Shown: positions 1 to 45,087 of the stretch, piece by piece
Numbering within the stretch: position 1 is the stretch's first letter
How the letters are laid out: every line of letters starts with the position of its first letter
DNA from: Oscillospiraceae bacterium
Lineage (GTDB): Bacteria > Bacillota > Clostridia > Oscillospirales > CAG-272
Length of the DNA: 45,087 nt
Reading direction: 5' to 3'
NCBI GenBank assembly: GCA_015064125.1
Contig: SVSV01000003.1
Location: 1 to 45,087 of the forward strand
Translations under genes and position numbers: made by a program
Notes under the pieces: model-generated
The model's input: only the letters and a program-made list of their open reading frames with translations
What the model was told of the DNA's origin: nothing
Database searches by the model: none

Positions 1-1
1 T

Positions 2-1525
2 GTAGCAGGCGTTTGCTGTGCGCGGGCCTCGGCGGGCTTCGCTAAGAATCTGCGCCACGATCTGTATGAAAAGATCGGTGCGTTTTCCTTTGAAAACGTT
101 GATAAATTCTCCACCTCCTCGCTGGTCACGCGTATGACCACCGACGTGCAAAACGTCCAGATGTCTTACATGATGATCATTCGTACCGCCATTCGTTCAC
201 CCTTGATGCTGATCTTTTCGGTGGTGATGTCGTTTGTGATGGGCGGGCCCCTTGCCATGACCTTTGTGGTCGTGATCCCCGTGCTTGCCTTTGGGCTTTT
301 CACCATTGGCCGCAAGGCTATGCCTGCGTTTCGCCGCGTGTTCCGCAAATACGACCGACTCAACGAGTCGATCGAGGAAAATGTGCGCGGCATGCGCGTG
401 GTAAAGGGCTTTTCGCGCGAGGAGCATGAAAAGGAAAAGTTCGGTGCGGCGGCTGATAACATTCGCGCTGATTTTACCTATGCTGAGCGCATCGTGGCTT
501 GGAACAGACCCGTGATGCAGATCTGCATGTATTTTAATATGATCTTTGTGCTGCTTGTCGGCTCCCGCATGGCCATTGACGGGCTGTGGGGCGTTGACGT
601 GGGGCAGATCTCCGCGATGCTCACCTACGGTATGCAGGTGCTGATGTCGCTGATGATGCTTTCTATGATCTACGTGATCCTGACGATCTCTACCGAGTCG
701 ATGAAGCGTATTTGCGAGGTGCTGGACGAGACGCCCACGCTGGCGGCCCCCGAAAAGCCTGTTATGTGTGTTAAAAACGGTGACATTGATTTTAACGGTG
801 TCAGCTTTAAATACTCTGCCGCAGCCAAGCGCAATTCGCTCTCGGACGTGGAGCTGCACATCAAGTCAGGCATGACGGTGGGCATTATCGGCGGTACGGG
901 GTCGGGAAAAACCTCTCTTGTGCAGCTGATCCCACGCCTTTACGACGTGAGCGAGGGCAGTGTTTGTGTCGGCGGTGTTGACGTGCGCTGCTACGACGTG
1001 CAGGTGCTGCGCGATGCTGTTGCGATGGTGCTGCAAAAAAATCTGCTCTTCTCGGGAACGATCAAGGAAAACCTGCGTTGGGGCAATCCGAGCGCGACCG
1101 ATGAGGAAATGATCACCGCTTGCCGTCTTGCGCAGGCGCACGACTTTGTGGCAAGCTTCCCCGATGGGTACGATACCTATATCGAGCAGGGCGGTACCAA
1201 CGTGTCGGGCGGTCAGAAGCAGCGTCTTTGCATTGCGAGAGCGCTTCTTAAAAAACCGAAGATCCTGATTCTTGACGATTCTACCAGCGCGGTCGATACC
1301 AAGACCGATGCGCTGATCCGCGCAGGGTTCAGTGATTTTATCCCCGAAACTACCAAGATCATTATCGCACAGCGTGTGGCGTCAGTAGAAGGGGCAGATC
1401 TCATTCTTGTGATGGAAAACGGCGCGGTCGTTGCCGCAGGCAGGCATGATGAGCTGCTTGCTTGCTGTGAGATCTATCGCGAGATCTACCGTCAGCAGAC
1501 CAAGGGGGGTGAGGATGTTGAGTAA
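2..1525 (+). CDS. ABC exporter permease/ATP-binding subunit (heterodimer subunit 1), 5'-truncated by window edge
   Basis: Frame is open from base 2 (VAGVCCARASAGFAKNLRHDLY...). TM helices are followed by Walker A GGTGSGKT, signature VSGGQKQR and degenerate Walker B ILDDS. Confidence 0.95.
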   Translation, partial: VAGVCCARASAGFAKNLRHDLYEKIGAFSFENVDKFSTSSLVTRMTTDVQNVQMSYMMIIRTAIRSPLMLIFSVVMSFVMGGPLAMTFVVVIPVLAFGLFTIGRKAMPAFRRVFRKYDRLNESIEENVRGMRVVKGFSREEHEKEKFGAAADNIRADFTYAERIVAWNRPVMQICMYFNMIFVLLVGSRMAIDGLWGVDVGQISAMLTYGMQVLMSLMMLSMIYVILTISTESMKRICEVLDETPTLAAPEKPVMCVKNGDIDFNGVSFKYSAAAKRNSLSDVELHIKSGMTVGIIGGTGSGKTSLVQLIPRLYDVSEGSVCVGGVDVRCYDVQVLRDAVAMVLQKNLLFSGTIKENLRWGNPSATDEEMITACRLAQAHDFVASFPDGYDTYIEQGGTNVSGGQKQRLCIARALLKKPKILILDDSTSAVDTKTDALIRAGFSDFIPETTKIIIAQRVASVEGADLILVMENGAVVAAGRHDELLACCEIYREIYRQQTKGGEDVE

Positions 1526-3458
1526 GAAAACCGAAATGCCAAAGCGCCCCGGGGCAAATCCCCGTGTGCTTGGGCGTGTGCTGAGGCTGCTGTTTGGCTA
1601 CTACCCCGTATTGGTGCCCTTGGCGATCGTTTGTATTCTTGTTTCGGCCGTTACGGCCGCCCTGCCTGCAATTTTTATGCAGCAGGTCATCGCCGCCATT
1701 GAATCGGCACAGCAGGTGGGTCTGACGTGGCGCGCCGCTGCTGATGAGATCGTTCCTAAGGTCATTTTGCTTGGCGTATTCTACGTGATCTCCCTTTGTG
1801 CCATTATTCTGCAAACGCAGCTGATGGCGGTCATCACGCAGGGCTTTTTGTATAAGCTGCGTCGTACGATGTTTGATAAGATGCAAGACCTGCCCATTCG
1901 CTATTTTGACACCCACAAGCACGGCGACATTATGAGCCATTACACCAACGATATCGACGCATTGCGCGAGCTGGTGTCGCAGGCATTGCCCGCGCTCCTA
2001 AACTCGGTCGTCATTCTTGTGTCCGTGCTGTTCGTGATGCTTTATTACAGCCTTTGGATGACGCTGGTGCTGCTTGTCGGCGTGGTGGCAATGGTGCTGG
2101 TATCCAAAAAGATCGGCGGCGGCTCGGCAAAATATTTCATGCGCCAGCAGCGCACCGTGGGGCGCGCCGAGGGCTTTGTGCAGGAGATGATGAACGGCCA
2201 GAAGGTGATCAAGGTCTTTAACCATGAAAGGGCCTCTGCCGAGGATTTTGAAAAGATCAACCACGCGCTTTTTGAGGATAGCGCACGCGCTCACGCGTAT
2301 GCCAACACCTTAGGGCCGATCATCGGCAATATCGGTAATATTCTCTACGTGCTTATGGCAGTCGCGGGGGGTGTGTTTTTGCTCCTGAAGCTTCCAAACC
2401 TCGGTCTTTCGATGCTCGCATCGGGCGGTGGCTTTGCTGTGTTCAGCATCAGCATTATCGTGCCGTTCCTCGGTATGGCGAAGCAGTTTACCGCCAACGT
2501 GAACCAGGCCTCTCAGCAGATCAATGCCGTAGTAATGGGTATGGCCGGTGGCTCGCGCCTGTTTGAAATGATGGACGAGGCGCCCGAGGCCGATGACGGG
2601 TACGTGACGCTGGTGAACGCCGTGGTGGATGAAAGCGGCAACGTGTCGGAAAGCACCGCGCGCACGGGCAAGTGGGCGTGGCGTCATCCCCACGCGGCAG
2701 ACGGTACGGTCACTTATACGCTGCTGCAGGGCGACGTGCGCCTTACGGAGGTGGATTTTGCCTATGAGGAGGGCAAGCCCGTTTTGCATGACGTGAGCGT
2801 TTATGCCGAGCCCGGGCAAAAGGTGGCCTTTGTTGGCGCCACGGGTGCGGGAAAAACCACCATTACCAACCTGATCAATCGCTTTTACGATATCGCTGAC
2901 GGTAAGATCCGCTATGACGGCATCAACATCAATAAGATCCGCAAATCCGATCTGCGCCGCTCTCTTGGTATCGTTTTGCAGGAGACCAACCTCTTTACCG
3001 GCACCGTGATGGAAAATATCCGCTACGGTCGCCTTGATGCTACCGACGAGGCGTGCCGTGAGGCAGCAAGGCTGGTGGGCGCTGACGATTTTATTTCACG
3101 CTTGCCGCAGGGGTACGATACCGAGCTTTCGGGCAACGGAGCCAACCTTTCGCAGGGACAGCGTCAGATGATCGCCATTGCGCGTGCCGCAGTGGCTGAC
3201 CCGCCCGTCATGATCCTTGATGAGGCGACCTCCTCGATCGACACCCGTACGGAGGCGATCGTGCAGCGCGGCATGGATAAGCTGATGGAGGGCAGGACCG
3301 TATTTGTGATCGCACACCGCCTGTCAACCGTTATGAATTCCGACGTCATTATGGTGCTTGACCATGGCCGTATCATCGAGCGTGGCAATCACGATAAGCT
3401 GATCGCCGAAAAGGGCGTTTACTATCAGCTTTATACAGGCGCATTTGAGCTTGAATAA
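1515..3458 (+). CDS. ABC exporter permease/ATP-binding subunit (heterodimer subunit 2)
   Basis: TMD plus Walker A GATGAGKT, LSQGQRQ, ILDEATS and IAHRLST. Overlaps the upstream stop; start is 1515 ATG or 1518 TTG after a GGGGTGAGG RBS. Confidence 0.95.
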   Translation: MLSKKTEMPKRPGANPRVLGRVLRLLFGYYPVLVPLAIVCILVSAVTAALPAIFMQQVIAAIESAQQVGLTWRAAADEIVPKVILLGVFYVISLCAIILQTQLMAVITQGFLYKLRRTMFDKMQDLPIRYFDTHKHGDIMSHYTNDIDALRELVSQALPALLNSVVILVSVLFVMLYYSLWMTLVLLVGVVAMVLVSKKIGGGSAKYFMRQQRTVGRAEGFVQEMMNGQKVIKVFNHERASAEDFEKINHALFEDSARAHAYANTLGPIIGNIGNILYVLMAVAGGVFLLLKLPNLGLSMLASGGGFAVFSISIIVPFLGMAKQFTANVNQASQQINAVVMGMAGGSRLFEMMDEAPEADDGYVTLVNAVVDESGNVSESTARTGKWAWRHPHAADGTVTYTLLQGDVRLTEVDFAYEEGKPVLHDVSVYAEPGQKVAFVGATGAGKTTITNLINRFYDIADGKIRYDGININKIRKSDLRRSLGIVLQETNLFTGTVMENIRYGRLDATDEACREAARLVGADDFISRLPQGYDTELSGNGANLSQGQRQMIAIARAAVADPPVMILDEATSSIDTRTEAIVQRGMDKLMEGRTVFVIAHRLSTVMNSDVIMVLDHGRIIERGNHDKLIAEKGVYYQLYTGAFELE

Positions 3459-3462
3459 GATA

Positions 3463-3490
3463 AAAAGGCCGCGGTACGCCGCGGCCTTTT
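3463..3490 (+). terminator. Rho-independent terminator after ABC operon
   Basis: AAAAGGCCGCGG-TACG-CCGCGGCCTTTT perfect hairpin. Confidence 0.85.
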
Positions 3491-3513
3491 GTATGAAAAA
3501 ATCGCACATTCTC

Positions 3514-3541
3514 TTGCATTATGTCAAAATTATGCTATAAT
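3514..3541 (+). promoter_or_regulatory. sigmaA-type promoter for TIR-V4R operon
   Basis: TTGCAT-16 nt-TATAAT with TG extended -10. Confidence 0.7.
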
Positions 3542-3597
3542 AAGATTAATAAGCAGTTATTACACTGTGACTGCCGATGGAAGGAATGGGAAAGACT

Positions 3598-4602
3598 ATG
3601 AATAAGGACGTATTCGTCAGCTATACGACACCCGACCGCCGCGTGGCGGAGGATATTGTTGCTTTTCTTGAAAAGCAGGGCGTGGATTGCTTTATTGCAC
3701 CGCGTGACGTTGACCCCGGGCAGGCCTATGCCGCCAATCTCATGCAGGCCATCAACAATTGCCGTGTGATCATTTTGGTGGCGTCTGACGCAATGAATCG
3801 CTCCAACCACGTGCTCAACGAGATCGAGGCGATCATCAACAAGCAAAAGCCGTTGGTGCCGTTCTTTATCGAGGATTTCCAGATGAACGATGAGTTTTGC
3901 TATTATCTGAGCAGGACCCAGCGCATTGTGGCATATCCCGACCCCGTTTCCTCGTATTATCATAAGCTTTTAAACGCCATTATGCCGATGCTTCCGCAAA
4001 GACAGGCGCCCGCCCCCGCACCTCAGCCCGTGCAGGCGACACCCGTTAATCAAAGCACCACTACGGTGTTTGAATACATCCCCTCGCGCGGTATTATGAT
4101 CAATCCCGAGGATCATCAGCGCAACGTCAGCTTCCGCACGGATACCTTTATCAATATGTTTGGCGGTATCTTTGATAACGTGGTGTCGCTGGCAGGTCTT
4201 GATCGGGCGTGCAGCATCTTCCACGAGTCGGGCTATCATTGTGGGCAGAACTTTGCCCAGCGCCTGAATTCCAGCTGGGAGTTTGGCGAAAACGGTAATG
4301 TCACCATCGAAAGCAAGCTGCAAAAATGGTGTGAGTTTGACTCTCAGGTCGGCTGGGGTAAGTTTGACGTTAACGTTGAGGTGAATGAAGAAACCGGCGA
4401 CTTTAAGGGAGAGCTTACGATCAACGAGTCCTTTATCGTTGACCGCAAGGAGCGCAAGCAGATCTGCGAGTTTGTGCGCGGCTACTGTGAGGGTGTGATC
4501 GAGACCCTGCTTTGCGTGAAGGTGCACCTTGAATGCCTTGAGTGCCCCATGAAAAACCGCTTTAAATCGGTTTGCAGGTTCCGCATTGAATTGGAGGATT
4601 GA
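3598..4602 (+). CDS. TIR domain (TIR_2-like) fused through a Pro/Gln linker to a C-terminal V4R-like ligand-binding domain
   Basis: N-term DVFVSY...DCFIAPRDVDPGQAY...SNHVLNEIE is a TIR signature with the Glu at the catalytic position. C-term GYHCGQNF...GWGKF...ICEFVRGYCEG...ECLEC...VCRF matches the V4R pattern. Alternative start at 3577. Confidence 0.8.
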   Translation: MNKDVFVSYTTPDRRVAEDIVAFLEKQGVDCFIAPRDVDPGQAYAANLMQAINNCRVIILVASDAMNRSNHVLNEIEAIINKQKPLVPFFIEDFQMNDEFCYYLSRTQRIVAYPDPVSSYYHKLLNAIMPMLPQRQAPAPAPQPVQATPVNQSTTTVFEYIPSRGIMINPEDHQRNVSFRTDTFINMFGGIFDNVVSLAGLDRACSIFHESGYHCGQNFAQRLNSSWEFGENGNVTIESKLQKWCEFDSQVGWGKFDVNVEVNEETGDFKGELTINESFIVDRKERKQICEFVRGYCEGVIETLLCVKVHLECLECPMKNRFKSVCRFRIELED

Positions 4603-4607
4603 ACTTC

Positions 4608-5615
4608 GTGAAGGTTTTGTTTGTATTTACCGGGGGCACCATCGGCAGCACCGTGCAGGGGGATTTTATCGGCACCGACCGAAAAAAGCCTTATTTGCTG
4701 CTGGAAAGCTATCGCCGCACCTACGGTATTGATTTTGAATACGACACGGCTTCCCCCTATACCAATTTAAGTGAAAACAACACGGGTAGCACGTTGTGCA
4801 GGCTGATGGATAGTGTATGCGAGTCTGCCAAGGGAGATTACGACGGTATTATCGTCACACACGGCACTGATACCATGCAGTATTCTGCCGCGGCTCTCTC
4901 TTATGCACTTGCCGACGTAAGGATCCCCGTGCTGCTTGTCAGCAGTAATCAGCCCATTGAGCACCCGCTTGCCAACGGTCTTGTTAATCTGCGTGGGGCC
5001 TTACGCTTTATTGCCGAGGTTGGCACTCCAGGGGTGTTTGTCGCCTACCAAAACGAGGGCGAGCCTGTGACGGTGCACCGTGGCACGCGCCTTTGCGAGA
5101 GCCTTGCCTTCACCGATGCGGTCTATAGTATCTATCATAGCTTTTACGGCACCTTTGAGGAGGGAAAGCCCTTTCTTAAAAATCCCGCTTATCGGGAGCT
5201 CGCAAATGAGATGCCTGCCATCGGTGTGCAAGCGCTGGGCGAGGACTGCAAGCAGATCCTGCGTGTGGCGCCTTATCCCGGTAACCCTTATCGTGCGCTG
5301 ACACCCGACGTGCGCTATATCCTGCATACCTCCTATCATTCGGGCACGGTGAATACTGAAGGTGAGCAGGTAAGGGCCTATTTTGCTGCAGCAAAGAAGG
5401 CCGCGATCACAACGTTTTTGACGGGTGTGACACCCGGTGCTGCCTATGATAGCACGCGCCTGTTTGAGGAATTGGGGATCGTGCCGCTTTATAATATCGC
5501 ACCCATTGCCGCGTTTATCAAGCTGTGGCTGTTAACGGTGAAGTATCCCGACACGTCGATCACGTGTGATATGATGCAGCGATCACTTGCCGCCGACGTG
5601 GTGCCACAGGCATAA
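4608..5615 (+). CDS. Asparaginase/glutaminase-fold amidohydrolase (type I/GatD-like, divergent)
   Basis: Motifs TGGTIGS and HGTDTM. GTG start 10 nt after GGAGG, which lies inside the end of the TIR gene; the TTG at 4599 is an alternative start. Confidence 0.85.
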   Translation: MKVLFVFTGGTIGSTVQGDFIGTDRKKPYLLLESYRRTYGIDFEYDTASPYTNLSENNTGSTLCRLMDSVCESAKGDYDGIIVTHGTDTMQYSAAALSYALADVRIPVLLVSSNQPIEHPLANGLVNLRGALRFIAEVGTPGVFVAYQNEGEPVTVHRGTRLCESLAFTDAVYSIYHSFYGTFEEGKPFLKNPAYRELANEMPAIGVQALGEDCKQILRVAPYPGNPYRALTPDVRYILHTSYHSGTVNTEGEQVRAYFAAAKKAAITTFLTGVTPGAAYDSTRLFEELGIVPLYNIAPIAAFIKLWLLTVKYPDTSITCDMMQRSLAADVVPQA

Positions 5616-5677
5616 AAATGCCGACGCTCAGCTGATGCTCTTAAATGGAGCAGTTACGCTAAGCGTCGGCATTTTTT
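5614..5677. terminator. Bidirectional terminator between the asparaginase-like gene and azlD
   Basis: AAAAATGCCGACGCT...AGCGTCGGCATTTTTT inverted repeat between convergent genes. Confidence 0.75.
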
Positions 5678-5681
5678 GCTC

Positions 5682-5990
5682 TTAAAAGGGGATGAGCTCC
5701 ACGAGAAATACCGTCAGGCACGCAAAGGCGGCTACGGTGGGGAGCTTGCAGCCGCGTAGCCCCAGCACCGTGGCAACGGCAAGGGCAGCAAGGCCTGACC
5801 ACATGACAGCTGTGGCACTGAGAATGGCGGGGAAGGTCATTACCGTTAAGGTAACGTAGGGCACGTAGTGCAAAAACGAGCGTACGGTCTTGTTTTTGAT
5901 CTCGCGGCGGATCAGGACCAGGGGCAGTACACGAATGAGATACGTGACTGCGGCCATGACGAGGATCGCCAGTAAAATATTAGTTACCAT
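5682..5990 (-). CDS. azlD: AzlD-family branched-chain amino acid exporter small subunit
   Basis: VTYLIRVLP and FLHYVPY motifs; hydrophobic 102 aa; overlaps azlC. Confidence 0.88.
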   Translation of the reverse strand: MVTNILLAILVMAAVTYLIRVLPLVLIRREIKNKTVRSFLHYVPYVTLTVMTFPAILSATAVMWSGLAALAVATVLGLRGCKLPTVAAFACLTVFLVELIPF

Positions 5991-6720
5991 CAGCGTTCAC
6001 CTCATCTTTCTCGGCTTCCTTTAAGGGGAATAGAAGCGCCGCGCCAAGGGAAATGACAACGGTCAGGACGATAATGCGAAAGCCCTCGGTAAAGAAGGTC
6101 AGTGAAAATGCGGTGCAGATCCACGAGAGGGCAGCGCTTGCCATAGCGGAAATCGCAACAAGACCTGCAATGACGCGACTTTTTCGCGCAGGCGGCAGAA
6201 TGATGGCAAGGAACATGGCGTAGAGCGCTACTCCTAAGGCGCTGACAGCGCGCGCGGGCAATACGTTGCCCATTACCGCACCAAGCAGAGTGCCGAGGGT
6301 CCAGCCGGGTACAGCCACGGTAATGGCACCGTAGCTGTAATAGGGGGATAAGGGGCCCTCGGTTGCAGCACTGATGCCAAAGATCTCGTCAGTCACGCCG
6401 TAGCCAACGGCAAGGCGGTGCAGCAGTCCTGTCCTTGGGGAAAGCTTTTGAGAGAGCGCGCAGGACATCAGCAAATAGCGGATATTGATGACGAGCTGTG
6501 TCAGTGCCAGCTCAACGTAGGTGGTGCCGACGCCCAAAAGGGCAATGCCTGCGGCCTCACCCGCAGAGGTGACGTTTAAGAGCGAGAGCAGGGCGGATTG
6601 CCAGGGTGTGAGCCCCGCAGCCGTTGCCTTGATGCCAAGGGCAAATGCCACGGCAAAATAGCCGATGGCGATCGGCATGCCGTCACGCATGCCGCGCCCA
6701 AACCATAATTTTCGTGTCAT
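5980..6720 (-). CDS. azlC: AzlC-family branched-chain amino acid exporter permease
   Basis: GMRDGMPIAIGYF, INIRYLLMS and GVTDEIF motifs. Confidence 0.92.
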   Translation of the reverse strand: MTRKLWFGRGMRDGMPIAIGYFAVAFALGIKATAAGLTPWQSALLSLLNVTSAGEAAGIALLGVGTTYVELALTQLVINIRYLLMSCALSQKLSPRTGLLHRLAVGYGVTDEIFGISAATEGPLSPYYSYGAITVAVPGWTLGTLLGAVMGNVLPARAVSALGVALYAMFLAIILPPARKSRVIAGLVAISAMASAALSWICTAFSLTFFTEGFRIIVLTVVISLGAALLFPLKEAEKDEVNADGN

Positions 6721-6778
6721 GGGAGGAGCCTTTCTTTATAGTCGTCTAAAAGCCTGACGAGTAGAATAACCGTTGTTT

Positions 6779-6807
6779 ATTGTACCGCTTTTTGGGGGAT
6801 AAGTCAA
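6779..6807 (-). promoter_or_regulatory. sigmaA promoter of azlCD
   Basis: Minus strand TTGACT-17 nt-TACAAT. Confidence 0.65.
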
Positions 6808-6855
6808 GCCCTTTTATAAAAGAACCGCGCGGCAGTTGCCGCGCGGCCTCAGGGG

Positions 6856-8427
6856 TTATGGGGTGATAAAGTTACTGTGGGGAAGGATCAGCTTGCCATT
6901 GTGGCAGATGTATTCCGTGACCCTTGCCGTGATACTGCCGTTTTGCAGGGTGATGGTGCCAAGCAGCTCCTCGGTGATCGGGGTGCCGTCATTGAGGGTG
7001 ATCACCAACGCCGCCCCGCCCCAGTATTCAATGTCGGCAATGGCTTTCCATATTTCATCAGTTTCGTCATTCCAGGCGGAATTTTTGAATTGCACGGTGT
7101 ACTCGCTGAAATATGCCTTATACTCATCAGGCAGCTTCTTCTTGCTTGGTGTGCCCGAGTCAAACAGGAGCAGGAGCGGTACTGTAGCAAGGTCGTTCAG
7201 GCAGGCCTGCTCATTAGCCGTATAGGGTGAGAACCGATCGCCTGCGGCGTAAGGGTGCGTGTCGGTTTGTGTGTCACTGAGATCGTTCTTGGCGTTGTCA
7301 GCCATCTGCTGCACGGAAAGCAAGGGGCGCTCGCCCTCGTGCATCGCGTAAACATAGATGTAGCTTTGATCGGGATAGGTGATCTTCAGGTAGCCCACTG
7401 CGGAGTGCTTCTGTAAGCGCGCGTACGGCTTGATATTGTTTAGTATTCCTTTAAAATAGAGCTTGCCCTCCTCCTGCCGACACCAGTCCTGGGCGGGGAT
7501 ATCTGTGGGCGTGCAGCCGGCTGCGATCAGCGCTGCGTGCGTGAGGATCCCGTCAGTCTGCTCAAGCTCCTCTGCCGTGGCAAACAGGGTGCCGCGATCA
7601 AGGGTAAGGATCTGCGGGAACAGTGCCTGCCATTTATCGGCGGGAATGGAGGTGATGACGTGAATGGCGCCCGTTTCAGGGTCCAGCATAAAATTCGTGT
7701 CGGTGATAAGGGAAAGCGTGCTTTGCATGGGGGTAAAGCTGAGCAGAGAAGCATTTGGCGCCCGATCGTTTTCATAGGCGGCGTAAGCATAACGCGTCGT
7801 GCCGTCTGAGTAGGTGATCTTAGCATAGCCCACGGCAGTGTATTTGGTGGTAAGGTGCTGCACCTCCGTTAAGGCAAGAGCCCCGCTGAAGGTATGCGCC
7901 TCGCTTTCAAAGGCGGCGGCAACGTCGGCGGCAGTCTTTTCGTTTGCAGCGAGCGCATCGTGTGTGAGCACGCCGTCAAGGACTGCAATGTCGGCAACGG
8001 GTAAGATCAACGTACCGCATGCGGCGGTGCTGTCAAGCGCTTGCAGGCTTTCCCACTCTGTTTGATGGAACGAGGTGGTGAAAACAAGACTTGTGGTGTC
8101 CGTGTCGACTGCTGCATCGGTCCTTGTGGTCAAATGCAGGTAGACCGGCGCAAAGGTCAGGTCCTCCTCAGCCTTGTATTGATACGTAGCGCCGATCGGC
8201 AAAAAAACGGTACCGTTTTCCGTGGTGGCTTGCCAGCCTACACAAAAGGCTGCATGCATGCCTGCGGGGGCGGGTAACGTTAAGGAGCCTGCTTCTTTGG
8301 TGCTTTGACGAAGGGTCAATATACCGCTTTCGGCAAAGGTGATGCAGGGCCCGTCCTCGATAAAGCTGCATGCGACCGCGCTCAGGCAAAGCAACAGCAC
8401 AAGCAAAAAAAGAGCAACACTTTTCAT
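6856..8427 (-). CDS. Hypothetical lipoprotein with an internally duplicated domain of about 130 aa
   Basis: Signal peptide with lipobox AVAC. Two similar segments end in YTAVGYAKITYSDG and HSAVGYLKITYPDQ. Promoter TTGACT-16-TATAAT at 8474-8501; GC hairpin near 6826-6847 downstream. Confidence 0.75.
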   Translation of the reverse strand: MKSVALFLLVLLLCLSAVACSFIEDGPCITFAESGILTLRQSTKEAGSLTLPAPAGMHAAFCVGWQATTENGTVFLPIGATYQYKAEEDLTFAPVYLHLTTRTDAAVDTDTTSLVFTTSFHQTEWESLQALDSTAACGTLILPVADIAVLDGVLTHDALAANEKTAADVAAAFESEAHTFSGALALTEVQHLTTKYTAVGYAKITYSDGTTRYAYAAYENDRAPNASLLSFTPMQSTLSLITDTNFMLDPETGAIHVITSIPADKWQALFPQILTLDRGTLFATAEELEQTDGILTHAALIAAGCTPTDIPAQDWCRQEEGKLYFKGILNNIKPYARLQKHSAVGYLKITYPDQSYIYVYAMHEGERPLLSVQQMADNAKNDLSDTQTDTHPYAAGDRFSPYTANEQACLNDLATVPLLLLFDSGTPSKKKLPDEYKAYFSEYTVQFKNSAWNDETDEIWKAIADIEYWGGAALVITLNDGTPITEELLGTITLQNGSITARVTEYICHNGKLILPHSNFITP

Positions 8428-8559
8428 AAAAAAATACTCCCTTTTTAAAATGGGGGCAGGGTATCTATATTTTATTATATCAGATATTAATGAAAAGTCA
8501 AGGGCTGTTAAAAATCAAAAAACGCAACCCCGTATCCGAGATTGCGTTTTTTATGATAA

Positions 8560-8979
8560 TTATTTAGCAGCCTTGATCGCAGCCTTGGTGCCAAAGTAAA
8601 CGATCGACCCGGAGCGAGTGGGCTCTACCCAGCTCTCCTTGGTTTCTTCCTTCTTTTCCTTGGCGTTCTTCTCTACCTCTTCCAAAGCCTTCTTGGCGTT
8701 ATCCTTATCGGCAAAGTAGTAAATAACAACGATGTCAGTTACCTTGTTGCCGTCCTCGTTTGTGGAGACCTTGGTGGCGGTTACAACGTTTTTGAGGTCG
8801 TAGCCCAGAGCCTTGAATGCGATCGGAACAGCGATATCGTCGTTGATAACAAGGTACTCAGCCTCCTTGAGGGCAGTCACTGCATCGGCGGGGTCCTTGG
8901 CAGGTGCGCAGGCAACCAGCGCTGTGCACAGCATCAGGGCAACAAGTACGAGCGACAAAGTGCGAGCGAACATTTTCAT
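8560..8979 (-). CDS. Small hypothetical lipoprotein
   Basis: MKMFARTLSLVLVALMLCTALVAC lipobox; GGAGG RBS; promoter TTGTTT-17-TATAAT at 9035-9063; terminator hairpin near 8517-8552. Confidence 0.8.
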   Translation of the reverse strand: MKMFARTLSLVLVALMLCTALVACAPAKDPADAVTALKEAEYLVINDDIAVPIAFKALGYDLKNVVTATKVSTNEDGNKVTDIVVIYYFADKDNAKKALEEVEKNAKEKKEETKESWVEPTRSGSIVYFGTKAAIKAAK

Positions 8980-9103
8980 AGTGATCATCCTCCATAAGAT
9001 CAAATATTGGCGCGGCTTTGCCGCGCGTGTTTCTATTATATCATGCATTTTCGTTGAAAACAAGTCTTTTTTGCTTTTCTCTTGGCCTTTTTTTAATATA
9101 ACG

Positions 9104-9137
9104 CAAAAAAGGCCTCTGCTTTGGCAGAGGCCTTTTT
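9104..9137 (-). terminator. Rho-independent terminator
   Basis: AAAAAAGGCCTCTGC-TTTG-GCAGAGGCCTTTT. Confidence 0.8.
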
Positions 9138-9155
9138 CAGTAAGAGGGTCTTAAA

Positions 9156-9581
9156 TTAGTTCTCAAACCAGTTGTACTGCAGATCGCCGATCCAAAGAAT
9201 GCCCTGCATATCGTCGATCTCAATGGGCTCCTTGCGCTCAACAGCCGTGCCTGCGGCATCCGTGTAATAGAACGTGATAAAGCCATAGCGCTTCATGTTT
9301 TCCTCATCAGCAGCCTGCTCCTCTTTGTCTTCCTTTTCGACGATCTCAAGCGAGTAGGTGCCGGAATAAGAAGCGGCCTCGTCCTTTACGTAGCCAAGAT
9401 ATTCGCCGTAGGTAAAGGTATCCTCTTCAAAGATGTAGCCGTAGTAGTAACCGTTCAAGGCTTTATCACCACGGATGTACTCGCCGGCATCGATCAGTTG
9501 TTCTTTATTGCAGGCAGCGAAGCACAGACAAAGCATAACTGCTACTAATGTAATAGACAAGACACGTGCAAAGAGTTTCAT
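9156..9581 (-). CDS. Small acidic hypothetical lipoprotein
   Basis: MKLFARVLSITLVAVMLCLCFAAC lipobox; GGAGG RBS; promoter TTGCAT-17-TATAAT at 9619-9647. Confidence 0.8.
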   Translation of the reverse strand: MKLFARVLSITLVAVMLCLCFAACNKEQLIDAGEYIRGDKALNGYYYGYIFEEDTFTYGEYLGYVKDEAASYSGTYSLEIVEKEDKEEQAADEENMKRYGFITFYYTDAAGTAVERKEPIEIDDMQGILWIGDLQYNWFEN

Positions 9582-9717
9582 ATACGATGTCCTCCGTTAT
9601 AGTTTTATGGATAATAGAATTATAGCACAAACTTCAAAAAAATGCAAGGGCTTTTTTTGTTTTTGTGCAATGCTACAAAAAAAGATGGTGTAATATGGTA
9701 ACTTCGCAAAGAGAAGA

Positions 9718-11166
9718 TCAGGATTTTGCCCAGGTCGTGCCCGCTGCGGTGTCAGTGAGCGTGATTCCCTTGGCCAGAAGCTCGGCGCGAATACGGTCGG
9801 CCTCGGCATAGTTTTTTGCTTTTTTGGCGGCGGTGCGGGCATCGATGGCTTCTTCGATCGCACGGATCTCAGGATCGTCCGAATAGACACGGATGGCAGC
9901 CTTTGCGGCCTCCTCCTCGCGCTTTTTGGAAAGCTCGTCAGCCTTTGCAAGCAGGTCAAGGGCAAGGACAGTATCAAAATCGGCAATGGCGGCGCGCTTG
10001 GTGGCGGCGTTGGTCGCGGATTTCAGCACGTCGTAAAGCGCGGTGATGGCAAGCGAGGTGTTCAGATCGTTGTCAAGCGCCTTTTTGAATTTGTCGCGCA
10101 GCGCCTCCAGTGCCACGGTGTCGATCTCCTCGCCTTCGGTTACCTTCAGGGCCGAAATGCGTGTTAAAAGCTTTCCGAAGGACAGCGCGGCATTGTCGAG
10201 ATTTTCATATGAAAATACCAGCGAGCGACGGTAGTGCGAGCCAAGGCAGAAGAAACGGTATGCCAGCGGGTCATAGCCCTTGCTTTCCAGCAGAGAAACC
10301 GTTAAAAATTCGCCCTTGGATTTGGACATCTTGCCGTCGTCGGTATTGAGGTGCAGCACGTGCATCCAATAATTGCACCATTTGTGGCCAAGGTAAGCCT
10401 CGCTTTGGGCAATTTCGTTGGTGTGATGGGGGAAGGCGTTGTCAATGCCGCCGCAGTGGATATCCAGCCGCTCTCCGAGATGCTTCATTGCAATGCAGGA
10501 GCATTCGATGTGCCAGCCGGGATAGCCAAGTCCCCACGGGCTTTGCCATTTCAGCTCCTGGTCGTCAAACTTCGATTTGGTGAACCACAAAACGAAGTCG
10601 GCCTTGTTCCTTTTATTGCCGTCCTCCTCTACGCCCTCTCGCACGCCAACGGCCAGGTCCTCCTCCTTGAAGTCGTTGAAAATGTAATATTCCTTCAGCT
10701 TAGAGGTATCAAAGTAGATGTTGCCGCCTGCCTCGTAGGCATAGCCCTTTTCTAAAAGAGAGGTGATGACCTCAATAAACGAGTCGATGCAGGCGGTCGC
10801 GGGCTCAACTACGTCAGGGCGGCGGATATTGAGCTTTTTGCAATCGTCAAAAAAGCAATCGGTATAAAATTCAGCGATCTCAAGCACAGATTTCTTTTCG
10901 CGCTTGGCACCCTTGAGCATTTTGTCCTCACCCGTATCACCGTCGCTTGACAGATGTCCGACGTCGGTGATATTCATCACACGCTTCACGTCATAGCCCT
11001 GATAGCGCATGTAACGGTCAAGGATATCCTCCATAATGTAGGTGCGCAGATTGCCGATATGGGCAAAATGATAGACCGTCGGGCCGCAGGTGTAGATGCT
11101 GACCTTGCCGGGCTCGTTGGGTACAAATTCTTCTCTTTTTCTGGTTGCGGTGTTATAAAGAATCAT
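9718..11166 (-). CDS. cysS: Cysteinyl-tRNA synthetase
   Basis: CGPTVY, HIGN, PGWHIECS, FPHHTNE and KMSKS motifs. Confidence 0.98.
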   Translation of the reverse strand: MILYNTATRKREEFVPNEPGKVSIYTCGPTVYHFAHIGNLRTYIMEDILDRYMRYQGYDVKRVMNITDVGHLSSDGDTGEDKMLKGAKREKKSVLEIAEFYTDCFFDDCKKLNIRRPDVVEPATACIDSFIEVITSLLEKGYAYEAGGNIYFDTSKLKEYYIFNDFKEEDLAVGVREGVEEDGNKRNKADFVLWFTKSKFDDQELKWQSPWGLGYPGWHIECSCIAMKHLGERLDIHCGGIDNAFPHHTNEIAQSEAYLGHKWCNYWMHVLHLNTDDGKMSKSKGEFLTVSLLESKGYDPLAYRFFCLGSHYRRSLVFSYENLDNAALSFGKLLTRISALKVTEGEEIDTVALEALRDKFKKALDNDLNTSLAITALYDVLKSATNAATKRAAIADFDTVLALDLLAKADELSKKREEEAAKAAIRVYSDDPEIRAIEEAIDARTAAKKAKNYAEADRIRAELLAKGITLTDTAAGTTWAKS

Positions 11167-11176
11167 GGCTTGCTCC

Positions 11177-11923
11177 TCACGTTACTTCCTTTTTGGCGTT
11201 TTTTTCAAGCTTGAGAATACGGCGACGCAGCTTGTCGCTCTCGGCGCGCAGTGCGGCGATCTCCTCCTTGATGGGGTCGGGAATGTGGATCTGGTCAAGG
11301 TCGTTGGCAATGCGCACGCCGCCAACGCTTACCACGCGTGCGGGAATACCGACGGCGGTGGAGTCGTGGGGGATATCGTGCAGGGCCACGGCGCCTGCGG
11401 CAATTTTAACGTTGTTACCGATCGTTAAGGGACCCAGCACCTTGGCACCTGCGCCCACCATTACGTTGTTGCCGAGCGTGGGGTGGCGCTTGCCTGTGTT
11501 TTTGCCCGTACCGCCCAGCGTAACGCCCTGGTAGATCGTGCAGTTGTCACCGATCTCGGCGGTTTCACCAATGACAACACCCGTGCCGTGGTCGATGACC
11601 AGTCCGCGCCCGATGGTGGCACCGGGATGGATCTCAATGCCTGTGATAAATTTTGTCCCCTGGCTGATCATACGCGCTGAGAAGGTGTGTCCCTTTTGAT
11701 AAAGCTTGTGGGACAGACGATGCGCGGTGCGCGCGTGAAGCCCCGAGTACAGCAGTAAAATTTCTACAGTACCCGTGGCGGCAGGGTCGCGTTGGCGAAA
11801 GGCCTCGACGTCGTATTGAATTTCACTTAAAAGCTCGCGCGTGTCGCGGCGGAGCTCCTTGGCCGTTTTGCGCAGGGCCTGCCCCAGCATAACGGCACCG
11901 TCAATCAATTTCTCGTAATCCAT
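11177..11923 (-). CDS. cysE: Serine O-acetyltransferase
   Basis: RDPAA, TGIEIHPGATIG, IDHG, GVTLGGTG and KRHPTLG hexapeptide region. Confidence 0.96.
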   Translation of the reverse strand: MDYEKLIDGAVMLGQALRKTAKELRRDTRELLSEIQYDVEAFRQRDPAATGTVEILLLYSGLHARTAHRLSHKLYQKGHTFSARMISQGTKFITGIEIHPGATIGRGLVIDHGTGVVIGETAEIGDNCTIYQGVTLGGTGKNTGKRHPTLGNNVMVGAGAKVLGPLTIGNNVKIAAGAVALHDIPHDSTAVGIPARVVSVGGVRIANDLDQIHIPDPIKEEIAALRAESDKLRRRILKLEKNAKKEVT

Positions 11924-11940
11924 ATACCTACCTCACAAAT

Positions 11941-12200
11941 AAAAAACACCTCTGCACCCATCGGGCACAGAGGCGGCATGAACCGCGGTTCCACTCTGCT
12001 TTGGAGGACACGCCCCCCTCACCGTCAGAAAACGGTTATCCTTAACGCGGAAAACGGCAGGGGCTAACGACAACCGTTGACGGTTGAGGCTCACCGCTGC
12101 ATCTCACGGGTGCACATCTCCTGTCCGTTGCGTGTGCGGCTCACAGCCAAGGCCGCATTCTCTGAACGCTGTTACAGGCATTTTCCCGTTCATAGATGTT
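11941..12200 (-). promoter_or_regulatory. Cys T-box riboswitch leader of cysE-cysS
   Basis: Minus strand: Stem I with AGAGA and GCTGTGA motifs; TGC (Cys) specifier at 12112-12114; T-box AAGCAGAGTGGAACCGCG; terminator CCTCTGTGCCC...GGGTGCAGAGGTGTTTTTT. Confidence 0.92.
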
Positions 12201-12209
12201 CTTAATTAT

Positions 12210-12238
12210 ATTATACACGATCAAGCGGTGTTTGTAAA
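12210..12238 (-). promoter_or_regulatory. sigmaA promoter of T-box-cysE-cysS
   Basis: TTTACA-17 nt-TATAAT with TG extension. Confidence 0.75.
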
Positions 12239-12280
12239 CCCCTTTTGCAAAAAAGCTTGCGCGATTTGCATGAGCAAGAT

Positions 12281-12328
12281 CAGCCGCACCGACAAATTGA
12301 TGTTTGTCGGTGCGGCTGCGGCTTTTTG
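12281..12328. terminator. Hairpin downstream of nagB, likely terminator
   Basis: CAGCCGCACCGACAAA...TTTGTCGGTGCGGCTG perfect 16-bp stem. Confidence 0.6.
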
Positions 12329-12344
12329 CTTTGAAAAAGTGAGA

Positions 12345-13064
12345 TTATTCCAGTACGTCTGCGGTGCAGATCAGCGTCACGTTTGGATGAAGATTGAGGA
12401 TCGTAGCGGGGAAGGCGGTGTCCACCGTGCGCTCAAGCATGGCGCGGACAGCATCCTTTTTGTTGGCGCCCGAGGCCATTATAATGATGCGCCTTGCCTT
12501 GAAGATCGAGCCTATGCCCATGGTAAGCGCCTGACGGGGTACGTCGTTTGGGCTGGCAAAGAAGCGCGAGTTTGCTTCAATGGTGCTCTTTGTGAGGTCT
12601 GTGATATGCGTGTCGAGCATCAGCCTTTGGGCGGGCTCGTTGAAGCCCACATGACCGTTGCGGCCGATGCCGAGGATCTGCAGATCGATGCCGCCAAGGT
12701 CGGTGATCCGCTCCTCGTAACGGCGTGCCTCAGCCGCGGGATCCGCGGCGGTGCCGTCGGGAACGTGGGTGTTGGCCTTATCAATATCCAAGTGGTCAAA
12801 GAGATGGTGATCCATGAAGTAGCGATAGCTTTGATCGTTGGCGGGGGCGATGGGGTAATATTCGTCAAGGTTTATCGTAGTGACACCCTTGAAGCTGATC
12901 TCACCGCTTTTGTACATATTTACAAGCTGTCTATAAAGCCCCTCGGGTGTGGAGCCCGTAGCAAGGCCGATCACACTGCACGGCTTTTCTTTCATTTGCG
13001 CTGCTACCATTTGTGCAGCGCGCAGGGACATCTCATCGTAGCTTTTACAAACGATAATATTCAT
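12345..13064 (-). CDS. nagB: Glucosamine-6-phosphate deaminase
   Basis: GLATGSTP, NLDEY, GIGRNGHVGFNEP and ALTMGIG motifs; start at MNIIV after a GGAGG RBS. Confidence 0.96.
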   Translation of the reverse strand: MNIIVCKSYDEMSLRAAQMVAAQMKEKPCSVIGLATGSTPEGLYRQLVNMYKSGEISFKGVTTINLDEYYPIAPANDQSYRYFMDHHLFDHLDIDKANTHVPDGTAADPAAEARRYEERITDLGGIDLQILGIGRNGHVGFNEPAQRLMLDTHITDLTKSTIEANSRFFASPNDVPRQALTMGIGSIFKARRIIIMASGANKKDAVRAMLERTVDTAFPATILNLHPNVTLICTADVLE

Positions 13065-13183
13065 CACAGATCCCTCCGTTCGTGATAATTGCGACACAGT
13101 CGCACTCTTTTTTATTATAGCATAATGCCCACGTGGATACAATATATAAATAGACATGGAAATTATGAAATATGACACGGATA

Positions 13184-13239
13184 AAAAATCACCTGCCGAT
13201 AGTGAGATCGTTCGTTAAGGACATCACGCTATCGGCAGG
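13184..13239 (-). terminator. Terminator after LRR lipoprotein gene
   Basis: CCTGCCGATAG...CTATCGGCAGG stem followed by a T-tract on the minus strand. Confidence 0.65.
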
Positions 13240-13248
13240 CGATCTTCA

Positions 13249-15561
13249 TTATTTGGTACGCACCCAGTAGCAATTGGCGTAATCCTCTACCAGATACGTG
13301 GCGTTTTTCTCTTTCATAAACAAGAAAAGCTTTTCGCCCTTGGTATCGGTGCGTGAGAGGAGCACCTGCCAGTGGAATTTGCCCTTGAAGGTGATCTTTT
13401 CAAGTGCATCGCAGCTCTTAAAGGCGCGGTCGCCGATAAAGCGCAGGGATCTGGGAAGGACGATCTCAGTCAGGCTGCTACAGCCACGCAGGCAGGAGCT
13501 TTCTAAGATCTCAAGATTTTGGGGGAGTGTGAGATCGGTCAATTTGCTGCAATTTTCAAATGCCGAGCTCTTGATCTCGATGACGCCCTTGCCAAATTCC
13601 ACGGTGGTGAGGTCCTTGCAGTTTTTAAAGCAGTCGTCGCCCAGCACCGTGACCGAATCGGGTATGACCACCTTTTCGATGCCGAGCGTGTTCATAAAGG
13701 CAAAGGTGTTGATGGAGGTCACCCCGTCGGGGATCTGTAGCTCTCTCACGCGTGTTCCGTTCAGATAAAGCTTACCGGGGTAGGTAAACGGCGAGGAGGT
13801 GGAGGTATCCATCACGACGTTGCACCAGGCTGCCACGTCGCTGATATGGACGGCGGAAAGCCTTTTTGTGAAGAAGAAGGCGCCCTCACCAATGTGCTCA
13901 AGAGAGGCGGGGAGAGTGATGCTTTCAATGTATTCGCAGTCGCTGAAGGCGGCACTGCCGATCGTCTTGCCACCGGTGACGATGACGGTGTGCAGGGCCT
14001 TGGGCACACGGGTAACGTGGTGATCCAGTGTGGTAGCACCGAAAATGGAGCCAAACAGTACGTTGCCGCCCTCGGGGGAGGTGCCGACAAAGGGGATCTT
14101 GATGGTTGCTATGCCGGTGCAGCCGTAAAGCGCACCTACACCGATATACGTTACGCTGTCGGGGATCACGATGCTCTGCAATCGTGTGCAGTTTCGAAAG
14201 GCGGAGGCCTCAATGGTCTGAAGGGTGTTTGGCAATGATACGTAGTCAAGATCAGAGCAGCCCCTGAAGGCGCCCGAGCTCAGCTTAAACACGCCGTCGG
14301 GAATGAGGATGGAGGTGATCTGTATGCAGTATTGGAAGGCGTTCTCGTAAATGATCTTGGTATCGGGATGGATGGTATAGCTTTTTGTGGAGGAGGGGTT
14401 CAGTGCGCGAATGGCGATCAGATAGGGGTTTGTGCTGTTGCCGAGATAAGTAACGTCCTTGTCAGTGGTGCACTTGAGGGCGGCGACTGAGGGGAAAACG
14501 CTGGAGCCGATCGCCTTCAGCGTGCTGCTGATGCTGATCTCAAAGGAATTTGAGGCAGAGGAGCAGCCTAAAAAGGCGTAGTCGCCGATCTCCTCAATGA
14601 AGTTCATGCCCGTGACCTTTTTTAATTTTCGGCAGCCACGGAAGGCGCCCTCGCCAAGCACGGTGACCTTGTCAGGGATGTGAACGGCAGTCAGCTCCTC
14701 GCAGTAATAGAAGGCGTAAGCGGAAATGCCGGTGACGTCGGCGTGTATCAAAACCTGTGTGATGGCGGAGGAGTGAAATGCATAGCTGTAGATGATGCGT
14801 GTGTCGGTGGGGATGGCGTACTGGGTGATGCTTTTATCACCGAGCTCTACCAGCACAAGGCGAGGATTTTGTGCGTTGCCGAGATATTTGTTGCCGTCAA
14901 GGGTGTAATATTCTAAGTCATGGGGTTTATCCAGCGTATCATCGCCAATGATGGCAAAGGCCATATACCCTACGGTCTTCAGGGTGCTCGGCAGGGAAAA
15001 GGATTTGATGTTGAGGCATCCCCAGAAGGCCTGTGCGCCGATCTCGGTCACGCCCTCGGGGACGGTAACGCTCGTCAGGCTCGTGCAGCCCATAAAAGCA
15101 TTATGGCCAATGCGCGTCACGCTTGCGGGAATGTTGATCGCCTCAAGATAAATACAGCTCTTAAAGGTGCTGTCGCCGATCTCCTTCAGCCCTTCGGGCA
15201 GGACGATCTCCTTAAAGTAGGTGCAGCCGCTGAAGGCCTCAGCGCCGATCACCTGGATGCTGGCGGGAATCGTGATTTTTTCAAAGCCCGCGTTGAGAAA
15301 GCCCTTCGCTGCGATCTGCGTGACGGGCTTATCGTTGTGTGTGGCGGGAATAACGATCTCACGGGCATAGCCCAGCCCACCCTTGGACACACTGTAGGTG
15401 CCGTCATCCAGCAGGGTGAAGCTCAATGTGGGGGTGTCAGTGCCTTCGGTGATGCTGCCTTCACCGTTATCGCCGGGCTCCTCGTCAGGGCCGCAGGCAG
15501 TGAGCAGCAGGCAGGGCAGCAAAAGACAAAGCGTCAGTAAAAGGCAGAACAATCGTTTCAT
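13249..15561 (-). CDS. BspA-like (TpLRR/LRR_5) surface lipoprotein
   Basis: Lipobox LLTAC; many repeats of type IPxSVTxIGxxAFxGCxxL. Confidence 0.92.
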   Translation of the reverse strand: MKRLFCLLLTLCLLLPCLLLTACGPDEEPGDNGEGSITEGTDTPTLSFTLLDDGTYSVSKGGLGYAREIVIPATHNDKPVTQIAAKGFLNAGFEKITIPASIQVIGAEAFSGCTYFKEIVLPEGLKEIGDSTFKSCIYLEAINIPASVTRIGHNAFMGCTSLTSVTVPEGVTEIGAQAFWGCLNIKSFSLPSTLKTVGYMAFAIIGDDTLDKPHDLEYYTLDGNKYLGNAQNPRLVLVELGDKSITQYAIPTDTRIIYSYAFHSSAITQVLIHADVTGISAYAFYYCEELTAVHIPDKVTVLGEGAFRGCRKLKKVTGMNFIEEIGDYAFLGCSSASNSFEISISSTLKAIGSSVFPSVAALKCTTDKDVTYLGNSTNPYLIAIRALNPSSTKSYTIHPDTKIIYENAFQYCIQITSILIPDGVFKLSSGAFRGCSDLDYVSLPNTLQTIEASAFRNCTRLQSIVIPDSVTYIGVGALYGCTGIATIKIPFVGTSPEGGNVLFGSIFGATTLDHHVTRVPKALHTVIVTGGKTIGSAAFSDCEYIESITLPASLEHIGEGAFFFTKRLSAVHISDVAAWCNVVMDTSTSSPFTYPGKLYLNGTRVRELQIPDGVTSINTFAFMNTLGIEKVVIPDSVTVLGDDCFKNCKDLTTVEFGKGVIEIKSSAFENCSKLTDLTLPQNLEILESSCLRGCSSLTEIVLPRSLRFIGDRAFKSCDALEKITFKGKFHWQVLLSRTDTKGEKLFLFMKEKNATYLVEDYANCYWVRTK

Positions 15562-15835
15562 AATTTTCCTCACGTGTATCTAAAAACTATCATAACAATG
15601 TCAGGGATGGCTTTATTTTAACATATAATACGATATTTGGCAATAGTGAAATATGCCAAAAAGTGCAAGCAGCAGTATGCATGCTGCCTAAAGAGGCGTA
15701 TATGCCTTGGATCCCGCCGCTTGATGCCGTGTGAATGTTATGCGTGCATAGCGGCAACACTGCTTTGAGGGAGACCTTTTGACGAAGTATATAACGTGCA
15801 GCAAGAGAACAGGTTGAAAAAATACAGAATGCTAC

Positions 15836-15864
15836 TTGTCAACTACATAGAAATATGTTAAAAT
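15836..15864 (+). promoter_or_regulatory. sigmaA promoter of eda-kdgK
   Basis: TTGTCA-17 nt-TAAAAT with TG extension. Confidence 0.65.
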
Positions 15865-15897
15865 AGGCTTAAATCAGTTGCTGATGGAGGAAAGGCT

Positions 15898-16455
15898 ATG
15901 GAAAAATTTATACCCGTCGTCGTTATCAAGGAGTTATCGGAGACCGATAAAATTTTAACTGCGCTGAAAAGCAGTGGTATTATGTGCGCTGAGATCACGT
16001 TCCGTACGGCCTGTGCCGCCGAGGCGATCGCGTATGCCGTGAAGCAATATCCCGATATGGAGATCGGTGCGGGTACTGTCATCAATGCCACACAGTGTCA
16101 TGCAGCGCTTGAGGCAGGCGCTACCTTTATTGTGTCCCCCGGGCTTTCTGCCGAGGTGGCGGCGGTGTGCCGCAAGGCGGGCGTTCCCTATTATCCGGGG
16201 TGTGTAACGCCCACTGAAATCATGCAGGCTCTTGATCTTGGCATCAGCACGGTGAAGTTTTTTCCTGCCAATATTTACGGCGGTCTTGCCGCACTCAAGG
16301 CGCTTTCCGCCCCGTTCCCGCAGGTGAGATTTATCCCTACGGGGGGCGTTGACCGCGGCAATATTGATGAATTTCTGGCCTTTGACAAGGTTGCTGCCAT
16401 TGGCGGTAGCTTTTTCGTCAAGGAAGCACTTGCAAAAATGGAGGAAAAGAAATGA
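15898..16455 (+). CDS. eda: KDPG/KHG aldolase
   Basis: AEITFRT, IGAGTV, FIVSPG, TPTEI, VKFFPA and FIPTGGV motifs. Confidence 0.95.
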   Translation: MEKFIPVVVIKELSETDKILTALKSSGIMCAEITFRTACAAEAIAYAVKQYPDMEIGAGTVINATQCHAALEAGATFIVSPGLSAEVAAVCRKAGVPYYPGCVTPTEIMQALDLGISTVKFFPANIYGGLAALKALSAPFPQVRFIPTGGVDRGNIDEFLAFDKVAAIGGSFFVKEALAKMEEKK

Positions 16456-17474
16456 AACGCGTTGTTACCTTTGGTGAATTGATGCTCAGATTGGCTCCCA
16501 ACGGCTATTACCGCTTTTTCCAGAATGATCAGATGCAGGCCACCTTTGGCGGCGGCGAGGCTAACGTGGCCGTGTCGCTTGCCAACTACGGGCTTGATAG
16601 CGTGTACGTCACCAAGCTTCCCAAGCACGCCATTGGCGAGGCGGCAGTGAATTCGCTGCGCTATTTCGGTGTCGACACCTCTAAGATCGTGCGCGGCGGT
16701 GATCGCGTGGGCATTTATTATCTCGAGAAGGGCGCCTCTCAGCGTGGCTCGGTCTGCATTTACGACCGTGCGCATTCCGCCATTCAGGAGGCAAGCCCTG
16801 CTGACTTTAACTGGGATGCGATCTTTGAGGGGGCTGACTGGTTCCATTTTACGGGCATTACGCCCGCGCTTGGCGCCAATCTTGTTGAAATTTGTAAGCA
16901 GGCCTGCATAGCAGCCAAGGCACACGGTGTGAAGATCTCCTGTGACCTCAATTACCGCGGCAAGCTCTGGACGCGCGCCGAGGCGCGTGCCGCGATGACT
17001 GAGCTTTGCCAATACGTTGACGTGTGCATCTCCAACGAGGAGGATGCCAAGGACGTGTTCGGCATTGAGGCTGAGAATACCGATATCTACGGCGGCAAGC
17101 TTGATCACGAGGGCTACAAGTCGGTAGCGAAGCAGTTGGCGGATAAGTTTGGCTTTGAGAAGGTGGCTATTACCCTGCGCACCTCGATCTCTGCCAGCGA
17201 TAACGACTGGGCAGGTATGCTTTATGACGGTGGGGATTATTATTTTTCCAAGAGCTATCATCTGCATATCGTTGACCGCGTTGGCGGCGGCGACAGCTTT
17301 GGCGGCGGCCTGATTTATGCACTGCTGTCGGGCAAGTCGGCAAAGGAAGCCATTGAATTTGCAGTGGCAGCCTCTGCGCTTAAGCACAGCGTGGAGGGTG
17401 ACTACAATCGCGTGAGCGTAGCCGAGGTCGAAAAGCTGGCAGGCGGCGACGGCTCGGGCCGTGTGCAAAGATAA
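16452..17474 (+). CDS. kdgK: 2-keto-3-deoxygluconate kinase (PfkB family)
   Basis: FGELMLRL, GGGEANVA, DLNYRGKLW and DRVGGGDSF motifs; ATGA overlap with eda. Confidence 0.93.
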   Translation: MKRVVTFGELMLRLAPNGYYRFFQNDQMQATFGGGEANVAVSLANYGLDSVYVTKLPKHAIGEAAVNSLRYFGVDTSKIVRGGDRVGIYYLEKGASQRGSVCIYDRAHSAIQEASPADFNWDAIFEGADWFHFTGITPALGANLVEICKQACIAAKAHGVKISCDLNYRGKLWTRAEARAAMTELCQYVDVCISNEEDAKDVFGIEAENTDIYGGKLDHEGYKSVAKQLADKFGFEKVAITLRTSISASDNDWAGMLYDGGDYYFSKSYHLHIVDRVGGGDSFGGGLIYALLSGKSAKEAIEFAVAASALKHSVEGDYNRVSVAEVEKLAGGDGSGRVQR

Positions 17475-17488
17475 TTTGACAAAAATTT

Positions 17489-17800
17489 ACGGGACTGATT
17501 CATTCGCGCCCACCAAAAACACACAGAAATAAATAAAAAAAGAAACCGCTTTCTAAACGCCATCGTGCGTAAATAAGGAAAGCGGTTTCGTTTTTTTTAG
17601 GCAAGAGTGAATAATGTGAACTCGCCCTAAAGCCTTGCTTCTTGGTACTTAAGTCACTTGCCACTCTTACCTAAGAAAGAAATTGCTTGTGTAATTTCAG
17701 ATTTTAATGTGAGTTTTTTAGACGCGCTCGCTCCTCTTGACGTATCATATACGCCTTCGGGTCGCGATCGCGCCTTGTGCATCAAATGACTCAGTCCCGT
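17489..17800. mobile_element. Putative MITE/IS remnant bounded by 16-bp terminal inverted repeats
   Basis: ACGGGACTGATTCATT (17489-17504) versus the reverse complement of 17785-17800, ACGGGACTGAGTCATT (15/16 match). Fills almost the whole gap between convergent genes and has no intact transposase. Confidence 0.5.
17537..17598. terminator. Bidirectional terminator-like hairpin inside the putative MITE
   Basis: AAAGAAACCGCTTTC...GAAAGCGGTTTCGTTTTTTT. Confidence 0.6.
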
Positions 17801-17810
17801 TTTGATTGTA

Positions 17811-18578
17811 TCAGCGTCCGCCGCGTCTGCCGCCACCGCCGCCACCGCCGCTGCCACCTCTGCCACCGTGACTGCCGCTGTTTCTTTGGATACGTGTGCG
17901 GGTGACAAAGCTGCCGACAAAGCGGTCCTCACGTGCTGTCAGCCGTAAGCGAGCATAGCGATCCAAGGGATAGGTCTCGCCGTGGCGCTTTTTGCGGTAG
18001 TACAAAACAACGCCAAGAACACTGCCGCCGCCTACCGTTACGGCAGCGATCACGCCTACGATCACGGCAACCAGTGGCGCCCGTGCCTCGCGTGCGGCGA
18101 GCTTTTCATAATGCTCCTGCAGCACATCGGCACACAGGGAGAAAAAGCTTTGGGCGCCTGCCTCAAAGCGACCGCCCTTGAGGTTGCTGTATACGCCCGT
18201 GTCGTCTAATACGGCATCAACGTCGGCATCGCTGAAGATCTCGTCGGCCTCACCGTACAGATAGATGTCATAATAGTACGTGTCCCCCAAGAGGCGCAGG
18301 ACCAGGATCACCGCGCTTTCTTGCGCTGTGATGTCAAACCTGCTTCTCACCGATGAATTGGAGGGATAATCGTCGCGGTATAGCGACATGGTCGTGAGTA
18401 TACCAAAGCGTGTGTCTTGCAGCATTTCTGAGGCTTCGGCATCGCGATCGATCGCCAGCGCATCAAAATCAAGTATGCCGATGTCGTCTCTCACCTCCAC
18501 GGTAAAAGCGGAGGCCGAAAGCGTCAGCAGGGCGAAAAGAGCAATGAGAAGGATTATTAAAAACAGTGATTTTTTCAT
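17811..18578 (-). CDS. TPM-domain membrane protein (YdjH-like) with Gly/Arg-rich tail
   Basis: Signal peptide, VRDDIGIL start of a TPM-like domain, one TM helix, then LTAREDRFVGSFVTRTRI and a GGRGGSGGGGGGGRRGGR tail. Confidence 0.75.
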   Translation of the reverse strand: MKKSLFLIILLIALFALLTLSASAFTVEVRDDIGILDFDALAIDRDAEASEMLQDTRFGILTTMSLYRDDYPSNSSVRSRFDITAQESAVILVLRLLGDTYYYDIYLYGEADEIFSDADVDAVLDDTGVYSNLKGGRFEAGAQSFFSLCADVLQEHYEKLAAREARAPLVAVIVGVIAAVTVGGGSVLGVVLYYRKKRHGETYPLDRYARLRLTAREDRFVGSFVTRTRIQRNSGSHGGRGGSGGGGGGGRRGGR

Positions 18579-18590
18579 ACCCGTCCCCCT

Positions 18591-19682
18591 TTAACCAAGC
18601 AAGAAAAGCTTTACAAGCGCGGCAGCTATACCTGCCGCCAGTCCCGTGATGATGCCTAAGAGTGAAAGTCGCTTGGGACACACGGGCAGGCGGCCGAAAA
18701 CCTTACCTGTGTAGCCGTTGAGGGCGTAGGTGTAGACCTTGCCGCGATGGTGATAGGTTAAAAGCCAGATCGGCATAAGTGTGTAGTCCCAATGCATGGC
18801 GCGCGTGAGCAGACGCGGGGCCGAGGGAGTCACTGTGGTGTAGGGGCCGATGGTGTTTTGCAGGAGCGTGGCGGCGTATTGCTGCATACGCGCACGTACG
18901 GCCTCACGCACGCTCTCCTTTTCAATATCGCGCTTTTTGGCAATGAAGCCCGACAAATAGGGCATGGAAAAGGGCTGCAACGAGCTGGGGGGATAGGGGA
19001 GGATCCCGTCTAACATTTCACGGTCCTCCTCGGTGATGGCAGGGGTCACGATATCCTCAAAATGGATCTCGCCTGCGCGGAGGATGTGAAATTTGGAGGT
19101 TTCCGTATAGCGATAATCGCCCGAATGCCAGGTGCGCACGCGCGTAGCGCGCGCCGACATAGAGGCGCCGGTGTCAGCATCGGTCACCCAGAAGGGGTAG
19201 TAGATGCCCTGCATTTTTTCGACCTGTGCCTCTGATATAAATGTGCGCGGTACAAACCATTTTTTGCCGGCAAAATCAAGAAAGCGCTTTTTTGCTTCCT
19301 CCTTGTCGATCTGAAAGGGGATGATCTTGTGCGGCTGCATTTGTCCTGTAAGGCGCCCTGTCAGCAAAACGGGATTGTGGCAATAGGGGCAGATGGTGGC
19401 CGCGGTGTTGTCGTCGGCCATGATCTCAGCGCCGCAGGCATTGCAGGCGTAGATATTGAGCTGCGCACAAAATTCCTCGTTGGGCACCTCGCTTTCCTCG
19501 GCTGCGCGCTCAGCGGCGGCCGAGGCGGCTTCCTCCGCTTCCCGTTGGCCGGCGGCTTGCGCCAATTCCTGCTCGGTGAATTCAGACAGGCAGTATTCAC
19601 AGCAAAGCTTGCCCTTTTCGGGATCAAAGGAGAGTCCTGCCGCACAGTTTGGGCAATGATATGTAAGGGCGGTTCCGTTCAT
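18591..19682 (-). CDS. Double zinc-ribbon membrane-anchored protein (YdjG-like)
   Basis: CPNC..CEYC and CNACG..CPYC; PHKIIPF, YYPFW and NGYTGKVFGRLP motifs; C-terminal TM helix. Confidence 0.82.
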   Translation of the reverse strand: MNGTALTYHCPNCAAGLSFDPEKGKLCCEYCLSEFTEQELAQAAGQREAEEAASAAAERAAEESEVPNEEFCAQLNIYACNACGAEIMADDNTAATICPYCHNPVLLTGRLTGQMQPHKIIPFQIDKEEAKKRFLDFAGKKWFVPRTFISEAQVEKMQGIYYPFWVTDADTGASMSARATRVRTWHSGDYRYTETSKFHILRAGEIHFEDIVTPAITEEDREMLDGILPYPPSSLQPFSMPYLSGFIAKKRDIEKESVREAVRARMQQYAATLLQNTIGPYTTVTPSAPRLLTRAMHWDYTLMPIWLLTYHHRGKVYTYALNGYTGKVFGRLPVCPKRLSLLGIITGLAAGIAAALVKLFLLG

Positions 19683-19685
19683 GGA

Positions 19686-20954
19686 TCAGTCCTTCTTTTT
19701 GCCGCAGTTCTGGCAGAACTTGCCGCTGTTTTCGGTGCCGCAATCAGGGCAGAACCATTTATCCTTTGCAGGGGCTCGCTCGCCGCACTCGCTGCAGAAT
19801 TTGCCCGTATTTGTCTTGCCGCACTTGGGGCAGACCCAGCCGCCCGCGCCGGGCTGCTTTTCGCCACATTCGCGGCAGAATTTGCCGTCGTTCACGGTGC
19901 TGCATTTCGGGCAGGTCCAGCCCTCCTTTTGGGCGGCTGTGCGTGCTGCCGCATCGCGCTCCATTGCGGCGCGGTTGGTTTCGGAAAAGGCGCCGAAGCC
20001 ACCGGCGGCCCCCATGCCCATGCCCATACCCATGAAGGCGGTGGTGCCGCCTGCGGGGTTACTGCCCGCATTTTCAAAGCCGCGTGCCATGGCGCCCTGC
20101 ACGTAGCCCTCACGTACCGCTGCGTCACTGAGCATGGCACCCTGGTTGCGCATATTGATAAGCTTCTTGGATTCCTCGTCGTAGGAAACGCTGGCAAGAC
20201 CGACCGAGAGCACCTCCATGCCGCGCAGTGCATGCCATTTGGCGTCAAGCTCGCGCGACATATAGTCCGAAAGCTCGCGCGATTTGGAGGCAACGTAGGA
20301 AATGCGGATGCCGTCAGCCGACATGGCGTTGATGGCGGCGGTCAGCGCCTCCAAAAATTCGTCTAAGTACTGCTCGTTGATATCGGCAATATCTACGTGT
20401 GTTGCGTTGCGTGCTACGGCCTCAGCGTAGAATTTCAGGGGGTCGGTGATCTTGATGGAATAGGTGCCGAAGGCGCGCAGGAAAAGCTCGGAATTGTAGA
20501 AGCTGTCAAAGTAGTTTACAGGCGTGCGCGTGCCGAATTTGATGCCCTTGATCTCCTGAAGATTGATAAAGTAGGCACGCTGTGCCGAGGAGGGCGTGCC
20601 GCCGAATTTGATGCGGCTGAAGCTCTCTAAGATCGCCTTGCCGAACTGTCCTGCAAACAACGACGGCATGGCGCTGTTGTCGACCTTGTAATAACCGGGC
20701 TCGGCGGTGAAATCCACCACCTTGCCGCCGTCAACGAGCAGCATGAACTGATTGTCGTATACGTGAATGACCGAGCCGTTTGAAATGGTGTCCTCTGTGC
20801 CGCGCTTGTTGGCGCTGCGCTTATCGCTTTTGCGAACCTTTACACCCTTTGTAAAAACAGTGGTGTCGCTCATTTCGCCGGCTTCGATAACCTCAAGCCA
20901 GCTGTCTGCAAGGCTTCCGCCAATGGCGGAGAGTGTAGCTTTGATAATGCCCAT
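19686..20954 (-). CDS. SPFH/band-7 domain protein with three C-terminal zinc ribbons (YdjI-like)
   Basis: ISNGSVIHV..NQFMLLVDGGKVVD..EPG and IKFGT..P..YFD..LRAFGTYSIKITDP; GMGMGMG linker; three W.CP.C....N.GKFC..CG repeats. Confidence 0.88.
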   Translation of the reverse strand: MGIIKATLSAIGGSLADSWLEVIEAGEMSDTTVFTKGVKVRKSDKRSANKRGTEDTISNGSVIHVYDNQFMLLVDGGKVVDFTAEPGYYKVDNSAMPSLFAGQFGKAILESFSRIKFGGTPSSAQRAYFINLQEIKGIKFGTRTPVNYFDSFYNSELFLRAFGTYSIKITDPLKFYAEAVARNATHVDIADINEQYLDEFLEALTAAINAMSADGIRISYVASKSRELSDYMSRELDAKWHALRGMEVLSVGLASVSYDEESKKLINMRNQGAMLSDAAVREGYVQGAMARGFENAGSNPAGGTTAFMGMGMGMGAAGGFGAFSETNRAAMERDAAARTAAQKEGWTCPKCSTVNDGKFCRECGEKQPGAGGWVCPKCGKTNTGKFCSECGERAPAKDKWFCPDCGTENSGKFCQNCGKKKD

Positions 20955-20990
20955 GATATGTTCTCCGATCTATGAATTTCAAAAAAGTTT

Positions 20991-21030
20991 AAAATAAAGC
21001 GGCGACCTTGCCAGAGCGCAAGGCCGCCGC
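20991..21030 (-). terminator. Terminator downstream of 6S RNA
   Basis: Minus strand GCGGCGGCCTTGC-GCTCTG-GCAAGGTCGCCGC-TTTATTTT. Confidence 0.7.
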
Positions 21031-21059
21031 CGCGGCCTCTCGCGCTATGCGCGAAAGAA

Positions 21060-21275
21060 AGACCCGCCAAGCCGTGTAGCCGATATCAAGGAACCCTGTT
21101 TTCACAAGGCGGTGCCCTGCCCACGGCATTACTGCTCCCAACGTCCGCTTCCCCCGCCGAGACAAGTCAATCGGCTATGAGGAACGGGAGGTCTGCAAAC
21201 CGCAGTGGGACGGTTTCGGGCTCCAATTCGTATGCGTCGGCTCCACCAATCGGCTATCACGCACAAGGCAGGCGT
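21060..21275 (-). ncRNA. ssrS: 6S RNA
   Basis: Minus strand folds as a long rod: 5' CCTGCC..CGTG.TAGCCGAT..GGAGCC pairs with 3' GGTTCC..ATCGGCTA.CACG..GGCGGG, with a central bubble followed by GGAGCCC/GGGCACC, as in Firmicutes 6S RNAs. Confidence 0.78.
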
Positions 21276-21289
21276 ATTATCGAAGCGGA

Positions 21290-21583
21290 TTATTTGTCGT
21301 AGTCGATCTCAGTGGCAAATTTGTCGTCAAAATAGTCTGCCACGTCGTCAAACTCATCGTCATCCTCGATGGTCACCAGGCATTCCTCGCCGTTTTCCAT
21401 GACGGCCTTCAGAATGGTGTATTCACACATGTCGTCATTTTTTTCGGCATCCTCTACGGCAACCATGGCGTAATATTTTACGCCGTTTTTCTCGCAGGTG
21501 TCGATGAGCTCGAACTCGTGCTCGACGCCCTCCTCATCCTGCAGAATGTAAATGTCGACCTCTTGCATATCCTTTTCGCTCAT
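21290..21583 (-). CDS. DUF1292 family small acidic protein
   Basis: LQDEEGVEHEFELID...LVTIEDDDEFDDVADYF pattern. Confidence 0.85.
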   Translation of the reverse strand: MSEKDMQEVDIYILQDEEGVEHEFELIDTCEKNGVKYYAMVAVEDAEKNDDMCEYTILKAVMENGEECLVTIEDDDEFDDVADYFDDKFATEIDYDK

Positions 21584-21636
21584 AAGTATTACCTCTCTTT
21601 ATATTTTTTATCCGAACGTCGGAAGGGTGATCGTGC

Positions 21637-22986
21637 TTAGTGTGTGCCGCGTGGGATCTCGGGGCCGTCGGTCAGTGAGCGCGGCAGGACGAACAAGTAG
21701 CCCGCCTCGTTAATATCCCCGTTTTTGCTGAAAATATGATAAGTGCTCTCGCCCGTTGTGGCATCCACGCGGACGGCCAGCATGTAGCCATCTGACATAA
21801 AATCGCTCACGTGCAGATAATCGGCATCAAGGCGCAGCACGGTCGTGCCCTTCTTGTCGATAAAGGCGTAGGAGCCGTCCTTTTTCGTGGCGGCGTAGCC
21901 GTTTTTGAAGGTGTGGGCCTCGGTGTATTGCGCGGCAATGACGACCTCGCCCTTTTTGTTGATATAGCCCCACAGATCGGCGTTTGCCGCACTCTGCACG
22001 GCAGCAAGACCGTTTTCGGCAAAGGATCCGGCCATGGTGTAGGTTGGGGCAATGACGACCACGCCGTTTTTATCGATAAAGCCGTATTTTCCGTCCTTTT
22101 TCACCAATGCCAGCCCCTCACTGAAGGATTCGGCGTATTCATAGGTGGGGGCCACGGTGTACATGCCGTCGCGGTTGATAAAGCCGTACTTGCCCTCCTT
22201 CATCACCAGCGCGAGATCGTTGTCGGCGAAGGATTCGATGGCTTCGAATTGGGGATTGATCACCCAATCGCCGTGCTTGTCGATCATGCCCCAGTGTGAA
22301 AGGGCCAGCACAGCGGCGTAGCCGTTATCGTCAAAGGGACGGGCGGCATCAAAGCGGGGCTCGATCACGTAAACGCCCTCGGTGTTGATGTAGCCGTACT
22401 TGCCGCCAATGGAAACCAGCGCAAGGCCGTTTCTGGCAAAGGGATAGGCGCTGTCAAACTGCGGATTGATGACCACGCTGCCGCGGCGGTTGATATATCC
22501 CCAGGAGCCGTTTTGCTTGATGCAGGCAAAGCCGCTTGAGGTAAAGGGCTCAGCCTCCTCAAACTGCACGGCGACTGTAAAATCGCCCTTTTTGTTGATA
22601 TAGCCCCACAAGCCGTTTTGCTTGACGGGGGCAAGACCGTTTGACGCAAATTCGCGCGCCATTTCAAATTTGGTGTCGATCACTGTTTTTCCGTTCTTGT
22701 CAGCATACCCCCATTTGACTACTGTTGTGCCGTTTTCGGTCACGGCGGTAGCTATGGGCACCAGCTTTTTGTTAAACAGCGGTATGCGCTCGGGCAGGAT
22801 AAAATCGCCCACCGAAAGCAGGATGATCAGAAGTGCCACCAGGGCAACGATCAAAATAACGGGAATGGCTGCTAACGGAAAGCGGTGATGCGTGCTCGCG
22901 TTGTCAGGCGGGCTTTGTTGGCTCGTGCAGGGGCAAGGACTGCCGTCCTCGGGCAGGGCACCGCCGCACTCTTTACAAAAGGCCAT
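21637..22986 (-). CDS. WG-repeat (KWG) protein with N-terminal zinc ribbon and TM anchor
   Basis: MAFCKECG...CPC, a hydrophobic helix, then repeated WGYINKKG..VI.PQF..A..F..NGLA.V units; AAGGAG RBS. Confidence 0.88.
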   Translation of the reverse strand: MAFCKECGGALPEDGSPCPCTSQQSPPDNASTHHRFPLAAIPVILIVALVALLIILLSVGDFILPERIPLFNKKLVPIATAVTENGTTVVKWGYADKNGKTVIDTKFEMAREFASNGLAPVKQNGLWGYINKKGDFTVAVQFEEAEPFTSSGFACIKQNGSWGYINRRGSVVINPQFDSAYPFARNGLALVSIGGKYGYINTEGVYVIEPRFDAARPFDDNGYAAVLALSHWGMIDKHGDWVINPQFEAIESFADNDLALVMKEGKYGFINRDGMYTVAPTYEYAESFSEGLALVKKDGKYGFIDKNGVVVIAPTYTMAGSFAENGLAAVQSAANADLWGYINKKGEVVIAAQYTEAHTFKNGYAATKKDGSYAFIDKKGTTVLRLDADYLHVSDFMSDGYMLAVRVDATTGESTYHIFSKNGDINEAGYLFVLPRSLTDGPEIPRGTH

Positions 22987-23055
22987 ATAGTCGGACTCCT
23001 TTTTTGATATTCTTGCGAGGGCGCACGTGCGCCCGAAATGACAGTATACATATAG

Positions 23056-23096
23056 AGTATAACATAAAAAACGCGCGTTGTCAATCGACAACGCGC
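23056..23096 (-). promoter_or_regulatory. sigmaA promoter of the WG-repeat gene overlapping the probable prfC terminator hairpin
   Basis: TTGACA (23079-23084)-17 nt-TATACT (23056-23061), embedded in GCGCGTTGTC-GATT-GACAACGCGC-GTTTTTT. Confidence 0.7.
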
Positions 23097-23240
23097 ATTA
23101 TCCAAATGGAAGAATTTTTCAAAGGTGAGCCGTGGCAAACGGCAGTGCAGATCCGCTGTCTTGGCCTGCTTCAGGCTAATTTTTGGAAAAACTGAAATAT
23201 TTAAAACTAAAAAATGGAAAATTATATCTGAATTTTGGAA

Positions 23241-24836
23241 TTATTGGCGATCGAAGTCCTCAAGCACGAGCGAGGGATTGTTGTCAAGCGCCCATTTGAT
23301 ACTCCACTGTCCTGTGAAAAGCAGATAATTTTTCCCGCGCACGTCCGTGACGCGCCTGGTGTCAGAGGCAAGATTCAGGCGTGCAAGGTCCCCCTCGTAG
23401 GCGGCGATGCGCTGGATATATTGGAACGGCAATTCGCGTTTGATATATTCCACGCCGTATTCCGATCTCATACGGAATTGCAGCACGTCGTATTGCAGGG
23501 TGCCGATGACGCCGACGAATACGCGCTCGTAGCCGGCATCGGGCTCAAAGAAGATGCGAATGGCGCCCTCCTGTGCGATCTGGTTCATGCCCTTGGCGAA
23601 TTGCTTGCGCTTCATGGAGTCGATCTGCTCTACCATGGCAAAATGCTCGGGCGCAAAGGTGGGGATGCCCTCGAAGGCGATTTTGCGGTCCTTGGTGCAA
23701 ACGGTATCGCCGATCGAAAATACACCCGGGTCAAACACGCCGATGATGTCACCTGCAAATGCCTCCTCGATTCCCTCGCGCTCCTCTGCCATCATTTGCT
23801 GGGGCTGTGCCAGCTTGATGGGCTTACCTGTCTGCATATGATAGTATTCCTTGCCGCGCTCAAATCTGCCCGAGCAGATGCGCAAAAAGGCAATGCGGTC
23901 GCGGTGGGCCTTGTTCATATTGGCCTGAATTTTGAAAACAAATGCAGAGAAGCGGTCGTCAAACGGATCGACGGTGTCGGTCCCGGTGGTACGGGGCAGG
24001 GGCGTCGGGGTCAGCTGCAGGAAGTAACGCAGAAAATCCTCTACGCCGAAATTGTTGAGGGCCGAGCCGAAAAACACGGGCGAGAGCTTTCCCTTGGCAA
24101 TGGCCTCCAGATCAAAATCAAACGAGGCGCCATCAAGCAGCTCGACCTGCTCCACCAATTCGGTGCGCAGATTTTCGCCAATCAGCTTATCAAGCTTTTC
24201 GGTGTCGGAAATGTCGCAGGCGATGGCGTCGAGGCGGCTTCTGCCGCGGTGCGCATCGTCAAAGGCGTGAATGGCACGCTCACGACGGTCGTATACGCCC
24301 TTGAAGGTTACGCCGCAGCTGATCGGCCAGTTCATCGGGTAGGTGCCGATGCCAAACTCGCGCTCAAGCTCGTCAAGCAGGTCAAAGGGGTCGCGCGCCT
24401 CGTGGTCAAGCTTGTTGATAAAGGTGAAGATCGGAATGCCGCGCTTGGCGCAAACGTGAAAGAGCTTGCGTGTCTGGGGCTCGATGCCCTTGGCGGCATC
24501 AATGACCATAACGGCGCTATCCGCGGCCATCAGCGTGCGGTAGGTGTCCTCGGAGAAATCCTGGTGCCCGGGGGTGTCGAGAATGTTGATGCAATAGCCG
24601 TCGTATTCAAACTGCAGCACCGAGGAGGTAACAGAAATGCCGCGCTGCTTTTCAAGCTCCATCCAGTCGGAAACGGCGTGGCGGTCGCTTTGCTTGCCCT
24701 TCACGGACCCGGCCGATTGAATGGCACCGCCGTAGAGCAAAAGCTTTTCGGTCAGAGTGGTCTTGCCTGCGTCGGGGTGTGAGATGATCGCAAAGGTGCG
24801 TCGGCGCTGTATTTCTTTTCTTGTTCTTTCGTCCAT
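23241..24836 (-). CDS. prfC: Peptide chain release factor 3
   Basis: RRTFAIISHPDAGKTTLTEK, DTPGHQDFSEDTYR and FKIQANMNKAHRDR; promoter TTGCAT-17-TAAAAT at 24872-24900. Confidence 0.98.
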   Translation of the reverse strand: MDERTRKEIQRRRTFAIISHPDAGKTTLTEKLLLYGGAIQSAGSVKGKQSDRHAVSDWMELEKQRGISVTSSVLQFEYDGYCINILDTPGHQDFSEDTYRTLMAADSAVMVIDAAKGIEPQTRKLFHVCAKRGIPIFTFINKLDHEARDPFDLLDELEREFGIGTYPMNWPISCGVTFKGVYDRRERAIHAFDDAHRGRSRLDAIACDISDTEKLDKLIGENLRTELVEQVELLDGASFDFDLEAIAKGKLSPVFFGSALNNFGVEDFLRYFLQLTPTPLPRTTGTDTVDPFDDRFSAFVFKIQANMNKAHRDRIAFLRICSGRFERGKEYYHMQTGKPIKLAQPQQMMAEEREGIEEAFAGDIIGVFDPGVFSIGDTVCTKDRKIAFEGIPTFAPEHFAMVEQIDSMKRKQFAKGMNQIAQEGAIRIFFEPDAGYERVFVGVIGTLQYDVLQFRMRSEYGVEYIKRELPFQYIQRIAAYEGDLARLNLASDTRRVTDVRGKNYLLFTGQWSIKWALDNNPSLVLEDFDRQ

Positions 24837-25171
24837 AGCAGATATCCTTTATTTTTTAACAATCGCTTTATATTTTACCGCATTTTTTGTAAGAATGCAA
24901 GAGGAAAGCAAAAAATATATACGCACACAAAGGAGGCAGGCCCCTTGCTTATGGGATAGGGGTCAGGGGAGAAAAGGCGGCTTGTTTTCTACATTTATAT
25001 TGTATAGGTGCCCGGCAAAGCACGTCAGCCTTCAAGGGGGGACGAAAAAAATGATGCCGTCAAGGCTGTTTTTTAACCCCCTGTGGGCGCTTTTTTCACC
25101 TATTGAAAAAAGATGACAAAGGCACCAAAAACGAGGGGTTATTTTTGTGTATTATTTTCTTTAAAAAGTGC

Positions 25172-25200
25172 TTGCCTTTTTCGCTCGTTCATGGTATACT
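25172..25200 (+). promoter_or_regulatory. sigmaA promoter of nrdDG
   Basis: TTGCCT-17 nt-TATACT with TG extension. Confidence 0.7.
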
Positions 25201-25212
25201 ATTTTCTGCCTG

Positions 25213-25260
25213 ACACAAGATATAGTGTTGTGATTTCAAAACGGTGTCTAAATATAGTGG
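25213..25260 (+). promoter_or_regulatory. Tandem NrdR boxes
   Basis: ACACAAGATATAGTGT (25213-25228) and TGTCTAAATATAGTGG (25245-25260), 32 bp apart, match the acaCwAtATaTwGtgt consensus upstream of a ribonucleotide reductase. Confidence 0.85.
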
Positions 25261-25291
25261 GCGACGTGAACGCCCGAAGGGAGAGGGAAAG

Positions 25292-27475
25292 ATGAAGATC
25301 ATTAAGAGAAACGGCTCTGAGGTTACCTTTGACCGCACGAAGATCGTGCGTGCGATTGAGAAGGCAAACGAGAGCGGCGAGGGCAAGCCCGAGCTGACCG
25401 CGCGCCAAATTGACTATATTTCCTTTGTCATTGAGGACTACTGCACGGACGTGGGACGTGCACTTTCCGTGGAGGAGATCCAGGAGCTGGTGGAAACGCT
25501 GATCATCCAGCAAAACGCCCCCGAAACGGCAAAGCGCTATATTCGTTATCGCTTCACGCGCAACCTTGCACGTCGCGCAAACACCACCGATGAGAATATA
25601 CTTTCCTTGATCGAATGCAACAACGAGGAAGTGAAGCAGGAAAACTCCAACAAGAACCCTACCGTCAATAGCGTGCAGCGCGACTATATGGCAGGCGAGG
25701 TGTCCAAGGACCTTACGCGCCGCGTTTTGCTGCCTGAGGATATCGTGGCTGCACACGAGGAGGGCATCATCCACTTCCACGACAGTGATTACTTTGCACA
25801 GCACATGCACAACTGCGACCTGGTCAATCTTGAGGATATGCTGCAAAACGGCACGGTGATCAGCGGTACGCTGATCGAAAAGCCCCACAGCTTTTCCACC
25901 GCCTGCAACATCGCCACGCAAATCATTGCACAGGTGGCCTCAAATCAGTACGGTGGCCAGAGCATTTCCCTGACGCACCTTGCGCCCTTCGTGCAGGTAT
26001 CACGCGAGAAGATCGCCCGTCAGGTCAAGAGCGAGCTTGAGGCGTTGGGTGTGACCCCCGGTGCTGAAAAGACCGCTGAGATCGTGGAGAAGCGTCTGCG
26101 CGATGAGATCCGACGCGGTGTGCAGACCATTCAGTATCAGGTGGTCACCTTACTCACCACCAACGGCCAGGCACCCTTTATCACGGTGTTCATGTATCTT
26201 GGCGAGGCCAAGGATGCGCAGACCAAGAGGGACCTTGCCATGATCATCGAGGAAATGCTTGAGCAGCGCATCATGGGTGTGAAAAACGAGGCAGGCGTTT
26301 ACGTGACGCCGGCATTCCCTAAGCTTATTTACGTGCTTGAGGAGGATAACATCAGTGAGGATGCTCCTTACTGGTACCTCACCAAGCTTGCCGCAAAATG
26401 CACCGCTAAGCGCATGGTGCCCGATTATATCTCCGAAAAGGTGATGAAGAAGCTGAAGATCGATGACAACGGTGACGGCAACTGCTACACCTGCATGGGC
26501 TGCCGCTCATTCCTCACGCCCTGGGTCGATGAAAACGGCAAGGCGAAATACTATGGCCGCTTCAATCAGGGTGTGGTGACCATCAATCTGGTTGACGCCG
26601 CCTGCACCGCTATGCTTGAGGGCAGAGACACAGAAAAATTCTGGCAGATCCTTGACGAGCGCCTTGAGCTGTGCCATCGCGCCCTGCAATGCCGTCATGA
26701 GCGTCTTGAGGGCACGCTGTCTGATGCCGCCCCCATTTTGTGGCAGTACGGTGCACTGGCACGCCTTGAAAAGGGTGAGCCCATCACCAAGCTTTTGCAC
26801 GGTGGCTATTCCACCATTTCTCTTGGCTATGCGGGCCTTTGGGAGTGCGTATATGCCATGACGGGTAAGAAATTGACTGATCCCGAGGGTGAAAGGTTCG
26901 GCCTTGAGGTCATGCAGTATCTCAACGATGCCTGCAAGAAATGGAAAGAGGCGGAGAATATTCACTATTCACTGTACGGCACGCCCCTTGAATCCACCAC
27001 CTATAAGTTTGCTAAGTGCTTGCAAAAGCGCTTTGGTAAGATCCCGGGCGTTACTGACAAGAGCTATATCACCAATTCCTATCACGTGCACGTGACGCAG
27101 GAGATCGATGCCTTTGATAAGCTTGCCTTTGAGTCTAAGTTCCAGGAGCTTTCTCCCGGCGGTGCGATCAGCTACGTTGAGGTGCCTAATATGCAGGACA
27201 ACCTTGATGCAGTGCTTGAGGTGATGAAGTTTATTTACAATAACATTATGTACGCTGAGCTGAATACCAAGAGTGACTATTGTCAGGTCTGCGGCTATGA
27301 CGGTGAAATTCAAATTGTTGAGGATGACGGTAAGCTGATTTGGGAATGCCCGCATTGCCACAACCGCGATCAGAACAAGATGAACGTGGCGCGCCGTACG
27401 TGCGGCTATATCGGCACGCAGTATTGGAACCAGGGCAGGACCAAGGAAATTCAAGAGCGCGTGCTGCACCTTTGA
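25292..27475 (+). CDS. nrdD: Anaerobic (class III) ribonucleoside-triphosphate reductase
   Basis: ATP-cone MKIIKRNG, CMGCRSFL, Zn site CQVC/CPHC and glycyl-radical loop RRTCGYIG. Confidence 0.98.
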   Translation: MKIIKRNGSEVTFDRTKIVRAIEKANESGEGKPELTARQIDYISFVIEDYCTDVGRALSVEEIQELVETLIIQQNAPETAKRYIRYRFTRNLARRANTTDENILSLIECNNEEVKQENSNKNPTVNSVQRDYMAGEVSKDLTRRVLLPEDIVAAHEEGIIHFHDSDYFAQHMHNCDLVNLEDMLQNGTVISGTLIEKPHSFSTACNIATQIIAQVASNQYGGQSISLTHLAPFVQVSREKIARQVKSELEALGVTPGAEKTAEIVEKRLRDEIRRGVQTIQYQVVTLLTTNGQAPFITVFMYLGEAKDAQTKRDLAMIIEEMLEQRIMGVKNEAGVYVTPAFPKLIYVLEEDNISEDAPYWYLTKLAAKCTAKRMVPDYISEKVMKKLKIDDNGDGNCYTCMGCRSFLTPWVDENGKAKYYGRFNQGVVTINLVDAACTAMLEGRDTEKFWQILDERLELCHRALQCRHERLEGTLSDAAPILWQYGALARLEKGEPITKLLHGGYSTISLGYAGLWECVYAMTGKKLTDPEGERFGLEVMQYLNDACKKWKEAENIHYSLYGTPLESTTYKFAKCLQKRFGKIPGVTDKSYITNSYHVHVTQEIDAFDKLAFESKFQELSPGGAISYVEVPNMQDNLDAVLEVMKFIYNNIMYAELNTKSDYCQVCGYDGEIQIVEDDGKLIWECPHCHNRDQNKMNVARRTCGYIGTQYWNQGRTKEIQERVLHL

Positions 27476-27478
27476 TAG

Positions 27479-28012
27479 ATGAATTACGGTGCAATTAAAG
27501 GGCGTGACATTGCCAACGGCCCGGGCGTGCGTGTGTCGCTTTTTGTGTCGGGCTGTACGCATCACTGCCCGGGGTGCTTCAATCCCGACACGTGGGATTT
27601 TGACTACGGCGTGCCATTTACCCCAGAAACGGTACAGGAAATCCTTGATTTGATGTCCCCTGATTTTATTACAGGCTTCACTTTGCTCGGCGGTGAGCCG
27701 ATGGAGGTGCAAAACCAAGTGGCGATCTTGCCGCTTTTGCGCAGGATCAAAGCACAGTATCCCACTAAATCGATCTGGATGTATTCGGGCTACGTGCTGG
27801 AGGAGCTGCTTTCCGACAGCTCAGCGCGATGCGACGTGACCGATGAGATCCTATCGCTGATCGACGTGCTGGTTGACGGGGAGTTTGTATTGGCGCAAAA
27901 GGATATCCGATTGCGCTTCCGCGGCTCTGCCAATCAGCGTCTCATTGATATGCGCAAAACGCGCGCCGCAGGCAACGTCGTTTTATGGGACGACGGTAGC
28001 GGCAGAAGATAA
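27479..28012 (+). CDS. nrdG: Anaerobic RNR activating radical-SAM protein
   Basis: NGPGVRVSLFVSGCTHHCPGCFNP, LLGGEP and FRGSANQR. Confidence 0.97.
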   Translation: MNYGAIKGRDIANGPGVRVSLFVSGCTHHCPGCFNPDTWDFDYGVPFTPETVQEILDLMSPDFITGFTLLGGEPMEVQNQVAILPLLRRIKAQYPTKSIWMYSGYVLEELLSDSSARCDVTDEILSLIDVLVDGEFVLAQKDIRLRFRGSANQRLIDMRKTRAAGNVVLWDDGSGRR

Positions 28013-28205
28013 TAAGCTGCTCTTTCCCGACTGATGCCCAAGATGGGTATCGCGTCGGGGAAGGGCACTTTTTGTTTATAAGGGCGTGGCCTATCTTTTG
28101 TGACAAAATGTGTGTGTGCTCTTGACTTTATGTTTAAGAAAGGGTATAATATAATAAGTGTATTTTTGCATTGCTGTGCAAAAGCTGTCGAAAGGAGGGG
28201 ATGGG

Positions 28206-28943
28206 ATGAATGAAAGGGAGCTTGCGTCACTGATCGCACGCGCGGTAAGCGATGCGGATCTGGCCGATACCGATATCCCTGCCATTGATCTGTACCTGGA
28301 CCAGATACTCAGCCTGGTGGCTGATAAAAACGCGGTCGCCTCGGCGCGTTACCGCGAGCGTGCACTGACTAAAACGATGATCAATAACTATTCAAAGGAC
28401 GGCCTCATCAGCCCGATCGAGGGCAAAAAGTATACCAAGGAGCATATCATTGAAATGCTGCTTGTATACGCGCTGAAAAATACGCTTTCGATCAGTGAGA
28501 TCAAGCGTGTGCTGATAGGTGCGCGTAATGATTGCGGCTTTACGGGTAAGGATCTCACCGCCTGCTACCACCGTTTCCTCTCTATCAAGGAGGGCAACCG
28601 TGCCCGCACAGCCGATACGGTCTTTTCTCTTTTAAAGGAGGACGGGCTTGATATGACAAACGACAGTGATTTCTTAGTCGCCCTGCTTGATATCTTATCG
28701 CTTTCCGCTTATTTGAAGACGGTGGCGCAGGAGATGCTGGAATCACGCTATACTGACCCTGATAAGGCCGAGCGCGAGCGCCGCGAGCGCGAAAAGGCCG
28801 AAAAGCGAGAGCGCGAGGAGGCCGAAAAGGCCGAAAAGCGTGAACGTGAAAAGGCCGAAAAGGCCGAAAAACGGGAGAAAAACGAGCGCGAGCGTGAGGA
28901 AAAGCGCCGCGAAAAGGAAGGGGCTACCATCGACCAAGGTTGA
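28206..28943 (+). CDS. DUF1836 family (MerR-like HTH) protein with charged repetitive C-tail
   Basis: IPAIDLYLDQI...LTKTMINNYSKDGLI..KKYTKEH motif; GGAGG RBS; promoter TTGACT-17-TATAAT at 28122-28150. Confidence 0.85.
   Translation: MNERELASLIARAVSDADLADTDIPAIDLYLDQILSLVADKNAVASARYRERALTKTMINNYSKDGLISPIEGKKYTKEHIIEMLLVYALKNTLSISEIKRVLIGARNDCGFTGKDLTACYHRFLSIKEGNRARTADTVFSLLKEDGLDMTNDSDFLVALLDILSLSAYLKTVAQEMLESRYTDPDKAERERREREKAEKREREEAEKAEKREREKAEKAEKREKNEREREEKRREKEGATIDQG
28762..28919 (+). repeat. Imperfect coding repeat (EKAEKRERE-like units)
   Basis: Repeated GAAAAGGCCGAAAAG/CGCGAG blocks. Confidence 0.8.
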
Positions 28944-29025
28944 AATTTCCATTGACTGCTGAGCGTAAATACATTAAAATAGACGTGGAATAAAAATCCC
29001 CGTCAAAAAGGAGAGTTTTGACTTT

Positions 29026-30894
29026 ATGAAAAATATTTGCTGGGTAAAGGTGCGCAAAATAGCCCTGCTTGTTGCGGCTGACTGGCTTGCACTTTTACTG
29101 TCATTGTTCATAACACGTGTGTTGCTGACAAGCAGCATACGGTTTAGCACGGATGAGTTACCCGCACTGCTGGCGACGAGTGCCGCTTCACTTGCCGTGT
29201 TTGCGGTGCTTGGATATTACAAAATGTCCTTGCAAAATGCAGGCTTTGAGGAAATGCTGCGATTGTGCTTCGGCACACTGATCGCCACGCCGCTTTGTAT
29301 TTTGATCAACGTGGTCCTGGATGGCGGTTACGGTGTGCGTGAGGTCATCGTTACCTTTTTGATCCTGTTCAATTTTACCTGCCTGACGCGCTACGCCTAT
29401 CGCTTTTCACGTGCTTGGCGCTATCGCTTCAAGGGACGCAGCCGACGCACGCCTGTGATGGTAGTCGGTGCGGGTGACGCGGGCACGATGATCGTGCGTG
29501 AGATCAAAGCCTCTGATAAGATCAAGCTTCTGCCTGTTTGTATCATCGATGACGATCCTCAAAAATTACATACCAATATTTGCGGTGTGCCCGTGGTCGG
29601 TAACCGTAATACCATAGAACAAATGGTGCAAAAGCACGGCATTGAGCAGATCTTTATCGCCATTCCCTCGGCGCGCAAGGCCGATATCAGTGCCATTTGT
29701 GAGATCTGCGCACGTACGCGCTGCCGCGTGCAGATCCTGCCCGGCGTGTATCAGATGCTTTCGGGCACGGCTGTGACCAACTATATGCGCGATATCAACA
29801 TCAACGACCTGCTCGGCCGTGAGCCCATTACGATAAATACCCGCGAGGTATTTGCTTATATCGAAGGCAAGCATATCCTGGTGACGGGCGGCGGTGGCTC
29901 TATCGGCAGCGAGCTGTGCCGTCAGATCGCCGCACACAATCCCGCATCGTTGACGATCTTTGATATTTATGAAAATAACGCCTACGATATTGAGATGGAG
30001 CTCAGGCGCACGTATCCGTACCTGACACTGCGCGTGTTGATCGGCAGTGTGCGGGATGAGCGGCGTGTAGCTGACGTGTTTGCCCAAGTGGCGCCCCACG
30101 TCGTATTTCATGCGGCAGCCCATAAGCATGTGCCTTTGATGGAGAACAGCCCTGCTGAGGCAGTGAAGAATAACGTGTTCGGCACGTATAACGTGGCAAA
30201 GGCCGCCAGTGATTTTGGCGTTGAGCGCTTTGTGATGATATCCACCGATAAGGCGGTGAACCCCACCAACGTAATGGGCGCCACCAAGCGCATATGCGAG
30301 ATGATCGTGCAGAATTTTGCGGCACAGTCAAAGACTACCGATTACGTGGCTGTGCGCTTCGGTAACGTTTTGGGCAGTAACGGCAGCGTGATCCCCTTGT
30401 TCAAGCGTCAGATCAGCGAGGGCGGCCCCGTAACCGTTACGCATAAGGACATTATCCGCTATTTTATGACGATCCCCGAGGCTGTTTCGCTGGTTTTACA
30501 GGCAGGTGCTTACGCCGCGGACGGCGAGGTCTTCGTGCTGGATATGGGTGAGCCTGTTAAGATCGTGACGCTGGCAGAAAATCTGATCCGCCTTTCCGGC
30601 TACATTCCCTATAAGGATATTGACATTACCTTCACGGGCTTACGTCCCGGAGAGAAGCTGTTTGAGGAGCTGCTGCTCGACGAGGAGGGCATGCGCAAGA
30701 CCCCCAACAAAAAAATTTTTATCGGTAATCCTGTGCCCGTTGACAATGAAACGTTGATGCTGGCGCTGGCAGATATGCGAGAGGCCGCCGCGCAAAATGA
30801 CGTTGGCGCTATTCTTGCAAAGATCAAAGACCTGGTCCCCACATACCGTGCGGATACGCGTACGGTAGCAGGGGCGCGACCCAAAAAGGAGTAA
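29026..30894 (+). CDS. Membrane-anchored NDP-sugar 4,6-dehydratase (CapD/PglF family)
   Basis: Four TM helices, VVGAGDAG, LVTGGGGSIGSELC, FHAAAHKHVP, STDKAVNP, MGATKR and RFGNVLGS; promoter TTGACT-17-TAAAAT at 28952-28980. Confidence 0.95.
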   Translation: MKNICWVKVRKIALLVAADWLALLLSLFITRVLLTSSIRFSTDELPALLATSAASLAVFAVLGYYKMSLQNAGFEEMLRLCFGTLIATPLCILINVVLDGGYGVREVIVTFLILFNFTCLTRYAYRFSRAWRYRFKGRSRRTPVMVVGAGDAGTMIVREIKASDKIKLLPVCIIDDDPQKLHTNICGVPVVGNRNTIEQMVQKHGIEQIFIAIPSARKADISAICEICARTRCRVQILPGVYQMLSGTAVTNYMRDININDLLGREPITINTREVFAYIEGKHILVTGGGGSIGSELCRQIAAHNPASLTIFDIYENNAYDIEMELRRTYPYLTLRVLIGSVRDERRVADVFAQVAPHVVFHAAAHKHVPLMENSPAEAVKNNVFGTYNVAKAASDFGVERFVMISTDKAVNPTNVMGATKRICEMIVQNFAAQSKTTDYVAVRFGNVLGSNGSVIPLFKRQISEGGPVTVTHKDIIRYFMTIPEAVSLVLQAGAYAADGEVFVLDMGEPVKIVTLAENLIRLSGYIPYKDIDITFTGLRPGEKLFEELLLDEEGMRKTPNKKIFIGNPVPVDNETLMLALADMREAAAQNDVGAILAKIKDLVPTYRADTRTVAGARPKKE

Positions 30895-30902
30895 TCAAAG
30901 CG

Positions 30903-32420
30903 ATGAACGAACAACAAAAGACCACAGAAATTACATTCGGATTCCTATTGGCGGTACTGCGTCGCCGCGTGATCTGGCTGGTGCTTGCACTGGTCATTGG
31001 CGCCGGTGGGGCGTTTGCCTTTACGAAATTGCTGCTTACCCCGACCTATTCCTCCACAGCCAAGTTTAAGGTGGAGAGTATAGTCGAGAACGGTAGTATG
31101 ATAAACAGCGGTTATCAGGTCGGTGCCGCCCTGTTTGCCGCCAACTACGCCGATGAGATCAATGGCAACGTATTTCTTGGAGAGGTATTAAGAGCATATA
31201 ACGAGCGCTTTGGTAAGGCACTTACCTCGAAGCAGCTTTCCAAAAAGCTCAATGCCACCGCTGACGGTGACCTTGCTCAATTTACCGTGAAGGTCACCTC
31301 GACCGATGCGCAGGAGGCCTATGATATTTTGTCTGTGGTGCAGGAGCTGGCACCGCAAATGCTGTTAAGCGACAGTGCGCGCACCTATATAAATATCAAG
31401 ATGATCAACTACGGTTCGCTTGATACTGTGCCTGATTCTCCCAACGTGCTTTTGAATACGGCTGTTGGCGGTGTGCTGCTGGTGGTATTGACCTACGCAT
31501 ACTTTTTCCTGCGCACCTTCCTTGATAAAACGGTTTATGACGCACAAAATCTGAAAGCCATCTGCAAGGACGTGCCTATTATCGGCTCGATCCCACAATG
31601 GTCTGCCAAAAAGCAGGAGGGTGGAAAGCGCCATATGCGTGAGACCTTTGACAACGCCCGTGACCCCAATCGTATTCAGCGTAATTATGAGGGTAGATTG
31701 CTGTCGGCTGATACTCCGTTTTCGCTTGCGGAGTCCTTCAGGACCCTGCGCACCAATCTGAGGTACGTGGGGCACGGGGATGATACGAGTCCCGTCTTTG
31801 GCATAACCTCAGGCTTTGCGGGTGCAGGCAAGAGCGTGGTGATCGCCAATGTGGCGATCAGCTTTGCTCAGCTTGGTAAGAAGGTATTGCTGATCGACGG
31901 CGACATGCGTTGCCCCGTGCAGCATAAGATCTTTTCGCTTAGCGCCGACCGTCACGGCCTTTCTGAGGTGCTGGCCGGTATCGAGCAAAAGCCCTTTGAA
32001 AATGCTGTCGTCAAGAATGCATATGAAAATCTTGACGTGCTTTCCTGCGGACATATCCCTCCTAACCCCTCCGAGCTGCTTTCGTCCGAGCGTATGCAGC
32101 AGCTTATTGCCGAGGCAAAGGCACAGTACGATTATGTATTTATCGATCTGCCTCCCATTCTGGAAACCTCTGACGCAAGCGTGGTGACCTCTGTCGTATC
32201 CACTTATATTCTGGTGGTGCGTGTAGGCTATTCTAAGATCCCCGCCGTTCAGGAGGTGGTGGAAACGATGCAGACGATGCATGCCAATATTGCGGGCTTT
32301 GTTTTGAATGATGTTGATGTAAAGGGTGCGCTTGGCTATTATCATTCCGGCTCACGTTACGGGTATTCAAGCCGATATGGTAAATACGCATACCGCGCCA
32401 AGGATACCAACAAGAATTAA
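30903..32420 (+). CDS. Fused chain-length regulator/BY-kinase (CpsC-CpsD, Wzc-like)
   Basis: Two TM helices around a short extracellular loop, ESFRTLRTNL, Walker A GFAGAGKS, LIDGDMR, PPNPSELL, IDLPP and C-terminal Tyr cluster YYHSGSRYGYSSRYGKYAY. Confidence 0.92.
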   Translation: MNEQQKTTEITFGFLLAVLRRRVIWLVLALVIGAGGAFAFTKLLLTPTYSSTAKFKVESIVENGSMINSGYQVGAALFAANYADEINGNVFLGEVLRAYNERFGKALTSKQLSKKLNATADGDLAQFTVKVTSTDAQEAYDILSVVQELAPQMLLSDSARTYINIKMINYGSLDTVPDSPNVLLNTAVGGVLLVVLTYAYFFLRTFLDKTVYDAQNLKAICKDVPIIGSIPQWSAKKQEGGKRHMRETFDNARDPNRIQRNYEGRLLSADTPFSLAESFRTLRTNLRYVGHGDDTSPVFGITSGFAGAGKSVVIANVAISFAQLGKKVLLIDGDMRCPVQHKIFSLSADRHGLSEVLAGIEQKPFENAVVKNAYENLDVLSCGHIPPNPSELLSSERMQQLIAEAKAQYDYVFIDLPPILETSDASVVTSVVSTYILVVRVGYSKIPAVQEVVETMQTMHANIAGFVLNDVDVKGALGYYHSGSRYGYSSRYGKYAYRAKDTNKN

Positions 32421-32440
32421 ACTCCGTTGGAGGACAATAT

Positions 32441-33826
32441 ATGAAAACCCTGCTTTTCAAATACGGTGAGGTGCTGTATCGCGCAGGTCTTAGCCTTGCG
32501 GTGTTTTTCGTGGCGGTTTTCACCGGGGGCGAGACCAAAAAGCTCGTCCCCTTTGTCGTGGCGCTTTTGCTGCTGCTTTGCGTGGGGCTCTTTACGCAAA
32601 AAAACGTAAAGCTGCTGACCTTGCCGTTCTTACAGCTGACGCTGCTGCTTATTTTTTGTTACGATTCCTTTTCGGTGTTCATTGACTATATCTGGTTAGC
32701 ACCGATCGTCGTGGTGGCGCTGGGCTTTTATTTGTGGCGCACCAAGCCGCGCTTTGTGCGAGGACCAAGCCTTTGGCCCTTGATAGCGGTAAGTGTGGCA
32801 ACGCTGCTTGGCGGTGTCGGTATGATCCCTGCGGCAGATTATTTCCGCCCTGCCTCGATCATCTTTATGATGGGTCTTGGCCCGGGGCTGGTGCTGTCGT
32901 ATCTGATCATGAAGAATGAATATCGCGACGTTGCCGTGCGGGAGGGCTTTGCGCGCGATCTTCTATGGTGGGGCCTTACGGGTGCCGCTATCACGATGGC
33001 ATTTATAGCACCGAAATTTTTGGCAGTACGGGTGCTGCTTTTTGAGGATACGGTGCAGTGGAGCAACAATATATCCACGATGCTGATGATCGCCATGCCT
33101 GCCGCATTGATGCAAAAAAAACGTCACGTGGGGCATTATCTGCTGGCCGCCGTTATGTTTGGTGCGGTAGTGATGGTTGGCTCGCGCGGTGGCGTGGTGT
33201 TTATCGGCATTGAGCTGATCGCATGCTGCTTTTTTGCGTGGCGGCAGGAGACCAACCGCATCCTGCGCTTTTGCAACTGCTTTTATTTTGTTATGGCGTT
33301 GGCTGTGGCAGGATATCTTTCTTGGTTTATGCTTTCCAATGCCGAGGCGCTCGCTCTCGTGCGCCCGGGTGAGGCGCGTATATTACTGCTGCGGCGTGGC
33401 TTTGAGGATTTTTTGAAAAATCCACTGTTCGGCAGCGGCTTTGGTTACCGTGGCAATGTCGATCTGTATAACGGCACGCAGGGAACGATCGGCTGGTATC
33501 ACCTGTTTGTGGCACAGGTCGTCGGCGGTCTTGGTGTGTGTGGCGTGCTCGCGTGGGGGTATCAGCTTTACGTGCGCTTTTGTCTGGCCTGGCGCGCGCG
33601 CCGCGACAGAGAATGCGGCTTTGCGTTTTGCTATCTCGGGCTTTTCCTGATGTCAATGGTAAACCCCGGGGAATTTTGCCCCGTGCCGTATGCCTTCTTA
33701 GCGGTGTGCTTTTTTGCGTTGCTTGAGTGTCACCTTGAGGACAAGGGGGATGCGCTGCGTCACGATTTTTACACCCCGTGGAGGGGATTTTTCAAAAGAA
33801 AACAACAAAAAGCCGATTCCGCTTGA
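32441..33826 (+). CDS. O-antigen ligase/polymerase (Wzy_C-like) membrane protein
   Basis: Multi-TM protein with GSRGG, R..LL.RG..DF..NPLFGSGFG and WYH...Q..GGLG..G motifs. Confidence 0.8.
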   Translation: MKTLLFKYGEVLYRAGLSLAVFFVAVFTGGETKKLVPFVVALLLLLCVGLFTQKNVKLLTLPFLQLTLLLIFCYDSFSVFIDYIWLAPIVVVALGFYLWRTKPRFVRGPSLWPLIAVSVATLLGGVGMIPAADYFRPASIIFMMGLGPGLVLSYLIMKNEYRDVAVREGFARDLLWWGLTGAAITMAFIAPKFLAVRVLLFEDTVQWSNNISTMLMIAMPAALMQKKRHVGHYLLAAVMFGAVVMVGSRGGVVFIGIELIACCFFAWRQETNRILRFCNCFYFVMALAVAGYLSWFMLSNAEALALVRPGEARILLLRRGFEDFLKNPLFGSGFGYRGNVDLYNGTQGTIGWYHLFVAQVVGGLGVCGVLAWGYQLYVRFCLAWRARRDRECGFAFCYLGLFLMSMVNPGEFCPVPYAFLAVCFFALLECHLEDKGDALRHDFYTPWRGFFKRKQQKADSA

Positions 33827-33845
33827 TCGCGGACTCGGCTTTTTT
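33807..33845. terminator. Bidirectional terminator
   Basis: AAAAGCCGATTCCGC...GCGGACTCGGCTTTTTT between convergent genes. Confidence 0.7.
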
Positions 33846-33855
33846 AACAGAACGC

Positions 33856-34431
33856 TCAGGTTTCCAATTGACGCCCAAGAAAGCTGGCGGCGGTTTGGAT
33901 CAGCTTGCTTTCAGCCTCGCTGACGGCGGCGGTGCGGCCTTGCTTGTCGGGCATTGCCAGAGAAATAACACATCCTACGATATCGCCCTCAGCCAGGATC
34001 GGCATCGCACAGTTCACTGTATGGCTGTCGCCCTCTGCCAGAACGGGCAGGCGCTCCATGCCCTCACGCCACACGTATAGCGTACGGCCCTCAATAATTT
34101 TTTCAAGGGCAGGGGAGAGCGTTTTTTCGTTATATTCCTTGCGCGGCACACCCGCTGCAGCGATCACGGCATCGCGATCGGAGATCACCACTGAGAGCGA
34201 GCAGGTCTTGTAAAGTGTTTCGGCATATTCGTCAGCAAACGAGGCAAGCTCCCCGATGGGGGAATATTTTTTCAAAATAATTTCCCCCTCTCGATTTGTA
34301 AATATTTCAAGCGGGTCGCCCTCGCGGATACGCATCGTGCGTCGGATCTCCTTGGGCAGCACCAAACGTCCCAGCTCGTCGCAGCGTCTGGTCACACCCG
34401 TAGAGCGTCTTGCAAATTCGGTTGATTTCAT
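33856..34431 (-). CDS. spoVT: Stage V sporulation protein T (AbrB-like N-domain plus GAF C-domain)
   Basis: TGVTRRCDELGRLVLPKEIRRTMRIREGDPLEIF, IILKKYSPIGEL, PILAEGDIVGCV and TAASFLGRQLE. Confidence 0.93.
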   Translation of the reverse strand: MKSTEFARRSTGVTRRCDELGRLVLPKEIRRTMRIREGDPLEIFTNREGEIILKKYSPIGELASFADEYAETLYKTCSLSVVISDRDAVIAAAGVPRKEYNEKTLSPALEKIIEGRTLYVWREGMERLPVLAEGDSHTVNCAMPILAEGDIVGCVISLAMPDKQGRTAAVSEAESKLIQTAASFLGRQLET

Positions 34432-34495
34432 ATTAACTCCTTGTTTAGCCCCCAAACGGGGGGGCTTTTTGGTATTTTTGATCTCACGTCAAAGA

Positions 34496-34525
34496 TATTG
34501 TTTGTAACAATGTGGGAAAATATCC
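34496..34525 (-). promoter_or_regulatory. Putative sigmaG/sigmaF-type promoter of spoVT
   Basis: Minus strand GGATA-18 nt-AACAATA resembles the forespore sigma consensus; spoVT is a known sigmaG target. Confidence 0.5.
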
Positions 34526-34639
34526 ATAGAAAACAATGGAAAAACCTGTGCCCACGTGAAAATTGCTGTTTGGCGATTTATACGAACGAAATGTGCTTGC
34601 AAGGGATGCTTTTTGTGAGATGTTTTTTTATGGGAATCC

Positions 34640-34668
34640 TTGACTTCAATTTTAAAAAGGTGTATAAT
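34640..34668 (+). promoter_or_regulatory. sigmaA promoter of serC-serA
   Basis: TTGACT-17 nt-TATAAT with TG extension. Confidence 0.75.
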
Positions 34669-34725
34669 AAATTAAAATTTTATTTTGCGCTGACGCCTGT
34701 CAGCCATATATTCAGGAGGTTTGGT

Positions 34726-35817
34726 ATGAACAGAGTTTACAACTTTTCCGCAGGTCCCTCGATGCTTCCTCTGCCTGTGCTTGAAAAAGCGGCGGCTGAG
34801 CTGATCGCTTACGGCGATTCAGGCATGTCAGTAATGGAAATGTCACACCGATCTCCCGACTATGAAGCCATTATTGCAGATGCGGAAAAAATGCTGCGTG
34901 AGCTGATGAATATTCCCGATAATTACAAGGTGCTGTTTTTACAGGGTGGTGCCTCGTTGCAGTTTGCCGCTGTGCCGATGAATCTGATCGGTCGCACGGG
35001 CAAGGCGGATTACGTGGTGTCAGGCCAGTTTTCCGGCAAGGCCTATAAGGAGGCAGTGAAGATGGGCTACGACGTGGCTTGCGCTGCCAGCAGCAAGGAG
35101 GATAACTTCGACCATATTCCGGCGCTGACGCGTGATATGTTCCGCCCCGATGCCTCTTACGTGCATATTTGTTATAACAATACGATCTACGGTACCAAAT
35201 ATGCCGACATTCCCGATACGGGTGATATCCCGCTGGTTACTGATATGTCCTCTTGCATTTTGTCTGAGCCTGTTGACGTCAGCCGCTTTGGCGTTATTTA
35301 TGCAGGTGCGCAAAAGAATATGGCACCCGCAGGCCTTACTGTAGTGATCGTTCGCGAGGATCTGCTCGAATATGCCGATCCCAAGATGCCTACGGTCATG
35401 GAATGGAAGACGATGGCTGAAAACGGATCGATGTATAACACGCCCCCCTGCTATACGATCTATGTGGCTAAGCTTGTATATGAGTGGTTGCTCTCGATCG
35501 GCGGCCTTGAGGCTATGAAAAAGCATAACGTGGAGAAGGCCGGTATGCTTTATGATTATCTTGACAGCCAAAATTATTATCTTGCTCCTGTGAAAAAGGA
35601 AAGCCGTTCCATGATGAACGTGACCTTTGTGACGGGTGATGCAGAGCTTGACAAAAAGTTTGCCAAGGAGGCTGCCGCTGCCGGCTTGAAGAACCTCAAG
35701 GGTCATCGCTCGGTGGGCGGTATGCGTGCCTCTATTTACAATGCAATGCCCACAGAGGGCGTTATGGCACTGGTGGCATTTATGAAAAAATTTGCCGCCG
35801 AAAACCCCAAGGCCTGA
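34726..35817 (+). CDS. serC: Phosphoserine aminotransferase
   Basis: YNFSAGPS, MEMSHRS, LQGGASLQF, YAGAQKN and GHRSVGGMRASIYNA; AGGAGG RBS. Confidence 0.97.
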   Translation: MNRVYNFSAGPSMLPLPVLEKAAAELIAYGDSGMSVMEMSHRSPDYEAIIADAEKMLRELMNIPDNYKVLFLQGGASLQFAAVPMNLIGRTGKADYVVSGQFSGKAYKEAVKMGYDVACAASSKEDNFDHIPALTRDMFRPDASYVHICYNNTIYGTKYADIPDTGDIPLVTDMSSCILSEPVDVSRFGVIYAGAQKNMAPAGLTVVIVREDLLEYADPKMPTVMEWKTMAENGSMYNTPPCYTIYVAKLVYEWLLSIGGLEAMKKHNVEKAGMLYDYLDSQNYYLAPVKKESRSMMNVTFVTGDAELDKKFAKEAAAAGLKNLKGHRSVGGMRASIYNAMPTEGVMALVAFMKKFAAENPKA

Positions 35818-35828
35818 AAGGAACTGAT

Positions 35829-36998
35829 ATGAACAATATTCTTTTGATGAATAAGATCGCAAAGGTCGGCACTGACCGCCTTGATAAGGATCTTTATGTT
35901 TGCGGTGCCGACGTGGAAAGCCCTGTTGGCATCATGGTGCGCTCTGCGAAGCTGCACGACATGACCTTTAACCCCGAGCTTCTGGCAATCGCCCGCGCAG
36001 GGGCAGGTGTCAATAATATTCCTGTGGCACGCTGCGCCGAGGAGGGCATTGTGGTCTTTAATACGCCCGGTGCGAATGCAAACGGCGTCAAGGAGCTGGC
36101 TATTTGCGCGATGCTCCTTGCCTCGCGTGATATTATCGGGGGTGTAAGCTGGGCAAGATCCCTGGCAGGCACGGCTGACGTTGCCAAGCAGGTCGAGGCG
36201 GGCAAGGCAAAATTTGCAGGCACAGAGCTGCGCGGCAAGACCCTTGGCGTGATCGGCCTTGGCGCGATCGGCGGTCTGGTGGCAAATGCTGCGGTCAAGC
36301 TTGGGATGAGGGTGGTCGGCTGTGACCCGTACCTGTCGGTTGCGGGTGCTTGGAATCTTGACCATCATATCGTAAAGGCCGCTACCTATGAAGAGGTGTA
36401 TGCCGTTGCTGATTATATCACGTTGCACGTGCCCGCTACCGAAACCACAACGGGTATGATCAATGCCCAAACGATCGTCTCGATGAAAAAGGGTGTGAAG
36501 ATCATTAACCTGGCGCGCGCGGAGCTGGTGAATGCCGCTGATCTTGCCGTGGCGCTTGAGAGCGGTGCCGTATCTGCGTACGTGACTGATTTTCCGACCG
36601 AGGAAACTGTGGCTATGCCACAGGTCGTGGTGATCCCTCACCTTGGTGGCTCGACCGAGGAGGCCGAGGAAAACTGCGCCGTGATGGCTGCTGATGAGCT
36701 TGACGAGTATATCCGCTACGGCAATATCCGCAACAGCGTGAATTATCCCGCAGCCACTATGCCCGTATCTGCTACCTCGCGTGTTTGCGTGCTGCACGCA
36801 AACGTGCCTGCTGTGCTTGCCAATATCTCTTCGGTGATGGCAAAGGACGGCATCAACATTGAAAATCTGCTCAATAAGTCTAAGGGTGAAAACGCATATA
36901 CCATTCTTGAGGTCAACGGTCCCGTGACCGAGAAGGTGGAGTGCGATATTGCTGCGCTTGAGGGTGTACGCCGTGTGCGTACCATTCGCTTTTCCTGA
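35829..36998 (+). CDS. serA: D-3-phosphoglycerate dehydrogenase with ACT domain
   Basis: ARAGAGVNNIP, NTPGANANGVKE, GVIGLGAIG, PHLGGSTEEAE and C-terminal HANVPAVL ACT domain. Confidence 0.93.
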   Translation: MNNILLMNKIAKVGTDRLDKDLYVCGADVESPVGIMVRSAKLHDMTFNPELLAIARAGAGVNNIPVARCAEEGIVVFNTPGANANGVKELAICAMLLASRDIIGGVSWARSLAGTADVAKQVEAGKAKFAGTELRGKTLGVIGLGAIGGLVANAAVKLGMRVVGCDPYLSVAGAWNLDHHIVKAATYEEVYAVADYITLHVPATETTTGMINAQTIVSMKKGVKIINLARAELVNAADLAVALESGAVSAYVTDFPTEETVAMPQVVVIPHLGGSTEEAEENCAVMAADELDEYIRYGNIRNSVNYPAATMPVSATSRVCVLHANVPAVLANISSVMAKDGINIENLLNKSKGENAYTILEVNGPVTEKVECDIAALEGVRRVRTIRFS

Positions 36999-37015
36999 TA
37001 AAATGTAAAAGCCGG

Positions 37016-37089
37016 AAAACCGCAAAACGGGGTACCCGTTTTGCGGTTTTTGACATAAAAAAGCCGATGGCAGAGCCATCGGCTTTTTT
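37016..37089. terminator. Two adjacent terminator hairpins between serA and pnp
   Basis: AAAACCGCAAAACGGG..CCCGTTTTGCGGTTTT and AAAAAAGCCGATGGC..GCCATCGGCTTTTTT. Confidence 0.85.
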
Positions 37090-37113
37090 ATGTCTTCATG
37101 ATGAATGGGAGGA

Positions 37114-39237
37114 TCAGTCAAGAGCGTCCTTGATCGAGAACTCCATGCGGTTCTTCTTCTGATCAAAGCCCATATATTTTACCTTTACGGTATCGCCCAT
37201 CTTCAAAACGTCCTCAACCTTGTCGATGCGGGTCTTGGCGATCTTGGAGATGTGTACCATGCACTCCTTGCCGGGCAGATATTCCACAAAGCAGCCGAAC
37301 TCCTTGATGCCCGTAACCTTACCGGTGAATACGGTGCCGACCTCGGGGTCGTAAGCGATGGCGGCAATGGCAGCACGTGCCTTGTCAGCGCTTTCGCCGT
37401 TGATGGCGGCAATGCGAATGGTGCCGTCGTCCTCAATGTCGATCTTGGCGCCCGACTCAGCGGTGATCTTCTGAATGACAGCGCCACCCTTGCCGATGAC
37501 CTCGCGGATCTTGTCGGGGTCGATCTTCATGGTGGTCATCTTGGGTGCGTACTTGGAAACCTCGGTGCGCGGACCGGGAATTGCCTTAAGAAGGACCTCG
37601 TCAATGATATAGTCACGGCCCTTGTGGGTCATAGCAAGTGCAGCCTTGATGATCTCGGGCGTCAGACCGTCGACCTTCAGGTCCATCTGGATAGAGGTGA
37701 TACCCTTGTGGGTGCCTGCTACCTTGAAGTCCATATCGCCGTAAAAGTCTTCAAGACCCTGAATGTCCATCATAACGTCCCAAGAGCCGTCCTCAGCGGT
37801 GATCAGGCCGCAGGAAATACCGGCAACGGGAGCCTTGATCGGCACGCCTGCGTCCATGAGTGCGAGCGTAGAGCCGCAAACAGAGCCCTGCGAGGTAGAG
37901 CCGTTGGAGGATACCACGTCGGATACAAGGCGAATGGCGTAGGGGAATTCCTCCTCGGAGGGAAGAACGGGCACCAAGGAGCGCTCAGCCAGTGCACCGT
38001 GACCGATCTCACGACGGCCGGGGCTACGGGTGGACTTTGCCTCACCGGTAGAGAAGCCGGGCATGTTATAGTGGTGCATATAGCGCTTGCTGGTCTCGCT
38101 GTCGATGCCGTCAAGCATCTGTGCCTCACCCAGGGTGCCGAGGGTAGCGGCGGTCATGACCTGCGTTTGGCCACGGGTGAAAAGGCCCGAGCCGTGTACG
38201 CGGGGCAGAAGCGAAACCTCAGCGGCAAGGGGACGGATCTCGTCCATACGGCGACCGTCAACACGCTTCTTGTCAACGAGGAGCCAACGGCGAACGATCT
38301 TCTTTTGCATCTTGTAAAGAAGCTCCTCCATCATGCCGGAAAGGCCCTCGTACTTCTCGGAGAACTTCTCGACGATGGCGTCGTAGATGGGGGCGATGCG
38401 CGCATCACGCACGGTCTTGTCGTCGGTGTCAAGAGCGACCATAAGGTCCTTCTCGCAGAAGGCAAAGATCTCATCGAACATGTCGTGATCAAGCTCGCAG
38501 GAGGGATATTCAAACTTAGGCTTGCCGATCTCGTCAACGATGGCGTTGATGAATACCAGCAGGTCCTTGATCTCACGGTGTGCCAGCATAATAGCATCGT
38601 ACATCGTGTCGTCGTCAACCTGATTGGCGCCTGCCTCGATCATAACCACCTTCTTCATAGAAGCGGCAACGGTCAGCTGCATATCGCTTACCTTCTGCTG
38701 CTCCTCGGTGGGGTTGATGATCAGCTTGCCGTCAAGGAGACCTACGTGCACGCCGCCGATCGGGCCGTTCCACGGAATATCCGAGATCGAAAGGGCGATG
38801 GAAGCGCCGATCATAGCGGTTACCTCGGGTGCGCACTCGGGGTCAACCGACATCACGGTGAGGGTCAGAGCTACGTCGTTGCGCAGATCCTTGGGGAACA
38901 GGGGGCGAATGGGGCGGTCGATCACACGGGAGGTGAGAACGGCCTTTTCAGAGGGCTTACCCTCGCGCTTGAGGTAGCCACCGGGGATCTTGCCTGCGGC
39001 GTACATTCTCTCGTCATAGTCAACCGAGAGGGGCAGGAAATCGATGCCGTCACGAGGACGAACCGATGCGGTAGCACAGCAAAGGATAGCGGTTTCGCCG
39101 TAGCGAATAAGGCAAGAGCCGTTAGCGAGCCCTGCCATTTTGCCGGTCTCAACAACCAGCGGACGACCTGCCAGCGTGTAGCGGAAGGTTTTGTAGTTTT
39201 TGAACACCATAGGGGTGCTCACTGCATTTTCGGACAT
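37114..39237 (-). CDS. pnp: Polyribonucleotide nucleotidyltransferase (PNPase)
   Basis: DFLPLSVDY, SRVIDRPIRP, HGSGLFTRGQTQ, RREIGHG, SNGSTSQ and GDMDFKVAG; KH and S1 domains. Confidence 0.98.
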   Translation of the reverse strand: MSENAVSTPMVFKNYKTFRYTLAGRPLVVETGKMAGLANGSCLIRYGETAILCCATASVRPRDGIDFLPLSVDYDERMYAAGKIPGGYLKREGKPSEKAVLTSRVIDRPIRPLFPKDLRNDVALTLTVMSVDPECAPEVTAMIGASIALSISDIPWNGPIGGVHVGLLDGKLIINPTEEQQKVSDMQLTVAASMKKVVMIEAGANQVDDDTMYDAIMLAHREIKDLLVFINAIVDEIGKPKFEYPSCELDHDMFDEIFAFCEKDLMVALDTDDKTVRDARIAPIYDAIVEKFSEKYEGLSGMMEELLYKMQKKIVRRWLLVDKKRVDGRRMDEIRPLAAEVSLLPRVHGSGLFTRGQTQVMTAATLGTLGEAQMLDGIDSETSKRYMHHYNMPGFSTGEAKSTRSPGRREIGHGALAERSLVPVLPSEEEFPYAIRLVSDVVSSNGSTSQGSVCGSTLALMDAGVPIKAPVAGISCGLITAEDGSWDVMMDIQGLEDFYGDMDFKVAGTHKGITSIQMDLKVDGLTPEIIKAALAMTHKGRDYIIDEVLLKAIPGPRTEVSKYAPKMTTMKIDPDKIREVIGKGGAVIQKITAESGAKIDIEDDGTIRIAAINGESADKARAAIAAIAYDPEVGTVFTGKVTGIKEFGCFVEYLPGKECMVHISKIAKTRIDKVEDVLKMGDTVKVKYMGFDQKKNRMEFSIKDALD

Positions 39238-39259
39238 TTTGTTTTCCTCCGTTTTAATA

Positions 39260-39416
39260 TTTTCACCTGCGCAGGTTTAACAATTAGCTGCACGTCCGAG
39301 CGCCCCTCGGGCGCATAGCTAACTGTTAAAACGTAACGCAGGAGAATGTTTTTTGTGTGGTGAAAAGCGCAAACGGGAGCGTGGAGTGAGGCAAGGGCCC
39401 CACTCCGCACTCCCGT
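39260..39416 (-). promoter_or_regulatory. Structured rpsO-pnp intergenic leader
   Basis: Long stem 39276-39330 enclosed by TTTTCACC/GGTGAAAA, plus a second hairpin at 39373-39416. Confidence 0.55.
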
Positions 39417-39421
39417 AAAGA

Positions 39422-39688
39422 TTACTTGCGCAGGTTCAGCTTCTCGATGATCGCGCGGTAACGCTCGATATCGTTCTTCTGCAGGTAGCCGAGAAGATTA
39501 CGTCTGTGACCGATCATCTTCAGCATGCCGCGGCGGCTGTGGTGGTCTTTGTGGTTGGCCTTGAGGTGCTCGGTAAGAGCATTGATGCGATGGGTAAGGA
39601 TCGCGATCTGGACCTCGGGGGAACCGGTGTCACCCTCGTGGGTGGCGTACTGCGCAATAATAGCTTGCTTTTCGTCTTGCTTCAACAT
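39422..39688 (-). CDS. rpsO: 30S ribosomal protein S15
   Basis: [16 protein letters not shown]...HKDHHSRRG...[12 protein letters not shown]. Confidence 0.99.
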
Positions 39689-39694
39689 GGTATT

Positions 39695-39819
39695 TTCACC
39701 TTTCTTTTATTACAGCGCGATCCCAGCAACAGGCTGGTGAATGCCGATGACGGCGTTATCCTGTGACCGAGAAGGCGTCATGCGGAGGATATTATACCAC
39801 AATCCCTTCCATTTGTAAA
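39695..39819 (-). promoter_or_regulatory. rpsO promoter and probable S15 autoregulatory leader
   Basis: TTTACA-17-TATAAT at 39791-39819, then a leader of about 95 nt with short hairpins (GCCG-TCAT-CGGC; CCAGC-CTGTT-GCTGG). Confidence 0.6.
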
Positions 39820-39894
39820 GGCTTTTTGGAAATTTTTTTATTTTATTTATATATAAACGTGCTTTTCCCGCAGTCGGGGGAATCGGTGAGGGTG

Positions 39895-40242
39895 TTATTT
39901 ATGCCGCAAAAGCCCGGTGCTGCCTATTAAGATCAGCGCCCATCCAAACAGCCGTCGCAGCAGCTCCTCGGGTAACCGTAGGGCAAGCCGCGCCCCAAGC
40001 AAGCTGCCCAAAATGCCTGCTGGGAGTAGAAAAAGAAGGCATTTCCATAATAACGGGGTGCGAAAAACGTGCAAAACAAGTGCGGCACCTGCCGAAAAAA
40101 TGAAGTAGATCAGGTTGATCCCCTGTGCCATCAGCTGCGGCGCATCACAGGCAACGGTCAGCCACGTAACAAGCAGCCCTGCACTTCCCACGCCCATGCC
40201 CGACAGCACGGACAGAAAAAATATTACGATAGCGGTCAACAT
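39895..40242 (-). CDS. Half-size TauE/SafE (TSUP) family membrane protein
   Basis: LSGMGVGSAGLLV...AQGINLIYFI...GILGSLLGA...LLRRLFG. Confidence 0.8.
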   Translation of the reverse strand: MLTAIVIFFLSVLSGMGVGSAGLLVTWLTVACDAPQLMAQGINLIYFIFSAGAALVLHVFRTPLLWKCLLFLLPAGILGSLLGARLALRLPEELLRRLFGWALILIGSTGLLRHK

Positions 40243-40245
40243 CTC

Positions 40246-40620
40246 TTATACCGCCAGTAAAATGCCCGAAATCAGAATGAGCACCGCAAAAATACGGTGC
40301 AGCAGCACGGGCTTCAGATAGGGTAAAAGCCACGCACCGAGCGCGCCGCCCAGCACTGCGGGAAATACCACTACCTCAGGGGGGAGTGCTCCCAGGTGGC
40401 CTGCGCGAGCGTATTGCACGGCCGTGAGTATGGAGAGCGGCAGCATCACAGCCAGCGCCGTGGTGTAAAAACTGCGCCCGTTTGCCACTCTTTTTCCTAA
40501 AAACGCGCGTAGGCACATTACGATAACAATACCGCCCGCAGCCCCCAGCAAGCCGTTGGTGAGGCCTGCCAAAAACCCAATTAGCAGCAAAACGGGGTAG
40601 GTTTTTTTGCTGTTCTTCAT
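40246..40620 (-). CDS. Half-size TauE/SafE (TSUP) family membrane protein
   Basis: GFLAGLTNGLLGAAGG...TALAVMLPLS...GGALGAWLL...LHRIFA. Confidence 0.8.
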   Translation of the reverse strand: MKNSKKTYPVLLLIGFLAGLTNGLLGAAGGIVIVMCLRAFLGKRVANGRSFYTTALAVMLPLSILTAVQYARAGHLGALPPEVVVFPAVLGGALGAWLLPYLKPVLLHRIFAVLILISGILLAV

Positions 40621-40674
40621 ACAACACCTCATAAAATTCGCGTAATTATGTCTTAAAAATATTAAAATATGTTC

Positions 40675-40703
40675 TTGTATATAAGAATAAAAAGTGTTAT
40701 ACT
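40675..40703 (+). promoter_or_regulatory. sigmaA promoter of ftsK/spoIIIE
   Basis: TTGTAT-17 nt-TATACT with TG extension. Confidence 0.55.
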
Positions 40704-40806
40704 ATATTATGGAATTTTATCGGTGTCGCTTTCACTCAATAGTATGAATGAGAGGGCGCGACATCATGCAAGGCAGAAAATACGAGTTTTTGGAAAGGAT
40801 GCTACT

Positions 40807-43800
40807 ATGCGGGAGGATAAGCAAAAGCAAAGCACTGCGCGCGGTCGGGTCACGCGCCGCAGCGGCACGAAATTATTTGCTGCCGCGCCTCGGGAAAAGC
40901 GTGCCGAGCGTATTCGTGCTTTTGATGAAGATAATTTGCAAAACGAACGCGACGATCGCCGTGACTACCGCGACGATCGCCGTGACTACCGCGATGACCG
41001 CCGTGACTACCGCGATGACCGCCGTGACTACCGTGACGACCATCGCGACTACCGTGACGACCGTCGTGACTACCGCGATGATCGCCGTGACTACCGTGAC
41101 GACCGTCGTGACTACCGTGACGATCGCCGCGATTATCGCGACGATCGCCGCGACTACCGCGATGACCGTCGTGACTACCGTGACGATCGCCGCGATTACC
41201 GCGATGACCGTCGCGACTACCGTGACGATCGCCGCAACTACCGTGATGATCGCCGTGACTACCGTGATGAGCGAGAGGAGCGGGACGAGGAGCGTAATGG
41301 CCGCCGCAGCACTCGCGAAAACGTGAGCGCCAAAGCGCGTGCATCGCGCCGTGAGGGCAAGGCCTCCACGCGTGTGGCCGCACCTGCGAACGGGCAAACC
41401 GAGCTGTTTGCACATCAGGTGATCCCTTACGTGATGTTTTGGGTGGCTCTTTTTGCTGCGGTCAGCTTTATTTTGCGTGATCTCGCGGGCCTTTCTGCTT
41501 CAGCGGGTGCCTTCGGCAACTGGTTGGCGGATTTCCTTTGTCGCTTGCTTGGTATCGGCGCTTATGCGCTGCCGCTGTTCCTGTGTGTGCTGGCACTGCG
41601 CTGGAAGCGCTTTGTGCGTGAAGGGATCCTTGGCAAAAAGATCTTTTTGTCGACTGTGTTTTTGCTGTTGCTTTCGGGCATTATTCACGTCTTTCAGGAT
41701 CTTGACCGTGCGCGGTGTATCACCGAGCCCGCAGCACTGCTCTCATCGGGTCAGGAGCTGGTGGGCGGCGGTCTGTTCGGGGGCTTTGTCGGTGAATGGC
41801 TTGGCTTCTGCCTGCGTCTGCCGGGCACCTGCTTGCTGGCTATTCCGCTTTTGGTGATCGTTGGCATCTATCTTGTCGGTCTCACTCCCGGTGTTTTGTA
41901 TCAGCGTATCAATGCCAAAATGCAGATGAGCCGTGCGCGCCGCCGAGAGGAGCGCGGCGCAAGCGTTGCGGGTCTTGCCGGCGCGCCTGCAGGCGCTGCA
42001 CTCGGCAAGGGCAGGGAGGGCGCCGAGCCGGAATGGAAAAAGCCTCAGCCCCTTTCTCGCGGTGCCGTATATGATTTCGGCGAGGGCGAGGAGGGCGAGA
42101 TCATTGACGATGCCGACCCGTTGCCCGCACAAAAGGAGGTCGCCGCTGCCGAGGAGGATACGCTTGATATCCCCGAAAAGCCGCATAAGCGTCGCAATGC
42201 CGACGTGCTGGAAATATTGGATATTCCCGACGACGAGCCTGAGATCGTAGAAATGAGTGCGCCTGCGGCGCCCGTTGCTGCCAACCCTGCCACGCATGCT
42301 GCTGCCAATCGCGCAGTGGACGAGCTGCTGCAGGATATGGCGGCAGGGTCGTATGCTGCGGCACCTGATATGTCCGCCGCGCCCAAGCAGACCTCGCAGG
42401 GATCGGGCCCGTCGGCTACCGATCAGGCAAGCTATTACGCGCCCTTCGCCCTGCCTGTACGTCCCGAGCCGAAGCGCGAACGGGCCGATGCCTCCGACCG
42501 CAGTCGTATCGTGATCGCGCCCCACGCGCAAGGCGATGCACCTGCTGTCAGTGAGGTGCGTGACGCTGTGACCACAGCGGCAGCCTCTTTTGCAAGCACG
42601 GCAACACCAACGGCGCCCGTGACCGAGGAGGAAACACTTGGTAACGTTCGCCAAACGCCCTATGTGCCAACGCCTGCTGCACCCCCCTCATACCGCACTG
42701 CGGCCGCAACGGTGTCATCGGCGCAGGCTACCGCTTACGTGGCATCAGCGCCTGCGGCGTCCCCTGCTTCTCCTGTGGCGGAGCCCGTTGCTCCCGTGAC
42801 GCATGCAAGCGTCCGCGGCGAGATCGGCAGCCTTGCCGATCTGTTTGAGCAGGAGCCTGCAGCTCTTGAGACCGAAGACACACAAAGCATGCTGGATGAA
42901 CTGTTTGGTGCGCCCGATCTCGATTGTAATATAAGCGCTGACGAAGAAGACACCGTGGACGGTCACCATGATATGATAACGCCCGTGAGTGCTGCAAGTG
43001 CGCCGCTGCAAGCGGCCACCGGCTCTGCCGCTTTATCCGTTGCCGATGTTTTTGCGGATGCTGATATGCTGCGATCCGCGTCGGATGCGTCTGAGGATGA
43101 TCCTGCTGATCTCGAGCCCTTGCGTGTGGCACCCGTGTCACCTGCTACGGCACCTGCCGTGACGGTAACGCGTGAGCCCGTAGCACAGCAGGCCATACCC
43201 GCGGCACCGGTCCCCGCACAGTCCGCACCGCACGTTGAGGTGCCGCGTGCGGCACGTCCTGTTGTACAGCAGGCCCCCGTGCAGGATGCACCGCCCCCCG
43301 CGCCCGTGGCGCCGCCGCGTGAGTATATGCGCCCGCCGATCTCCCTGCTCAACGAGGATAAAAACCTTCGCAACGACGATTTCTATGAGGAGATCGAGGA
43401 AACCAAGGATATCCTGCGCAATACCCTGGAAAGCTTCAATATCCATATTCAGGATGAGATCGCCTATTCACACGGGCCCTCGATCACACGCTACGAGCTG
43501 CGCCCTGTGGCCGGCACCAGCGTGCGGTCGGTGACGAACCGTCAGGATGATATTTCACTGAATCTGGCCTCGTCTGTGCGTATTGAGGCACCGATCCCCG
43601 GCAAGCCCGCCATTGGTGTGGAGGTGCCCAACAAGGTGCGAGAGACCGTGTATATGCGCACGATGCTGGAATCGGCAGAATATAAAAGCTCTACCGATCC
43701 GCTGGAGGTGCCGCTTGGCCTTGATGTCGGCGGTGCTGTGCGGATGTGCAATCTTGTTAAAATGCCGCACCTTTTGGTGGCAGGCACGACGGGCTCGGGC

Positions 43801-44841
43801 AAATCGGTATGCATCAACTCGATTCTGGTGAGCCTGATCTATAAGACGTCCCCAAGGGATCTGCGATTGATCCTGATAGATCCCAAGCAGATCGAATTTG
43901 CGCCCTACGAGCACGTGCCGCATCTGTATATGCCGATCGTGACCGATATGCAGCGCGCGGCAGGTGCACTGGCCTGTGCCGTGCAGGAGATGGAGCGTCG
44001 CTTCCAGCTCATCAAGGACGTGGGTGTCCGTAATATCGAGTCTTATAATGAGGCAGTGGCAAACGACCCCGACCGTGAGCATCTGCCGTATATGATCATC
44101 GTGATCGACGAGTTTGCAGATCTTAAAATGAGCTGCTCCAACAACGACCCTGAAAACTTTACCTGTCGCTTAGCCCAAAAGGCGCGCGCCGCGGGCATCC
44201 ATCTGATCATCGGTACGCAGCGTCCCTCGGTCGACGTTATTACGGGTAAGCTGAAGACCAATATCCCCTCGCGTATTGCCTTTATGGTCAAGCAGCAGGT
44301 CGACTCGCGTACCATTCTTGACGTGAACGGTGCTGAGGCACTGACAGGACGTGGTGATATGCTGTATATGGCGACCAATTCGCAGGATAAGGCCCCCGTG
44401 CGCATCCAGGGTGCGTTCGTGTCGGACGGAGAGCTTGACCGTGTGATCTCCTTCGTGCGCAAAAACAATGACCCCGTGCAGTATAATCAGGCCTTTATGG
44501 ATCAGATCGAGGTCGAAATGGCCAAGGCACAAAGCAACGGCAAGAAGGCAGACTTTGATGACTTTGGTGACGATGACGACAGCGGCGAGGATCCTAAGTT
44601 CGTTGAGGCTGTCAAGCTCGCGATCGACACGCAGAAGGTGGCCACCTCTCTCCTGCAGCGCCGTCTTGGCATTGGCTATGGCCGTGCCGCTAAGATCATT
44701 GACCGCATGGAGGAATTGGGGCTTGTCAGTGCCTCTGAGGGCAATAAGCCGCGTCAGATCCTACCTGCGGCACAGGGGTATCTCAATCACCTCGCCGCTG
44801 AGGACGATGGCGGCACTGATGACTTTAACGATTACGGCTAA
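40807..44841 (+). CDS. ftsK: FtsK/SpoIIIE DNA translocase with N-terminal repeat, 4TM domain, long linker, motor and gamma domains
   Basis: GPSITRYE, RIEAPIPGK, PHLLVAGTTGSGKS, IDPK, IDEFADL, QKARAAGIH and SLLQRRLGIGYGRAAKIID; GGAAAGGA RBS before 40807. Confidence 0.96.
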   Translation: MREDKQKQSTARGRVTRRSGTKLFAAAPREKRAERIRAFDEDNLQNERDDRRDYRDDRRDYRDDRRDYRDDRRDYRDDHRDYRDDRRDYRDDRRDYRDDRRDYRDDRRDYRDDRRDYRDDRRDYRDDRRDYRDDRRDYRDDRRNYRDDRRDYRDEREERDEERNGRRSTRENVSAKARASRREGKASTRVAAPANGQTELFAHQVIPYVMFWVALFAAVSFILRDLAGLSASAGAFGNWLADFLCRLLGIGAYALPLFLCVLALRWKRFVREGILGKKIFLSTVFLLLLSGIIHVFQDLDRARCITEPAALLSSGQELVGGGLFGGFVGEWLGFCLRLPGTCLLAIPLLVIVGIYLVGLTPGVLYQRINAKMQMSRARRREERGASVAGLAGAPAGAALGKGREGAEPEWKKPQPLSRGAVYDFGEGEEGEIIDDADPLPAQKEVAAAEEDTLDIPEKPHKRRNADVLEILDIPDDEPEIVEMSAPAAPVAANPATHAAANRAVDELLQDMAAGSYAAAPDMSAAPKQTSQGSGPSATDQASYYAPFALPVRPEPKRERADASDRSRIVIAPHAQGDAPAVSEVRDAVTTAAASFASTATPTAPVTEEETLGNVRQTPYVPTPAAPPSYRTAAATVSSAQATAYVASAPAASPASPVAEPVAPVTHASVRGEIGSLADLFEQEPAALETEDTQSMLDELFGAPDLDCNISADEEDTVDGHHDMITPVSAASAPLQAATGSAALSVADVFADADMLRSASDASEDDPADLEPLRVAPVSPATAPAVTVTREPVAQQAIPAAPVPAQSAPHVEVPRAARPVVQQAPVQDAPPPAPVAPPREYMRPPISLLNEDKNLRNDDFYEEIEETKDILRNTLESFNIHIQDEIAYSHGPSITRYELRPVAGTSVRSVTNRQDDISLNLASSVRIEAPIPGKPAIGVEVPNKVRETVYMRTMLESAEYKSSTDPLEVPLGLDVGGAVRMCNLVKMPHLLVAGTTGSGKSVCINSILVSLIYKTSPRDLRLILIDPKQIEFAPYEHVPHLYMPIVTDMQRAAGALACAVQEMERRFQLIKDVGVRNIESYNEAVANDPDREHLPYMIIVIDEFADLKMSCSNNDPENFTCRLAQKARAAGIHLIIGTQRPSVDVITGKLKTNIPSRIAFMVKQQVDSRTILDVNGAEALTGRGDMLYMATNSQDKAPVRIQGAFVSDGELDRVISFVRKNNDPVQYNQAFMDQIEVEMAKAQSNGKKADFDDFGDDDDSGEDPKFVEAVKLAIDTQKVATSLLQRRLGIGYGRAAKIIDRMEELGLVSASEGNKPRQILPAAQGYLNHLAAEDDGGTDDFNDYG
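40948..41262 (+). repeat. 15 x 21-nt tandem repeat encoding RDDRRDY
   Basis: Units CGYGAYGAYCGYCGYGAYTAY counted directly; two non-synonymous variants (H in unit 5, N in unit 14). Confidence 0.97.
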
Positions 44842-44848
44842 AAACAAA

Positions 44849-44876
44849 CAACCGCAAGGCAAGCGCCTTGCGGTTG
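44849..44876. terminator. Terminator between ftsK and rnpB
   Basis: CAACCGCAAGGC-AAGC-GCCTTGCGGTTG. Confidence 0.8.
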
Positions 44877-44880
44877 TAAA

Positions 44881-45087
44881 GGGGACTCCACCGATAAGCC
44901 GGGTTCTGTCGTGAACGGCCATCTATCTGCGATTTGCGTCGCCGCAAACCTTCGGGATCTCTCCCGTGCCACCAAGGGGACAACGTCGGGCCAACGTCCC
45001 CGTGCGGTGTTGCTTCGGATAGGGTTTACAGCAAACCTATGTTACCATAGGAGTGGGTGAGCTCTTACCTCGCCTTTCCATCCTTAC
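44881..45087 (-). ncRNA. rnpB: RNase P RNA (type A-like), 3' portion; 5' part lies beyond the window
   Basis: Minus strand contains GGTAAGAGCTCACC, GGTAACA, TAAACCCT..CCGAAGCAA, AGATAGATGGCCG and the conserved 3' ACAGAACCCGGCTTAT. Confidence 0.93.

What the first reader, a model, noticed from the sequence alone, without database searches (positions are those of the whole stretch)
3514..5677. Candidate undescribed two-gene system: TIR-V4R sensor/enzyme coupled to an asparaginase-fold protein
Seen: the unit has its own promoter (3514-3541) and terminators on both sides (3463-3490, 5614-5677). It holds just two genes, and the RBS of gene 2 sits inside the last codons of gene 1. Established: bacterial TIR domains cleave NAD+ or make ADPR-derived signals in Thoeris, CBASS and Pycsar immunity, often with an adjacent effector; type II Thoeris makes an amino acid-ADPR conjugate (His-ADPR). 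Inference: this may be a TIR signalling or defence module in which the amidohydrolase-fold protein is the effector (Asn/Gln depletion), the signal receptor or the signal eraser. Alternatively it is a metabolite-sensing circuit, next to the azlCD amino-acid exporter. I know of no described system with this pairing. No mobile-element or defence-island context is visible, which tempers the defence reading.
Basis: partly seen in the sequence, partly recalled or inferred. Interest (0 to 1): 0.85.

Follow-up and report, generated by a model that had tools for sequence, protein, structure and literature searches.

The report
TIR–V4R sensor with asparaginase-like partner
A gut Clostridia genome carries a two-gene operon in which an NAD-cleaving TIR domain fused to a small-molecule sensor sits in front of a divergent asparaginase-like enzyme; this pairing was predicted to be an immune system in a 2026 preprint but has never been tested.

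Summary
Window 3577-4602 encodes a TIR domain fused to a PoxR/MopR/Bet3-like (V4R) sensor module. Window 4608-5615 encodes a two-domain asparaginase-fold protein. Both sit in one promoter-to-terminator unit.

The pairing is strongly conserved: 68 of 72 genome loci with this sensor module have an adjacent asparaginase-family gene, whether the N-terminal domain is TIR, HEPN or ParA.

It is not undescribed. Li, Burroughs and Aravind (bioRxiv, 22 Oct 2026) define "V4R-asparaginase-based conflict systems" in silico, with exactly this architecture. No experiment exists.

- The dependence is one-sided. The asparaginase-like gene occurs alone in 16 of 24 sister genomes.
- In three sister genomes it lies at the same chromosomal site, and in two of them behind the same promoter. 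Gene 1 is therefore an insertion/deletion inside a resident transcription unit.
- The enzyme keeps the Thr nucleophile and the Thr-Asp pair but lacks the catalytic Lys.
- Flanking genes are housekeeping, not a defence island.

Best reading: a ligand-gated TIR NADase that reads a metabolite handled by the enzyme. A new member of a recently predicted kind.

The parts
3463..3490 (.). Palindromic G+C-rich hairpin flanked by an A-run and a T-run. It is the terminator of the upstream ABC-exporter gene (which ends at 3458) and insulates the unit.
   Evidence: Terminator scan. RNA fold dG -22.4 kcal/mol, z -4.5, 0 of 200 shuffles as good.
3514..3541 (+). Promoter: -35 TTGCAT (3514-3519), 16-nt spacer, extended -10 TGcTATAAT (3533-3541).
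   Evidence: Read from the sequence. Not listed by the consensus scan because the -35 matches 3 of 6. The same promoter is conserved in L006, and in G004/G019 it directly precedes a solo asparaginase-like gene.
3577..4602 (+). Gene 1: TIR-V4R protein (341-aa ORF; the likely start is ATG 3598, giving 334 aa).
   Evidence: ORF list. Pfam. 203 homologues with E<=1e-3, the 120 listed mostly about 330 aa. Alignment A1. Structure model.
3604..3996 (+). TIR domain (aa ~10-140), with invariant Glu82 (codon 3820-3822) in the motif S-x-H-V-L-N-E after strand C.
   Evidence: Pfam TIR_2 E 2.8e-18. E82 is invariant in 35 of 35 aligned homologues. Foldseek matches AbTir and SARM1 TIR. That this position equals the catalytic Glu of NADase TIRs is recalled from the literature and was not superposed here.
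4069..4599 (+). Sensor module (aa ~165-341). It has an N-P-x-D-x-x-R-N-V-S-F-R-x-D-T lead-in and a V4R/Bet3-like fold. KWCxFDSxVGxG, C297, C323 and C333 are invariant; C320 is Cys or His.
   Evidence: Foldseek: PoxR/MopR/DmpR sensory domains E ~2e-8, and Bet3. Alignment A6 across the TIR, HEPN, ParA and other classes. The profile finds 446 cluster representatives at E<=1e-10, with the module always C-terminal among the 150 listed.
4593..4597 (+). GGAGG ribosome-binding site of gene 2, inside the last codons of gene 1 (stop TGA at 4600-4602).
   Evidence: Sequence. It lies 10 nt upstream of GTG 4608.
4608..5615 (+). Gene 2: divergent class-1 (type I-like) asparaginase-fold protein, 335 aa. TGGT(11)IG, S55-E56, HGT(87)D(88)T and Y-H244-S-G-T247 are conserved. 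The canonical catalytic Lys is replaced (Glu164 here).
   Evidence: Pfam. NCBIfam hits all far below the cut-offs. Alignments to solved asparaginases and GatD. Family alignments. Model and Foldseek.
5614..5677 (.). Long hairpin with a T-run downstream and an A-run upstream. It is a bidirectional terminator shared with the convergent azlD gene.
   Evidence: RNA fold dG -37.2 kcal/mol, z -7.5, 0 of 200 shuffles as good.

Best explanation
The unit is a member of the V4R-asparaginase class of predicted conflict systems. Gene 1 is a ligand-gated effector. Its C-terminal V4R-type module binds a small molecule and controls the N-terminal TIR domain, an NAD+-cleaving enzyme with its catalytic-position Glu intact. 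When triggered, the TIR domain would deplete NAD+ and arrest or kill the cell, for example during phage infection.

The ligand is a substrate or product of the co-transcribed asparaginase-like amidohydrolase (gene 2). That enzyme keeps the residues which, in asparaginases, hold an alpha-amino acid and form the acyl-enzyme. The ligand is therefore probably an amide-bearing amino-acid-like metabolite.

Shown here: the domain folds, the conserved adjacency, the single operon, interchangeable effector domains, and one-sided dependence (the effector needs the enzyme, not the reverse).

Inferred: NADase activity, ligand gating, the identity of the ligand, and the immune role.

Direction is open. Given functional coupling, I put about 45% on 'the enzyme makes the activator' (the preprint's model). 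I put about 35% on 'the enzyme removes the activator, so the effector fires when the enzyme is blocked or overwhelmed'. The rest goes to direct protein-protein control.
For: 1. Folds: TIR plus a PoxR/MopR/Bet3-like sensor, and a full asparaginase fold.
2. E82 is invariant in 35 of 35 homologues.
3. Adjacency: 68 of 72 genome loci with this sensor module have an adjacent asparaginase-family gene. That is 55 TIR loci with it downstream and 1 with it upstream, 7 of 7 HEPN-type, 3 of 3 ParA-type and 2 of 2 of another type.
4. Only these two gene families are shared by more than 10 of the 69 loci clustered.
5. Sensor-module identity and enzyme identity co-vary: r 0.88 over 61 pairs, 0 of 999 permutations as high.
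6. The N-terminal position is swapped among classical effectors. Of 107 representative proteins with the module, 43 hit ParA-like CbiA, 17 hit TIR_2 and 2 hit Metallophos. HEPN RNxLxH motifs occur in 6 of the 7 loci assigned to the HEPN class (L067 was not examined).
7. One promoter, RBS overlap and flanking terminators.
8. Patchy distribution: full-length gene 1 is found in 1 of 301 genomes of the order sample and 1 of 25 of the genus sample.
9. The enzyme keeps TGGTIG, S-E and HGTDT in all 65 aligned sequences.
10. An independent in-silico description of the same architecture, with a ligand model, exists (preprint passages).
Against: - No defence-island or mobile-element context. The 126 immediate neighbours are mostly housekeeping (MnmA 7, response regulators 5, ABC 5), with few strong PADLOC hits (SspH, HerA, AriA and RT-protease, 1 each). 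The window itself is housekeeping.
- No relative was found in viral contigs.
- Gene 2 is not dedicated to the system. It stands alone in 16 of 24 same-genus genomes and in 18 of 300 other genomes of the order. Solo and linked forms interleave on the tree, with at least 9 forced changes; monophyly of the linked forms is rejected, p-AU 1.6e-49, though that group was named after the quick tree was seen. A resident metabolic enzyme therefore fits as well as an immune signal synthase.
- The canonical catalytic Lys is missing in the TIR- and HEPN-linked and solo enzymes, so catalysis may be altered or lost.
- There are no activity, expression or phage data of any kind.
Confidence: 0.6

Rival explanations
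1. Physiological rather than immune circuit. The asparaginase-like protein is a resident metabolic enzyme. The V4R-TIR protein is a metabolite-responsive regulator of NAD+ turnover, or a producer of an ADPR-derived signal. It tunes growth or dormancy to nitrogen or amino-acid status, with no role against phages.
For: The solo enzyme is widespread and lies at the same locus, and in G004/G019 behind the same promoter, in sister species. Neighbours are housekeeping. No viral or mobile context was found. V4R domains are classical metabolite sensors (PoxR/MopR/DmpR matches).
Against: The same sensor-plus-enzyme pair carries HEPN, ParA or Metallophos instead of TIR. This pattern of interchangeable toxic domains is typical of conflict systems, not of regulators. 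Gene 1 is extremely patchy (1 of 301) and is repeatedly gained or lost, which is unlike a core regulatory circuit.
Confidence: 0.2
2. Toxin-antitoxin-like pair that works by protein contact. The asparaginase-fold protein binds the sensor module and holds the TIR domain off, and its release or degradation triggers the toxin. The enzyme fold is a scaffold, and catalysis is secondary or lost.
For: Effector-first operon with a coupled RBS. One-sided dependence of the effector on the partner. Loss of the canonical catalytic Lys. Co-variation of the two proteins.
Against: The nucleophile Thr, the Thr-Asp pair and the Ser-Glu substrate-binding pair are invariant in 65 of 65 sequences, and new invariant His/Thr/Tyr residues appear. 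This argues for a working active site. ParA-linked partners are fully canonical asparaginases. Solo enzymes keep the same motifs.
Confidence: 0.1
3. TIR is the signal generator, as in Thoeris. The asparaginase-fold protein is the effector (Asn/Gln depletion), the receptor or the eraser of an amino-acid-ADPR signal.
For: Weak similarity of the TIR domain to ThsB and Thoeris type III TIR models. Amino-acid-ADPR signals exist in type II Thoeris (preprint 10.1101/2024.01.03.573942, seen as a search listing and abstract only).
Against: TIR is replaced by HEPN or ParA in otherwise identical operons, and those domains cannot make ADPR signals. The enzyme functions without any TIR partner in most genomes that have it. 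All Thoeris-model scores are far below the cut-offs (25 bits against 220).
Confidence: 0.07
4. No functional link. Gene 1 merely inserted in front of an unrelated resident gene.
For: Gene 1 is an indel between a conserved promoter and the enzyme gene.
Against: The same adjacency recurs in 68 of 72 loci, across several families and phyla, with different flanks and different N-terminal domains.
Confidence: 0.03

Closest known systems
V4R-asparaginase-based conflict systems (Li, Burroughs & Aravind, bioRxiv 10.64898/2026.10.19.760177, 22 Oct 2026; in silico only)
   Same: Same architecture: an N-terminal effector (ParA, TIR, HEPN or 2TM) fused to a V4R domain, plus an adjacent asparaginase-family gene. 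The same idea that a small ligand links the enzyme to the sensor (passages read).
   Different: The passages I could read do not mention four things: that the enzyme is commonly solo and resident; that the TIR/HEPN-linked enzymes lack the catalytic Lys; that flanks are housekeeping; or the alternative partners (PALP, Zn-ADH, GDSL, PNP_UDP_1).
CBASS/Pycsar operons with ligand-gated TIR effectors (TIR-SAVED, TIR-STING, Cap12/PCTIR)
   Same: Works alike in outline: a small operon with one enzyme gene and one protein that fuses a ligand sensor to a TIR NADase. Weak hits to the SAVED_TIR and CAP12-PCTIR TIR models.
   Different: The enzyme is an amidohydrolase-fold protein, not a nucleotidyl cyclase. 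The sensor is V4R/Bet3-like, not SAVED or STING. The ligand is probably not a nucleotide. The enzyme also exists without the effector.
Thoeris (ThsB TIR plus ThsA-type effector)
   Same: A TIR domain related to ThsB-type TIRs at low score.
   Different: No ThsA-like (SIR2/SLOG, Macro, TM or caspase) gene is present. All scores are far below the family cut-offs. Here TIR occupies the effector position, not the sensor position.
PoxR/MopR/DmpR phenol-sensing domain (XylR_N plus V4R) and Bet3/TRAPP
   Same: Same fold over about 190 residues (Foldseek E ~2e-8). The conserved Cys/His set is placed like a structural metal site; that those sensors hold a zinc site is recalled from the literature.
   Different: Fused to TIR rather than to an AAA+ sigma-54 activator. 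The strongly conserved polar lead-in motif and the invariant KWC have no described counterpart. The ligand is unknown.
Class 1 type I L-asparaginases and GatD
   Same: Two-domain fold (TM 0.82 to 5ot0). The Thr nucleophile, Thr-Asp and Ser-Glu are conserved.
   Different: The catalytic Lys is replaced. The C-domain GxGN/GAGG loop is replaced by an invariant YHSGT. Scores are far below the NCBIfam cut-offs (90 against 260 bits for asnASE_I, 93 against 310 for GatD).

Membership tests
V4R-asparaginase-based conflict system (2026 preprint) | A protein with a C-terminal V4R domain and an N-terminal effector domain (ParA, TIR, HEPN or 2TM) | tested here: met
   Pfam TIR_2 plus weak V4R. Foldseek matches to PoxR/MopR/Bet3 and to TIR structures.
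V4R-asparaginase-based conflict system (2026 preprint) | An adjacent gene for an asparaginase-family enzyme | tested here: met
   Gene 2 lies 5 nt downstream on the same strand. The adjacency is conserved in 68 of 72 loci.
V4R-asparaginase-based conflict system (2026 preprint) | An immune (anti-selfish-element) function | not testable with these tools
   Only contextual evidence is available. Effector swapping supports it. Housekeeping neighbours and solo enzymes do not.
TIR NADase | TIR fold | tested here: met
   Pfam TIR_2 E 2.8e-18, above the cut-off. Foldseek AbTir 7uxu, TM on target 0.79.
TIR NADase | Catalytic Glu at the start of helix C | tested here: inconclusive
   E82 is invariant in 35 of 35 homologues and sits in an S-x-H-V-L-N-E motif after strand C. 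Its equivalence to the catalytic Glu is by recalled motif position; no residue-level superposition was available.
Thoeris | ThsB-type TIR protein together with a ThsA-type effector gene | tested here: not met
   Only sub-threshold TIR hits (PADLOC E 9e-6; NCBIfam ThcB4 25 bits against a cut-off of 220). No ThsA-like gene lies in the unit.
Class 1 L-asparaginase / GatD | Two-domain asparaginase fold | tested here: met
   Foldseek 5ot0 E 7e-19, TM 0.82.
Class 1 L-asparaginase / GatD | Nucleophilic Thr (TGGTI) and the Thr-Asp of HGTDT | tested here: met
   Invariant in 65 of 65 aligned sequences.
Class 1 L-asparaginase / GatD | Catalytic Lys of the Thr-Lys-Asp triad | tested here: not met
   Aligned to Glu in the window, and to variable residues in the TIR- and HEPN-linked partners, in three alignments. 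The Lys is present in the ParA-linked partners.
Class 1 L-asparaginase / GatD | Curated family score (NCBIfam asnASE_I, GatD) | tested here: not met
   90 bits against a cut-off of 260.5, and 93 against 310.
V4R / XylR_N aromatic-sensor domain | Pfam V4R above the gathering score | tested here: not met
   17 bits against 31. Relatives score 18-53 bits.
V4R / XylR_N aromatic-sensor domain | The fold of the PoxR/MopR sensory domain | tested here: met
   Foldseek E 2.4e-8, probability 1.00, 191 aligned columns of 195.

The most novel reading that the evidence does not exclude
The asparaginase-like protein is not an infection-triggered messenger synthase. It is a resident metabolic enzyme that acts as a chemical antidote: it continuously removes an amide metabolite that would otherwise switch on the V4R-gated TIR, HEPN or ParA effector. 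The module would then be a 'metabolic guard'. It fires when a phage or a stress blocks or overwhelms the enzyme. The effector gene can be lost harmlessly, leaving the solo enzymes seen in sister species, but it cannot survive without the enzyme.
Probability: 0.25. Interest if true: 0.8.

Novelty: new member of a known kind. Interest (0 to 1): 0.5.

Why it matters
If the model is right, this would be a TIR (or HEPN, or ParA) effector gated by a non-nucleotide, amino-acid-type metabolite through a V4R sensor. The messenger would be made or cleared by an amidohydrolase. No experimentally characterised defence system is known to use this chemistry.

The window offers a compact, clean test case of 2.1 kb with two genes. 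It also comes with a natural control: sister genomes that keep the enzyme and promoter but lack the effector. In addition, it flags a widespread Clostridia family of asparaginase-fold enzymes with an altered active site and an unknown substrate.

Tried and rejected
- Complex prediction of the enzyme with the sensor module returned 'no answer' (score 0.00). It is not used as evidence either way.
- Expression: the look-up of sequencing runs listed no RNA holder. The eight holders are DNA-type runs labelled as animal gut or faeces metagenomes.
- Read laying on four runs gave only short contigs. No contig joined across gene 1, so it says nothing about within-population presence or absence. One 2291-nt contig of a roughly 10% divergent relative spans both genes.
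- The viral-contig scan with the gene 1 alignment found no relative.
- The metagenome scan with the enzyme alignment mostly returned canonical asparaginases. Only 2 of 80 loci had a sensor module.
- The defence-island idea was checked on 126 immediate neighbours and on the window itself, and was not borne out. One 1297-aa neighbour (L039) was dropped to fit the size limit. Positions -2 and +3 were listed but not scanned.
- In the neighbour clustering, three loci (L010, L011, L062) dropped out of the greedy gene call.
- The azlCD link was rejected as local synteny.
- Thoeris membership was rejected.
- A residue-level check of the TIR catalytic Glu against a solved NADase could not be made. The phmmer alignments shown stop before it.
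- The preprint's reference list was not found in the held text. Its figures are not held, and supplements are closed. They may list this very family or the solo enzymes.
- The AU test needed three runs to finish. Its group was named after the quick tree had been seen.
Full report
**What is there.**
Window 3400-5700 holds one compact unit between two strong hairpins: 3463-3490 (dG -22.4, z -4.5) and 5614-5677 (dG -37.2, z -7.5).

A promoter sits 36 nt before the first ORF. It has -35 TTGCAT (3514-3519) and a perfect extended -10, TGcTATAAT (3533-3541). The consensus scan missed it because the -35 matches only 3 of 6.

Gene 1 is the ORF 3577-4602 (341 aa). Most homologues start at the position of ATG 3598. 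Gene 2 is listed as 4599-5615 but almost certainly starts at GTG 4608 (335 aa). The reasons are that GGAGG (4593-4597) lies 10 nt upstream, inside the last codons of gene 1; relatives begin MK(I/V)LF; and the database cluster P0121 is 335 aa.

The upstream genes are two ABC exporter halves. The downstream genes, convergent, are azlD and azlC. The rest of the 45-kb window is housekeeping: NrdD, CysS, FtsK, RF3, SpoVT and others.

**Gene 1.**
- Pfam gives TIR_2 (aa 12-100, E 2.8e-18) and a sub-threshold V4R hit (aa 280-338, 17 bits against 31).
- The AlphaFold model (35-sequence alignment, pLDDT 83) shows a TIR fold (aa ~10-140), a disordered Pro/Ala/Gln linker (144-164) and a second domain (165-341).
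- In Foldseek, the second domain matches the whole phenol-sensing domain of PoxR, MopR and DmpR (E ~2e-8, about 190 columns) and Bet3/TRAPP. The first domain matches AbTir and SARM1 TIR.
- In 35 homologues, Glu82 is invariant in S-x-H-V-L-N-E just after strand C. By recall, that is where NADase TIRs carry their catalytic Glu.
- The sensor module has a very conserved polar lead-in (N-P-E-D-x-Q-R-N-V-S-F-R-x-D-T), an invariant KWCxFDSxVGWG, and Cys297, Cys320, Cys323 and Cys333.
- Across all classes, C297, C323 and C333 stay invariant, and C320 becomes His in the ParA and 'other' classes. This looks like a structural metal site. The metal itself is inferred.

**Gene 2.**
- Pfam finds only the asparaginase N-terminal domain (E 1.9e-28). 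NCBIfam hits to GatD and type I asparaginase are far below the cut-offs.
- The model (pLDDT 93.5) is a full two-domain asparaginase (5ot0, TM 0.82).
- In 65 aligned partners, TGGTIG (the nucleophile Thr), Ser-Glu (the substrate alpha-amino/carboxylate contacts in asparaginases, recalled) and HGTDT are invariant.
- The Lys of the Thr-Lys-Asp triad is not conserved. It aligns to Glu in the window and to E, S, G or Q elsewhere, in three independent alignments to T. kodakarensis and T. sibiricus asparaginases and to GatD.
- The C-domain loop that reads GAGN or GAGG in canonical enzymes is an invariant Y-H-S-G-T, and a Tyr (Y280) is also invariant.
- The partners of ParA-type proteins keep the Lys and GxGN, and score as canonical asparaginases (E 1e-48 to 1e-57).

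**Is the pairing real?**
A pattern scan of one genome per species (185,579 species) gave 72 loci that encode the sensor module.
- 60 are full-length TIR-V4R. Of these, 55 have the asparaginase-like gene directly downstream on the same strand (gaps of -50 to +85 nt) and one (L013) has it directly upstream.
- Four TIR-V4R loci have none in the locus. They sit next to other enzymes instead: a PLP-dependent enzyme 15 nt downstream (L017), a zinc alcohol-dehydrogenase-type gene (L060, L061) and a GDSL hydrolase upstream (L063).
- Seven loci match through the sensor module only and carry a different N-terminal region of about 165 aa. In the six examined it bears an R-N-x-L-x-H (HEPN) motif; L067, cut by its contig end, was not examined. 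All seven have the asparaginase-like gene downstream.
- Three carry ParA/MinD-type NTPases, fused (L074, L077) or as a separate gene (L073), with a canonical asparaginase downstream.
- Two (L075, L076) have an unassigned helical N-domain, a canonical asparaginase upstream and a PNP_UDP_1 phosphorylase downstream.
- The total is 68 of 72.

Clustering all ORFs of 69 loci found only these two families in more than 10 loci. The next cluster is in 10. The pair therefore travels without fixed neighbours. Sensor-module identity and enzyme identity correlate across 61 pairs (r 0.88; 0 of 999 permutations as high). Shared ancestry contributes to this figure.

A profile of the module finds 763, 446 and 114 cluster representatives at E <= 1e-3, 1e-10 and 1e-30, with the module always C-terminal in the 150 listed. 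I scanned 107 of those 150: the best-scoring ones of at least 300 aa that fitted the size limit. Of these, 43 hit CbiA/ParA, 17 hit TIR_2, 2 hit CAP12-type TIR and 2 hit Metallophos. Many hit nothing.

**Already described.**
A full-text search found one paper with V4R, TIR and asparaginase together: Li, Burroughs and Aravind, bioRxiv 10.64898/2026.10.19.760177, 22 Oct 2026. I read its outline and the passages around these terms.

[quoted passage not shown] ParA in front of this V4R can be replaced by TIR, HEPN or a 2TM domain. The systems are coupled to an asparaginase-family gene. [quoted passage not shown]

That is this architecture. It is a one-paragraph in-silico proposal. I found no experimental paper, and PADLOC v2 (2023) has no model for it.

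- With the gene 1 protein as query, none of 24 other genomes of the genus has the sensor module. Two have TIR-only hits.
- In 300 other genomes of the order, the gene 1 profile matched only through its TIR part.
- With the enzyme profile, 16 of those 24 same-genus genomes have a close relative (E to 1e-143). So do 18 of 300 other genomes of the order (E <= 1e-40).
- In G004, G019 and G021 the enzyme gene lies at the same site as in the window (ABC exporter - enzyme - azlD - azlC), with no gene 1.
- The DNA alignment shows that G004 and G019 keep the window's promoter (TTGTAT, spacer, TGCTATAAT) directly in front of the enzyme's RBS and ATG. Gene 1 is thus an insertion/deletion between a conserved promoter and a resident gene.
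- On a careful ML tree of 85 enzymes, the window's enzyme groups as follows: with L006 (100/99); then with the solo of G021 (99/94); then inside a 9-row clade of six same-genus solos and three linked genes (100/99).
- Starred branches force at least 9 switches between linked and solo.
- Holding the 54 TIR-linked enzymes together costs 398 log-likelihood units (p-AU 1.6e-49). That group was named after the quick tree had been seen.
- Solo enzymes keep TGGTIG and, in nearly all of the 19 solo rows checked, HGTDT and YHSGT. They sit next to TrkH, a Trp/Tyr-tRNA synthetase, Ogt, Mfd, DUF1015 and others.

**Context.**
- Of 126 immediate neighbours (positions -1 and +2 of the loci), the commonest Pfam families are MnmA (7), response regulators (5), ABC ATPases (5) and Spo0A (3).
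- PADLOC at E <= 1e-10 gives only scattered hits: SspH, HerA, AriA and RT-protease once each, TIR-type models on one or two proteins, and generic mad hits.
- No relative was found in the viral contig collection.
The immune reading rests on domain logic, not on neighbourhood.

**How it most likely works.**
The interchangeable N-terminal domains (TIR NADase, HEPN RNase, ParA, phosphoesterase) mark that position as the output. The invariant C-terminal module is the input. The obligate enzyme neighbour points to a ligand from that enzyme's reaction. I therefore read gene 1 as a ligand-gated TIR NADase and gene 2 as the enzyme that sets the ligand level.

The retained Ser-Glu and Thr-Asp suggest a substrate with an amino-acid head group. 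The lost Lys and the new His/Thr/Tyr suggest a changed second half-reaction or a changed specificity. These last points are inference.

The preprint's direction (the enzyme makes the activator) is possible. However, the enzyme is constitutive, resident and functional without any effector. That fits at least as well with the enzyme removing an activator, so that the effector fires when the enzyme is blocked or swamped. This would also explain why the effector gene can be lost, leaving solos, yet is almost never found without an enzyme neighbour. The data here cannot decide between the two directions.

**Verdict.**
This is a new member of a recently predicted, experimentally untouched kind. Interest is moderate: the chemistry would be new for a TIR system, and the locus offers natural with-and-without controls, but a specialist who knows the preprint would not be surprised by the architecture.

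Noticed in passing
L017:6001-8331; L060:6001-8149; L061:2905-5196; L063:5311-7005: Four TIR-V4R loci lack an asparaginase-family gene but sit beside another enzyme: a PLP-dependent enzyme 15 nt downstream (L017), a zinc alcohol-dehydrogenase-type gene about 170 nt downstream (L060, L061), and a GDSL hydrolase about 50 nt upstream (L063). These may be alternative enzyme partners.
   Followed up: partly
L075:3879-7782; L076:1095-5040: A three-gene variant in MAGs whose record titles read Candidatus Kapaibacterium and Bacteroidota. A canonical asparaginase with a C-terminal extension of about 150 aa comes first, then an unassigned helical domain fused to the sensor module, then a PNP_UDP_1 phosphorylase.
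   Followed up: partly
proteins, scanned: Two of the 107 representative proteins with the sensor module carry a calcineurin-like phosphoesterase (Metallophos) domain. This N-terminal partner is not named in the preprint passages I read.
   Followed up: no
L006:5567-6000, compared with window 3458-3505: The closest relative (gene 1 94% identical, same synteny) has about 356 extra bases between the ABC gene and the promoter. The insert is A/T-rich with two hairpin-like palindromes. A contig with '356 letters between' also appears in three metagenome runs.
   Followed up: no
L073:2757-5460: A split form of the ParA type: a ParA-like NTPase gene, a separate 182-aa sensor-module-only gene and a canonical asparaginase, in that order.
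   Followed up: partly
window 6856-8427 (-): A 523-aa predicted lipoprotein (signal peptide with Cys), made of two similar halves, has no Pfam hit.
   Followed up: no
G047, G085, G229, G232, G303 and others: TIR domains close to that of gene 1 (profile E 1e-22 to 1e-40) occur in the order in proteins of 283-937 aa without the sensor module. This TIR type is therefore shuffled among several architectures.
   Followed up: no
L161:415-1434; L163:2444-3583: In two same-genus genomes the solo asparaginase-like gene follows trkH and is followed by a 338-379-aa protein with no Pfam hit.
   Followed up: no
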